Notes under the pieces: model-generated
The model's database searches: none
Told to the model about the DNA's origin: nothing
Seen by the model: only the letters and a program-made list of their open reading frames with translations
Source: Octopus vulgaris
Lineage: Eukaryota
Direction: 5' to 3'
Assembly: GCA_951406725.2 (NCBI GenBank)
Contig: OX597814.1
Location: 151,528,001 to 151,592,000 of the forward strand
DNA: 64,000 nt
Translations under genes and position numbers: made by a program
Shown here: positions 1-64,000 of the stretch, one piece after another
How the letters are laid out: every line of letters starts with the position of its first letter
Position numbering within the stretch: the stretch's first letter is position 1

Positions 1-845
1 TTTCAATTGTGAAAGGTTTAAATGACTGTTACTAATAGAGGGTGGAGCTGTGAGGATAGAATAGTCGACGGGTGCATTACCATGCTTAATATGAATAAGA
101 CACTTTCAAACTTGTTAAACTTGTCCAACATCAAAGTAAAGAAATAAGAGTTGTGTTAGAAAAGACTTCATTTTGTCTTCTCGTGAGCAAAGAGGGTGAT
201 TTGGGCAAATGTTTTATATATGACAATGCGAAAGATCAAATTCGTATTACTCATGTAAAGCGTTCATGCATCATAACGCTGTAAAACTGCCGAAAAGCAA
301 CCGGTGCACAGAGCATTCGAAAAGTGTTCGCCATCTGCAGGCTGTAGTCTATCGGGTGAATGCATTGCACATAATATCGGTGTTAGGTCAATTAAATACT
401 GTACACTAGTAGCTTGTAGGGCTGTGCAGAATCGAGAACACTTGAAAATTATTACCAAAATCTCATAGTTAACTACCCAACGAAATACAACTCGACGAGG
501 TCATATAAAGAACCACAGCAGTTATTTTGACGAAGATTCCGATTTCAACAATGGTATCTTTTTGTAACTTCTACATTTTTGAACCAAGAATATTCCTTAG
601 TTGAGGAGAAAAACTGAAAAGACATTCAGATACACAAATACAATTGGCGTCACCTACTGTTCAAAACGAAATACTTGATATCATGGGTGCGGTTGTTTTA
701 GGCGTCACAGCAAATGGTGTGAAATGTTTAAGATATTCATCTTATCATTGATGAAACAACAGATGTCTTGCAACCCGTTGAGCAAGTTGCAATATACCTT
801 AGGTGTACCTCTGAAGGATAAAGCAGGGAGTCTTTCCTCGGATTT
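1..845 (+). mobile_element. Degenerate hAT (ZMYM1-like) transposase fragment
   Basis: Broken frames translate to SPTVQNEILDIM (about 650-690) and IIDETTDVLQPVEQVAIYLR (about 745-805), typical hAT catalytic-region motifs; stops and frameshifts present. Confidence 0.75.
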
Positions 846-1270
846 TTTTTTCAGTATAGTATACTATACTGAAGAGAGAAGTAAGTAAAATTTAAATCAC
901 TTTAATATCGAAACGCGTATATAGTTAATCTTGGTCGTGCTGATTCATTGCTTTGCTCTTTGCCTTCGTAAAAAAAAGTATATTACCGTCATGGAGATTC
1001 TTATAGTAGCAGAAAAGGAATTTTAACTCCTATTTCTAAAATCGGTAGGTGGTGAAGCAATTAGCTGAACCCTAATTATAATTATGTGGATAATTTTACC
1101 TATAAAGGTTATTTTAACGTACCGATCAACTTGGTAAAATTATTAATTAATTAATTAATTTGAATAATAAATTTGACCCTTTTATTATTAATATATATAT
1201 ATGAACTTGGAAATGGATGCGTGACGTTCAATTAAATAATAATATAAATAATAAATATAAATGTGTACAC

Positions 1271-1317
<47 letters not shown>

Positions 1318-1344
1318 TGTATGTATGTATGTATGTATGTATGT

Positions 1345-1687
1345 ATGCATATATGGGTGCAGGACGTCACCAACAATAAACAACATGAAATACGAAAACA
1401 GCCCTTCCTGTTTGTTTTCGCTGTCCTGTTTTTGTCACCAATTTTGACCCTCCACAAAATCCCAAATTTGCGGCAGCAACTGTTTTATCGAAGGCGTATC
1501 TTGTAAAATGCTCGAAATACGGATTAGAAAAACAGCTGACAACTGATGAAGGGTCCTTCTTTGTGTTGTCTGTCTTATTTTCCATTTGTTTCTTTCGTTG
1601 CTCGCAAAAAAAGCTCATATTCCATGCCTTCGTACTTCGTATTTTTTGTTGCTTATGTTTTGTGACGTCCAGTGCCCATATATGCAT
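1345..1687. mobile_element. Palindromic Penelope-LTR-like fragment in TA/TATG microsatellite
   Basis: atgcatatatgggtgcaggacgtcac...aaatacgaa is inverted relative to ttcgtatt...gtgacgtccagtgcccatatatgcat; internal ctcGAAA and CTGATGA motifs. Confidence 0.55.
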
Positions 1688-1902
1688 AAGTATATACGTA
1701 TAAATGTATGTACGTATATTTATGTATATATGCATATATATATATTATTTATATTATATATGTATATAATGTATATATATATATATTATTTGAACGTATG
1801 TATATGGGTGCGTGTGTGCGTATGTATGTGTGTGTATGTGTATGAGTAACTTTAGTTATAATCCATGTCTCAGAGTAAAGGCAGATATAAAGATTCTTCA
1901 AG

Positions 1903-1933
<31 letters not shown>

Positions 1934-2064
1934 TTGTATGTATGTGTGTGTGTGTGTGTGTATGTATGTACATACCAACAAGCATACATACATACCTACA
2001 TACCTACCTACTTACATACATACATACATACAAAAATACCCTGCTGTTGATTCTTTAATTCATT

Positions 2065-2252
2065 TATTTCAGTCATTTGACTGCAGCCATGCTGGAGTAT
2101 CACCTTTAGTCGAACAAATCGACCCCAGAACTTATTCTTTGTAAGCCTAGTACTTATTCTATCGATCTCTTTGCCGAACCGCTAAATTACGGGTACGTAA
2201 ACACACCATCATCGGTTATCAAGCGATGGTGGGTGGACAAGCACAGGCATAT

Positions 2253-2309
<57 letters not shown>

Positions 2310-2482
2310 CAGGTTTTTATGTATACGACGAGCTTCTTTCAGTTTCCGTCTACCGAATCCACTCACAAGGCTTTCGTCGGCCTGAGGATATAGTTGAAGA
2401 CACTTGCCGAAGGTATCACGTTGTGGCACTGATCCCTGTACCATGTGGTTGGTAAGCAAGCTAGTTACCACGCAGCCACGCC
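2065..2482 (-). mobile_element. tRNA-derived SINE family A (octopus OR-like) with internal CA microsatellite
   Basis: Reverse complement of the ggcgcaggagtggctgtgtggtaag...gcagtcaaatgactgaaacaagt unit that recurs many times in the window. Confidence 0.85.
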
Positions 2483-2573
2483 TGGTTGAAATTCCAATGA
2501 AGGAGCCTTGGATCTAGGTTAGAAACCAGTTCTTTCTCTATTGGCAAGAAACCTTGAAATAAAATACATATTA

Positions 2574-2975
2574 GGCGCAGGAGTGGCTGTGTGGTAAGTA
2601 GCTTGCTAACCAGCCACATGGTTCCGGGTTCAGTCCTACTGCGTGGCATCTTGGGCAAGTGTCTTCTGCTATAGCCCCGGGCCGACCTATGCCTTGTGAG
2701 TGGATTTGGTAGACGGAAACTGAAAGAAGCCTGTCGTATATATGTATATGTATATGTATATGTATGTGTGTGTTTGTGTGTCTGTTTGTCCCCCTAGCAT
2801 TGCTTGACAACCGATGCTGGTGTGTTTACAGCCCCGTAACTTAGCGGTTCGGCAAAAGAGACCGATAGAATAAGTACTGGGCTTACAAAGAATAAGTCTC
2901 GGGGTCGATCTGCTCGACTAAAAGGCGGTGCTCCAGCATGGCCGCAGTCAAATGACTGAAACAAGTAAAAGAGAG
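2574..2975 (+). mobile_element. SINE family A, near full length
   Basis: Pol III A-box-like tggctgtgtggt and B-box-like ggttcagtcc, central microsatellite, tail aaacaagtaaaagag. Confidence 0.9.
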
Positions 2976-3258
2976 AAAACAGAAAAGAGTATATGTAGGC
3001 ACGTTTGTATCTATGTATGTATATATTTCTGATTTGGCAAGTGAAATTGAAACGATTAGATCGTGAAGTCATAATAGTTTTTTAAGGAACACGCCCAAAA
3101 TGTTGTTTACACATTGCAGCATGTATGCCACTTTGTATTATGATCTTTTATGTACAGGTTTTTGATTTACGAACTTTTTTGTGTAGATTTTCTTCCGTGT
3201 AAGAACAATCTTATTTTTTTTTAACTTCGGATATGTGGATATGTGGTGTTGCCTTTAG

Positions 3259-3573
3259 GAATCCAGGTAAAAAACAAAACAAAGTCACAGGTAAAAAATA
3301 GTCACAGGAAAAAAAGTCACGGAAAAAAGTCGCAGGAAAAAAAACCCACAGAAAAAAGTCACAGGAAAAATGTCACGTGAGTTTTGTTGTGGGGTGGGGG
3401 TCCGAGGGTTTTTTGTCCCAAGAGGGTTTTGTCCGGATACCATAAATTAATTCTGACGTTTTTTCGTGTGACTTTATTACTGGCCACCATAAATTAATTG
3501 TGACTGTTTTTCCTAGCCAAAATTGTGACTTTATTACTGTGACTTTTTCCCTGAGACTTTATTACTAGTCACC
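3259..3573. mobile_element. Foldback-like non-autonomous element with inverted arrays of an aaaaaagtcacagg unit
   Basis: About 7 tandem aaaagtcacagg copies on the left and gtgactttt(a/t) copies on the right; flanks gccttta/gctttta resemble a TSD. Confidence 0.65.
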
Positions 3574-3902
3574 GCTTTTAGGCCTTTAGACACGAGAACG
3601 TTTTTCCTTTAGATTCAGTCTTTTTTTATTTATTTCTCTTCCGCACCTCGCTTTCTCATTCACATTTCCTGTCATTGATGCTAATTTATTTGCAATCTGA
3701 ATGGTACGTCTCAAGATAAATTATCTTGTATCTTTTTTAGTTGCCCTCACCTAAATTATGTTATTAACAGTTTCTTATAGGTAGTATTTTTTTTTCATCT
3801 TCATCGATGTCTGGCCGAACCGCTGGAGACGGAATTTCCATGATATTTATAAATTGTTTCGAAGTATCTTTAAAATATCTGCCTTTGGTGTAAGTTAGAA
3901 TT

Positions 3903-3928
3903 TACACTACACACACATACACACTCAC

Positions 3929-3963
<35 letters not shown>

Positions 3964-4143
3964 CACACACACATACCACACACAGATACACATACACACA
4001 CAATCATACACACATACACACATACACACACACATACATACATACATACATACATACATACATACATACATACATACATACATACATACATACATACATG
4101 CATGCATGCATGCATGCATACATACATACATACATACATACAT
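3903..4143. repeat. Compound (CA)n/(CATA)n microsatellite
   Basis: Seen directly. Confidence 0.95.
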
Positions 4144-5076
4144 CTATTCACGCACATCCATATATTACATTCCCGCGCTAACACAGTATCTTTAAGGTAA
4201 TCTTTTGACAGTGATGTAGTCTTTGATCTCTGGAGATTATTTAATGCATATTTTTGGATGTGAGTAAACGGGTAAATGGTAAAATACATTATGCCTGAGG
4301 ATGTGAACTACACAGTAAGAGTTGAGAGAATTTGATGTAGAAGATTCCGCTTTGGCTGGAAACATCGGATCTTTTCTGTTTGGCTGCCAGCGTCAATTTT
4401 TTTCTGTTCGAAATGATTTCATATTCAGTGTAATGATACACTTTTATAGGCTAATTAATGACGTGAAAGTAATTTTTGCTATAAATCAATAAATAAGGAG
4501 TTATTAGTAATTAAAGTTTGAAAATGTTGTTAATTTTTGCCATTCGTAAGCCACAGACACATTCATGGCTGTTACGATAGTAAGAATCGGAACACGAGAA
4601 ATCTTTTGCCTGTCGACATAGTAACAGTCTTTGAAAAGTCATTTATCTGCGTAGAAGCACGTGTTGACAAATTTAACGCTGTGTTCTGCGCGATTAAGGC
4701 AGCAAGTTCCAGTAACCTATATATGTATGTATGTATGTGCAGATTTGTATGTTTTATGTATGTATTTTCATTCATAAAGTTGCATATCTAGACATGCTCA
4801 TATATATTTAAATGATAAACTTTCAGAAAGTTTTACAGATTTTTACAGTTCCAGTGATGGATTGGATCAGTAGTCTTCTAATTAGCTTTCTCCTTTTTGA
4901 TTTTGAGAAGTTTAATTTCTCAAGATTGGTATTAGGCAGTGTGTTATATATCCAAGGGCCCCATTAATTACAGGTATAAACCTGAACTTGCCAAACCCGA
5001 AATATATACAAGAGTAACTGCAGATTTCTCAATAGTTCAGCATAGGTGTTCTCTTTTTCACTGATCTTCAGTTTTG

Positions 5077-5415
5077 TATGTATGTATGTATGTATGTATG
5101 TATGTATGTATGTATGTATGTATGTATGTATGTATGTATGCATAAAACCTGTGGCTCAGTGGTTACCGATGATGTTGACTTGTTCTTCTTTTCGGATTAT
5201 AGCTGCTGTTGCTTAGTGAGTGGGATTGACTCCTCACTTTAAAAAAATCTTCTTGCACAGGCATTGCACGATAACAACATTGATTCAGCTTCGTGCAATG
5301 GCCATATTCGATAACGAAGGGGCAGCCACCATGTATGTATGTATGTATGTATGTATGTATGTATGTATGTATGTATGTATGTATGTATGTATGTATGTAT
5401 GTATGTATGTATGTA

Positions 5416-5448
<33 letters not shown>

Positions 5449-5645
5449 ATGTATGTATGTATGTATGTATGTATGTATGTATGTATGTAGTCATTTTTCG
5501 CCGAGTTGTCGAATACATAACCACCATCCCTCACACTATCTCTACCTTTCATCCTCTCTCGATATATACTTGTATGGGAGTACGCATCTGTTTCTCTTGC
5601 ATACATGACCAATTTACTTCTCTGAGAGAGAGTGAGAGAGAGAGA

Positions 5646-5744
<99 letters not shown>

Positions 5745-5866
5745 GCGGGGGCAGACAGAAATGGACAGAGAAAGACACACAGAGAGAAACCGAAATTTCA
5801 AGAAAGGATTATTTTACAAGTGAATTATTGTAACCAGGAAGATAAGGAAAAGTGAGCATGAGAAAT

Positions 5867-5913
<47 letters not shown>

Positions 5914-5935
5914 AGGAAGGAAAGAAAGAAAGACT
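5077..5935. repeat. Cluster of (TATG)n, (GA)n and (GAAA)n microsatellites
   Basis: Seen directly; source of the spurious MYVC/ERER ORFs. Confidence 0.95.
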
Positions 5936-6244
5936 GAAGAAAGGAAGAAAAACAGTTTAACTTAGCACAAATTAAAGCGCGTTTTTATAACGTACCTTAG
6001 AAAGCTTTGTTACCGTTCACTTACCTTCCTTTGTCTTTTTTCTACCCCCACAACGACGCTTTTTCAACTCTCTGTGTTTCTCTATTTTTTATTCAAAACA
6101 TTTGGGTGTGGTTCGAGCGAAAATTTGGCGGGTATTTCTATTTCTCGAAACGTTATCCAGTATTCCATATGAAATAGCAAATATGAATATATATGGTTTT
6201 GCGAGTTAGTTGTTTTGTAGTTTCTAAATAAACGGAAGACATAT

Positions 6245-6445
6245 TCTGGGAGATTCAGCGTGACACACAGTATGTGACAAGGCTAACCTATTGGATTACA
6301 GGTACTACTCATTTTTGCCAGTTGAGTGAACTGGAGCAACATGAAATAAAGTATCTTGCTCAAGGACACACGCGCCGCTGGGATCCAATTCATGACCTTA
6401 CGATCGTTAACCAAATACCCTAACCACTAAGCTACGCACCTTCAC
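6245..6445 (-). mobile_element. SINE family C (V-domain-like gtgtccttgagcaagacactt core)
   Basis: Matches copies at 17500-17826, 30035-30376, 45620-45870 and 57435-57770. Confidence 0.75.
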
Positions 6446-6559
6446 ATGCATGCATACACGCACAATGTTATACAACATGCTCCATATTTTAGCTTTCACA
6501 CTTCTCTTTCAAGCGTGTCAGCAGCATCAAAGTTACAGATTCTAATCTGACAAGGGAAG

Positions 6560-7460
6560 TGAAAAAGCGCTCTATGCTTGTAGCTCTATTCGCCGATTAC
6601 AGCGCCTCGGGGGTCGATAGTTTTGAAGGTGGTCGAATTCTTCATGTTCAAAGCCAGGAAAGAGCTGGTGACCTCTGGCGGGGACGTGTCGTCTATGGCC
6701 TACAGAAAGAAAGGTTTTCAGCAGTTATATATTAATAGGACAACAAAATTCAGCCGTCAGATCGAGAACAATTTCAACAAGTCGTTAAGAGCCATCGTTA
6801 AGCAGCTCAAGGCAGCAGAGTTCACTAGCAGACGTGTAGTACACAAGACTATCAGGAACGAACACTTTTGTGATGAGAGGCCAGTTTATGTCTGTTAAAA
6901 CCAGGAGGAAGCGAGTGATCTGGTCGTAGTACTTGCTAAGTGAGCTCAAGAACCCTGAGAAAACTGCTTTACTTTGGTTGTCCGTTGAGAATTTCATCCA
7001 GGTCAAGAAGAGGAACGTGAAATGGAAGTATCAACCCAGATATGCGCTAAATATCTGATGATCCTGTTGAACGTGTACAACGAAGGTTATCTCATGCTGT
7101 CTCATTTTGCAGGACCTTAGAGTGAATACTATGGCCTACACCAAAGTGCTAATCTAAGGAAGGCCAAACTGCTGTAGCAAGACTGTTATCTTCCAGATAT
7201 CCCTTGTAACTCACTGACTAACCTAAAATTTTGGGGATCATGTTAAACCAGCATGTGGTCCCTTGCTCCACTGATTTGAATGCTTCTGGCCAACTATGTC
7301 CGGGGAACTGAAAATGAGACCAACCGGGAGTCCATGATCCCTAGAATTTGTCACCAGTTGCTATTGTGGGCGTGATGGACAGTTTGATAGACTGCCTATA
7401 ACCATGAAATGTTCCTACATATTGTGCTTATTTATAACCTATTAAACTGGTGCTGCAGTA
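6560..7460 (+). mobile_element. Highly decayed Tc1/mariner-like element
   Basis: Weak similarity to the mariner copies at 15.3 and 34.6 kb (gcctacaccaaagtgct; WSP..DLN-like segment near 7255-7300). Confidence 0.45.
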
Positions 7461-7519
7461 AACTTTATCTCTACATAATACCTCTTTACTGATGTGTCTG
7501 GGTGCATCAGTTAATTTTC

Positions 7520-7671
7520 CTTTAGTCTAGCAAATCGACCCCAGGACTTATTCTTTGTAAGTCTTGTACATATTCTATCGGTTACTTTTGCCGAACCGCT
7601 AAATTACGGGGACGTAAACACACCAGCATCGGTTGTCAAGCGATGGTGGTGGGACAAACACAGACACTCAA

Positions 7672-7704
<33 letters not shown>

Positions 7705-7885
7705 CATATATACGACGGGCTTCTTTCAGTTTCCGTCTACCAAATCCACTCACAAGGCTTTGGTCGGTCCGAGGCTATAGTAGAAGATACTTGCCCAAAG
7801 TGCCACGCAGTGGGACTGAACCCGGGACCATGAGGTTCGCAAGCAAGCTACTTACCACACAGCCTATTTTTAGCCTCCTACGCCT
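7520..7885 (-). mobile_element. SINE family A
   Basis: Matches the family consensus in reverse. Confidence 0.85.
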
Positions 7886-8066
7886 ATTTTTATTATACAC
7901 AAACATCAACGTACAGCTTGAACTGAACAAACACACAACAGTATTCTTTCTTTTTATTTTTAAGATAGTGTTTGAATTAAAGGGATCCAACGGTCATTTG
8001 AAGCAAAAGTTCTTTTGTTGATTTGCATTGATCCTATTTTGTCTGTGCGGCTCCAGTTTCCTGGAC

Positions 8067-8310
8067 TGTAAGGCGTTTGTTAGACTAAGCTGCTACATAT
8101 GGTCAAGTGACTATAGAGAATCCTTATAAATGGACCACGTGGTTCTTATTCATCGACAGTGGGGGGAACTCGTTGAGAAGGAAGTTTATTTGTCACATTG
8201 AATAAGGCCATGTGACTATATAAAAGCTCCGCGTTAGCCGTGTCACGCGATAAGCTACACGTTCTCTGTCTTGCGCCTCGCGAACATTGACAAATTTCTC
8301 TTGGTGAATC
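8067..8310 (+). mobile_element. Possible LTR fragment
   Basis: Starts TGTAAG, CpG-retaining, ctatataaaag TATA box near 8216; 3' end not defined. Confidence 0.35.
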
Positions 8311-8314
8311 ACTC

Positions 8315-8370
<56 letters not shown>

Positions 8371-8371
<1 letters not shown>

Positions 8372-8770
8372 GCGGTGAGCTGGCAGAAGCGTTAGCACGC
8401 CGGGCGAAATGCTTAGCTGTATTTCGTCTGCTGCTACGTTCTGAGTTCAAATCCCGCCGAGGTCGACTTTGCCTTTCATCCTTTCGGGGTCGATTAAATA
8501 AGTACCAGTTACGCACTGGGATCGATATAATCGATTTAATCCGTTTGTCTGTCCTTGTTTGTCCCTTCTGTGTTTAGCCTCTTGTGGGTAGTAAAGAAAT
8601 AGGTATTTCGCCCGTCGCTACGTTCTGAGTTCAAATTCCACCGAAGTCGACTTAACTTTTCTTCCTTTCGGGGTTGATGAAATAAGTACCAGTTACGCAC
8701 TGAGGTTGATATAATCGACTAGCCCCCTTCCCCCAAAATTTTCAGGGCCTTGTGCCTAGAGTAGAAATAA
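8371..8770 (+). mobile_element. SINE family B (octopus OK-like, Deu/Nin-domain-like core), dimeric
   Basis: tRNA-like head ggcggtgagctggcagaa...gagttcaaatcc; core gcctttcatcctttcggggtcgat...aagtacc present twice. Confidence 0.85.
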
Positions 8771-8834
8771 CTATCTCTCTCTGTCTCACACACACACTCT
8801 CTCTCTCTATTTCTCTTTCCCCTCTCTCTTTATT

Positions 8835-8898
<64 letters not shown>

Positions 8899-9409
8899 AC
8901 TATCTTTATCTGTCACTCATTCTTTCACTCACTCTCCCTCTCTCACACACCCCACCCAGAACAATACACCCCACTTAACTCCCATACACTTCCTTCCACG
9001 CAATCATTTATCGACACTCTTACAACTGCGGTGACACGTGCAATCCATCCTACCTAACACCTACGCATCATACACACCTCTGACACTTCATCCGTTTACT
9101 GCGTCAACATGCTTGAATTTATCAGTGTGTGGGTGTGCGTGAATGTAAGTGTATGCATGTGTGTATGTATCTATGTATGTATGTATGACTAAAATTATCG
9201 TTGTATATGTACTGAAACTGTAAGACAATCCGCTACAACACTTTGTTGTGCGTGTCGATGCGTGTTCTTAAAGTTTTCAACAAATTTAAGAATAACTATT
9301 AGTTTATATTGATAAGAAGAGCCAAATTTACAGCGAAAATCAAGTTGATACACGCGCACACACACACACACATAAACACACACACACACGCACACACACA
9401 CACACACAC

Positions 9410-9447
<38 letters not shown>

Positions 9448-10038
9448 GTGTAAACGTGGCTGAGCGTTGAGGAGTTGGCTTCTCAAGTATGTGGTTCCGA
9501 GTTCAGTCCTATTGCGTGGGACTGAACATGAGCAAGTGCTGACCAAACCCTTTCAAGTGGATTTGGTAGACGGAAACTGAAAGAAGCCTGTCATGTATAT
9601 ACACATATGTGTGTGTGTATGGGTGTATCTATGTGTTTGTCTAGCAGTGCTTGACAACCTGTGTTGGCTGGGTTACACCCCTGTAAAGCTGTTCTACGAA
9701 AGACACCGATAGCATAAGTCCAGACATTTAAAACTAAATCTGGAGTCGATTTGTTCGAATAATTCTTCCATTACATACTTACGAACATAGTATACAATAG
9801 CTAAACTTTGGGCGCTGTTTTGGACCCTATTGTGTCTACCACTCCGATTGGTTGGTATTGGTGCAATTTGTCTTTTACTCTATCGCGCGCCAATATGCGA
9901 CCCAACCAATCACAGCCTCCAAATAAGTCGCATGAGACAGTCTGTTCCAAACAAGCATTTGAGCCCAGCGTCAGCTATAAAAGCTTACTTCTTTCTAGTC
10001 TCAACGTCGGTTGGTTTCAGATTTTCTAAGGTCTAATC

Positions 10039-13000
10039 CATAGCTTCCCAAAGTGGGTGATATCGCGCACCGGTGGGCGATTTCAATTTACATGTGGGCG
10101 ATGGGCGAATTTCTAGTAAATGGTGGACGATTTGAGATTTTGTCGGGCAATATGAACATTTTGTTGGTGACAATGAATTTTTAGAAATCAAGTCTGCATT
10201 TACCAATATCTAGGCATGCCTAAAATAAAGATTCACTTTTATCGATTTGACTACTCGCATGAGATGTCCCTTCGTATTAAAAACGCGGACTTGCCTATCG
10301 ATCGAATATTTTTGTCGTAGTCATTGAGAGGATTATCATGCGTGCTAAAAACAGCAGCCAAATAGGCCTAGGCCTTAAATCACACTCTACAACAACTTTT
10401 TTTTATGTGGAGGGGGGGGGCATAATCGCATGAATTCCCGCGTGTATAATTCAAACTTGCAAAAACTTCCTGAAAATCCGAAAAATAAAAAAGTTATGAG
10501 GGGCTATAAGTCGTGCGTAATTCTGTGGTTTCATATCAAAATACAAGTGCTATTTTCAGGCTGTTGACAAAATGTGTAGTCACGCACAAAATGACAGCTT
10601 TGAAATTGTGCTTCTTGACTGGGTGAAAATGATCAAACTTTAAACCTCTATAACTTTTTTAAAACATTTTTCTAGGAAAAGTTGAATAACTCCAGCTTTT
10701 TAGCTTCGACAGGTACATTATTGTGCCAAATTTTAAAATTTTCGATAAACTTAAATTTTTGAAATGCTGGCAGATACACGGACTAGATCAGTATTTGCTC
10801 CAGTAAAGATGTATCATCTGACTCTGCTCTATTGTCTTCTTCTCTTTGGGAATACCATACTGCCTTTCTGACGCCATCTGTAGAAATTCGTTTTCGCATT
10901 TTTACTTTACTGATGCCCCCAGTCAAGAAAATTTGTCGACAGTACAGTAGTGATTATTTATCGTTCGAATTTATTCCCTCTCCTCAGAACTGTCAGCTAC
11001 CAATGAGCCTTCTTTGTCAATAAACATTGTCCAATGAAGCATTGGAACCTTCACGCTTGAAATATCATTTTGATGCAAAGCATTCTGAGAAGGACAAGCC
11101 GATATCGGCTAAAGTTGACAAGTTTGAAACAGAATGTATCACACTTTTTGCAACTGAGCTCCTCTTTAAAAAAAAATTACATACATTCAACACGCCACTC
11201 CAGGAAACTAGTAAACAGGAGAATGATAGGTTGATTGCATCGTACAACATTGCGTTTTCTTTGTTGCTAAGTTTCACACAATTAGAGAAACATTACTCCG
11301 CCCAGTCATCGAAGAGGTTTTGTCAACCGTTATGCACGAAAAACCCGATAACATTATGAAGAAGATCCCACTTAATAATAGCACAATTTCTCGAAGCATC
11401 GATAAAATGGCTAACGATGTCAAACGTCAGCTGATTAATATTCTCCAGTGTTCTGAATTTTCTATACAAGTGGATGAGTCAACTGTTGTGGACAATCAAT
11501 GTTTGATGATGGTATATGTTCGGTATTTCAGCAAAGAACTTCGACCTTGTGAGGAAATGCTGTTCATAGAGAAATTGCCTCTTGATTCAAGAGGTGCAGC
11601 TATTTTTCACACTCTCAAATCTTTCCTTTTTGAACATAATATCCCACTCAGTAATATTCATGCCTGTGCATCTGATGGAGCCCCTTCGATTATAGGAAGA
11701 TACTGAGGTTTTTCATCTCTCCTAAAGCGTGAAATTTCCAACCAGATACTAACTGTTCATTGCTTGGCACACCGGCAGCATTTAGTGGCAAAAAATATGA
11801 ACGGTAGGTTGAATGATGCGGTACGATTAGTTATCAAAACTGTGAACAAATTGAAGTCCAGTCCCTTGTCTGATCGAATTTTCCGTCAACTCTGTCTGGG
11901 AAATGACGAGGACCATACTAAACTCTTGTACCCTACCGAAGTGGCTGTCAAAAGGCAACTGTGTTTTACGCTTTGTTGAACTGTTTCATATAATCATATC
12001 TTTCTTTGAAGTTACTCCACTGTCCGCTTCATTGATGGCTATGATATTTCTTTTCTTTGTGATATATTCACAAAATTAAATGATTTGAATAAGTTATTGC
12101 AAGGAAACAGAAAAACTCCCGTTTATTGTAAATTATTTATCACCACTTTCATGTCGAAATTGGTGTTGTATAAGACTAACATTTCAAAATGTCAGTTCCA
12201 TCAATTTCCACAACTTGATACTTTGAAAGATAAATTAGTTGATGAGAATTTAACTACACATCGCAACTATTTATAATCATTGCACGATAACATGGTGGAA
12301 CGATTTCAAGATGTTATTGCGCTGAATATTCCAAATTGGTATAGCAATCCGTTTGCAGTCGATTGCGGGGATGACGTTCAGGAGGAATTGATAGAATTAC
12401 AAAATGACAATGATGCTATAATACGATATCGCTGTAATGGCAAAGAAGGTTTGTGGTACTATCAGAGTATATTGAATTCCTACCCAAGTCTGTGGAAACA
12501 TCTGAAATTACTTTTGCTTGCCTTCCCTACCTTATACCTGGTTGAATCTGGTTTTTACCATGTTGGAACTTTACTTTCTCATAAAAGAATTGTACTGGAT
12601 GTGACACAACGAGGAAACTTGCGGCTAAAGTTGACAAGTTTGAAACCGAATGTATCTGCACTAGCTGCATCGCACCAGACACATGGCTCTCGTTAAAAAG
12701 TTTTATTCTTTTCCTTTATAATACAATTATTAATTAGTTTTGCATCGGTAGTTCTGATCAATGGTTCATTTGGGGAAAAGGAAAATCAATTTCCATAAGT
12801 TAATCTGTCAGAAAAATATAGAGTTAACGTTAGAATTTTATTGACACTAATGGCAAAACTAAACCCACAATAAGGGATTTGTGAACAACCGCATATTTAG
12901 TACAAACGGTACTAACAGGGCAACGAATCTACGATATAGTGTGTGTGTTAAATGATACGGTGGGGTGTAGGAGATTTTGTGTTGGCGGGGGGTGTCAGTG

Positions 13001-13089
13001 TCTCTTTTTACACAGGTGGGTAATGGAGAATGTTTTGGCCGATAGGTGGGCGATATTAAAATTTGGCGCGAAAAGTTGGGGAAACATTG
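10039..13089 (+). mobile_element. Full-length decayed hAT/Buster DNA transposon
   Basis: Imperfect TIRs (CATAGCTTCCCAAAGT vs reverse complement CAATGTTTCCCCAACTT); 8-bp TSD gtctaatc/gtctaacc fitting the Buster nnnTAnnn target; subterminal gggcga repeats. Confidence 0.9.
10913..12696 (+). pseudogene. Buster-type (ZBED5/SCAND3-like) transposase pseudogene
   Basis: Segments RQYSSDYL, FSIQVDEST, ASDGAPS, HCLAHRQHL, FPTLYLVESGF and RGNLRLKLT are spread over several frames with stops. Confidence 0.9.
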
Positions 13090-13481
13090 GTCTAACCCCT
13101 GACTACGTTACAGCAACCTCCATCTTCGTAGCCACCATGATGTCTCTCACCAACGTCGTCAACAACATCTACACAGCACTAACACACTGCACTGGTTCTA
13201 ACATATCGCTGTTCGTGAGCTTTACTCACCAGGGTTAACAGCTAACATACAATCCATCCAGATGCATGTTGATAAATAAATAAATGGCCATCAACCACTG
13301 TCATTCAGTTTGTGTATACATACGCGTGGGCACAATAAACGCATTTAAAGTTATCACCTTTGTTCCATGTATTTCTTTACCGGGTTACTACCAAATAAGA
13401 TTACAGCCTTCTGAGTGGAGTCACATTAGATGGAACAACAATATATCCACCTAAATATACATACACAAGATGATATATATA

Positions 13482-13785
13482 CTAGCAGTATCGCCCGGCG
13501 TTGCTTGGGTTTGTAAGGGAAATAACTATATAAGCATTTTTAGAGAGTTACTTCCCTTATATAAACCGAGCAAAAAATGCATTAAAAAAACGAAAAAATG
13601 ATGGTAAATTTGTTTTTAAATCGTAGACTCATCGTAGACGCGCGCTAATACCCAGAAGGGCTCGATATGAATCACGACTATAAGATACCCGCTTTTGGTT
13701 AAACTGCACCACAAAATGTGGGAGTAGTTAGGAATCTAAATCGGAGGAGACAGACTCTCACACAACTTCAGTTTTATATATAAAG

Positions 13786-13786
<1 letters not shown>
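13482..13786 (-). mobile_element. Non-autonomous Helitron
   Basis: Minus strand starts A|TC and ends with the hairpin CCCAAGCAACGCCGGG then CTAG|T; inserted in a TA repeat. Confidence 0.8.
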
Positions 13787-13817
<31 letters not shown>

Positions 13818-14300
13818 CGGTAACAACACCAAAATAATTGCTACCTTCAAGGACGCCAATATCAACAACAATAGCACCAGTACCAACAACAGCGGTAGCA
13901 GCAGCGCGAAGATTAGCAGATACAACATCGCCAACGCTCGCGCGAAGAAATACATCGGATGCTCCGATAACACATTTAAGCGACGCCTCTCCAACCACAG
14001 GTCCTCTTTCGGGATACTGGAAAGAAGATACGCTACATCATTAGCCAGCCATGTATAGCGGCTGAAGGACGAAGGAATTCCACACGAAATATCATGGAGA
14101 ATCCTAGAAAATCCAGGCCCCTACATAAACGGGACCAAGCGTTGTAAACTGTGCCAAGCCGAACGGGCGAGGATTTTAAAGGACTCCCTCGACCCGGGGA
14201 ACATCCTTAATTTCAGAATGGAAATCTTTGGCCCCGGTTTGCACTTAAAGAAATTCCTGCTGGCGTCCTGGAACCCACACGATAATAGAGTCAATTACTA
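13818..14300 (+). mobile_element. Penelope-like element, GIY-YIG endonuclease 3' fragment
   Basis: Translates to KYIGCSDNTFKRRLSNHRSSF...ATSLASHV...ISWRILE...GTKRCKLCQAE...LNFRMEI, with a stop and a frameshift. Confidence 0.85.
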
Positions 14301-14439
14301 ATAATAGCCAAAGGTAGACAATCTCCTGTTATTGACAGAGTAACGAAGTCTTTTCCTCCTCCAATTTCTAGTGAGGTCACTTGCTACAGAGGCCATGTGT
14401 CAACAGGTTTTGGGGTCTAGTGATACGCTCTGAAGCTAA

Positions 14440-14522
14440 GCCGGTCTATGGGATTACCCTGGGTTTCACGTCCATGAAAGCGTTTTATGGACTTGAAACC
14501 CAGGGTAATCCCATAGACCGGC
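14440..14522. repeat. Near-perfect hairpin at the Penelope 3' end
   Basis: 29-bp perfect arms gccggtctatgggattaccctgggtttca / tgaaacccagggtaatcccatagaccggc plus an inner gtccatgaaa/ttttatggac stem. Confidence 0.9.
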
Positions 14523-14838
14523 CTTATCTATCTGTCTTCATATATGTATGTATGTGTGTGTGTGTTTATAGATGCGTGTCCTGCGTAAGTTAAGAAACGG
14601 TGACGAGTGAAAATCTTTTGTAAATATATAAGCTTTCACCGTATGCATTGACCATAGAAAATAGCCTAATATTGGGGCCTATAAACCCATGTGTGTGTGT
14701 ACATATATAACATGTATATATAATATATATGTACATTACACACACACACACACACACATACACACGCACATAGTTCACTATTCCGTTAACAAAAAACTCC
14801 ACGCCTACATTTATATGTACATGTGTGTGAGTGAGTGT

Positions 14839-14905
<67 letters not shown>

Positions 14906-15254
14906 GACATAGATATTTAGAAAGACCTGGAAAAGAGAGAAAAAGAGAAATGGAAAGAAAGTCATAATGTGTGTGAAGTCATTAAACACTGTCCTGAATT
15001 TGTTGACTTGGAAGAAAGACCGCTGTGCGAAAAGGTTATTAGTACAAGACTACACTATTATATATATATATGAATAATGGTGTAGTCTTGTACAATAACC
15101 ACCGATACTCACACACATCACCTTATCTTTTTATGTTTTATTTTTCTTTCAGAAACTTACATCAAATTTATATGGTTAAAACAGCAGAAATTAATTCAGA
15201 TTTTTAAAATATCATACAAACATATGTGTGTATGTATGCACACACACACACACA

Positions 15255-17489
15255 AAAGGTGCGATGGGTAAACTGTCGCCATTTTATACTTTCAATTTTG
15301 CGCATTATTTTTGATTTTGTCTATAACATAATATGGTAGGGTCAGCTGGGCACCGTCTGTGAGAAAAACAGCACCATGATGCAATTCACTCTGCCAGAAA
15401 TTTGGAAACGACATGCTGTACTACTTGGCAGTCGCGCCGGAAGCTCCAATACGAACATTTCAGAGCGCTTGAGTGTCAATCTGAGGACATGTACCGAGAA
15501 TGATAAAAATCAAACATCCAGTCAACATCATGGTGTTTGGAGTGATCACTAGTGATGGTGGCGTTATGTCTCCACTCATTATCTTACACAGTTTCATACT
15601 CAACACAGAGGCCTACATCAAGTGCTTGGAGGAGGTAGTGCTGCCCTGCATTAAAAGGGTGGCTGCTGGAAGACCCTATGCCTGGCAACAGGACTCTGCA
15701 CCATGTCACACAAGCAGGAGAACCCAGTCATGGCTGTCAGACAATTTCTGTGACCACATCACCCCTAACATTTGGCTACCTAACTCCCCAGACTGCAACC
15801 CCCTTGATTATTAGTAGGATACAGTTGAGCGAGAGATCAATGAAAATCCTTGTAGCACCAAAGATTTGGAGAAATCTTTTTCCCACGAGAATGCCGGACC
15901 CCAGTTATGAACTCAGCCAATAAGAGCTCAACTATTAAACTAATTTATGAGCACATAACAAGTGATGAGCGATAAGATAAAGTCACCTGGGTAATGAATG
16001 ACCATGCTTCTTTTCTCTTAATTATGCTTGTTCTTGTTTCAACCATGACTGCCTGTACGTAGAGGCGATTTTTTTTCTCACGAGATTTCCGGACTCCAGT
16101 AATGGACCCATTTGTATACAGCCAATCAGAGCTCACTTTGAGCTTGTTGTCAAGTTAACAAACACACTCTACCAAGTAAGCTCAAGACGAAGAACGGTGT
16201 TGTAAGTCTACCGATCACCAAGTTATGTTTGATTTTAGGAGGAGACAAGTAATTAGATTTGTATCTATACCTATTATAGGATTTTGTAAGCGCCCCATAT
16301 GGTAAAGATGTGGATGGGGAAAATGTGGGCAGAGGGTGGTGTGCTAGCAACTCTCTCCCCTTACTGTTTTACAAAGTAAACAACAACACAAATCCTACGC
16401 AGAGGCAGCCATGGTTGAAACAAGAACAACAAGCATAATTAAAAGAGAAAAGAAGCATGGTTATTCCTTAATCAATTGACCTTATCTTATCGCCTGACTG
16501 GGTGAAAATGATCAAACTTTAAACCTCTTTTTCTTTTTTTTTTCTTTTACTTGTTTCAGTCATTTGACTGTGGCCATGCTGGAGCACCGCCTTCAGTCGA
16601 GCAAATCGACCCCGGGACTTATTCTATCGGTCTCTTTTGCCGAACCGCTAAGTAACGGGGACGTAAACATACCAGCATCGGTTGTCAAGCAATGCTAGGG
16701 GGACAAATACAGACACACAAACACACACATACATACATATACATATATACGACAGGCTTCTTTCAGTTTCCGTCTACCAAATCCACTCACAAGGCATTGG
16801 TCAGCCCAGGGCTATAGCAGAGGACACTTGCCCAAGATGCCACGCAGTGGGACTGAACCCGGAACCATGTGGTTGGTTAGCAAGCTACTTACCACACAGC
16901 CACTCCTGCGCCTATAACTTTTTAAAAACATTTTTCAGGGAAAAATGTAATAACTCCAGCATTTCAGTTTGGGTAAGTGTATTATTGTGCCAACGTTGCA
17001 GTAACCTGTGAACATCGAACGATCAACATCAAGAAGGAAGAAATATTATCTACATATAATTTATTCGTTTGTCCGACAGGTAGTTAGAAACAGTAGTACT
17101 TGTAGTGATGGCGAAACTTTTTTCGATAGTGACAAAAAGGTTGCTATCTGCCAGTAGAGAGAGGAATAGTAAGGAATGCACGGTGCTGACTAGAAAGGAA
17201 GAAAGGATAAAGGTGGCTCTGCTCTGATTGGCTGTAGGCAAATAAGTTCATTACTGAGGTCCGGAACTCTCGTGGGAAAAAAAAAAACATTTCGCGTCTA
17301 GGAGATTCCGAAGTCGTTTGGAGGTCGTGGTTGAAACCATTGTCGATGTTTTTGAATAAATTTACTCTTTAGTATTTCAAGATACTTTTCTATAATGTTG
17401 ATAAATATATTTGTTAAAAAATGAGATGTCACAGTTATTTCCATTTTTGCGTAATTTAGACTATAGTTTATTCACCGCACGATGTATAT
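15255..17489 (+). mobile_element. Internally deleted Tc1/mariner (maT-like) element split by insertions at about 15868-17300
   Basis: WQQDSAPCH...WLPNSPDCNPLDY at 15500-15814; 3' end resumes near 17300 and is collinear with the copy at 34550-35397. Confidence 0.85.
16530..16913 (-). mobile_element. SINE family A
   Basis: Near-consensus copy; interrupts a repeat also seen at about 10615-10700. Confidence 0.9.
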
Positions 17490-17499
17490 GTATATTCTA

Positions 17500-17826
17500 A
17501 AAAAGACTCCACCGGTTACGACGACGAGGGTCCCAGCTGATACGATCAACGGAACAGCTTGCTCGTGAAATTAACGTGCAAATGGCTGAGCATTCCACAG
17601 ACACGTGTACCCTTAACGTAGTTCTCGGGGATAATCAGCGTGACACAGAGAGTGACAAGGCTGACCCTTTGAAAATACAAGTACAACTCATTTTTGCCAG
17701 CTGAGTGGACTGGAGCAACATGAAATAAAGTGTCTTGCTCAAGGACACAACGCGTCGCCGGGAATCGAACTCACAACCTTACGATCATGAGCCGAATGTC
17801 CTAACCACTAAGCCACGCGCCCTCAC
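17500..17826 (-). mobile_element. SINE family C, young copy
   Basis: Minus strand reads gcgcgtggcttagtggttagg (A box)...gagttcgattccc (B box)...gtgtccttgagcaagacacttt; CpGs intact. Confidence 0.85.
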
Positions 17827-18298
17827 ATGTATATGTATATAACTACACACACACACACACACACAAATATCTTGCCTGTAAAACCCTTTCTTCCATTTCG
17901 GAGTACGCAACCAGCTGTGTAACTTTTTCACTTTTGAATTCTTTTCTCCTGGATTCTAAATTTAGTTTGAATGTAGGATATTATGACTCCGTCGAAAAAT
18001 TATTTCCTCATATTCTGTTCATTGTAATATTGCTGGGTGCCCGCTTCTTACACGGCTCAAACGGTATATTTCATATGGCACTATGTCTACAAAGAGAAAC
18101 AGGATGTTGTAGCGTATGTAGGAAGGGCAAGTGGAAAGTCTCCCCCGCGTTGCTAAGTCTACTGTATAAAACTTGTGTAGGCTGTACTGTTGGAGGATAG
18201 GGTGGGGCATAAACAACAGCTACTCCGGATGACCGACAATCTAGCTATACTACTCAAAGGATGGTTAGGACAAGAATGTCTTCAATTTTAAGTATATT

Positions 18299-18837
18299 TG
18301 TAACGGGAACTAATATAGCTTCACTGCACTTTTAAGGTGCAGTTGGTGCATACAAATTACCGTTGCTTTAATATCCAGATTCTACAGTCAGAAACAACAA
18401 GACGCAAACGTAAAAAATATATATCTACTTTATTCTCTTATGACAGTAACCAATAAGTGGTATATCTGGTTCCGCTTGGTATGGATGTGTCAGAGCTGAA
18501 CTTTATCGCTTGTAAGATTTTACAGTGTTCAGCCGCTAAAACAGAACTGTGGTCAAAATGGCGTCCGGAGGGAGAAGATGATGTGGTCTGCAACAAATAT
18601 CAGGATTGAAAATCTTCTGCTGCTATATCAAGTCCGGACAGAGAGAGCGACACGTCTGGTGCCTTCGGCCGCTGTGTCTCAAGTCAGCCTACTGCTGCTA
18701 TGTCTCTCCGGACCCTTTTAAGGTTCACGCTCCCTTGCCTCGGCTAACTGCCACGTCAGCAAAACTCCCTCTTCCGGCCTTCGCGTATGCGCGAGAGGGC
18801 GTTGCGCGCGCGCGCGCTGTTGGATAGCGTCACTACA
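18299..18837 (-). mobile_element. Solo LTR (Gypsy-like), 539 bp
   Basis: TG...CA termini (TGTAGTG...CCGTTACA on minus); perfect 4-bp TSD TATT at 18295-18298 and 18838-18841; TATA-like cttaaaag and AATAAA on minus. Confidence 0.85.
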
Positions 18838-19301
18838 TATTCGATCAAGGGTGTCATCAATGACCTATACTGGTGGAAAGTGCAACCACGTCTCCCTCAA
18901 ATCATACTACGCTACCTTATGTATGTATATTGTATATGTATGAATCAACAAAAAAGAACTTTATGCCATAACACGACCTGCTTAAAATAGTAGCTTCTAT
19001 ACACATCTGCATGTGTCTGTATACATACATAAAATGGCGGTGCCTCAGCATGGCCACAGCTCGTGAGTTGAAATTAGATAAAATAAAAGACAGACTTAAT
19101 CCGTTTGTACGTCTTGTGGGCAGTAAAGAAATAGGTATGGGATATTGAATGGTCGTTTAGCACCAAAAAGGTGGACTGGAGGGGGGGAAGACCCATTGGC
19201 GGGGGAGTGCAAGTAGAAAGAAAGAGGAAGTGTAGAGATAGAAGGCAATAAAGGTTGACAGGAGGTGGTTAACAGTGATGGAGACAGGAAGAAATGAAAG
19301 G

Positions 19302-19801
19302 GGATCTTTTCCTTTTGAACGGCAGTTTTCAACACAATTTCTAGTTAACTAAACACTTTTAAACTTCGTATACTGGTAGAATGTGTTTATAAAACATCAT
19401 TTTCTCTTGGTTTTATTGAGAAAATTCTATAGTTTGTAAGATATTTCGTCTGAAATTTCGAGCATTTCGGTAATTTTAACCAATCGATTACCTCCATTGA
19501 GCTTAAAATGTTACACGCGTAACAATTAAATTAATTTAACAATTAAGAAAAAAAAAATTAGGGTTAGGGTTAGTGACAGGATGTTGTCTCAGTTTTAGAC
19601 GCAGCAAATGATTCTAGCTAAATAGAGGGCATAGGATTGGTTAAAATTCGAAAAATTAAACTACGCTAAACAAACGAATTACAATTTTATCAAGAAAGCC
19701 AAGAGAAAAAAATGTTTTATTTTGACACATTCTACCAGTATACGAAGTTTTAAAGTGTTTAGTTAACTAGAAATTGTCTGCCGTTCAAAAGGAAAAGATC
19801 C
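19302..19801. mobile_element. 500-bp MITE with long TIRs (Merlin/MULE-like)
   Basis: TIRs GGATCTTTTCCTTTTGAACGGCAG extend imperfectly for well over 100 bp; perfect 8-bp TSD atgaaagg; central TTAGGG repeats. Confidence 0.9.
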
Positions 19802-20249
19802 ATGAAAGGTAGTAAAGAGAGAAAAGATGTGTAGATAGAAAGAACGCTAGAAATAGATAGAGAATGTTTTACAAAGAAGAGGATTGGAAAGGTTAGAAAA
19901 CGGAGACAATGTCCACCAAATGTTGAAAGCTGTGTGGGGTACCACTGAGTAAGAATAGAAGCGGATGTCTGGCTTTACAAATATATTTCGTAATTTCTTT
20001 TGGTTTACAATTATTTATAGTTAAACGTTTCCTTTCAAGGTTTTTACCTTCAAACAACTTTTTCATGCTCATTTTGGACTTAACAACCTATATGAGAAAA
20101 TCGTTTTGACTGAAAGAATTTTGAAAGGGTTTTATTTTTAGACTGGGGTCAAATCCATTCAACCAATTACAAAGAGCTTGGGAGTGGTACTGAAAGATGG
20201 AGAGAAGTATTATACATTTTAACTGGGTGGCAGCTGTCTTCAATATATT

Positions 20250-20652
20250 TCTTTAGTACCCACAAGGGGCTAAACATAGAGGGGACAAACAAGGAGTGAC
20301 GAAGGGATTGAGTCGATTATATCGACCCCAGTGCGAAACTGGTACTTAATTTATCGACCTCGAAAGGATGAAAGGCAAAGTTGACCTCGGCGGAATTTGA
20401 ACTCAGAACGTAACGACAGACGAAATACCTATTTCTTTATTACCCACAAGGGGCTAAACACAGAGAGGACAAACAAGGACAGACATAGGTATTAAGTCGA
20501 TTACATCGACCCCAGTGCGTAACTGGTACTTAATTTATCGACCCTGAAAGGATGAAAGGCAAAGTCGACCTCGGCGGAATTTGAACTCACAACGTAACGC
20601 AGACGAAATACCGCTAAGCATTTCGCCCGGCGTGCTAACGTGTCTGCCAGCT
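20250..20652 (-). mobile_element. SINE family B, dimeric
   Basis: Reverse complement of the 8371-8770 type. Confidence 0.85.
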
Positions 20653-21169
20653 AAGTAATGCTATATATTCAAAATTAACCATACATGCTGGTTTTGTTGT
20701 TGTTATTGTTGCTGCTACTGTTGTCATTGTCACTTATTTTTTTTGTATTTTGACACTACTTTCCTTCAGAAGTTAGTGGTCATTAACTCCATAGGGAATT
20801 TTTTTGCCAGCTTCATCACTTTTTTTGAAACGAGAGCGAACTTAAGCATTTTATACCGACAGATTTTAGACACTTTTTTCTGAAGCTGATAAGATTATGT
20901 AGGGGGTGAAAATTTTGATCTTGCACCCCCTGAAAATTCTAAGGGTGCAGGCTCACCCGCTGCACCCCCTGTTCCCGGGCCCTTGATTGTAGTATAAGCT
21001 AAAATTTAAGATACTATGATTCATGCTTATGCAAACTTCTACTTAGACATTAATTGCTCACAATTTTCTTACTCATCATGAGTAGAGATAACCTATTCCT
21101 TCAATCTTCAGAATGCCAAAGCTGATCTTTATACTATGCAAATGAAACGGGTTTTTTTTTTCTTGAAAG

Positions 21170-21620
21170 GTATGCAATCCCGTGTTTTTATCTTACGAGG
21201 AAGGAATAACATTCTTGGGTTCAGACGATATGTGCATCTCTGATCACGAGCAGAAGTAGTGGCGGGAGCATCATAGCCATGTGTTAAAAGGAATTATTTG
21301 GGGTTTGGATAATTCACTCCTGGAAACCTGGGTGCTTCATTCAATATTCTTAAACAACTCTTATTCAGGGACCTTTTGAGCGGGATGTGCTACTCAACCT
21401 GAAGAAAATTCTAACTAGGCCCCACCTGCAAGGTCATGCACTGTTTATCTTTATATGAGATCACCATGTCGTGCACATATGGTTGTGATGCATGTGTCTG
21501 GTATTCCCATACCAGACGGGTAGTCGTGATGGGTATACTGGGCTTCGTACATTTGTACTCCAATGTCAATTTGATGACATGCAATGCTCTCTCACTCAAT
21601 AATAATAATAATAATAATAA
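21170..21620 (+). mobile_element. Probable LINE 3' end with (AAT)n tail
   Basis: Complex sequence ending ctctctcactc(aat)n; clade not determinable. Confidence 0.45.
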
Positions 21621-21779
21621 CTACGAACGTAAAAATTTGGCAGAAATACTGCGAGGTATTTTGTACTACTCTCCAACTATTCAGCCAGCTTGTAATCTTA
21701 AAAATACCACGGCCATCCTAGCTCCTGAAGTAAAAGCTCTCTCTCTCTCTCTCTCTCTCTCTCGGTCGTCTTCTTTCAG

Positions 21780-23050
21780 TCTACAGAGCAGACCCGTTCA
21801 CTAGGAACATGCTGGCCACTCTCATCCACCTTTCTACAAATTCACTGGGAAACAACACTTCCCATCCACCCTCAATTTGCTTGTCAAGTCAAACTTGAAA
21901 TACTTAAAGAGAGCTTGGCCAAAGAGGAAGGTGTATCGTTTAATCTCGTCTACCACAAAACCGCTTTCGTCAAAGCCAGTACACAGGTGATGACTACCTG
22001 CCCTTCCCGGACAAAGGAAAGCGGCTGGACGATCTTCACACCTGGTAACCTGATTTATCTCATACGCAACAGTAGCTGTTCGATATAAATCTACAAGTCA
22101 GCAATGCTCGGACACTGAACGAGTGTGGGCAAAACAGTTTCGTCACTTTGCACGCATGCCAGGCAAGCTCCGCTGACAGGACACCCATGCCCCACGACAC
22201 TATTGAACGACATAGACATACTTCTCTAAGTGATGAGCTGCAAGCCAACCGACTTTTCTCTGCTTGATTTAGCTCATGCAGCCACCTCGTAGTCCCTTAG
22301 AACAGTGGCGATCACTTTGATGTACTTAGCGTCCAATGCTATTACAGTGACATGGTCCGCATATGCCAACACAGATCTTCCCCATCCTAGTTCTCACGAG
22401 ATGCCTTTCGATGTCTCTGATTTCCGCAGTAGTGACTCGAGGACCAATACATACACGACAAGTGGAGAGACAGCTTTGAAGGCTCAAGTGCATATATTGA
22501 ATGACACCGATAGGTGACCATTCACCCTATCCATCGAGTAGAAGTCACCCTACATTATAATGATCCAACCTTTGAAGATGAGATTGAAACCAGCTGCTGT
22601 GAGGACAGCCATCAAGTATTGGCAGTTGAAAGCTTTCAATTGATCTAAGTTTGCCAGAGCCCTACTCGTGCTAGGTTCTTTCCCAGCCCTCTCTATGAAG
22701 CGGAGGTTGCAGTGGACAGATCATCAATGACAAGCGCCAAACTCTTTGCTGATACCTTAGGTAAAATCTTGAAAACATCAATTATCAATGTGGTTATTCT
22801 TGCCCAGGTCTTTTCTTAGCAGCTCTACCCTTTTTTGACTCACAACAATGAGGATTCTCCTGTTCTGCTGCCAGTTGCAGTAGACATCTACCAAGAGATC
22901 ACTGAACAAGTCTGGCATATAAATGCAAAGGGTGTAGGACCGATCATCAAAGCCAAGCTAACTTTTCCTGGATTTCGGTGGGTGTTTTTAGTTTCCTACA
23001 ATACTCCATCTCTACTGCCTAGAGTAGCAGGCTGTTGAGGTAGGCATTAA
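21780..23050 (-). mobile_element. Decayed L1/Tx1-clade LINE reverse-transcriptase fragment
   Basis: Minus-strand LDQLKAF, LSPLVVYVLVLESLL (compare PLSPLLYVLALEPLL) and SVLAYADHVTV (YADD box) segments. Confidence 0.7.
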
Positions 23051-23758
23051 AGTCCATCCTGCAATTTGACCTGCCACTCGCCTCAAACAGTTGAACTAGA
23101 TACTGCTGAAAAGCCACACAGATCTGCTTTGATTCAATTAGCACACACTCACCATGGTCAACCAAAGACCAAATTATTATCTAATGCTATTTTGCACCTC
23201 TGCCACCTGGGACCATCAAACAGTTTTCATTCCTTTGTGCTTTAGTGCATGCACCTTAACTCTGACAATGCAGACTTCAGGCTTCATGTTGAAGAATTGG
23301 TTAAGTGTCAATCTTGCTGCAATCACATCAGTCATTCATTCACATATTCTTTCCATGCTAGCATAGCTAACACAAGAGGTAGTTAAGGTAAGATTTTTAC
23401 AACTGGATGCTCTTCCTGTCACCAATCCTTACCTGCTTTTCGAGTGGATTTTTCTAGAGAAATTAGAATGCAGAGAAGTAGCAATTGATTTGTTGATAGA
23501 AGATGTCTACACAATATTACTGCTCTCAGTTCAGCCATAAATGATAATGTCGCCATTTGTAATTGACCTTCAAACAGTGATAACATTTGTAGCAGTAGTT
23601 CCGTGTAGTTGTATGATGACTAAAGCTTGAACATTTTTGACTGTAGATATCCTGAAATAGGACTAACCCTAGGCTAAGAAACAACATTTTTTACATTTTT
23701 TTTTTAAGGCAAAACAGTGCAAGTTATATGAAGTCAATAATTTGCACTTTTAATTTGT

Positions 23759-23798
23759 ATTTCAATATTTCGAGGTTAGGAGCTCTTCATCAGGAAAT
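23759..23798 (-). ncRNA. Minimal type I hammerhead ribozyme-like motif (Penelope type)
   Basis: atttc CTGATGA a gag ctcctaac ctc GAAA tat t gaaat: stem I, core, stem II and a very short stem III. Confidence 0.55.
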
Positions 23799-24012
23799 CT
23801 TAGAGAAATGGTGTTACAAGCTGACTTCTCTGTTCTGTAGTGTATGTATATGAAGGGTTGCTTTGCATGCTATAGAAGCCAATCAGCTGGATACAGTTTA
23901 ACTCTGTTGCTAATATGTATATTGGTCTTGTTAAATGTTATTATTTGGTCAAGTTAAAATATGTTAAAAAATTGTATGACAAGTAAATTTTCTTTTTTAA
24001 TATTTTCATTAA

Positions 24013-24230
24013 CCCTTTGGCATTCAAACTACTCTATTAATTCCAATGCTTATTTATTCACATTGTTTAGAATTAATTATGTATTATCTCATACCTTTGA
24101 AATTTTGATAATATGATTGCTTATTTTTAGAATGACACTGTAAGGTAGATGTAAGAGTTTAGACCTGCCAGTTTGAACATAAAATGGTGGAATATTTGGG
24201 CCAGATATGGCTCATTTAAATGCTAAAGGG
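24013..24230. mobile_element. piggyBac-like MITE family 1
   Basis: TTAA|CCCTTT...AAAGGG|TTAA; relatives at 32903-33123 and 58697-58917. Confidence 0.8.
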
Positions 24231-25785
24231 TTAAATCAATATACCATTCTTGATGGCATAAAAGACAAAGATGTACCCCAATTTCAGCAGTACATATTCA
24301 GGAAAAATTTTTTTAGTTTATTGCAGGCCTGACTTTGCATACCCATGTGATTTTTTTAAAAGAATTTTTGAGAAAAAATAAATGTTCACCTAATATGCCA
24401 TCAAATATGGAAATTATGCTTGTCAACACAGAATTTTGTCTGTGATAAAGCCTGAGGTTATAAAGAAAATAAACCAAGGGAAAAAAAACAAAACTATGTC
24501 AAAAAGAAAAGAAAATTATTTTTTGAAAATAACTTATTCCATATAATTAAACATTAAAATAGTTAGTCATCGTCTCATACCTTGATCACTGAGCACATTA
24601 AAACAAAAATTCAGAATACCTTCCGAAAATATTAATTTATTACAATTCCATTCGAAAAGAAAATTATGAAAAACAAAAGAAATCATTTGTTTTCTATTTT
24701 AATCCACAAAATAATAATTTAAAAATAAAAAGACCTAAATTATATATATATATGCGTTATATATATATATATGTATTACATACACATATATACATATATA
24801 AAAAACCATGTATAAAGTGCATAAAATATATTGAACGAATGGCAAGTGTAAAAAAACATAAAATCATTTAAACAAAAAAGAAAAAAACCCATTAACAAGA
24901 AAATAGACATCTGAAGGGAGAAAAATATAACAATATTAAATAAAATCACAAATTTTACCTCATATTTATATAGTAAATAAATAGATGAATAAATAAATAA
25001 ATGGCCAGTTTCATTTCCTTATGACTGTGTCTTTTATGTAATGTTGTATTGGTTAGTCTTGATTCCATTTTAGCAAACAATCTACTGTATTTTCCATCAT
25101 ATAAGACACAGATTTTTTGCCCCCAAAATATGTACCTAAAACATGAAATCACTTTAAAAATCATTTTCACTAAATGTTATAATAAAGCATATACCCCATA
25201 AAATATCTCTGTAACAATAGGGGTGCATCTAATTCGATGGCAAATATAGTATATAAGAGTTACATTGGACAAGAAGACTTACATAAGATTAAGAAATGAC
25301 AAGGCACTGGTCATATTTTTAATGTTTATCAGGAGAAAAATAATGCCAAAAACCGGAAAAAAAAAAAAAAAAAAAATTACCCCAAAATACAACTGACCAC
25401 TACAGGCATGGATGTGTGGTTAAGAAATTCACTTCCCAGTCAGACGGTTTCAGGTTCAGTCCCACTGCATGGCATCCTGGACAATCTTCTACTGTACCTT
25501 CAGGCCAAAGAATGTTTTGTGAATGAATTTGATAGATGGATCCTGTGTGAAAACCTATCATATATATATGAACACAAAGACGTATACACATACGCATGCA
25601 CTTACATGTCCACACACACGCACACACAGGCGTACGCATAAGTGTATGTGACTATATGCATGTTTTTATGTTTATGCTTGACTTTCACTACTTGACAACT
25701 AATGTTAGATGCTTGTATACCTGTAACTTACAGGTTCAGCAAAAAAAATAAATAAATAAAAAAAAAACGACTGATAGAATAGATG

Positions 25786-26165
25786 GAGGAGTGGCTGTGT
25801 GGTAAGTAGCTTGCTTACCAACCACATGGTTCTGGGTTCAGTCCCACTGCATGGCACCTTGGGCAAGTGTTGTCTACTATAGCCGACCAAAGCCTTGTGA
25901 GTGGATTTGGTAGACGGAAACTGAAAGCTGCCCGTTGTATATATGTATATATATGTGTGTGTGTCTGTGTGTCTATCCCTCCAACATCATTTGACAACCG
26001 ATGCTGGTGTGTTTACGTCCCTGTAATTTAGTGGTTTGGCAAAAGAGCCCGATAGAATAAGTACTAGGCTTACAAAGAATAAGTCCTGGGGTCAATTTTC
26101 TGGACTAAAGGTGGTGCTCCAGCATGGCCACAGTCAAATGACTGAAAACAAGTAAAAGAGTAAAG
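25786..26165 (+). mobile_element. SINE family A (preceded by a more decayed copy at about 25404-25750)
   Basis: Matches the family consensus with CpG decay. Confidence 0.85.
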
Positions 26166-26420
26166 AGAGACTAAGTACCAGACTTACAAAACGAAGTCTG
26201 ATGTCAATTTGATTGACTAAAACTCTTGATGCTGTTACCCCAGTATGACCACAGTCCAACGATGACAGAAAGAAGAAAAAATACTAAAATAACAAAAGAA
26301 TATTTTTGTTCAACTGTTTCATTTCCCAGTAATGAACTCTGTGTATGAAAGAACAAAGCTATTGCAAATATCATACAGAAATGAAAATGACAAAGTCCGT
26401 ACTGGAGCAAAGATGTTTAA

Positions 26421-26621
26421 CCCTTTCATTACTGTATTTATTTTGAGATGCTCTGTGTTTCATTCAATTAATTTTAAATATAACAAAGAATTTAGTAAAA
26501 GAACTTAATTATCATTAAACTAGTGTTGGGAACATAAATTGTGACTAAGGTTTGGTGGAAGATTTTAATTCAATACTTATGAAAGTAAGAGGCGGTTTTG
26601 GCTGTGTTGGTATCAAAAGGG
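26421..26621. mobile_element. piggyBac-like MITE family 2
   Basis: TTAA TSD and CCCTTT/AAAGGG termini; relatives at 29552-29771, 29841-30029 and 32515-32725. Confidence 0.8.
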
Positions 26622-27356
26622 TTAAAGAGCTTCTCAGAAATTAGAAAAAAATCTAGAAGTTACACACCTAAATACAATGTAGAAAATGTTTTTGGTACAT
26701 TCAATTCCTAAGAATAAAAGTAAACATTATAAATACCAACTTGAGGCAGAAAAGAAGTAAAAAGCTCATAACAGGACTTCAGCCACATATATATTGCTTA
26801 TCAGGTAACTATTTTACTGATGATGCAAATAAACTGCCTGCAGCACATTCTTCTCAAATCAATTCTTTAATGCTATTTTAGCTATACAATAGATCCATTG
26901 TTTTGAATCCTTTCATGAGTCTATTGTTCTTTTCAAGCTGAAATTGGTGCCAGTTTTGTAGACAATAGTAAATATTACCAAAAATGTTAATCAATTATTT
27001 GTGTCAGTTGGCATTCCTGCTTTTGTATTGTATTTTATACACCAAGGCTGATATGTTTAGAACATATTTCACACTTGACAACATTCTCCACAGTTTATGG
27101 ATCCAAACACTGAGGAAGCTGCACAACACGTTGGCTTCTGTTACATATGAACAGATATAAGAACTCTAACATCCAACTGTGGTTCAACAGAAGTATTATA
27201 AGAAACATTATGAAAAATACATTCATCAAAAGAACTGTTTCTGTTTGCAGATTTTATTAAGCTTTCTTGTAATCATCAAGTTTGTAAGTTTTAACAGGAC
27301 ATGGTGGACGATCTTTGATATCTTGCAAACAACTTGCACATGCAAGTGCTACCAGT

Positions 27357-27683
27357 CAAAAGCTCCGTATACCGGAAGCCAGCAAGTGTATGGGGTCATC
27401 AGGAGAGAATGTACGACGTTTCGGAGCCTACCTCTCGACGGCATCAATGCGCACCGCGCCCCCCTCACTAATATGAGGCCCCGCTTGCTAGATCAGCTGG
27501 TTATGAAGTTAAACTCAATATCCTTCTAGCCATCGCTCATCGTCTCTTTTTAACCAAATCCAGTGGCTAGCCTTCTGTAGATTGGATATCAGTCATGGTG
27601 GTATTGACTTTACGATGAGTTAGGCCTAGCGATAACAACAGTCGTCTCACGCTGTGTCCAACAAACCCTCTACATCCGATAGT
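27357..27683. other. Anomalous CpG-rich 327-nt insert with hammerhead-like motifs
   Basis: About 50% GC and about 18 CpG in CpG-poor flanks; AGT direct repeat at both ends; see findings. Confidence 0.55.
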
Positions 27684-29551
27684 ACATGCTCATCCTCTGT
27701 TAAATCTAATAGTTGCATAAAATAAATTAGCATCAACAAACAGAACTTCAACTAAATGATCTGTTTTTGATTGGTGGACATGTTTCCTAAAGAAAATATT
27801 TCCACCAGGCAGGCATCATCCAAACAAGTTTAGTTTCACTATTTGTTGTATATCCTACACAAAGAAAGAATCTTTAATGTGATGTGCAGTTAGTTAGAGC
27901 CAATAAGTATGACCTCATTGAATGTAAGGTTTCTCAGAGAATTAACTCCAATATGGAAATTTGTAGACTTCAAAGCTAACTGTATGCTCTTTTACAATGT
28001 ACCATTATGTAGTTACCATGGACTATTCCCCTGTCAATTGTTTGGAGTACCACTCAAACACTGGGGTCTATTTCATTGGTTAACTCCTTTATTATTAACA
28101 TTTGACTGTTGAGCCAGTGCAAGTGCACTGTGGTTGATATTACATTTAAAACATTACATATATATATATATACACTTGACAGATTTTACATTTCACAACT
28201 GTGTATACAATGTTTCATATCATTTACATTGATAATATCTTAGCAGTAAATCTATAATCTCTGTTTTGTCCTTGAATGAACATCAGAAATTATAAAGAGA
28301 AATACTTAAAAAGAGTAAAAAAAACAACAATCCCTCTCCACCAAAAACAAACACCAACAACAAAACATACAATAATGGAATCATGATGAATTCAAGTCAC
28401 AAGAACAACTTAGAAACAATATTAATGAACAGGCTATATGTACATCGTATGGAGAATCAGTTTTAGAAGAGCTGGCATAAATAGACATAAATAATACAGC
28501 ATGAAATGTATAAATATTTAAAACAGGTTTGTTTGTTCACTTTATATCTGTTTTTCCATACTAACTTAGATTAGAGAAATACATATCAGTGAGGCATTGT
28601 TTTTACAGTAAGATGTCCAACATGTCATCAACCTTTACTTGCTTTTTCAAATAAGGATCTTTTCATTCCACTCATCTTTGAAAGTGCAGAGCTACCGGAT
28701 AATATGTTGACAGGGAAATGAGTACAAACAACAACACTGTCCATGGTTCAGATCAATGATGACAATAAACTTTCACACAGACACACATATGCATACAAGC
28801 ATACATCTATGCATGTAAGCATACCTCTCCCAATAGACACACACACACATACATGATAATGATATATATCATCATAATCATAGTTTAACATCCACTTTCC
28901 ATGCCGGCATGGGTTGGACAGTTGGACAGTTTGACATAGAAATCACTAGCAGGGAGCTGCCCAGACTACAACAGCCCATTGAGGCATGGTTTCTAAAGCT
29001 GGACGCCCTTCCTAATGGCAACCACTTAACAAAGTATGCTGGGTGCTTTTTACATGTTACTGGCTCTATATAGTTTCTGTCTACCAAATTGATTCATGTT
29101 GGCCTAGGACTTTAAACTGTGTAGTGAGAGTGAATCTGAAATTATGAATTATGCGGTAACACCTAAGAATTATGAGTTAAATTAGAGAAGAATTTTATTT
29201 CCATCACTATCTGTGCCAGTTCCAACTTTGAGTCATTGGATCAAAGTAGAATAACTCGCTCTAATGTTCCAGTTTTTGGTATGGCTTCCACAGTTTGATG
29301 CCTTTCCTAATACATACCACATTACAGTGCAGTGGGTGCATTTTATCATGGCACCATATTTAATGTGTACACAATCAGCATTTACCTCCGTATTTCATGC
29401 TAACTAGGGGGTTATGTTGGACACCAATGTTTGCTTTGGCAAGTTTTTTTAGTGCAGAATGCCCTACTTAATACCAACAGCGTATTAGTTGTACAAAATG
29501 AAAGCATTAGTACTCAATACCATAGCTCACTACAATCAATATATTATTTAA

Positions 29552-30029
29552 CCCTTTTGTGACTGTATTTATTTTGAGATGCTCTGTGTTTCTTTCAATT
29601 ACTTTAAATATAACAAAGAATTTAATAAAATAACTTAGTTATCATTAAGCTAGTGTTAGGAACATAAATTGTGACAAACATTAGGTGGAAGATTTTAATT
29701 CAAAAGTTATGAAAACAAGACATTTATACTCAGAGAAAGAGCCGGTTTCAGCAGGGTTGGTAACGAAAGGGTTAAGCATAGTTAGACATAAATCAGAATT
29801 CCAACACTGAGTATGGTGGCAGTGCTACCCTAAAGGTTAACCCTTTTGATACCAACCTGCCTGAAACTCTTTGGTCTTATGATACAAATTCCTTGTTAAA
29901 TTTCGTGTTAATCTATACTCCAAACATCACCTTAATAATGATAAAGTTATCTTAATAAATTCTTCATTATTTTCAAAATTACTTGAAGCAATGGCAGTAT
30001 ATTTCAATAAAACTATGGTTATGAAAGGG
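29552..30029. mobile_element. Two adjacent piggyBac-like MITEs (29552-29771 and 29841-30029, opposite orientation)
   Basis: TTAA TSDs and CCC/GGG termini. Confidence 0.75.
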
Positions 30030-30034
30030 TTAAA

Positions 30035-30376
30035 GAGTAAAGACCCCTTTTGGTCATGATGATCATGGGATTGCACCTAAAAGTTCCCCTGTGAGGCACA
30101 GGTCCAGGTAAAGTTATTTATGGAAGACCAGCAGTCACCCATGCATACCAGCCTCCCCTATCCATGCCACTGATGTTATCCAAGAGAAAAGCAAAGGCCA
30201 ATTACAGCTTGGAATCAGTGATGTCACAATTCAGTTCTAAAGATGAGTGAACTGGAGCACTATGAAATAAAGTGTCTTGCTCAAGGACACAAAACACAGC
30301 CCAGTCCTGGAATTGAACTCACTACCTTATAATTGTGAGCCTGATGCTCTAACCACTGAGCCATGTGCCCTCACAT
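30035..30376 (-). mobile_element. SINE family C variant
   Basis: Matches 57435-57770; flanked by aaagggttaa duplicates. Confidence 0.75.
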
Positions 30377-32514
30377 AAAAGGGTTAAGACCATAGTATAT
30401 TGGACAGTTGACCTTGGCTCCATGGGATTAATGGCCCATATTGATCTAGGTGTACTGTGATTTACTGTCAATAAATAAATTTAGGAGTCCCAGTGCATTG
30501 CTTTACCTGAGAGAGTGATAATGTCATTAAAATAACTTTGAATGATAGCATGACATTTTCTTTCGGCATAATGTGAAACCCAGGGCACTGACATGTTTTA
30601 TAATTTAATCATTTATCCATTCCTGCATTTTTACACACATGCATGCACACCCACATATACATATATATATAACAGGTATGGGCATGGCTTACATATATAT
30701 ATAACAGGTATGGGCATGGCTGTGTGGTTAAGAAATTTGCTTCAAAACCAAGTGGTTAGAGGTTCAGCAGGCAGACAGAAACGGATGAAGCCTATTGTAT
30801 ATGCATCATCATTATCATCATCAATGATACATATACATCAATCATACATACACAGATGCAGGAGTGGCTGTGTGGTAAGTAGCTTGCTTACCAACCACAT
30901 GGTTCCGGGTTCAGTCCCACTGTGTGACACCTTGGGCAAATGTCTTTTGGGCCGACCAAAGCATTGTGAGTGGATTTGGTAAACGGAAACTGAAAGAAGC
31001 CCATTGTATATATGCAACGGCGGTACATCAGCATGGCCACAGCTCTGAACTGAAACCAGAGAGAGAGAAAAAAAATACACTGGGCTTCTCAAAATATGTG
31101 TGTGTGAGTGTGTGTCTGCGAAATACAATGTGCTTACGTGAGTTTGTATTTCCTGCTGTCTTAATATGTATTCACTAATTACAAAAAAAAAAAAAAAAAT
31201 CTCTTTGAAATAATGTTATTTGCTTCCAATTTTCCATATAATTATGTCTGGGCAGTCTATTATTGTTTGATGGACTTGGGGATTATTTCCTTGCTTGTGA
31301 AATAAGTGAGAGTTGATATTAGGAAGGGTGTCTGTCCATTGAAAAACTCTACCCCAAAATAGTACTGTCTCATTCTGCGTAAGCATGGAAAAGTAAAGTA
31401 GACAGTATGATGATGATGATGATGATGATGAACAGTGAAATTGCTTAAAACTTAGCTTAATATAAAAAACAGTGATACTGTCAAATGGAAATGTAAAAGC
31501 TAGAAGAGATGAATTTAACAGCTTGATTGTAAAAGTCTATGATTGAAAATTGTTTATAATGTGTTTGTGTTAATATGTACATGTACAATTGATTTGGTAA
31601 CAAGGAAGACCTTCATGAGATGAAGAAAAAGAAAGCTTTACAAAAAAGAATTAAATAATTAAGACAACAGTCATATGATGATGAATTTTTAGAAAAGAAA
31701 TTTGTAAAGTATACTTCATGCATTTTGAAGATACTACAATATAGATTCTAAGATTTGGAGCAATGAAGAAGAGATTTTAGATTAAAACGTTATTTAGCCA
31801 GATTTACATTTACTAAAAATTGTGAAATAATGGGAGATATTTTCTTATAATAGAATTGCTTTTTGAATATTGTCTTAGAGACAAGAGATCTAAGTATCAG
31901 AACAATATGTTAGTCTTTTGCATGGATCTTAGCATAATATCGCAGAGATCCATGATATTATGAGATAAGGGTTGATGGCAGGAAGGGCATCCAATTGAAG
32001 AAAACCTGCCTCAATCAACTCTGTCCAACTTTTGCAAGCATGGAAAAGTGGGCTTTAAAATGCTGATGAGGATGATGACAAATAAGAAACATGTTTTACA
32101 ATTCCAAGCTTATGAGGTAGAATTATTTATTTATTTATGGATAAAGGAAACTGGAATGTTTTCTTTAGGTATTAAAAATATCATTTTGATATGAATGTGT
32201 TTCAGTTAAAAGGAACATCTGCTGACAAAAGATGTAAATTTTCTAGTCCCACAAAATGGGAATTATTATTGAAGAAAATTTAACGTGTTTGTTGTGATGT
32301 CGAATGCAGTGGGACAGAATGTTGCATAGAAGACAAAATGCTATATGATGATGATAACAATGATCATTATGCTAATGAGGATGAAAATCCTCAAAATATA
32401 GAGGGACAGAAAGAAAGAAACCAAGACAGAAATGGGGGAGGGGACAAAGATAATTGTAGCATGAAATGTATTGAGAACAGTGAGGAAGAATAGTATTGCC
32501 TATACCATCTTTAA

Positions 32515-33123
32515 CCCTTTTGTTACCATATTCCTGTAGAGATGCTCTGTGTTTCTTCCAATTACTTTAAATATAACAAAGAATTTAGTAAAGTAACTTA
32601 GTTATCATTCAGCTAGTGTTAGGAACATAAATTGTGACTAAGGTTTGGTGGAAGATTTTAATTCAAAACTTTTGAAAACAAGACATTTGTACTATACAGC
32701 CAGAGCCGGTTTGTTAACGAAAGGGTTAAATAACAAATTGAAACCATGTCTCTTTTTTACAAAAGGCATTAGCAACTGAATGAAGCAGTTCCAACTGGGA
32801 ATCAAAACCAAATTGCCAAATCAGTTTTCTAAGAAGTGTGGTCAAACAGTCTAAGATACTACATACTTCTGCACCTGTACACTCTGCATGATGAACTATT
32901 AACTCTTTAGTACCCAGATTAGTCTGTCAAATGTAATGCTTATTTTTCGACATTGTTTTGAATTATTTGTACAATATTTTATAGCTTCAATATTTCGATG
33001 ATGTGATTGTTTAGTTTTAGACAGACATTGTAGATTAAGATATGAGAGGCCAGTTCTGGCCAGTTTGAACATAAAACGAGTAGAATATTTTAACCAGATA
33101 TGACCAATTTAAATGCTAAAGGG
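32515..33123. mobile_element. piggyBac-like MITEs: family 2 (32515-32725) and family 1 (32903-33123)
   Basis: TTAA TSDs and shared internal sequence with other copies. Confidence 0.8.
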
Positions 33124-34549
33124 TTAATATAGTCTCAAAATTTAGTTAAGTACTTTGGGGTGTTAATTAGTAATTTAGTAAGAGTTCTCTTCAGATCCCT
33201 AAAATACATAATAGACCAAAGGGAAATAAACCTTAGGACTTCCTGACACCAACTACTACTCAGTGAGTACTTGGTGCTTTTTATATGATACCAGCACTAG
33301 TGAGGTCACCAAAACAAAGACAAATGAGCAGGGTAGTAGTAATTTCCAATATACTCTGCAAAATGGTTTGTGTTAGGAAGGGCAATCAACCATAGAAACC
33401 ATGTCACAAATGGAATGTTATGAATGAGATATGGATCTCCAACCTATCTAGAGGGGCAGTAACTCCAATAGGTAGCCTCCTTTCATCTTGATGCCCCATC
33501 CAATCCATGCCAGATTGAAAAGAAGATATAAAAATGATGACAACAATGATGATTATGACATCCAGCAACCGTCTGCATAGTTTCCATCAACCAAATTTTA
33601 TTCATATGGCACCTGTTGACCCATGGCTATCGTAGCATACACTTTCTGAATTATCATGTAGTAGGATCAAACCTAGAAGCAGTTGATTGTGAAGTGAATT
33701 CCTTAATCACATGACCATGTATAAGTGATATATATATATATGTATAAATATATTTATATAAATGTATATATCATTCATATATATCATAAAACACATATTT
33801 ATAAAAAATCTTAACATATAAAATATCAATTCACATTTCAAGTTCTTTGCATGTTATGTTCAATCTTTTCGTCATACTGGAGGGAGAAAGCAAAGACTGT
33901 GCTGAGAGAGGTGAAAGCAAAAGAAAAGAAAGCTATAACAGAGAATAACAGATTAGAATAGATAGAGAGGTTGGAGTGCTAGTGAGACAAACAGTTGTGC
34001 AAGTACACAATTAAATATAAGGAGAGGTGGAAAAATAGTGAGAGATGAAACATACTGTAAGAGAGAAGTGGAAAGACGCTAAAGACGGAAGATTAGAGAT
34101 ATAATGGGAGCAAGAGAGAAAGATCCATGTATGATATTGAAGTGAATGTGACAAGAAGATGTTGGGACATAAAGAAGAGAGGTAGAGGCAGATTTTCATT
34201 GACAGAAAAAGGTGAAACACACACACACATAAATACATACAGGTCATCGTCAACTCACAACCACAATTGGTTCCAACTGACTGGAAAAGTCCAAAGAAGG
34301 AAAAGAAATTGCCAACAGGACATGTGTAATTACACACACACACACATTAACATATGTGTGTGTGTGTATGTGTTATAGGGAGGAAGGGTAGAAGTGAATT
34401 ATGATAGTGAATCAGTGAGACTAATGAAGGATTGTGAAGAGAGATAAGAAAAATAAGTGTGAAGATAACAATTGAGATTAAATGAAACTGGGGAGAAAAT
34501 GGAGCAATGTTTGATAAACATTAAGAATTATTGAGAGGAAGCAGGAAGA

Positions 34550-35393
34550 AACACCATCATTTTTACATGTATTCTGCTAGTTTATGCACATTGTTTGTTT
34601 TCGATTTTGTTGACTACATAGTATAGTAGGGTCAGTTGGGCACCGTCTTTGAGAAAAACAGCACCATGATGCAATTCACTCTGCCAGAAATTTGGAAACG
34701 ACATGCCGTACTGCTTAGCATTCAAGCAGGAAGCTCCAATAAGAAAATTTCAGAGTGTTTGGGTGACAATATGAGGACATGTGCCAAGAGTGATAAAAAT
34801 CAAACATCCAGTCAACATCATAGTGTTTGGAGTGATCACTAGTGATGGTGACGTTATGTCTCCACTCATTTTCTCACACGGTTTCAGACTCAACACAGGC
34901 CTACATCAAGTGCTTGAAGGAGGTAGTGCTGTCCTGGGTCAAGAGGGTGGCTGCTGGAAGACCCTATGTCTAGTAACAGAACTCTGCACCATGTCACACA
35001 AGCAGGAGAACCCAGTCATGGCTGTCAGACAATTTCTGTGACCACATCACCCCTAACATCTGGCTGCCTAACTCCCCATACTGCAAGCCCGTTGATTATT
35101 ATGTGTGGAGTGCAGTTGAGCAAGTGACCAACAAAACTCCTTATAACACCAAAGATGAACTGAAGGCACAGATTATGGCAGCATTGACCAACTTAAACAA
35201 GGAGGAGACCGTCCAGAAGAGTTGTAGGAGATTCCGAAGTCGTCTGGAGGTTGTAATTGAAGCCACTGGCGATTTTACTGAATAAATTTACTCTTTAGTA
35301 TTTGTATGTAATTTTGGTAAATATATCTGTTCAAATGAAATGTCAGTGTTATTTTCATTTTTGCGTAATTTAGACAACAGTTTATTCACTGCA

Positions 35394-35397
<4 letters not shown>
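34550..35397 (+). mobile_element. Internally deleted Tc1/mariner (maT-like) element
   Basis: Same family and same internal deletion junction (tgaggacatgt) as 15255-17489; includes C-terminal CRRFRSRLEVVIEATG. Confidence 0.85.
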
Positions 35398-35466
<69 letters not shown>

Positions 35467-35477
35467 TGTGTGTGGTC

Positions 35478-35526
<49 letters not shown>

Positions 35527-35639
35527 TTAAAATGAGGGTGAGAAATTAGATATTAATTTAATTAACATCGATTTCACACCAGTGGTCTAGCATAAAAAAA
35601 CTGAAGGTTCAGTAAAATTGTATTATATATATATATTAG

Positions 35640-35730
35640 AGGGAAACCACTATGTGGACACCCTTATGCTAGAAATAGATCTGTAGCGGATCTATTTCTA
35701 GCATAAGGGTGTCCACATAGTGGTTTCCCT
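35640..35730. repeat. Perfect 42-bp-arm palindrome in a TA repeat
   Basis: agggaaaccactatgtggacacccttatgctagaaatagatc-tgtagcg-its reverse complement. Confidence 0.95.
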
Positions 35731-36343
35731 TTTATATATATATATCATGAAGTATATTTGCCACCAAAATGTGGTTAACCCTTAAAGGTTGATGCCACTG
35801 TTGCTTGTAGCCCCAGGAAGACATCTCCTCCAGCTGGCTCGATAGATATTTATATATATATAGTGTTCTACAATACTCTGGTTATATGGATGTACACATC
35901 AACACATAATTTTTCTGTATAGATGAGAATATCTTTTCAATTGTTTTTCCATAACTTTTTGTATGAATAATCCTTGACACCACACCTTTGGGCACAGATT
36001 GAATGTTTGAAACATAAACCTGCATGCCATTTGCCATGCAGCTGTTATACAGATCTGAGTGAACAGAACTATGATCAAAAGTGTTCCACCCATGACCATC
36101 CCATCTCTTTCTGATTCAGGGCATTTAGGAGTACTTAATTCAATATGCCCTTTTTTTCTTAAGATGGCAGCATGTAACTGGAAACGGATTTGGTTGCTAA
36201 TCTAAGAGGCTGATAACCACACTGAGGTTCCTTTACAATCTAAATTCTCATGATAAGATTTAGAGAGACAAAATATGTTTTTCATTTGTCTGCTCTCCAG
36301 CTATAAAGGAGATACACAAAAGGAACTCAGCTGATTACTAAAG

Positions 36344-36349
36344 ATTTAT
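36344..36349 (-). terminator. Candidate polyadenylation signal for the phosphatase gene
   Basis: AATAAA on minus about 1.2 kb downstream of the stop, after U-rich UTR-like sequence; not unique. Confidence 0.3.
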
Positions 36350-37536
36350 TGAAAGAGGGTTGCAAATCCATTATAGAGAAATTTGTGTTGTGGTTATTTT
36401 GGCAAAGATATGAGTCATGTACCTGTTTGGAATAGGTTGGAAAAAAACAGTAATTTTAGGATGATTACAGTAGTCGTTGCATATGTTTCTGAGTTGCAAG
36501 ATGTGTGTACATGTACAAAGGACTTGATGAAATTCAGGTCAGTTTTAATTTAATAATCAGCTTAAGTAATTAACATATAATGTTTCAGATTTGTAAGCCA
36601 TGATTTCACTTCACAAGTGTTGCAAGTTATTAAGTAAAAAGTATTTCCTTTTTTTTTTGTTTCAATCTACTAAGATAGTAAAATCAATCTAGATTTGAGA
36701 GTGGTTTTTATAGGAAGACATCTATGTATTTAATAAACGCTGCATACATCCATGCCTATATCTGAATTTGCATACCTATCCAACTGACAGCAGTATGAAC
36801 AAATTAGGCATAAAAATCAATTCATGTCACTGAGTTGGATAAAACAAAACAATAAGGGAAGATGTAAATTCTTTAAAATATCTATCTTAAATTTTATAGG
36901 AAAGATAGCTCAAGAGGATTAGTACTGAAAGAGAATTGTCTTGCAAACATAATTTATGGAAACAACAGTTAGAAAATGAAAACCTTGAAGAATATCTGGT
37001 ATCAAAACATGTCATATAGTGTTCTAATACTTAAGAAAACACAGACATCATCAATTTAGAAACTCTGCCAACTTATTCATTGTTGGCCAATTTTGGCTTG
37101 GAGCTGAGAAAAAAATAATGATAATATTGATAACTATCAAACATTTCATGATACAAAAAATCGTATTTCTTAGTTCAGACAAAAATATTGATGTCATAAT
37201 GATTTTTCTTCAACAATGATTATAGCTGAATGTCTACTGAACAAAAAATGATAACCTGAATTTTGAAATAGTATCATTTCATAATTTTGTTTTTAAATTC
37301 CAAACATGAGATCAATGACATTTTTGATCACTCAAACAATTCTATCGTACACAACAAAATTTTAAAAATTAACTTATACCCAGAAAAACAATACCTAAAG
37401 ATCCTTGATCCACTTCCTAAACAGATCTCACCGGTCTCAGAAAGCTTCCAAAGGCTATGGGAACAACAGCCTCTTCTTCCTGACAAAATTTTTTTTTTTT
37501 AAATTCGTTTTCTGTATGTTGAAGCTCAACGCATCA

Positions 37537-39063
37537 TTATATGCGGTTTGTTAACTTTTTCGTGCAAAATACATATATGTGCTTCTTTGTGAGGTATAGA
37601 AGCAGGAAGCCAGATGCCATGAATATGTACAAAATGTAAGTACGAACTTTCTCTGAATATGCTCCAGTTTGAGAAAGATTGTTCAGTTCTTCTAAACTCA
37701 TATGCCTGGCTGCGTACACTGATTTATCTGGAAATATACCTTTCAAACTATATGGACCGTGTTTTGATTTTATCAACCACATTCGGTCCATTAGCTGATT
37801 ATTATTAACATAAAAGACTTCCCAGAAGACATGACTCTTGTTGAAAACATTCAAACGTCCAAATGATTCTTTTTTATGCTGTGTAGTTGCAAAAGCTGAC
37901 CAATGTTCACGAAATGATGAAATAGAATCAACGATATAGTTATAACCAAATGTTCCTATCACAATATGAACAGGACCTGGGGCATCTTTATAATTATAAG
38001 CCAGAACTCGTTTTTGATAAATAGGCCATGTTCTTTCATAACAATGTTCATGTCCACTGAGAATGAGATCAACTCCATATGTAAATAAAATCTTTTCAAG
38101 AGCGGCCCGAACTTTTGAATTGTCTGAAGCACAATCTTCCATCAAATTCTCAGCAGAGCAATACAGAGGTCTATGCGCAAGAACAAAGATCCAAGGTACT
38201 TGTTCCCGATTTGCATTCGCTTTAATCAAATCATTTTTCAGCCAATCTAGTTGGTCCTTCATTGCAAGATCATTTCTCATAAAATGTTCTGTTTCTAAAG
38301 AAATTACATGAACAACACCAATATCTAAACTGTACCAGAGTTGATTACTTAATGCTGGCCAATCTTGGTTCGGAACTGAAAATCGATGTCGATAATGTTC
38401 ATAATTGTCAAATGATTCATGATCGCCCGGTACAGTGAGGTACGGGATACGAGAGACCATATTTTTAAGTTTAGATAAAAATATGTCTCCAACGATGCCA
38501 TCATTTGATGCTAGGTTATAAGCAATGTCCCCAATGTGAAAAATCGAAGTGTACCTGTTGTTTATAGATTCTTGGACAACATACGGTATGCCCCCCGAAC
38601 GCGTGCCCATGTCAGCGAATACAAGAAAAGATTGTGTAATACTACTTGAAGTAGGTGATTGCGGTACTACGAACGATTCGATTGGATCAAGGTATGAATT
38701 AGATTTATTCTGGCGTATGATCTGATAGTAATATGTGTTCTCGGGTAGAAGGTTAGACAAAACAACTCGGTGAAAAAATCTTTTCTTTGCCGAGTTGAAC
38801 TGAACTGTTTTACCGATAGAGATCTGAGAGAGAAGACTTTTTGCAAATCCATATCTAACACGAGGTGGAATGTTTTTATCGTAGTCAGGGTTTGTAGAGC
38901 ACCATAAAATACAAATTTGGTTTGTTTTGTTACCAAATGAAATGTGAACTGTTCTCACCTCGGATATACTGTTATAAGTTTCTTTTGGTTTCATGATGGA
39001 ATGCTGAATAGAAATATCAATGAAGAAAAGTAACCAAAAGAGAGAAAACCGACTTTCCAACAT
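37537..39063 (-). CDS. ACP7: Purple acid phosphatase, acid phosphatase type 7 (ACP7/PAPL)-like; single coding exon; predicted signal peptide and C-terminal TM helix
   Basis: Intact 525-aa ORF (39114 start; likely true start is MLESRFSLFWLLFF at 39063). FN3-like N domain (HRVVLSNLLPENTYYY); metal motifs DMG, GDIAY, GDHE, VLAH, GHEH; YERTWP; PVHIVIG C domain; hydrophobic TYILYIFMASGFLLLYL. Confidence 0.9.
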   Translation of the reverse strand: MLESRFSLFWLLFFIDISIQHSIMKPKETYNSISEVRTVHISFGNKTNQICILWCSTNPDYDKNIPPRVRYGFAKSLLSQISIGKTVQFNSAKKRFFHRVVLSNLLPENTYYYQIIRQNKSNSYLDPIESFVVPQSPTSSSITQSFLVFADMGTRSGGIPYVVQESINNRYTSIFHIGDIAYNLASNDGIVGDIFLSKLKNMVSRIPYLTVPGDHESFDNYEHYRHRFSVPNQDWPALSNQLWYSLDIGVVHVISLETEHFMRNDLAMKDQLDWLKNDLIKANANREQVPWIFVLAHRPLYCSAENLMEDCASDNSKVRAALEKILFTYGVDLILSGHEHCYERTWPIYQKRVLAYNYKDAPGPVHIVIGTFGYNYIVDSISSFREHWSAFATTQHKKESFGRLNVFNKSHVFWEVFYVNNNQLMDRMWLIKSKHGPYSLKGIFPDKSVYAARHMSLEELNNLSQTGAYSEKVRTYILYIFMASGFLLLYLTKKHIYVFCTKKLTNRI

Positions 39064-40724
39064 GTTGTATTCCCTCAGAATCAACCGGCGGAAAACAGGG
39101 AAATGAAATGACACATGTTAAGTCGAGGAGGATAACAAATAAAGTTCAGTGAAACCTAGTGTTACAGAAAGAGAAACGTGGAAAACGAAACGAAACAGTA
39201 GTAATTTAACAAAACAAAATATACAAGGAAACGAAAAGCATGAAACACAAAATAATCGAAAGTGGAAATACTGGAAAACCCTTTTATTTAAAGAAAATAG
39301 TGAAAAAAGGTTATTCACATTCAAATACAAAAGTAAAATCTAATACTGAAATTAATTTCACTTTTCTACATAGATTATGTTCCTAACAAATTTAGCTTCT
39401 TCTATTTATGTGGAAGTGTGTTGACTTCAGAAAGAAAAAAAATATACACGTAAGGAATTTAATAAAATTGTTCTTTAGCATTGAACTAATATTTAAAAAA
39501 ACTGAACTGCATGATAAAAAATTGTTGTTAATTAGAGCAGAGAAACGAAATGGTCGAAATATATTGAACTATTTTTATAATGAAATCAAGAAATGTTGAC
39601 GGATTTGATAATTAAAGGGAGTTAACTCTCATCTTAACTGTGTCAATTACAGATACGCATTTAACAATTGTTTTTTTTTTTATTATTATCATTAGGAATA
39701 AAGAAATCATTATTATTTCAAAACTTGTAAATCGGTGCAATAGATAAATGGTTATAATTAATCAACAGTTCACATTTACTTTGGTAACAAAACAAACCAA
39801 ATTTATCAACTTTCTGTCTGAAATGCAGTAAGTTGATTTTGAGAGAATACAATATGTCAGAGATATTGTTTCTAGGTTAGAAATGTATTAATATTGTCAT
39901 CAATGTATTAATAATGAAAAATGTTAGACATATAAGAAATCAGTTTAAATCGCTTCTCACAGCTCTTTGAAAGGTAAGCTCCTCACATCCACATCATTTC
40001 TACATATCTCGTGCATAGGAATGAATTTGTAAAATTTATATAGTTTATTTCATAATAATAATTTAAAAGTCCACTTTTCAATGCTTGCACAGATCAGACA
40101 GAGTTTGTTGAGGTGGATTTTCTGTGGCTGGATGCCTTTCCTGTTGCCAAAATTCACCTGTTTCCAAGCAGGGTTAATATTTCCCTATGGCCAGACTTGT
40201 TTTCGCACAATGTTCAAAATGAATGACACAGCTTGTATTATAGCGACAATCATTTTACAGCTCTCACATGATGTCAAGATAAGGACATGCACATACATTC
40301 GTGCACAACAGGCTTCTTTCCGCTTCCATCTACCAAATTCACTCACAAGGATTAGTTGATCTGAGGCTTTAGTAGAAGACACTTACTGAGGAGCTACACA
40401 GTGAACTGAACTCAGAACCATGCAATTTGGAAATAAACTTCTTATCAGACAACCATGCCTGCACCTATATTTTTGTAGAAATATAATAGATTTATCATAA
40501 GAGATAACAATGTTAGACATAATTAAAATTTCTTGGCTCGAGTATGGCTCAAATATGTTAGCACCCAGTTAACCTTGAGTATTTCCCCATTGTTATACTT
40601 TCATATTACTGTAAATATGTGCCCAATACATTCTCTACAGCAAAAAACCAAAAAACAAAACAAAAATAAAAGCAACAACAACATTTTTCTACATATATAT
40701 TTTCTGATTTTCTTCTGTTTACTC

Positions 40725-41122
40725 TTTACTCTCTCTTTTACTTGTTTCAGTCATTTGACTGCAGCCATGCTGGAGCACTGCCTTTAATAGAGCAACTCGA
40801 CCCCGGAACTTATTCTTTTGTAAGCCCAGTACTTATTCTATCGGTCTCTTTTGCCGAACCGCTAAGTAACGGGGACATAAACACACCAGCATCGGTTATC
40901 AAGCAATGTTAAGGGGACAAACACAGACACACAAACATGCATATATATATACATATATACGACGGGCTTCTTTCAGTTTCCGTCTACCAAATCCACTCAC
41001 AAGGCTTTGGTCGGCCAGAGGCTATAGTAGAAGACACTTGCCCAAGGTGCCACACAGTGGGACTGAACCCGGAACCATGTGGTTGGTAAATAAGCTACTT
41101 ACCACACAGCCACTCCTGCGCC
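40725..41122 (-). mobile_element. SINE family A
   Basis: Matches the family consensus. Confidence 0.9.
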
Positions 41123-41479
41123 TATATTTATTTATTTATTTCTGATTAGAGGATTCTTTTAGTTTATAATTACAAAATGTAAGTGACAAGTTACAGTAAG
41201 AAACTGACATTAAAAATTTAATTTTTTTTAAAAAAAGAAAACAAAAACGATTCAGAATTGTATTCTCCATAATTTTTAAATGCAGACTTCAATAAAAAAA
41301 AAAATTAATTAATTAAAATTAAAAAATCAAAGACTTTAGAATAAAAATAAAATAACAGTTGGCAGGGGGCAAAATTAAACATGTTTAAAGGGTGTTGGTT
41401 TTTTTGGGGTTTTTTTTTTTTTTGTAGGGGGAAATCATCATCTCTGTTGTTGAAAACAGATGAATCTTATGAAAGTGAA

Positions 41480-41712
41480 GGCGGTGAGCTGGCAGAATCG
41501 CTAGGACGCTGGGCGAAATGCCTAGCATTATTTTGCCCATCGCTATGTTCTGAGTTCAAATTCCGCCGAGGTCAACTTTGCCTTTCATCTTTTCAGGGTC
41601 AATTAAATAAGTACTAGTTATGCACTGGGGTCGATATAATCGACTTAATCCATTTGTCTGTCCTTGTTTGTTCCCTCTGTCTTTAGCCCCTTGTGGGTAG
41701 TAAAGAAATAAG
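41480..41712 (+). mobile_element. SINE family B
   Basis: Matches the family consensus. Confidence 0.85.
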
Positions 41713-41989
41713 AATCTGAATAAAGTGTGTGTGTGTGTGTGTGTGTGCATGCATGCATTGTATGATGCTTGGCACGACCACTTGAACATTGCTGTATAGT
41801 GTTCATCATATTTCTGCTGATCTTTGGAACTTTGCAGATGAGTGTAATTGAAGTGGTTCATTGTTCATGAACAGGTAGAATTGTTGTATTTGGTGAAAAG
41901 AAAAGAAAAAAAATTTTGCATCCTTTACATTTTTCATATGTTGTCAATTATTACCAAGTTGAGTTAATGGGTATGGTAGTGGACATGAA

Positions 41990-42245
41990 CTGCAAATGGG
42001 ACAATGCCACACAGTTTCACATGAATACAACTTCACAAGTGAGGCACCATTGTAGCATTGGCAACTAATAAATGACCATTATCATCGATAAAGTTCCATA
42101 CAGACAATACTTCAGATGCTGCTTAATATCCAATATTTTCTCTGCTAATATTGTCAAAAACATAGTGCAAAATGAGTGAGAACTGTTTAGTTTTGAAAAT
42201 GGCCTTGGTTTCATCTACACCTAATGCTAAAGTGCCTAAGTTAGA
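41990..42245 (-). mobile_element. Decayed hAT transposase fragment
   Basis: ALGVDETKAIFKTKQFSLILHYV resembles the hAT (I)VDET.D....Q.S...RYV motif. Confidence 0.55.
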
Positions 42246-42499
42246 AACAGCTGAAACCTTTTGTGTGTGTGTATGTGCATGCATGCATGTGTGTGTGCAT
42301 GCATGTGTACATGTATGCATGTGTGTGTGTTACTAATGCCATGATAGAAAGAAACTCATCCTGAATGTTGTAATGTAAGTATTTTTCATTTTGTAGCCCC
42401 TTCCATCATACACTGCTTGATGATATCAGGCTCATTATTCTTCACACATTGATAAGCCCTTGTCCACCATGTCCATGCCAGAAAAATCTGGTGCTACAC

Positions 42500-42865
42500 T
42501 GTTTAATCATAAAACAGAGGCAAAAATGGGTATGTTGTGCCTATATCATAAGTGGAAAGTGTAACCTCTTGAAAGAGCTGTTCTTCACTCCTGCTCCAGA
42601 GTGTAGGCTGTGGGGTCACTCCGAAAAGCTCTATCTGCGACGGTTTCATCTCAATCGAAGGAGAGGGGCTTTCTCCGTCTGGGTTGCGGATCCGTGGAAT
42701 AAGCTGCCGGACGAGATAGTGAAGATGCCGACGACCACTCAGTTCAAAGTCTCTCTTGACCAGAAATGGCCTGAACTCTTTGCATGAACACCCCTGAACA
42801 TAATTCCATGTTCCCCTACATGGCCTTGCTTTTTGCTTTTTGAGCCAAAAAATTAACCTAACCAT
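42500..42865 (+). mobile_element. CR1-like LINE 3' end
   Basis: RLWGHSEKLY...RRGAFSVWVADPWNKLPDEIV...FKVSLD is the characteristic CR1/L2 ORF2 C-terminus. Confidence 0.8.
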
Positions 42866-43759
42866 TTTCATGAACTTCTTTTCATAAGTTTCATTGGTCA
42901 TAAATAGTGAAAATGTATTCTTTTTTTCAAAAAATGATTGGTAGTCACTCCAAGCAGAAATAGCTGTAATATGGAATTAAAAGGTTCTGATGCTTATCCA
43001 AAACACCCTTTTGTTCAGCAGTATGCTTCTCATTGAGAAAGCTTGTCTTAGAGAATGCTTACACATATGCTATTTTTTATTTATCTGGTGGTAAAAACAA
43101 TATATTTGCATATTCTGATATGCTTTATTTCATCTATGAATGGGATTTCAAAAACTCCGAACTGAGTGAATACTAAATATTTCATTCAACTTGAATACTT
43201 CTTCTCTATGGCTTCGTCTCCATGAAGTGATAAGTCAAAGTTCATTTCAAGATCTTCAAGTAGTCAATGGTGAAGTTTGTATTATCAACAGAGATGCCTG
43301 CTTTGCATTTTGATTGGTGGAGATTGGTATCCGGTAGTATGTAACATTACCAGAAGATTCTGCATCTCAAATACAGCTAAAAGTTTTGGTTTATTTATGC
43401 TATGTTGTTAAAATACTGTAGACCATCCAATCCACTTCAGCCTTAACTTACATGTCACTGATAAAGATTTAATATATATTAAATATATATTAACCCTGGA
43501 ATGGAAATAGGATACACAAGTGAACTTTACAATATAGCTCTTATCAACATAGAAGACAAAGTCAATAACATAAAGGACGAAAACTTTAAAAATACACCCC
43601 CCCCTCAACCTAATAACACTCAAGTCAATCAAACTATCAACAGAAGTTCAGGGAGAAACATAACACCATTTGACATTAGAATTATTTTTATCAATGACTA
43701 TGAACCCAAGCTTACTGCAGGAAAGAGGGCAGTCTATTTTTGGTAAAGTTCAGTAATGA

Positions 43760-44950
43760 GTGACTATAATTTGCTTTCTAATACTCCTGGGGAAACTGGA
43801 AAGAAATTCCTGAGCATTCTGTTGCTTGTCAAAATTAAAGCAATATAAAAGCATAGCTATTCTATTTGCTTCTTCATCCATTGCTGCCTCACAGCTTATT
43901 CTGTTTTGAAGCTCCTCTTAGACTTGTGCACATGCTTACAACATTGCCAAGAATGCAAGAATTGGAACCAAAAATTCTAAATGATTGTCTGAGATGAATG
44001 GACAATGATATACAAGAGTACTCTGGATGGTGTAGACAAGACTTTGTAGGGTTTATGTGACAATAAATCTCAGATGGGAGGTGTTGTCATGTTCCTTCTT
44101 TCAGATCCCTTTACCTACCCTAAAAGAAGAAAAGCTGATGAAATAATTGCTTGCCTTAAATAGCCATTGATTTTGAACAAAGTTAAATTCTTCAATCTGT
44201 CTACAAACATGAGGGTCCACCTTTTTTGAGATCAGCTGTTATTTGAGTTTTCCAAAAAAATTTTTTACAAGTATGATAGGGAAGATTTCCTTTAAATTGT
44301 ATTAGCATCACTAATCCAGTAGGGAGACAGTAAATGAATAGATATCAATAATATCCACTTAACTTCAATATCATTTCATAAATCACTTATGACTGTGTGA
44401 AAGAGCTATACTTACAGCCCAAAGATGTTATAGTTAACAGTATCAACTGACAGCTATTGCTGGCACTGTCACAAAATAGTCATAGTTATATACCAATAAT
44501 GTTGTGGATAAAGAAGACATACTTCCTTATTCTGCAGCAAGTCTACCACCACATAGAATTCAGCTACAAAAAAGGGATTCCCAATAATGCTGCTGTATAA
44601 TTTAGAACAGTTGCCACTGTAGAATGGTACAAGATTAATGGTTAGGAAACTTATGCTACATGTCATCAAAGCTACTTTCTCACTGAAGGGATTAATGGAG
44701 AGGATCCAATTTTATTCAGAATTCCATTCATAACTCTCAGGTATTCCCTTTTGATTTATAAGACTTCTGTTTCCAGTATACCTAAGCTTTACTACATCCA
44801 AGGGTAAGTAATACAAGTTGCTGGACAATATATTGAGGATTCCTGCTTTGCTAATGGTCAATTTTATGAAAAATGCTCAAGAGTTGGAAACTGCGCCTAC
44901 CTCATAATCTGTTGGTACTTGTCTCTGTCTCATCTCCATCCAAGATGGAT
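43760..44950 (+). mobile_element. Decayed Helitron Pif1-family helicase fragment
   Basis: Remnants of PGETGK (Walker A-like), IAI.FASSSIAA, MGGVV, ADEIIACLK, TNMRV, GIPIMLL.NL, NGTRL.V and IPF/FPV motifs. Confidence 0.75.
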
Positions 44951-45121
44951 ACAAATACCAAAGTTCTCATGTGGTAGGTTTGATAAATCTTGAGAGATTT
45001 CTTTCTACATGAAACCATTGATAGCCTTGCTAACCCACAAATAAAGTATATTTATACACCAATGTGGTGTTCAGCACACATTCTCAATGTGTTCACACAC
45101 ACATACATGCATATACATACC

Positions 45122-45166
<45 letters not shown>

Positions 45167-45619
45167 TATATATACGTGTGTGTATTTTTGTGAGTTTGGG
45201 TGCATAAACAATTGCATGGTCATGCATACATAATTATATGAATGCATTTATATGAGGTATTATATATAAGTATTAAATATACCTATAGATATATAAATAT
45301 GCACATGCATACGCACATGAAAGCACAGATATACATAGTTTCATATCTATACATATATGCATATATGTAGGTGTACATACATGTACATATATATGTGTAC
45401 ATGCATACAGAATATATACATACTTACTCGTATGTGTAAATGTATGCATGTGCATGTGTGTACATTTAGAAAACTTCAACAGGAGGAATACGCATATAAA
45501 CAGCAGTAATATTCATATAAACATTAGGCTTTGTTTCCTGTGTACACCACATGAAGATAATTGTACATGTGTGAATGTGTACAAATACACCCACAATAAT
45601 AGATATCTATCTTCATCCA

Positions 45620-45870
45620 ATGTGGAGGTGCATGGCTTAATGGTTAGGGTGTCACCATCATGATTGTAAGATTCTGGTTTCGATTCCTGGACCGGGTGAC
45701 AGTGTGTTCTTGAGCAAACCTCTTCATTTCACATTGCTCCAGTCCACTCAGCTGGCAAAAATGAGTAATGCTGTGATGGACTGGCATTCTGTCCAGCTGG
45801 GGAACACATACGCCATAGAAACCAGGAAACCGGGCCCATGAGCCTGGCTAGGCTTTAAAAAGGGCGCATT
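45620..45870 (+). mobile_element. SINE family C
   Basis: tRNA head plus ttcttgagcaa core. Confidence 0.75.
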
Positions 45871-45889
45871 TATTTTATTTTAACTTCAT

Positions 45890-47560
45890 CCAATCTGGTG
45901 ACTTGTCCAAACCAGTGCAACTCTCCTACACAGGATATCTTGATCTTCCATAGCAGTCTTTATATCCTTAACTTCATATCCAGTGTTTTCCACAAGTTGG
46001 TCTATATATGCTCTTCTTGGTCTGCTAATATCAGAGACGATCATTGGATACTTCATCCTTGCTTCATCAGCAGTGTTTTGCATAACATGTTCTTTCTCTG
46101 TTAATGGAGGTGATGGTAAGAATATTGCCATTCAGTTACTGTTTTGAAGAGTGTTGCTGCTATAGCGGTGGTTTTATGGATGGTTACTGTTAGTGTAACG
46201 CTACTTTTATATGTTTCCTATTTGGAAATAGATAAATATATTTTTACTTTTGAAGTAGGGGTATATATAGATAAAACTGTCACTTATAACTTACTTATAA
46301 GTGTTATCATTATACATAAATCCTGACTCCAGCTACATAAACGCCTTAGCGAGAGACATATTATCTGAAATGCTAACGGACATTTTATGCGTGCATGTAT
46401 GTTGAATATAAATAATTTTGTGTTCTTTTAATTGCTATAAAAAATACAGTTTCATAATTACAGAAATACATTTCATTAATAAGTTGAAGAAAGTGAAGAA
46501 AGAGAAAATAATTACTACATTATTTTATTTATGTACATTTAGCATTTTTAATATTTATAATACAATTTGAAGTAAAGTAATTTTGTCGTAGAGAATTACG
46601 ACTTAAAATTTACACTAACTAATTCTTTATACTAACTATATAGATCTCAACAATTCAAACAAGTCTTGTTGGATTTTTCATAGACATGGCATAAAAAAAT
46701 AACCAATGTCTCAAAGGGGTGAGTGTCGTGGAGTTTATTTACATCCCACAAACACTAAAGTTTTCCCCCAAATCCAGAGTTTTTATAACTGCTCAACTTG
46801 ACTTAAAAGAATTGAAATTACATAAAAATATTCTTTAACTAATTTTTAGTATTCCTATATGAGCAGTTATTCCAACCAATGGGAAAATGACAATCATATT
46901 TCTTTAGCAATACATTACGTCATATTGCCGGCTACCACAAATTGGTGGTACTATTTGAAAATGGCTACATGCTACACTGCTAAGAAAGAGTAAGAATTGT
47001 GCAAAACATTCTCATGAATGTACTATCAAGCTTCTTTGCAAGTTTCTTGTTCAGTGTTCATGCTGAAGTACTGATTCAATAACTGCTTTGAAGTAAGCCT
47101 CTTCATATTGTCAGGAAAGGAGGACTTCCATATAATTCTGAGTCTGTGTAAGGTATTCCTTACCTGGACATCTTTTTCAGTTGAAGCAATATTACTTCCA
47201 AAGTAGGTAAAGTCATCAACCATCTTCAGATTGGTGCCATCCAGTGTCCAAGTATCACCTGTTACATTATAGCCCATATATTCAGTCTTACCAGCAATGA
47301 CATACAGTCCTGTTTGTGCAACTGAAGTCTCAGGTGCATGTACTAGTTTTTCTCTGCTAATTATATAGTGTCTCCAAGAAGTGTAAGATCATCTGCATAG
47401 TTGGCATCCAATATTTCAAGTGCAGAATATCTTCTACTTCTAGCTCTCAAGTGTAAATTCATATTCTTTGGTGATGTCAATAGATGTACGTAAGATATAA
47501 TTCAAGCAAATTATAAACAGGTATGGAGTGAAAGTGTCGCCTTGGAGACACTCTGGCTCT
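45890..47560 (-). mobile_element. Decayed RTE-like LINE fragments (about 45890-46110 and 47000-47560)
   Basis: Minus strand LQGDT..PYLFII.L, YADDL, VDDFTYFGS and C-terminal RPRRAYIDQL. Confidence 0.65.
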
Positions 47561-47579
47561 GTTATAGAGATACTATATA

Positions 47580-49310
47580 TTAGCCCAACTAATTAGTGAG
47601 AGAATTAGTCTAGATGAGATGCAGCTTAGCTTTGTGCCAGGAAGAAGCACCACTGATGCTATATTTCTAGTAAGGCAGCTGTAGGAGAAATACATAGTCA
47701 AAGATAAACCTCAATACTTGGTTTTTGCTGACATGGATAAAGCCTTTGACAGGGTCCCCTGATCCCTTATCTGGTGCTCAATTCAGAAACTAGGGATAGA
47801 CAAGTGGTTGGTGAGAGCTGTACAAAACATGTACAGGGATGCTGTCAGTAAGATGAGGGTTGACAACAAGTATAGCGATGAATTCAGGGTACAAGTAGGG
47901 ATTCATCAAGGATCAGTCCCCTCTTGTTCATCACAGTCCTCCAGGCAATAACAGGAATTTCAGATGGGCTGCCCCTGGGAGCTCCTCTATGCTGATGACC
48001 CTGTTCTTATAGCTGAATCACTACCAAAACTAGAGAAGAAATTTCAGATGTGGAAGCAAGGTCTGGAATCAAAGGGCCTTAGAGTTCACCTAGCGAAAAT
48101 CAAAGTCTTAGCAGACAAACCACAAATCCCTCTAAGTAGATGACCCCACTTGATCTGTAGGAAAGGCATAGGTAGAAACTCCATTAGATGTACCCAGTGC
48201 AAGCTATGGACACATAAAAGATGCAGCAATATCAGAGGAAGATTTACTGGGAAAATAGTTTTTGTGTGAAGAAGGTGTACATGTACAATAAACTCTGAAA
48301 ATGTACAGAAAATAGACTCCATCAACTGCCAGTGGGTAAGCTAGAGGTAGTTGTTAGCTCCTGTTATTTAGGGGACCAAGTCAGTAGCAGAGGGGGTTGC
48401 TCCAGGAGCATAGCTACGAGAATAGGAGTAGGCTGGGCAAAGTTCAGAGTGCTCCTACTCCTGTTAGCAGCAAAGGGCCTCTTTCTCAAAGTGAAAGGCA
48501 GACTGTATGATGCTTGTGTGTGAACAACTATGCTATACGACAGTGAAAAATGGGATGTGATTGCCGAGGACATGCATAGGCTTAAAAGAAATGAAGCTAG
48601 TATGCTTTGCTGGATGTGTAATGTCAGTGTGCATGTGCGACAGAGTATAAGTGTCTTGAGATAAAAGTTAGGCATAAGAGGCATCAGGTGTGGTATGCAA
48701 GAGAGACGACTGCACTGGTATGGTCATGTGATACATATGAAAGAGGACAGCTGTATAAAGAAATGCCAATCTCTAACTGTGGAGGGAACCTGTAGTAGAG
48801 GCAGACCCAAGAAGACATGGAATGAGGTGGTGAAGCATGATCTTCAAATGTTGGGCCTCACTGAGGCAATGACTAGTGACCAAGACCTTTGGCTGTGCTT
48901 GAGAAGACCCATCAAACCAAGTGAAATCATAGTCGTGGCCAATGCTGGTGTCACATAACTGGCACCTGTGCCAGTGGCATGCAAAAAGCACCATTCGAGT
49001 GTTGGGCCTCACTGAGACAATATGGTCAATACTGGTGTTACATAACAGGCACCCGTGCCAGTGCCATGTAAAAACAACCATTTTAGGGCTGGGCCTCATA
49101 GAGGCAATGTGACTTATGTCAGTGTCACATAACTAGCACCCATGCTGGTGGCATGTAAAAGCACCCATTACACTCTGTAATGGGTGCTTTAGAAACCATG
49201 CCAAATCAGACTGGCATCTGGTGCAGCCCCTCAGCTTACCAGCCCTGGTCAAACTGTCCAACCCATGCCAACATGGACAACAGATGTTAAATGATGATGA
49301 TGACGATGAT
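47580..49310 (+). mobile_element. RTE-clade LINE, RT domain to 3' end with (GAT)n tail
   Basis: FVPGRSTTDAIFLVRQL, DMDKAFDRVP, GIHQGS, LLYADD, CYLGDQ and RRLHWYGHV...GRPKKTW; many stops. Confidence 0.88.
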
Positions 49311-49351
49311 AATAAGGACACACTCTGGCTTTGTTATAGACATATTGTATA

Positions 49352-49710
49352 TTCTTTTCTACTCTAGGCACAAGGGCTGAAATTTTGGGGTGAGGGGGGT
49401 CAGTCGATTAGATCGACTCCAGTATGTAACTGGTACTTAATTTATCGACCCCAAAAGGATGAAAGGCAAAGTTGACCTCAGTGGGATTTGAACTCAGAAC
49501 GTAAAGACAAACGAAATACTGCTAAGCATTGGGGTGAGGGGGTCAGTCGATTAGATCGACTCCAGTATGTAACTGATACTTAATTTATCGGCCCCAAAAG
49601 GATGAAAGGCAAAGTTGACCTCAGTGGGATTTGAACTCAGAACGTAAAGACAAACGAAATACTGCTAAGCATTTCGCCCAGTGTGCTAACATTTCTGACA
49701 GCTTGCTGCC
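49352..49710 (-). mobile_element. SINE family B with an internal tandem duplication of about 145 bp
   Basis: 49385-49530 is repeated at 49530-49672. Confidence 0.8.
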
Positions 49711-50666
49711 TAAGATATACTGTATATTAACACAATCCCTTCAATAAAGAAAATTGACATAAAGCCATTATCTTTTACCTACTACTGACCAAGTTAAACA
49801 CATTGCATCTATATCAATGAACATACTTCTGTGATCCCTATAACAGCATAATGTCAGTCTCTAATCTCTTATGCAAAAATCCTATACACACATACATACA
49901 TACATACATTACATACATACGCACACACATACAGAATGTGTGTGTGTTTGTGTATTATATAGTGTAATGTATGTTCCTTTGTTTGTAGGATCAGCAAAAA
50001 TGAACTTCATTCAGTGGAAGATCGGTGTTATTTAATAAAAACAGGATTTAAAGATGAGCTACTATAAGCTCGTGATTGGATAGTACAGTAATCAGATGGA
50101 ATTGTGAAGTGTGCTGTGTAGTATCCTGTTATTCTACAAGAGACTGTAGGATAGTACATAAAATGCTATAAATGCTCATCTGATTATTGTGTTATCCTTG
50201 AGGGTTTTAAGTGCTATATATTTCCATCTTTAATCTCCTTTATGTCAACATCTCAAATGTAAAATTCTTCCCTGAAGACGTAGGCTGGTATTATCTGATG
50301 AGGGAATCAATTTACAATCATTATTTTGGACCACTAAACCCCCAGAAACAGCTGTTGGACTTGTAAAACACTTATTCAACCCCTTTAATTCCTGATATCA
50401 TTTCTATTCTGTGTAAGTTGGACCTTTTTATATGTAAACATATGTACATTTTTTTGTATTTAATATTTTTTGTATGTTGACTTGCCAAACTTGCTTATCC
50501 TTACATTTACTCTTTGACTTGCTCAAGTTTAAATCTTTTGAGCTCTACAAAGTGTATTCTACACAGAGAATATCTAACTCTCATCTATAAACTATATATG
50601 TATATAAATCTGTGTGTGTGTGTAAGAGAGAGAGAGGGGGGGAAAGAGAGGAAGAAAGGGAGAGAG

Positions 50667-50703
<37 letters not shown>

Positions 50704-51003
50704 TTATGATTAGACCTAAGAAAACATTCAAACGATATAAATCGTGACCTGAAAGCAGCGTCTGTGCCAGGTAAACTATACAAATCAAACTTCTTATGAC
50801 ATGTTTTGCCTAGATGCTTGACTGAGACCTGACAATATAAACAAATGACAACTTGTCATACTCAATGAAGTAACAGCTGCTCTTACAGAAGACACACTTC
50901 CCTTTCTCTCCACCCACCAACACATATTTTCTGTTGGCTTCCTACACTTCTGTCTCCTGACAAACTAACTTAATTTTCACACGCACACATATGCACACAC
51001 ACA

Positions 51004-51037
<34 letters not shown>

Positions 51038-51099
51038 TATGTATATATATGTGTGTATGTATGTCTATATATATATGTACACACACACACACACATAGT

Positions 51100-51412
51100 C
51101 AATTCAAAGAACAATTAAAAACAGAGAAAAAAAAGAAAAAAAAACGAACATGAGGACATGCACAAACAAAATATCTATTTGACTCTTGGTAAAAGGAGAA
51201 AGTTGTTCATGTTTCAATGTACCGTTGGCGATTTTGTTTCCTCCGTCTTCCCTTTTCTGGAGCTTTCCTTCTCCTATGTTTCCGACGAAGAGCTCTGCTC
51301 GAAACATTAAACCCTCCTTCTTTACTTCTTTCCTGAGTGTCCAATAATGCTATATTTGTTCCACGTCCTCATGTTGTTGTGTTTTTTTGTGCTTTCTTGT
51401 TTGGATTAACTT

Positions 51413-51454
<42 letters not shown>

Positions 51455-51660
51455 TGGTTCAAATATACAGGAAACAAAAGACAAGGTGAGAGAACAAAAA
51501 CAGGAAGCAAAAGACAGTCGAGGGAACAACAAGCAGGTGTATTAGCTTAAAGCTTGGGAAGAATGGAAAGGTCTTTGGTGTTTTGAGCTTTTGCTCTTTG
51601 ACAGAAAGGAATGAGAGTTAAATAAAAATAGAGAGACAAAGAAAAAACAGAGAGAGAAAA
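51100..51660. mobile_element. Penelope-LTR-like inverted pair around (TA)n with hammerhead-like motifs
   Basis: gttt CCGACGA a gagc tct gctc GAAA catt aaac at 51278-51312; decayed inverted copy at about 51570-51610. Confidence 0.6.
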
Positions 51661-51696
51661 AACTGTGTTGGGATTAACGGTTTAACATGATGAAAT

Positions 51697-52834
51697 TGTA
51701 GGGAATCCTGGTGGTATGACAGGAAGCAAAATGGAAAAGGGATTTAGCAAGAGTAATCTCCCATGAGCTTCTAGAATGTTCGAGAGCTTTCTGGAAGCTT
51801 CCAGTTTATGTGGAAGATGGGGAGTTGCAGTTCATCCTTATATAAAGGAAGGAAATTCTAAATTCCCACCACCCCATGTCTGTCTTGCCTTAGGCTGGCA
51901 TTGAGTCAAGCCGCCGCACTTTACATCCACTCACGCACATGTTCACCTCATTTACTTGGAGACATGTGACAGCAAACAGAACATATTCAAGTAATGTTAT
52001 AAGCTTTCCTTCAATTAAACTTGTATGTTAACGCATTACCTCCAGTAATAAAAGTTATGACTTATTACAAGTGTCTTGGCAATTTCTATTTTCTTGTTGT
52101 TATGATCAAGATGGTGACCCCTCTTTCTCATACTGACAATATTATAGTGTGTCATTAAATCTACGTTATCACCAAAAATGGATAACTCTGACATCACTAT
52201 AAAATGGTGAACCCAATGTTAAAAACACAATAGGCACTTCACTATAGAATGGCGAACCGGACGTCAAGAACATCATAGACACTGCAGGCACTTCACTATA
52301 ATAATATAGCAAACCTGACTCATTTGGATATGCAAATCACAGCAAATGGTAAATTGACGTGATACTACACTTTCCAAAGTAATTTCTACATTACTCTACC
52401 AGCACCTCTGATATTCTAATTTTGAAACAAGATCGTGTCTTCCACATCCAACAAGAAAGTCACTTATCACATCTGTTCCTTGTCATAATCATGAGTAACA
52501 CTTCCACACCAGCTTATTCCGGCAACGCTAAGCTATGGTTTGCACAGCTTGATTCTTATTTCACAGCACATGATATACAAGCTGCTCAACAGAAGCTACA
52601 CGTGCTTATTAGTAGCATTCCCACCATATTAGCAGACACCGTTAAAGATATCATCACAAATCTTCCATAAGTGCAGGAGTGGCTGTGTGATAAGTAGCTT
52701 GCTTACCAACCACATGGTTCCGGGTTCAGTTCCACTGCGTGGCATCTTGGGCAAGTGTCTTCTGCTATAGCCCCAGGCTGACCAATACCTTGTGAGTGGA
52801 TTTGGTAGATGGAAACTGAAAGAAGCCTGTCGTA

Positions 52835-52889
<55 letters not shown>

Positions 52890-54075
52890 ATATGTTTGTA
52901 TGTTTGTGTTTGTCCCCCTAGCATTGCTTGACAACCGATGCTGGTGTGTTTATGTCCCTGTCACTTAGCAGTTCGGCAAAAGTGACCAATAGAATAAGTA
53001 CTGGGCTTACAAAGAATAAGTCCCGGGGTCGATTTGCTTGACTAAAGTCAGTGCTCCAGCATGGCCACAGTCAAATGACTAAAACAAGTAAAAGAGTATA
53101 AGAGTAAAGAGAGTAAGGCATGACCTACAATGCTTTGAGAACCGACATACTACACAGAAATTCCCTATCAGCAGAAAGCCATTTCCGTGCATTATTACAG
53201 GATGAGAACCTGGGTGACAGAACTTCAGAATTTCTTAGGCAGATGAGAGAACAAACCGGCAGACAGTTTCTTCGTAAAGAAATTATTTTTTTCCCACTTA
53301 CCAACTAATGTACAAATGATATTAGCGAACATGATTGACGCCAACACCATAGATAAAATAGCTTCATCCGCAGATAGAATAATGGAATTTTCTCACGGAC
53401 TCACTGCGGTTGATTCAGTTATTGCTTCATCGTCTTCTCAACAACAGCCTAATGATAAAAACAAAGACACCATGTTGAAGGCTATTGATGGTTTAATGCA
53501 CCAAATAGCTCAATTCTGTTGTGTTAGTCAGCGTTCACAAAGCCACTCTTCTTATTCTAAATGATGTAACACTTTTTCAACCAACAATTCTTTGGTGTGG
53601 TGGTACCACGCACGTTTTCACAACAAGGCACGTCATTATAACAAGCTTTGTGCCTTTAAAGTATCGGAAAACTGAACCTAGAGAGCCTGGGCATGTCAGA
53701 CCTCTCTTACAGCTTTTTAGCTAATTGTGTTTGCTTCATTAGGGACCTAGTCTCAAACAGGTCGTTCATGGTCGACACAGGATTAAGTTACTGTATTTTG
53801 CCATTACGGTTCAGCTCTAACAAGCCACAGTTATCCAGTATTTCCTTATTTGCGGTGAACCAGTCTCCCATCAAAACCAATCAGGTATCTTTAACTCTAC
53901 ACCTTGCCTTGCGTTGAAATTTTAAATGGATTTTTGTCATCACTGACATGCCACATCCCATCCTCAGGGTGGATTTCTTACTTCACTATTCACTTCTGGT
54001 AGATGTCAGGACTTGTGGATACCACCACATCTTTATCTACGCCTGCAAGTGGATCTACTGCTGCCATCCTCAGCC
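51697..54075 (+). mobile_element. Decayed Gypsy LTR retrotransposon (LTR, PBS-like region, gag, protease)
   Basis: TGTAGGG start, TATA and AATAAA; gag LWFAQLDSYF...VKDII...YNALRTDIL...LLQDENLGDR; protease FMVDTG and PIL.VDFL; SINE inserted at 52671-53112. Confidence 0.8.
52671..53112 (+). mobile_element. SINE family A inserted into gag
   Basis: Matches the consensus; the gag reading resumes after it. Confidence 0.9.
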
Positions 54076-54089
54076 CATCAGCACACACA

Positions 54090-54678
54090 GGTTTTGCAGG
54101 AAATAGGTGATGCAGAGGAGACAGAGGAGTTATCTCTACCGGTGCAATAAAGGAAATGTTGGGATGTAGGAGAAACTTTCAGACTTTATTCAAAAGAAAC
54201 ACTCAGAAAAAGTTGCAACTGGGCATGCGACAGAGCTATCTAATAAGACATGCCTGACTCATTTCAGAAACACTCTAAAAGTAAGGAAGAAACAGACCTT
54301 ATTGGACAGGCTTTTATCGAAAACTCCTGTAGATGAAAGTGAGGAAAGCAGGGTGAAAAGGGCACTCCTCCACTTCAGTCAGTATTCTCAAGTTGTCCGA
54401 TCTTTAAGGTAAATGCTGTACATTATACTTATTAAAAACCAGTTTATTGCAGTACATTCTATTGTATTGTTTTTTTTATACAATATTTATTATTTATAAG
54501 TACATTTTTCCTATTTAAAAACTCACAACAAAAAAAATTGCAGTGTTTTGGGGGGGCCCAGAATGGATTAATGGCATGTCAATTCATTTCAATGGGGAAA
54601 TTTGGTTTGACATACAAGTAATTTGAGTTATGAGCACCATTACAGAATGAATTAAACTTGTAAGTCAAGGTACCACTG
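54090..54678 (+). mobile_element. Tigger/pogo-like 3' fragment
   Basis: LTHFRNTLKVRKKQTLLDR resembles a Tigger C-terminus; ends gtcaaggtaccactg (CAGTGGTACC TIR). Confidence 0.65.
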
Positions 54679-54698
54679 CATACATACATACATACATA

Positions 54699-55297
54699 AG
54701 GTGGCAAGCTGGCTGGATCATTAGCACGGTGGGTAAAATGCTTTGTGGTATTTCATCCTGTCTTTACATACTGAGTTCGAATTCTGCCATGGTTGACTTC
54801 CCCTTTCATCTTTTTAGGGGTTGATAAAATAAGTACCAGTTGAGCATTGGGCTCAATGTAATCAACTTTCACTCCCAGGTAAGAATATCAAATCCTTTTA
54901 TCAAGCTATGTTGAGCAAGTGTGGAAGAGTAGAAACATCAAAGCAGTATGATCTCAAGCTCAAATTCATGGCCTCCACATCAGAATGTGGTTAATGGAGA
55001 GAACTTGCTGAGGACTTCATCCTACAGTGGACTGAACATAAACAATCCAGTCCAATATATATCTTATTTCTTTACTGCCCACAAGGGGCTACACAAAGAG
55101 GGGACAAACAATGACAGACAAATGGATTAAGTCGATTATATCGACCCCAGTGCATAACTGGTACTTATTTAATCAACCCTGAAAGGATGAAAGGTAAAGT
55201 TGACCTTGACGGAATTTGAACTCAGAACATAGCAGCAGACGAAATACTGCTAAGTATTTTGCCTTGCATGCTAACGTTTCTGCCAGCTCACTGCCTT
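54699..55297. mobile_element. Two SINE family B copies in inverted orientation (54699-54870 +, 55062-55297 -)
   Basis: Match the family consensus. Confidence 0.75.
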
Positions 55298-55584
55298 AGT
55301 CCAATATATATATCTTTCATCCTTTATCTTTCGCTTGTATTACCCATTAGACTGTAGTCATGCTGGAGCACCATCATGAAGAATTTTAGTCAAACCTATA
55401 AACTCCAATACATATTATTATTATTTTTTTTGTAAAGCCTGGTACTTATCATATCATTCTCTTTTGCTGAACTGCTAAGTTATGGAGACGTAAACACAGC
55501 AACACTGGTTGTCAAACAGCAATGGGGAACAAACACTTAAGCAAAGACACACCACACACACACTTACATGTATATGTGTGTGTG

Positions 55585-56390
55585 TATCATCATCATCATC
55601 ATTTAATATCCATTGTCCATACCGGCATGGGTTGGACAGTTTGACTGGGCTGGCATGCTGGAAGGCTGCACCAGACTCCAGTTAGATTTAGCATGGTTTT
55701 CTGAGGCTGGATACCCTTCTTAATGCCAACCACTCTGAGAGTGTAATGGGTGTTTTTATGTGCCACCGGCACAGGTGCCATTTGTGTGACACTGGGCACT
55801 GGCATGGGTGCCAATTTGCATGACACCAGTATCTGCCATGACTGTGATTTTGTTTGGCTCAATGGGTCTTCTTCTTAAGCATGACTTAATGCCAAAGGTC
55901 TTGGTCATTACCTCCGTGAGGCTTAACACTCGAAAGGAACTCAACCACTTTGCCTCTGTGAGGCCCAACACTTGAAAGGAACTTAGCCACTTTGCCTCCA
56001 TGAGGCCCAATGCTTGAGAACTCATCCACTTTACCTCTGTGAGGCACAACACTTGAAAGGAATTCATCCACTTTGTCTCCATGAGGTCCAATGGGCAAAA
56101 GGAACTCTGCCACTTTGCCTCCATCAGGCCCAATGTTCAAAAGATGCTCTTTATGTGCACCAGCTTGGGTGCACTTGGCTTGATGGGTCCTCTGAAGCAA
56201 AGCACTTCACCAAAGGTTTCGGTCACCAGTCATTACCTCAGGGAGGCTCAAAGTTCGAAGATCATGCTTCACTCCCTTGTCCCGTGTCTTCCTCAGTCTA
56301 CCTCCACCACAGGTTCCTTCCACAGTTAGAGATCGGCACTTCTTTACACAGCTGACCTCGTCCATTTGCATCACATGACCATACCACATC
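55585..56390 (-). mobile_element. RTE LINE 3' end with a ~40-bp tandem array
   Basis: WYGHVMQMDEVSCVKKC...GRLRKT; 5-6 copies of ggcccaacacttgaaaggaactcagccactttgcctccgtga at about 55910-56135. Confidence 0.8.
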
Positions 56391-56857
56391 TGATTACATG
56401 CACACCATATATTATGTGTATGTGCATATACAATGGGCTTCTTTCAGTTTCCGTCTGCCAAAGCCACGCACAAGGCTTTGGTCAGCATGAAGCTATAGTA
56501 GAAGACACTTGCCTGAGGTGCCACACTGTAGGATTGAACCTAAAACCAAGTAGTCAGGAAGCAAACTTCTTACCATAAACCCACGCCTTCACCAATGTAT
56601 GTGAGTAATATGGATAAACACAAGTTTATATTATAGTGTCTATGTGTATTTCACCATTACGGCTGGTTGGACCTCATCACTTGGTGTTCCAAGTGCATTT
56701 AGGTGCTAAGCCAAAATGAATCATAACAGAACACTTTATTAGTTACCTGTAATTTAATGCAATAAAGTGTTGCCTAATGATCCATTGTGGTTGAACAACT
56801 AAATCTACTTGGAACACTTATTACAGGACACCAAACAACCATAATGGTAAAATGCGC

Positions 56858-57280
56858 ATCATCATCATCATCATCATCATTGTTTAACGTCCGCTTTCCA
56901 TGCTAGCATGGGTTGGACGGTTCAACTGGGGTCTGGGAAGCCAGAAAACTGCACCAGGCTCCAGTCTGATCTGGCAGAGTTTCTACAGCTGGATGCCCTT
57001 CCTAACGCCAACCACTCCATGAGTGTAGTGGGTTCTTTTTACCTGCCATCGGCACAGGTGCCAGACGAGGCTGGCAAACGGCCACGGTCGGATGGTGCTT
57101 TTTACGTGCCACCGGCATGGAGACCAGACGAAGCTGGCAATGGCATGATCGGATGGTGCTTTTTATGTGCCACCGCAGAGAGGCCAGTCAGGGAGGCGCT
57201 GGCTATGGCCACATTTGGATCGTCCTCTTACGTGCCACTGGCACTGGTATCACAGCTACAAATTCCATTGATGTTGATCG
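56858..57280 (-). mobile_element. RTE-derived 3' tail element with (CAT)n
   Basis: Shares tttaacgtccgctttccatgc...ggatgcccttcctaacgccaaccac with the other RTE ends. Confidence 0.7.
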
Positions 57281-57434
57281 ATTAAAGAACTATAATATAA
57301 ATTTGTGCTTATCCTTAGTTCTTTAACATATGCCCCATTGCTCATAACTCATCATACTACTCAGTATAGAAGTTACAACTACACATGAAGCAGACTGGAT
57401 TATGATAGTCTTCATGGGGCTCTAAACATATCTG

Positions 57435-57770
57435 AGACCTCCTTCAGTCACGATACAGACCATGGGATTGTACCTAGAAAGTTACCCTTCCAGGCAAAAG
57501 TCCAGGCAAGGTTGTTTATGGAAGACCAGCAGTCGCCCATGCATACTGGCCTCCCCTTTCCACGCCACCGATGTTATCCAAGGGAAAGGCAAAGGCCGAT
57601 GCAGCTTGGCACCTGTGACATCGCAACTCATTTCTACAGCTGAGTGAACTGGAGCAACGTGAAATAAAGTGTCTTGCTCAAGAATACAACACGCAGCCTG
57701 ATCCGGGATTCGAGCTCACAACCTCACAATTGTAAGCTTGACACTCTAACCACTGAGCTATGCACCTTCA
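57435..57770 (-). mobile_element. SINE family C variant
   Basis: Matches 30035-30376. Confidence 0.75.
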
Positions 57771-58696
57771 CAATGGGCTCTTAACATAACAGTAGCAATT
57801 ACATCTATTTGTATATGCATACATACATACATAAAATATATTTAAGATTCCGTTGAATTAGGTACTTAAATTCAAGCACTTTGCATGGTCAGTGTAATCC
57901 GCAGCACCCAAGCAATATTTATTGAATACTGAATATCAAGACTCCGTGCAGGAGGATTTGTACCTGATATTCCTGCAGTGTGTGCAGACAATGCAACGCA
58001 GCTAAGTGAAGATATCCATTCTTGGTAATTCAGACATGTACTTCTTATAAAGGTACTTTGAATAGTATTTCTGAAGTGCAGATTCCAAGTTAGGCAAATA
58101 AAATGTGAGTAACAAAGATGTACAGGTGTCAATTCCTTACAGATGTTTCAAGTGACTTCTTTTATTGATTAATGAAAACATTACATCATTTGAAAGAAAC
58201 TGTTCTCATCAGATGACCACATAGACTTCAAACATATAGGATACAACCATTTCCCTAACATATTCACATCAAGAATGGAACTCAAGATATTTACATTGTT
58301 TCTATTGTCATATTTGCAGCAGAATGAGTTTAGAAAATAATGCATACATTGTTAAGTCTACTATAATTTAGAGAGTAGCAGAGGAGATAGTGGGGGTCAG
58401 GGTAAAAAAAGAATGGTGACCTAGTTACATTTAGATGACTTTATGTAGAATGTAGCCTTCAACCATTTAGAATCATTTAGAATGGGAGTTGTCAACTGTA
58501 TTCTAATTAATGGTAATAAGTCAATGTCAGACAATCTACTAGACTCTGCAATGTACTGGAACCATACATCTAGCTTTATCTACACTAAACGGTAGGGCTT
58601 AGGGTTAGTAGCAAGGGAATGCTTGATGGGGAAGGGATGATAATTGGAAGAAAGAAGGATAGGGATGGCCAAAACTTATTTTGAGTAACATATTAA

Positions 58697-58917
58697 CCCT
58701 TTAGTGTTCACATTATTCTGCCAAAGTTAATCCTTTTTTATCCACATTGTTTCGAACTAATCATGCATTATCTTGTAGCTATGAGATTTTGATAAGGTAG
58801 CTGTTAATTTTTAAAACGATATTGTAGGGTTGGTGTGAGAGACCAGATCTGGTCAGTTTGAACATAAAACAGGCAGAATACTTTTGGCCGGATATGGCTG
58901 GTTTAAATGCTAAAGGG
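58697..58917. mobile_element. piggyBac-like MITE family 1
   Basis: TTAA TSD and CCCTTTAG/CTAAAGGG termini. Confidence 0.8.
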
Positions 58918-59335
58918 TTAAAAGGGAATATAATGAAAAGCCAAAGGGATAAGTAATATAAACTTTAGGAATGGAATTTAGAATTGAAAGATAAGGGAGG
59001 TAATAAAATATAACTTAGCAAATTTATGATATTAAAGTGAGAAAATTTAAATCAATATATAGAAGAAGGATAGAAATTAAATTTACAACCTAATAATGCA
59101 ATACTTTAATATATAAGAGAAGCTATTAAGACTTTTCTAAAACATAGTCTATAGAAGATCATGATAAAAACATTCTATAATGAATGTATAATGGAATTAT
59201 ATTATCATATGAATAGAAATTCATAGTATATTTTGAACTAATATAAGAACTATTCTCTTCATTATGGGTGGATAGATATAAAATATCCTACACTTCATAA
59301 GGCCAAGGAAAAATTCCTGGGTAGTTGTTGGCATG

Positions 59336-60790
59336 TTTCTAGACAGATGAAAATGAAACGAAAGATAGCCGGTTAAGTAGGTGGGTAGATAACCTGGTTG
59401 CATTTGTCCCAGTAGAGAAAGAGAGGAAGAAAGGTAGAGGGAGAGAGGGAGAGAAAGAGAGAGATAGAGAAAGAGAGGGAGAGACAGAGAGAGAGAGAGA
59501 GTGCAGGTAATATAGGGAACAGCACCAGTGAGAAGGGGGAATTGGGAGAAGAGATAAATGGTAGGGGTGGTGACAAATTTCTAGACAGAACAAAATGTAA
59601 GATAGCTGGTTAAGTGAGTGGGTTGATGAGCAGCGGGGCTGGCTGCATTTGTCCTAGGAGAGAGAGAAGTGCAGGTAATGTATGAGGAACAGCCCCAGTG
59701 GGGAGGAGGGGTTGGGAGAATAGACACTGGTAATGGTGGTGTGAGAAGGGATATCTGGTGCAGATGGTGGCAAGATATTGGTGGTGGGAGCGGGAAAGGG
59801 CAGGTGCACCACGAACAAGCCAAGTTTAGTTTGGAGACAAAATATGGTGATAAGAATGAGAATTAAACATGAGAATTAAACAGACCAAGAAGGAGAAACA
59901 AGTAATTATCTTAACGAAATTACATGAGAGATAAAATTAAAACTATATTTTGAGGGGACATTTTCAATGGTTAACTCATGAAAACAAGCTGTTAGTAAAT
60001 AAAGTGTTAATGGTAAATGAAGTACAAGGAATGGAAAAAAAAATGAGAAAAGTCTTAGCTTCTTGACATCGTTTGGTGAAGGAATGAATGGAACCACATG
60101 AGACGGGAGTTTTTAAACAGATAAACTGCAACCGGAAGCGAGTTTAGTATGGGGACAGAAAGACGAAAATATGATAATAAGAAATGAGAATTAAACAGAC
60201 AGAGAAGGAGAAATGAGTAATTATCTTAATGAAATTACAGGAGCAATAAAATTATATATATATTTATATATATATATATATATATACTACATATGTGGAA
60301 AATCGGAGTACGTTTGTTTGTGGCGTTATTAGCTAACTCCTCCTACATCATTTTATTGATGTTGATGAAACTTGACACATGAGTAGAACTCATGTCTGGA
60401 AACCTCGTGACATACTTAGATTGTTGAAAAAATCGATAACACGGCCCCTGGAAGGGACCATTATATCTACCTCATATAACTAATTTTTTTTCTTTAAACA
60501 CCCAATGGAAATAACCCATAGCACCTGTACAATATTTTCTTTTAAACATTCAAGGGAAATAACCCATTTCATTGTTTATGTTGAATTATATTGAATATTG
60601 ATTTTTTGTGTCCTATTTCTAATTTTTGCATTCATTTGACATGTGAGTAGAACTATGTCTAGAAACCTCATGACATACTTAGATTGTTGAAAAAATCGAG
60701 AATAGGGACCTTCCAATGGATCCTTTTATCTACTACATATTACTAATATGTTATTTAAACAAACCAAGGGAAATAACCCATACCACCTGC
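59336..60790. repeat. Three diverged local duplications (59336-59575/59578-59740; 59810-59940/60130-60255; 60372-60530/60637-60790)
   Basis: Shared anchors ttctagacaga, atgagaattaaacagac and tgaca..tgagtagaact. Confidence 0.65.
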
Positions 60791-61391
60791 AGATTTTAGC
60801 GAAGCGATTAATATTTGATTCTCATGATCAGCTGACCTAATTCTGCATTTCACTACACACAGTTTTGAACTGCTAAACATTATTGTTGTACTTCCTTATA
60901 TTAAATTTTAAACATTAAAGACTTCCTTCATACATTTCTATACATACATACTTTTTTGAATGCCCATTACTCCAATAATTCTGCATCTTTACAGTTACAC
61001 TTTTTCCATGACAGTAGATAAATGTTTTTATTCTACAACTCAGTTGTAGTGGCCACATGCAAACATAGCGTGGATTCCATCCTCAATTGCCAAATTTCTC
61101 TTAACACTTCAACAGCACTTTTCTCATGGTAAAATGATAGTTTTCCTGTGAATGACAGCAGTTATACATTTCCCAGATGCCTTCGCTAAGCAAAATAATG
61201 TCTTCGCCTCTTACCAACCTCTCTCACCAACCTCTAACAATCTTTCTCACTAACCTCTGAAAACCTCCAACAATCTCTCCCTCCTCCAGCTGACAGTTTT
61301 TGCACTTTTTTGTGACAGTTTTCTTATATCACAGTAATAAGGCGTTTCAATAGAACTACTTTACCCCATATATATAAAGATATATATATAT

Positions 61392-61640
61392 ATCTGTAAA
61401 TATAATATGTGACAATTATTTGGTAGCCATGATGAAACTTCAATTTATTCAGTTATCCGGCCATTGAAAAAATGCTATGAAAATGACCGTTAAACACAGT
61501 CCCTTTGTTTAACAGTCATTTTCATAGCATTTGTTCGATGGCCGGATAACTGAAGAGATGGCAGCGTGGGTTTCCGCCCCGACATCCGAAACTCGGAGTT
61601 TGATCATGGCTACCAAATTGTCACATATATTTACAGATAA
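61392..61640. mobile_element. Long palindromic Penelope-LTR-like element with a hammerhead-like motif
   Basis: Nested inverted arms (ttcagttatccggccat...gttaaaca / tgtttaac...atggccggataactgaa); CTGAAGA gatg...catc cGAAA ctcggagtt at 61550-61600. Confidence 0.65.
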
Positions 61641-61699
61641 ATTCCTCTATTTACATAATATTGGTCTCTTCCATTCTCTTGTCGTCTTACCATTTCTAT

Positions 61700-61734
<35 letters not shown>

Positions 61735-61737
<3 letters not shown>

Positions 61738-61859
61738 TTTTGTAAGCCCAGTACTTATTCTATCGGTCTCTTTTGCTGAACCGCTAAGTAATGGGGACAT
61801 AAACACACCAGCATCGGTTGTCAAGCAATGCTAGGGGGACAAACACAGACACATAAACA

Positions 61860-61897
<38 letters not shown>

Positions 61898-62695
61898 GAT
61901 AAATCTCAGAGCGAGTTATAAACAGTAGCAGCAACACATCATGACGTATATTTGCCATTTGAATATGGCTAAACCCTAAGGGTGGATGCTACTGTAGTTT
62001 GTAGCCCCAGGAAGACACCTCCTCCAGCTGGCTATAGACACACATTCTGTGCCCTATCAGTATTTGTGAAGGAAAGTCATCCCTCCCGTCTTCAACTTAT
62101 GATACACACGGACTCGAGTTTCAAGGTATTGCCCTATCATCGGCGTGTGACAATCATAGTTGTTGACGAGAAGTCAGTTTCCCTCACAAATACATATACT
62201 TTTTCCAGTATCGATTGACACTGATATTGAAAAAGTGAAATCAAACAATGATAAATCTCAGAGCGTGAGGGAAACTGACTTCTCGTCGACAACTATGATT
62301 GTCACACACCGATGATAGGGCAATACCTTGAAACTCGAGTCCGTGTGTATCATAAGTTGAAGACGGGAAGGATGACTTCCCTTCACAAATACTGATAGGG
62401 CACAGAACGTGTGTCTATAGCCAGCTGGAGGAGGTGTCTTCTTGGGGCTACAAACTACAGTAGCATCCACCCTTAGGGGTTAGCCATATTCAAATGGCAA
62501 ATATACGTCACTATATATATATATATATATACGACGGGCTTCTTTCAGTTTCCGTCTACCAAATCCACTCACAAGGCTTTGGTCGGCCCGAGGCTATAGT
62601 AGAAGACACTTGCCCAAGGTCCCACACAGTGCGACTGAATCCGGAACCATGTGGTTGGTAAACAAGGTACTTACCACACAGCCACTCCTGCGCCT
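61735..62695 (-). mobile_element. SINE family A split at its internal TA repeat by an inverted-repeat insertion
   Basis: 3' half at 61735-61862 and 5' half at 62531-62695. Confidence 0.85.
61942..62510. repeat. Inverted repeat with 246-bp arms (61942-62187 / 62265-62510)
   Basis: Arms nearly identical in reverse complement; ORFs 61982+ and 62470- translate almost identically. Confidence 0.95.
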
Positions 62696-62843
62696 ATATA
62701 TGTATATATATAACATAAACTCTTTTCTTTATTCACCATAGGGATGATATACAATCTAATCTAATAAAGAACTCTTGCTTATTAGGTTTTTCCAAGACGC
62801 TCAGGCAATAAGCAATGATTTTCTAAAATTTTCGATTGTTTAG

Positions 62844-62997
62844 GAATCTGTACTTGAATATCCGTGTGACGCAGAAGTGCGTTACAACGCACCGTCCGAG
62901 AATCACCGGCTTACCGCGGCAGTGGACTAAGTTGTTCTGGATATCCAATACAGAATGCCTTCGGTTATAGATCCGCTTGATTATGGTCGACACGGAG
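62844..62997 (+). other. CpG-rich candidate exon or promoter region
   Basis: Plus acceptor gattgtttag| and donor gag|gtaaac; a minus-strand donor gcg|gtaagc at 62915 is also present. Confidence 0.35.
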
Positions 62998-63526
62998 GTA
63001 AACAAATAAACCAAATGAATTTCTCCAGATGTTTCTACAAATTTCATTTCATGAAATTTTGGAATTGTACTCCCTCTGCAAGTGATTTGAATTTGTGTTG
63101 AAACAAAAAATTACTTTAAGGAAAAGTAATTTAAAAGTCATTTATAACTCACATTTACCGTTACATTTGATTTTTTTTTATAGTATTGAATACTATTAAG
63201 TGTTAAGTGCAGTGAAATTGTATCAGTGACCACATCATAGATGCGCAACAAGACTTTATAGCATAAGATGCACTGTTGTAAAATAAAGCAAAAGTACAGA
63301 CAAACCGTATATATATATATTTTAAATAGATATCACGACTATACAAAAGTTAATTACTCCAATAAAGTTTAATATAATTTTATCGGAAAGATTACTTTAC
63401 CAAGCTTCTTAAAGGGAGATAACTATAAAGTTCTGTTTAGTCCACCAATCGTATTTCCTTTATTATACTTCTTTGGATTCTGCGTATTTACTCCTCTTTG
63501 CACGTAATTTTCATTCAACGTTTCAG

Positions 63527-63852
63527 CAAAGGTCTCCCTGGTATGTCTGACTGGAATCAATTGAACACTTACTACCGTATTATATACGACTACCTAAAAC
63601 CAGATCAAGTGATATCGTGTGCGGAAGGTGTATTGCAGTCTATTGTAGGGACAGCAAACTCAGACCAGGGCGACACTACCTTGGCAAGTAGTGACACAGC
63701 AAATGCTCCAGGTCGGCTGTGTTTTGTGAACAGTCCTGTACAAGTGAGGGTTTTACTTGGATTGCTTGCTTATTTCTTCATCACTATTGTCCTTATCCAT
63801 TTGGCCTGGCTTCTGTACGGATTTGATATAAATGAATTATTCGTACGATCTG
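63527..63852 (+). CDS. Probable coding exon of an unidentified membrane protein
   Basis: Acceptor tttcag| at 63526, ATG at 63543, open frame MSDWNQLNTYYRII...VRVLLGLLAYFFITIVLIHLAWLLYG...FVRS, strong donor g|gtgagt at 63853. Missed by the ORF track because the frame runs off the window. Confidence 0.55.
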
Positions 63853-64000
63853 GTGAGTTACAGAAATTCAAAACACACCTGTATCATTACATTTACGTTT
63901 GTTTATTATTATCATTATTATTAATATTATTTTTTTCTTTATTAACATTTATATACTGCAGTGTCGGTAGTTGGTCGTACATCTACCTGTTTATCTACTA

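Follow-up and report, generated by a model that had tools for sequence, protein, structure and literature searches.

A predicted S-G-C-order hammerhead with a split stem II in the 3' untranslated region of a HERO-like LINE of Octopus vulgaris, and its possible circular RNA template

A stretch of 64,000 nucleotides of the Octopus vulgaris genome (GenBank assembly GCA_951406725.2, contig OX597814.1, positions 151,528,001 to 151,592,000 of the forward strand; hereafter the window, numbered from its first letter) holds on its minus strand, at 27318-27679, the 5'-truncated tail of a high-copy LINE of the restriction-like endonuclease (RLE) type with a HERO-like reverse transcriptase (RT). Sequence comparison indicates that the 3' UTR of this element carries a hammerhead with core blocks in S-G-C order and a split stem II, which probably cuts the RNA 119 nt before the end of the element and would thereby let the element travel as circular RNA.

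A truncated copy of a HERO-like LINE

Recounting gave 149 G+C in the 300 positions of 27361-27660 and 18 CpGs in 27357-27683, while the 1-kb flanks were AT-rich and CpG-poor (31.5% and 30.9% GC; four and one CpG), in agreement with a preliminary description of this DNA. Homology to 29 other copies of the family spans 27318-27679 and sets the real limits of the block (362 nt). The AGT direct repeats that had been taken for element ends and a target-site duplication are neither, the left AGT lying 39 nt within the element; no target-site duplication was found here or, in consistent form, across the 30 copies compared. In these 30 copies, sampled by their match to the last 119 nt of the element, the 3' end (27318) is constant and the opposite end variable, with 5' ends 149-1,164 nt from the 3' end; in the window copy the truncation point is 27679. 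The constant end of the family comprises a terminal 30 nt (27318-27347) with a short hairpin (27333-27346), where reverse transcription is presumed to start. A first look gave 2,541 candidates for the block in the 2.8-Gb genome, 40 of which were scored (94-100% identity), and a 22-nt piece of it has 1,022 exact matches genome-wide.

The window copy consists of the last ~55 codons of an open reading frame (27515-27679, about 165 nt, in which the restriction-like endonuclease ends, its C-terminal part beginning at GCRGF and closing with the stop TGA at 27517-27515) and the 3' UTR (27318-27514). Compared with the intact unit, it carries 12 substitutions in 358 aligned bases and a 5-nt deletion between 27574 and 27575, by which the reading frame is shifted. 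With a single motif, a shifted frame and a stem III in which one pair is broken, it is an ordinary dead fragment, a dead-end product.

The intact unit measures 3,738 nt, with an open frame of 1,175 amino acids in locus L205. Long copies encode an RT (PF00078, RVT_1, at 1e-14; the best PDB matches are R2 proteins), followed by CCHC-like and restriction-like endonuclease motifs, with PD..E.TVP..K and C..C..H..C conserved in alignment A1. A single frame with RT, CCHC and endonuclease in this order, together with a constant 3' end and variable 5' truncation, places the element among RLE non-LTR elements. By eye, the RT motifs QKAGIPG, GIAAGCTIS and PVKSLG fit the HERO-1_BF and HERO-2_DR rows of the supplementary alignment of PMC5678591, as far as that supplement was available, and are unlike its R2, NeSL, Utopia, Dong and CRE rows. 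Insertion is mostly non-specific, as in HERO elements, the 88 3' flanks being unrelated save for a three-base bias. Searches of viral and prokaryote sequence collections found no relatives. A second, divergent family in the genome was considered and rejected: two protein searches gave places largely common to the HERO-like family, the loci having been checked in part.

The preliminary description was right in calling the block a recent mobile insertion, and its proposal of a retrozyme survives in part: the core is of hammerhead type and circular RNA may be involved, but the block is a fragment of a coding LINE and not a non-autonomous retrozyme of a few hundred nucleotides. That proposal, a non-autonomous ~327-nt retrozyme with a minimal type I hammerhead and an AGT duplication, drew on the size, the GC content and the hammerhead core words, and is now very improbable. 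About 165 nt of the block are LINE coding sequence, copies reach 3.7 kb and beyond, the ends differ from AGT, the blocks follow another order than in type I, and substitutions of the window copy underlie the proposed layout; continuity with the 1,175-aa frame refutes it. The window copy is moreover single, with one ribozyme-like motif and no tandem, and the unit to which it belongs is coding and 3,738 nt long.

An assembly artefact or foreign DNA had also been suggested, and the contrast in composition with the flanks and the lack of a single contig across the whole insertion would agree with it. However, the 22-nt matches are spread genome-wide, contigs of runs X15, X16 and X17 continue from the left flank for 28 nt inside the element (just below the 31-nt bridging criterion), and a loose contig end in run X2 is the flank of the window copy. 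An artefact is thus unlikely, and we regard this explanation, foreign DNA included, as scarcely credible. Contigs of four runs contained no joint across the insertion that would represent an empty site.

Around the insertion no long open reading frame was found when the local host-gene context was checked. Two other interspersed repeats flank the block (25800-26170 and 28860-29050), each with 70-85% match to many fetched loci. Elsewhere in the genome, copies of 367 nt at L002, L013, L238 and L243 are nested in another young LINE and were apparently duplicated along with it, and L212 (G000:C11:84627800-84634300) is an insertion whose 5' part is inverted: 1,763 nt in reverse are joined to 3,514 nt forward, with the two 3' ends facing outward.

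Resemblance of the first part of the block to a repeat at 51520-51610, which had been proposed, is weak at best: blastn gave no match there at E<=10, and the local alignment scores (17 and 18) were equalled by 37 and 12 of 500 shuffles.

A hammerhead core in S-G-C order

In the family the core reads GCC-GUC-GAGAG, then GAAA-CGGC, then CUCUC-CUGAUGA. Stems I and III close around GUC as in a hammerhead, and the order of site, GAAA and CUGAnGA is that of type SGC. On the minus strand of the window, block S (27432-27442) contains a stem III strand, GUC (27439-27437) and the stem I strand GAGAG, with the predicted cut at 27437|27436; block G (27415-27427) contains the stem II 3' strand, GAAA (27422-27419) and the other stem III strand, in which position 27416 breaks one pair in this copy; and block C (27396-27407), assigned from the pairing in relatives, contains the stem I strand CUCUC and CUGAUGA (27402-27396). 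The perfect CTGATGA and the other motifs quoted in the preliminary description were all found in the sequence. By contrast, the degenerate minimal hammerhead that it assembled from them, with gtc-GTA following GAAAC, arises from substitutions of the window copy at 27416, 27413 and 27412, where the family reads otherwise. An extension of stem III, with its 5' strand at 27449-27454, would pair with 27415-27410 in the family, as judged by eye, and is damaged in the window copy.

A type I or minimal order of the Penelope type was also considered for the locus and rejected, as the sole perfect CUGAUGA lies 3' of GAAA and no type I-order match is present there. Hammerhead-like words in type I order (C[CT]GANGA, short stem, GAAAC) do occur elsewhere in the window, at 51282-51312 (+), 23793 (-), 62309 (+) and 62143 (-), and resemble those of Penelope-like elements; the clearest, at 51282, falls outside 51520-51610. 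A long near-perfect inverted repeat at 62141-62312, otherwise seen only as a sub-threshold miRNA hairpin, has ends adjoining the same hammerhead-like word on opposite strands.

For comparison, 80 metagenome loci were found by protein, 72 of them with at least 150 nt of downstream DNA. GAAAC..CTGANGA is present downstream in 24 of these 72 relatives and in one shorter locus. Its strict form is absent from the other 48, which counts against the reading; these are distant, decayed, cut short or members of one motif-less family (36-49% identity). One related family (L101, L102, L107, L108, L115-L117, L119, L121, L127 and L128; 36-55% protein identity) has its own common 3' UTR without the strict motif and could serve as a natural control; in two of its loci, L116 and L117, the downstream DNA matches the N-terminal region weakly. 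Variant cores (UUGA.., AGAAC, AAAAC, GGAAU) were seen in L069, L094, L096, L086 and L137, which retain stems I and III, and in L097 and L135, which break the stem I rule.

A non-redundant set of 21 motifs was obtained by removing the near-duplicates L073, L077, L078, L120 and L129 and adding L205. Pairs were counted by script because the MAFFT core alignment misplaces block S; the scripted counts ignore kinship among the relatives. At the site and stems I and III, at least eight of nine pairs form in 19 of the 21 motifs, against a shuffle mean of 0.11 (maximum 2); among cross-family chimeras, 49 of 420 reach this level. For stem I the script output contains 15 sequences, one of which comes from a misplaced site (L099). 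CUGANGA, GAAA and an NUH triplet with the A15.1-U16.1 pair are all present.

Stem II is where the motif departs from known hammerheads. Directly, at most three of its five pairs form, and the first (10.1-11.1) is possible in only 2 of the 21 motifs, short of the stem II of a hammerhead; likewise, the uninterrupted block C (stem I, CUGAnGA, stem II) that defines type SGC in the available text of PMC10085705 is missing. The five bases that precede GAAA have their partner instead in a strand located 20-28 nt upstream of the site, with all five pairs in 16 of 21 motifs and at least four in every one; for five pairs the shuffle mean was 1.6 and the maximum 6. The upstream strand starts with G in 21 of 21, facing C (19) or U (2) before GAAA, that is, as the G10.1-C11.1 pair. 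In the window this displaced 5' strand of stem II (U2, GGGGC) occupies 27458-27462, its first G at the expected G10.1 place.

Bases after CUGANGA pair still further upstream in a closing helix, P0, with at least six of seven pairs in 16 of 20 relatives and in 170 of 400 chimeras. P0 is the weakest helix; in the window its 5' strand (U1, 27479-27489) would pair with 27395-27381, the 3' strand (27381-27395) having been assigned from the pairing in relatives. A hairpin sits between the two upstream strands in relatives; at 27463-27478 in the window it would be formed by CCUCA/UGAGG, and it is predicted in many relatives. Three helices listed in the preliminary description (gagag/ctctc, cctca/tgagg, and agcaag..gggg with cccc..cttgct) are the same as helices found in relatives. 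As predicted, the fold amounts to a hammerhead that has gained a two-helix domain between A9 and G10.1. That it needs such an insertion, because the direct 10.1-11.1 pair forms in only 2 of 21, counts against it. The motif is a well-supported new wiring of the hammerhead core and is likely to be active.

Two general checks proposed with the first description gave no signal. Folding energy was no better than that of shuffles (z of -0.01 on the minus strand and -1.29 on the plus strand), as expected for a pseudoknot, and Rfam matched no ribozyme family in the window or the region, a negative that counts against the reading.

Copy ends, unit junctions and the RNA template

Copies starting anywhere in the 34-nt interval from -124 to -91, counted from the 3' end, were searched for, and all 53 matches were fetched. 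A script classed 24 as independent truncations, the other matches being indels, deletions or inversions (28) and a duplicate (1). Nine of the 24 begin exactly at -119, the predicted cut 27437|27436, a base that had been predicted from the motif before the truncations were counted; one begins at -120, two at -122, one at -123 and at most three at any other base. Under a uniform null, which is crude, such a pile-up has P of about 1e-8, and as L334 is by eye a small deletion, the count becomes 9 of 23. None of the 30 copies of the first sample started at the cut, a sample too small for the purpose (about 2% expected), and copies starting there are estimated at only about 2% of the family. Contigs of runs X2 and X3 read across the cut site, which counts against cleavage. 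On balance, and on evidence that is indirect, we consider it likely that the RNA cleaves after GUC.

At L347 (G000:C26:34306000-34307600) no fewer than six units of ~150 nt, derived from the ORF end and the ribozyme region and ending just before CUGAUGA, stand in tandem and form a minisatellite born from the motif.

The 3' UTR of R2 binds the element protein and sets the priming point. The fold described here could be a non-catalytic RNA of this kind, its likeness to a hammerhead being a relic or a convergence. This reading would accommodate the direct stem II in 2 of 21 motifs only, the cores that are variant or missing in some relatives, and the fact that the RNA behind most copies ran unbroken through the site. 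We nevertheless judge it improbable, since CUGANGA, GAAA, the NUH triplet and the G-C pair beside GAAA are kept while the stems vary, and since the 5' ends pile up at the base given by the hammerhead rule, where RT would already have copied the pairing partners.

If the RNA were linear, cleavage 119 nt short of the 3' end would separate the priming end from the ORF; the long copies point to a solution. Protein searches gave pairs of matches spaced 3,735-3,737 bp apart. Among 20 long loci, seven reach base 1 of the unit, and each continues into a truncated second 3' end (241-1,974 nt); in all seven the two parts are joined without gain or loss of a base. With the first 173 nt of the unit as query, six of the 40 matches listed (from 68 candidates) are truncated inside it and 34 reach base 1. 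None of these 34, two of which may duplicate each other, stops at base 1 or at -119: each is followed by another 3' end, over a length of 6 to more than 1,500 nt but mostly of less than 500 nt, and in 25 of them this extension crosses the cut site.

In L207 both parts of the tandem share 11 of 11 variants, five of them private; in L208 four private variants are common to both parts, and in L205 one is. The four tandems of the seven without a shared variant are the youngest or shortest, too young or too short to tell. Following 88 3' ends, the first three flank bases match the CTA of the unit start in 49, 81 and 67% of cases (backgrounds 15, 35 and 34%), a bias that could also be an endonuclease preference, which counts against its use here. 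The relatives L088 and L094 likewise run from the 3' UTR into the N-terminal zinc-finger region, and one contig bridges the unit junction in a run whose RNA status is a guess. These data fit a template that would have no end at base 1, with re-duplication from one unit occurring at insertion.

Copies at L235, L237, L241, L242, L244, L247, L249, L250, L255, L258 and L263 consist of a 3' end, a 5' region and a jump to the last 300-600 nt; these short, internally deleted derivatives may be non-autonomous mini-units in which both motif and junction are retained.

R2 RT is capable of template jumping from the 5' end of an RNA to a 3' end. The ribozyme may accordingly cut while the template stays linear, tandems being produced by RT that jumps from the RNA 5' end to the 3' end or by read-through of tandem parents. 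Template jumping on linear RNA stays a serious rival because the extensions past base 1 are mostly short (under 500 nt), like fresh priming events; the pile-up at the cut further indicates that linear cut RNA gets copied, and RNA from one source copy would share private variants too. Yet 0 of 34 copies stop at base 1 or at -119; the junction lacks added or missing bases in 7 of 7; and the two parts would be free to diverge if they were inherited from a tandem parent, whereas those of L207 share 11 of 11 variants. We think a linear template rather unlikely.

With a circular template, the cycle would probably begin with a source copy longer than one unit and holding two ribozymes, whose transcript would be cut into the 3,738-nt monomer; either the ribozyme or a ligase of the host would then close this monomer to a circle. 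The element protein would nick the DNA and begin to reverse-transcribe from an invariant internal site, with the next bases (CUA) aiding this step by pairing to the target. Most such events would halt early and leave fragments like the window copy; a few would exceed one round and so rebuild a two-ribozyme source copy, and RNA that had been cut and left unligated would give the 119-nt copies. For the broader proposition, that HERO-type LINEs are autonomous elements moving via a protein-coding RNA circle, which would be produced by a hammerhead that fits none of the six published permutations because a fourth, upstream strand supplies stem II, with a genomic 3' end that marks an internal priming site rather than an RNA end, we see the case as evenly balanced.

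Relation to known elements and significance

R2 carries a 5' HDV-like ribozyme. The present element would resemble R2 as an RLE LINE whose self-cleaving RNA (predicted here) processes a co-transcript; the ribozyme of R2 lies at the 5' end and defines that end, whereas in the HERO-like element the predicted cut falls 119 nt short of the 3' end and is not the starting point of long copies.

Type-SGC hammerheads (HRIMA-1 and variants) were described by Eckert et al. 2023 (PMC10085705). According to the available text, the octopus motif shares with them the order site-GAAA-CUGAnGA, pseudoknotted stems I and III, all core bases, and a short linker that joins stem I to a stem II strand. In type SGC, block C is contiguous with the stem II strand, insertions of more than 1-2 nt being assumed absent (PMC10085705); in the HERO motif, the stem II 5' strand is upstream of the cut and the bases after CUGANGA pair with another upstream strand. 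The portions available of that paper report no SGC RNA in genomes of known organisms, in contrast to the present motif, which is located in an animal LINE. A precedent for an interrupted backbone is the plus-strand hammerhead of CChMVd with its extra A10, from which, in the available text of PMC3705267, it follows that the A9-G10.1 backbone tolerates insertion; CChMVd inserts one base and the HERO motif a two-helix domain.

Like the HERO clade as presented in the accessible parts of PMC4640811, PMC10294476 and PMC7650587, the element has one ORF with an N-terminal zinc-finger-like motif, RT, a CCHC-like motif and an RLE, and a dispersed insertion; R2-Hero is reported there as typical of cephalopods. 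Neither a ribozyme nor copies exceeding one unit nor a circular intermediate is mentioned in the same parts of these papers. The literature searched yielded no description of a HERO ribozyme, although subscription journals, Repbase Reports and supplements (bioRxiv, Eckert) could hold one.

The proposed cycle is like that of non-LTR retrozymes, in which, according to the available text of PMC7229834 and bioRxiv 10.64898/2026.07.22.740005, multimers are proposed to be cleaved by a ribozyme, with ligation of the monomer and reverse transcription of the resulting circle into tandem copies. Retrozymes are non-coding, 170-400 nt long, with type I hammerheads, and depend on Penelope-like elements (same sources); unlike them, the HERO-like unit has 3,738 nt, its own RT and endonuclease, and copies that are 1.0-1.5-mers.

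If the proposed reading is true, a non-circularly permuted hammerhead would occur in animal genomes, where the available text of PMC10085705 reports none, and with a wiring excluded by the scheme of that paper; the split wiring would also explain why Rfam missed it. There would further be a LINE lineage with rolling-circle reverse transcription of circular RNA, so far proposed for retrozymes, which would bear on how RLE LINEs define the ends of their RNA and regenerate full-length source copies.
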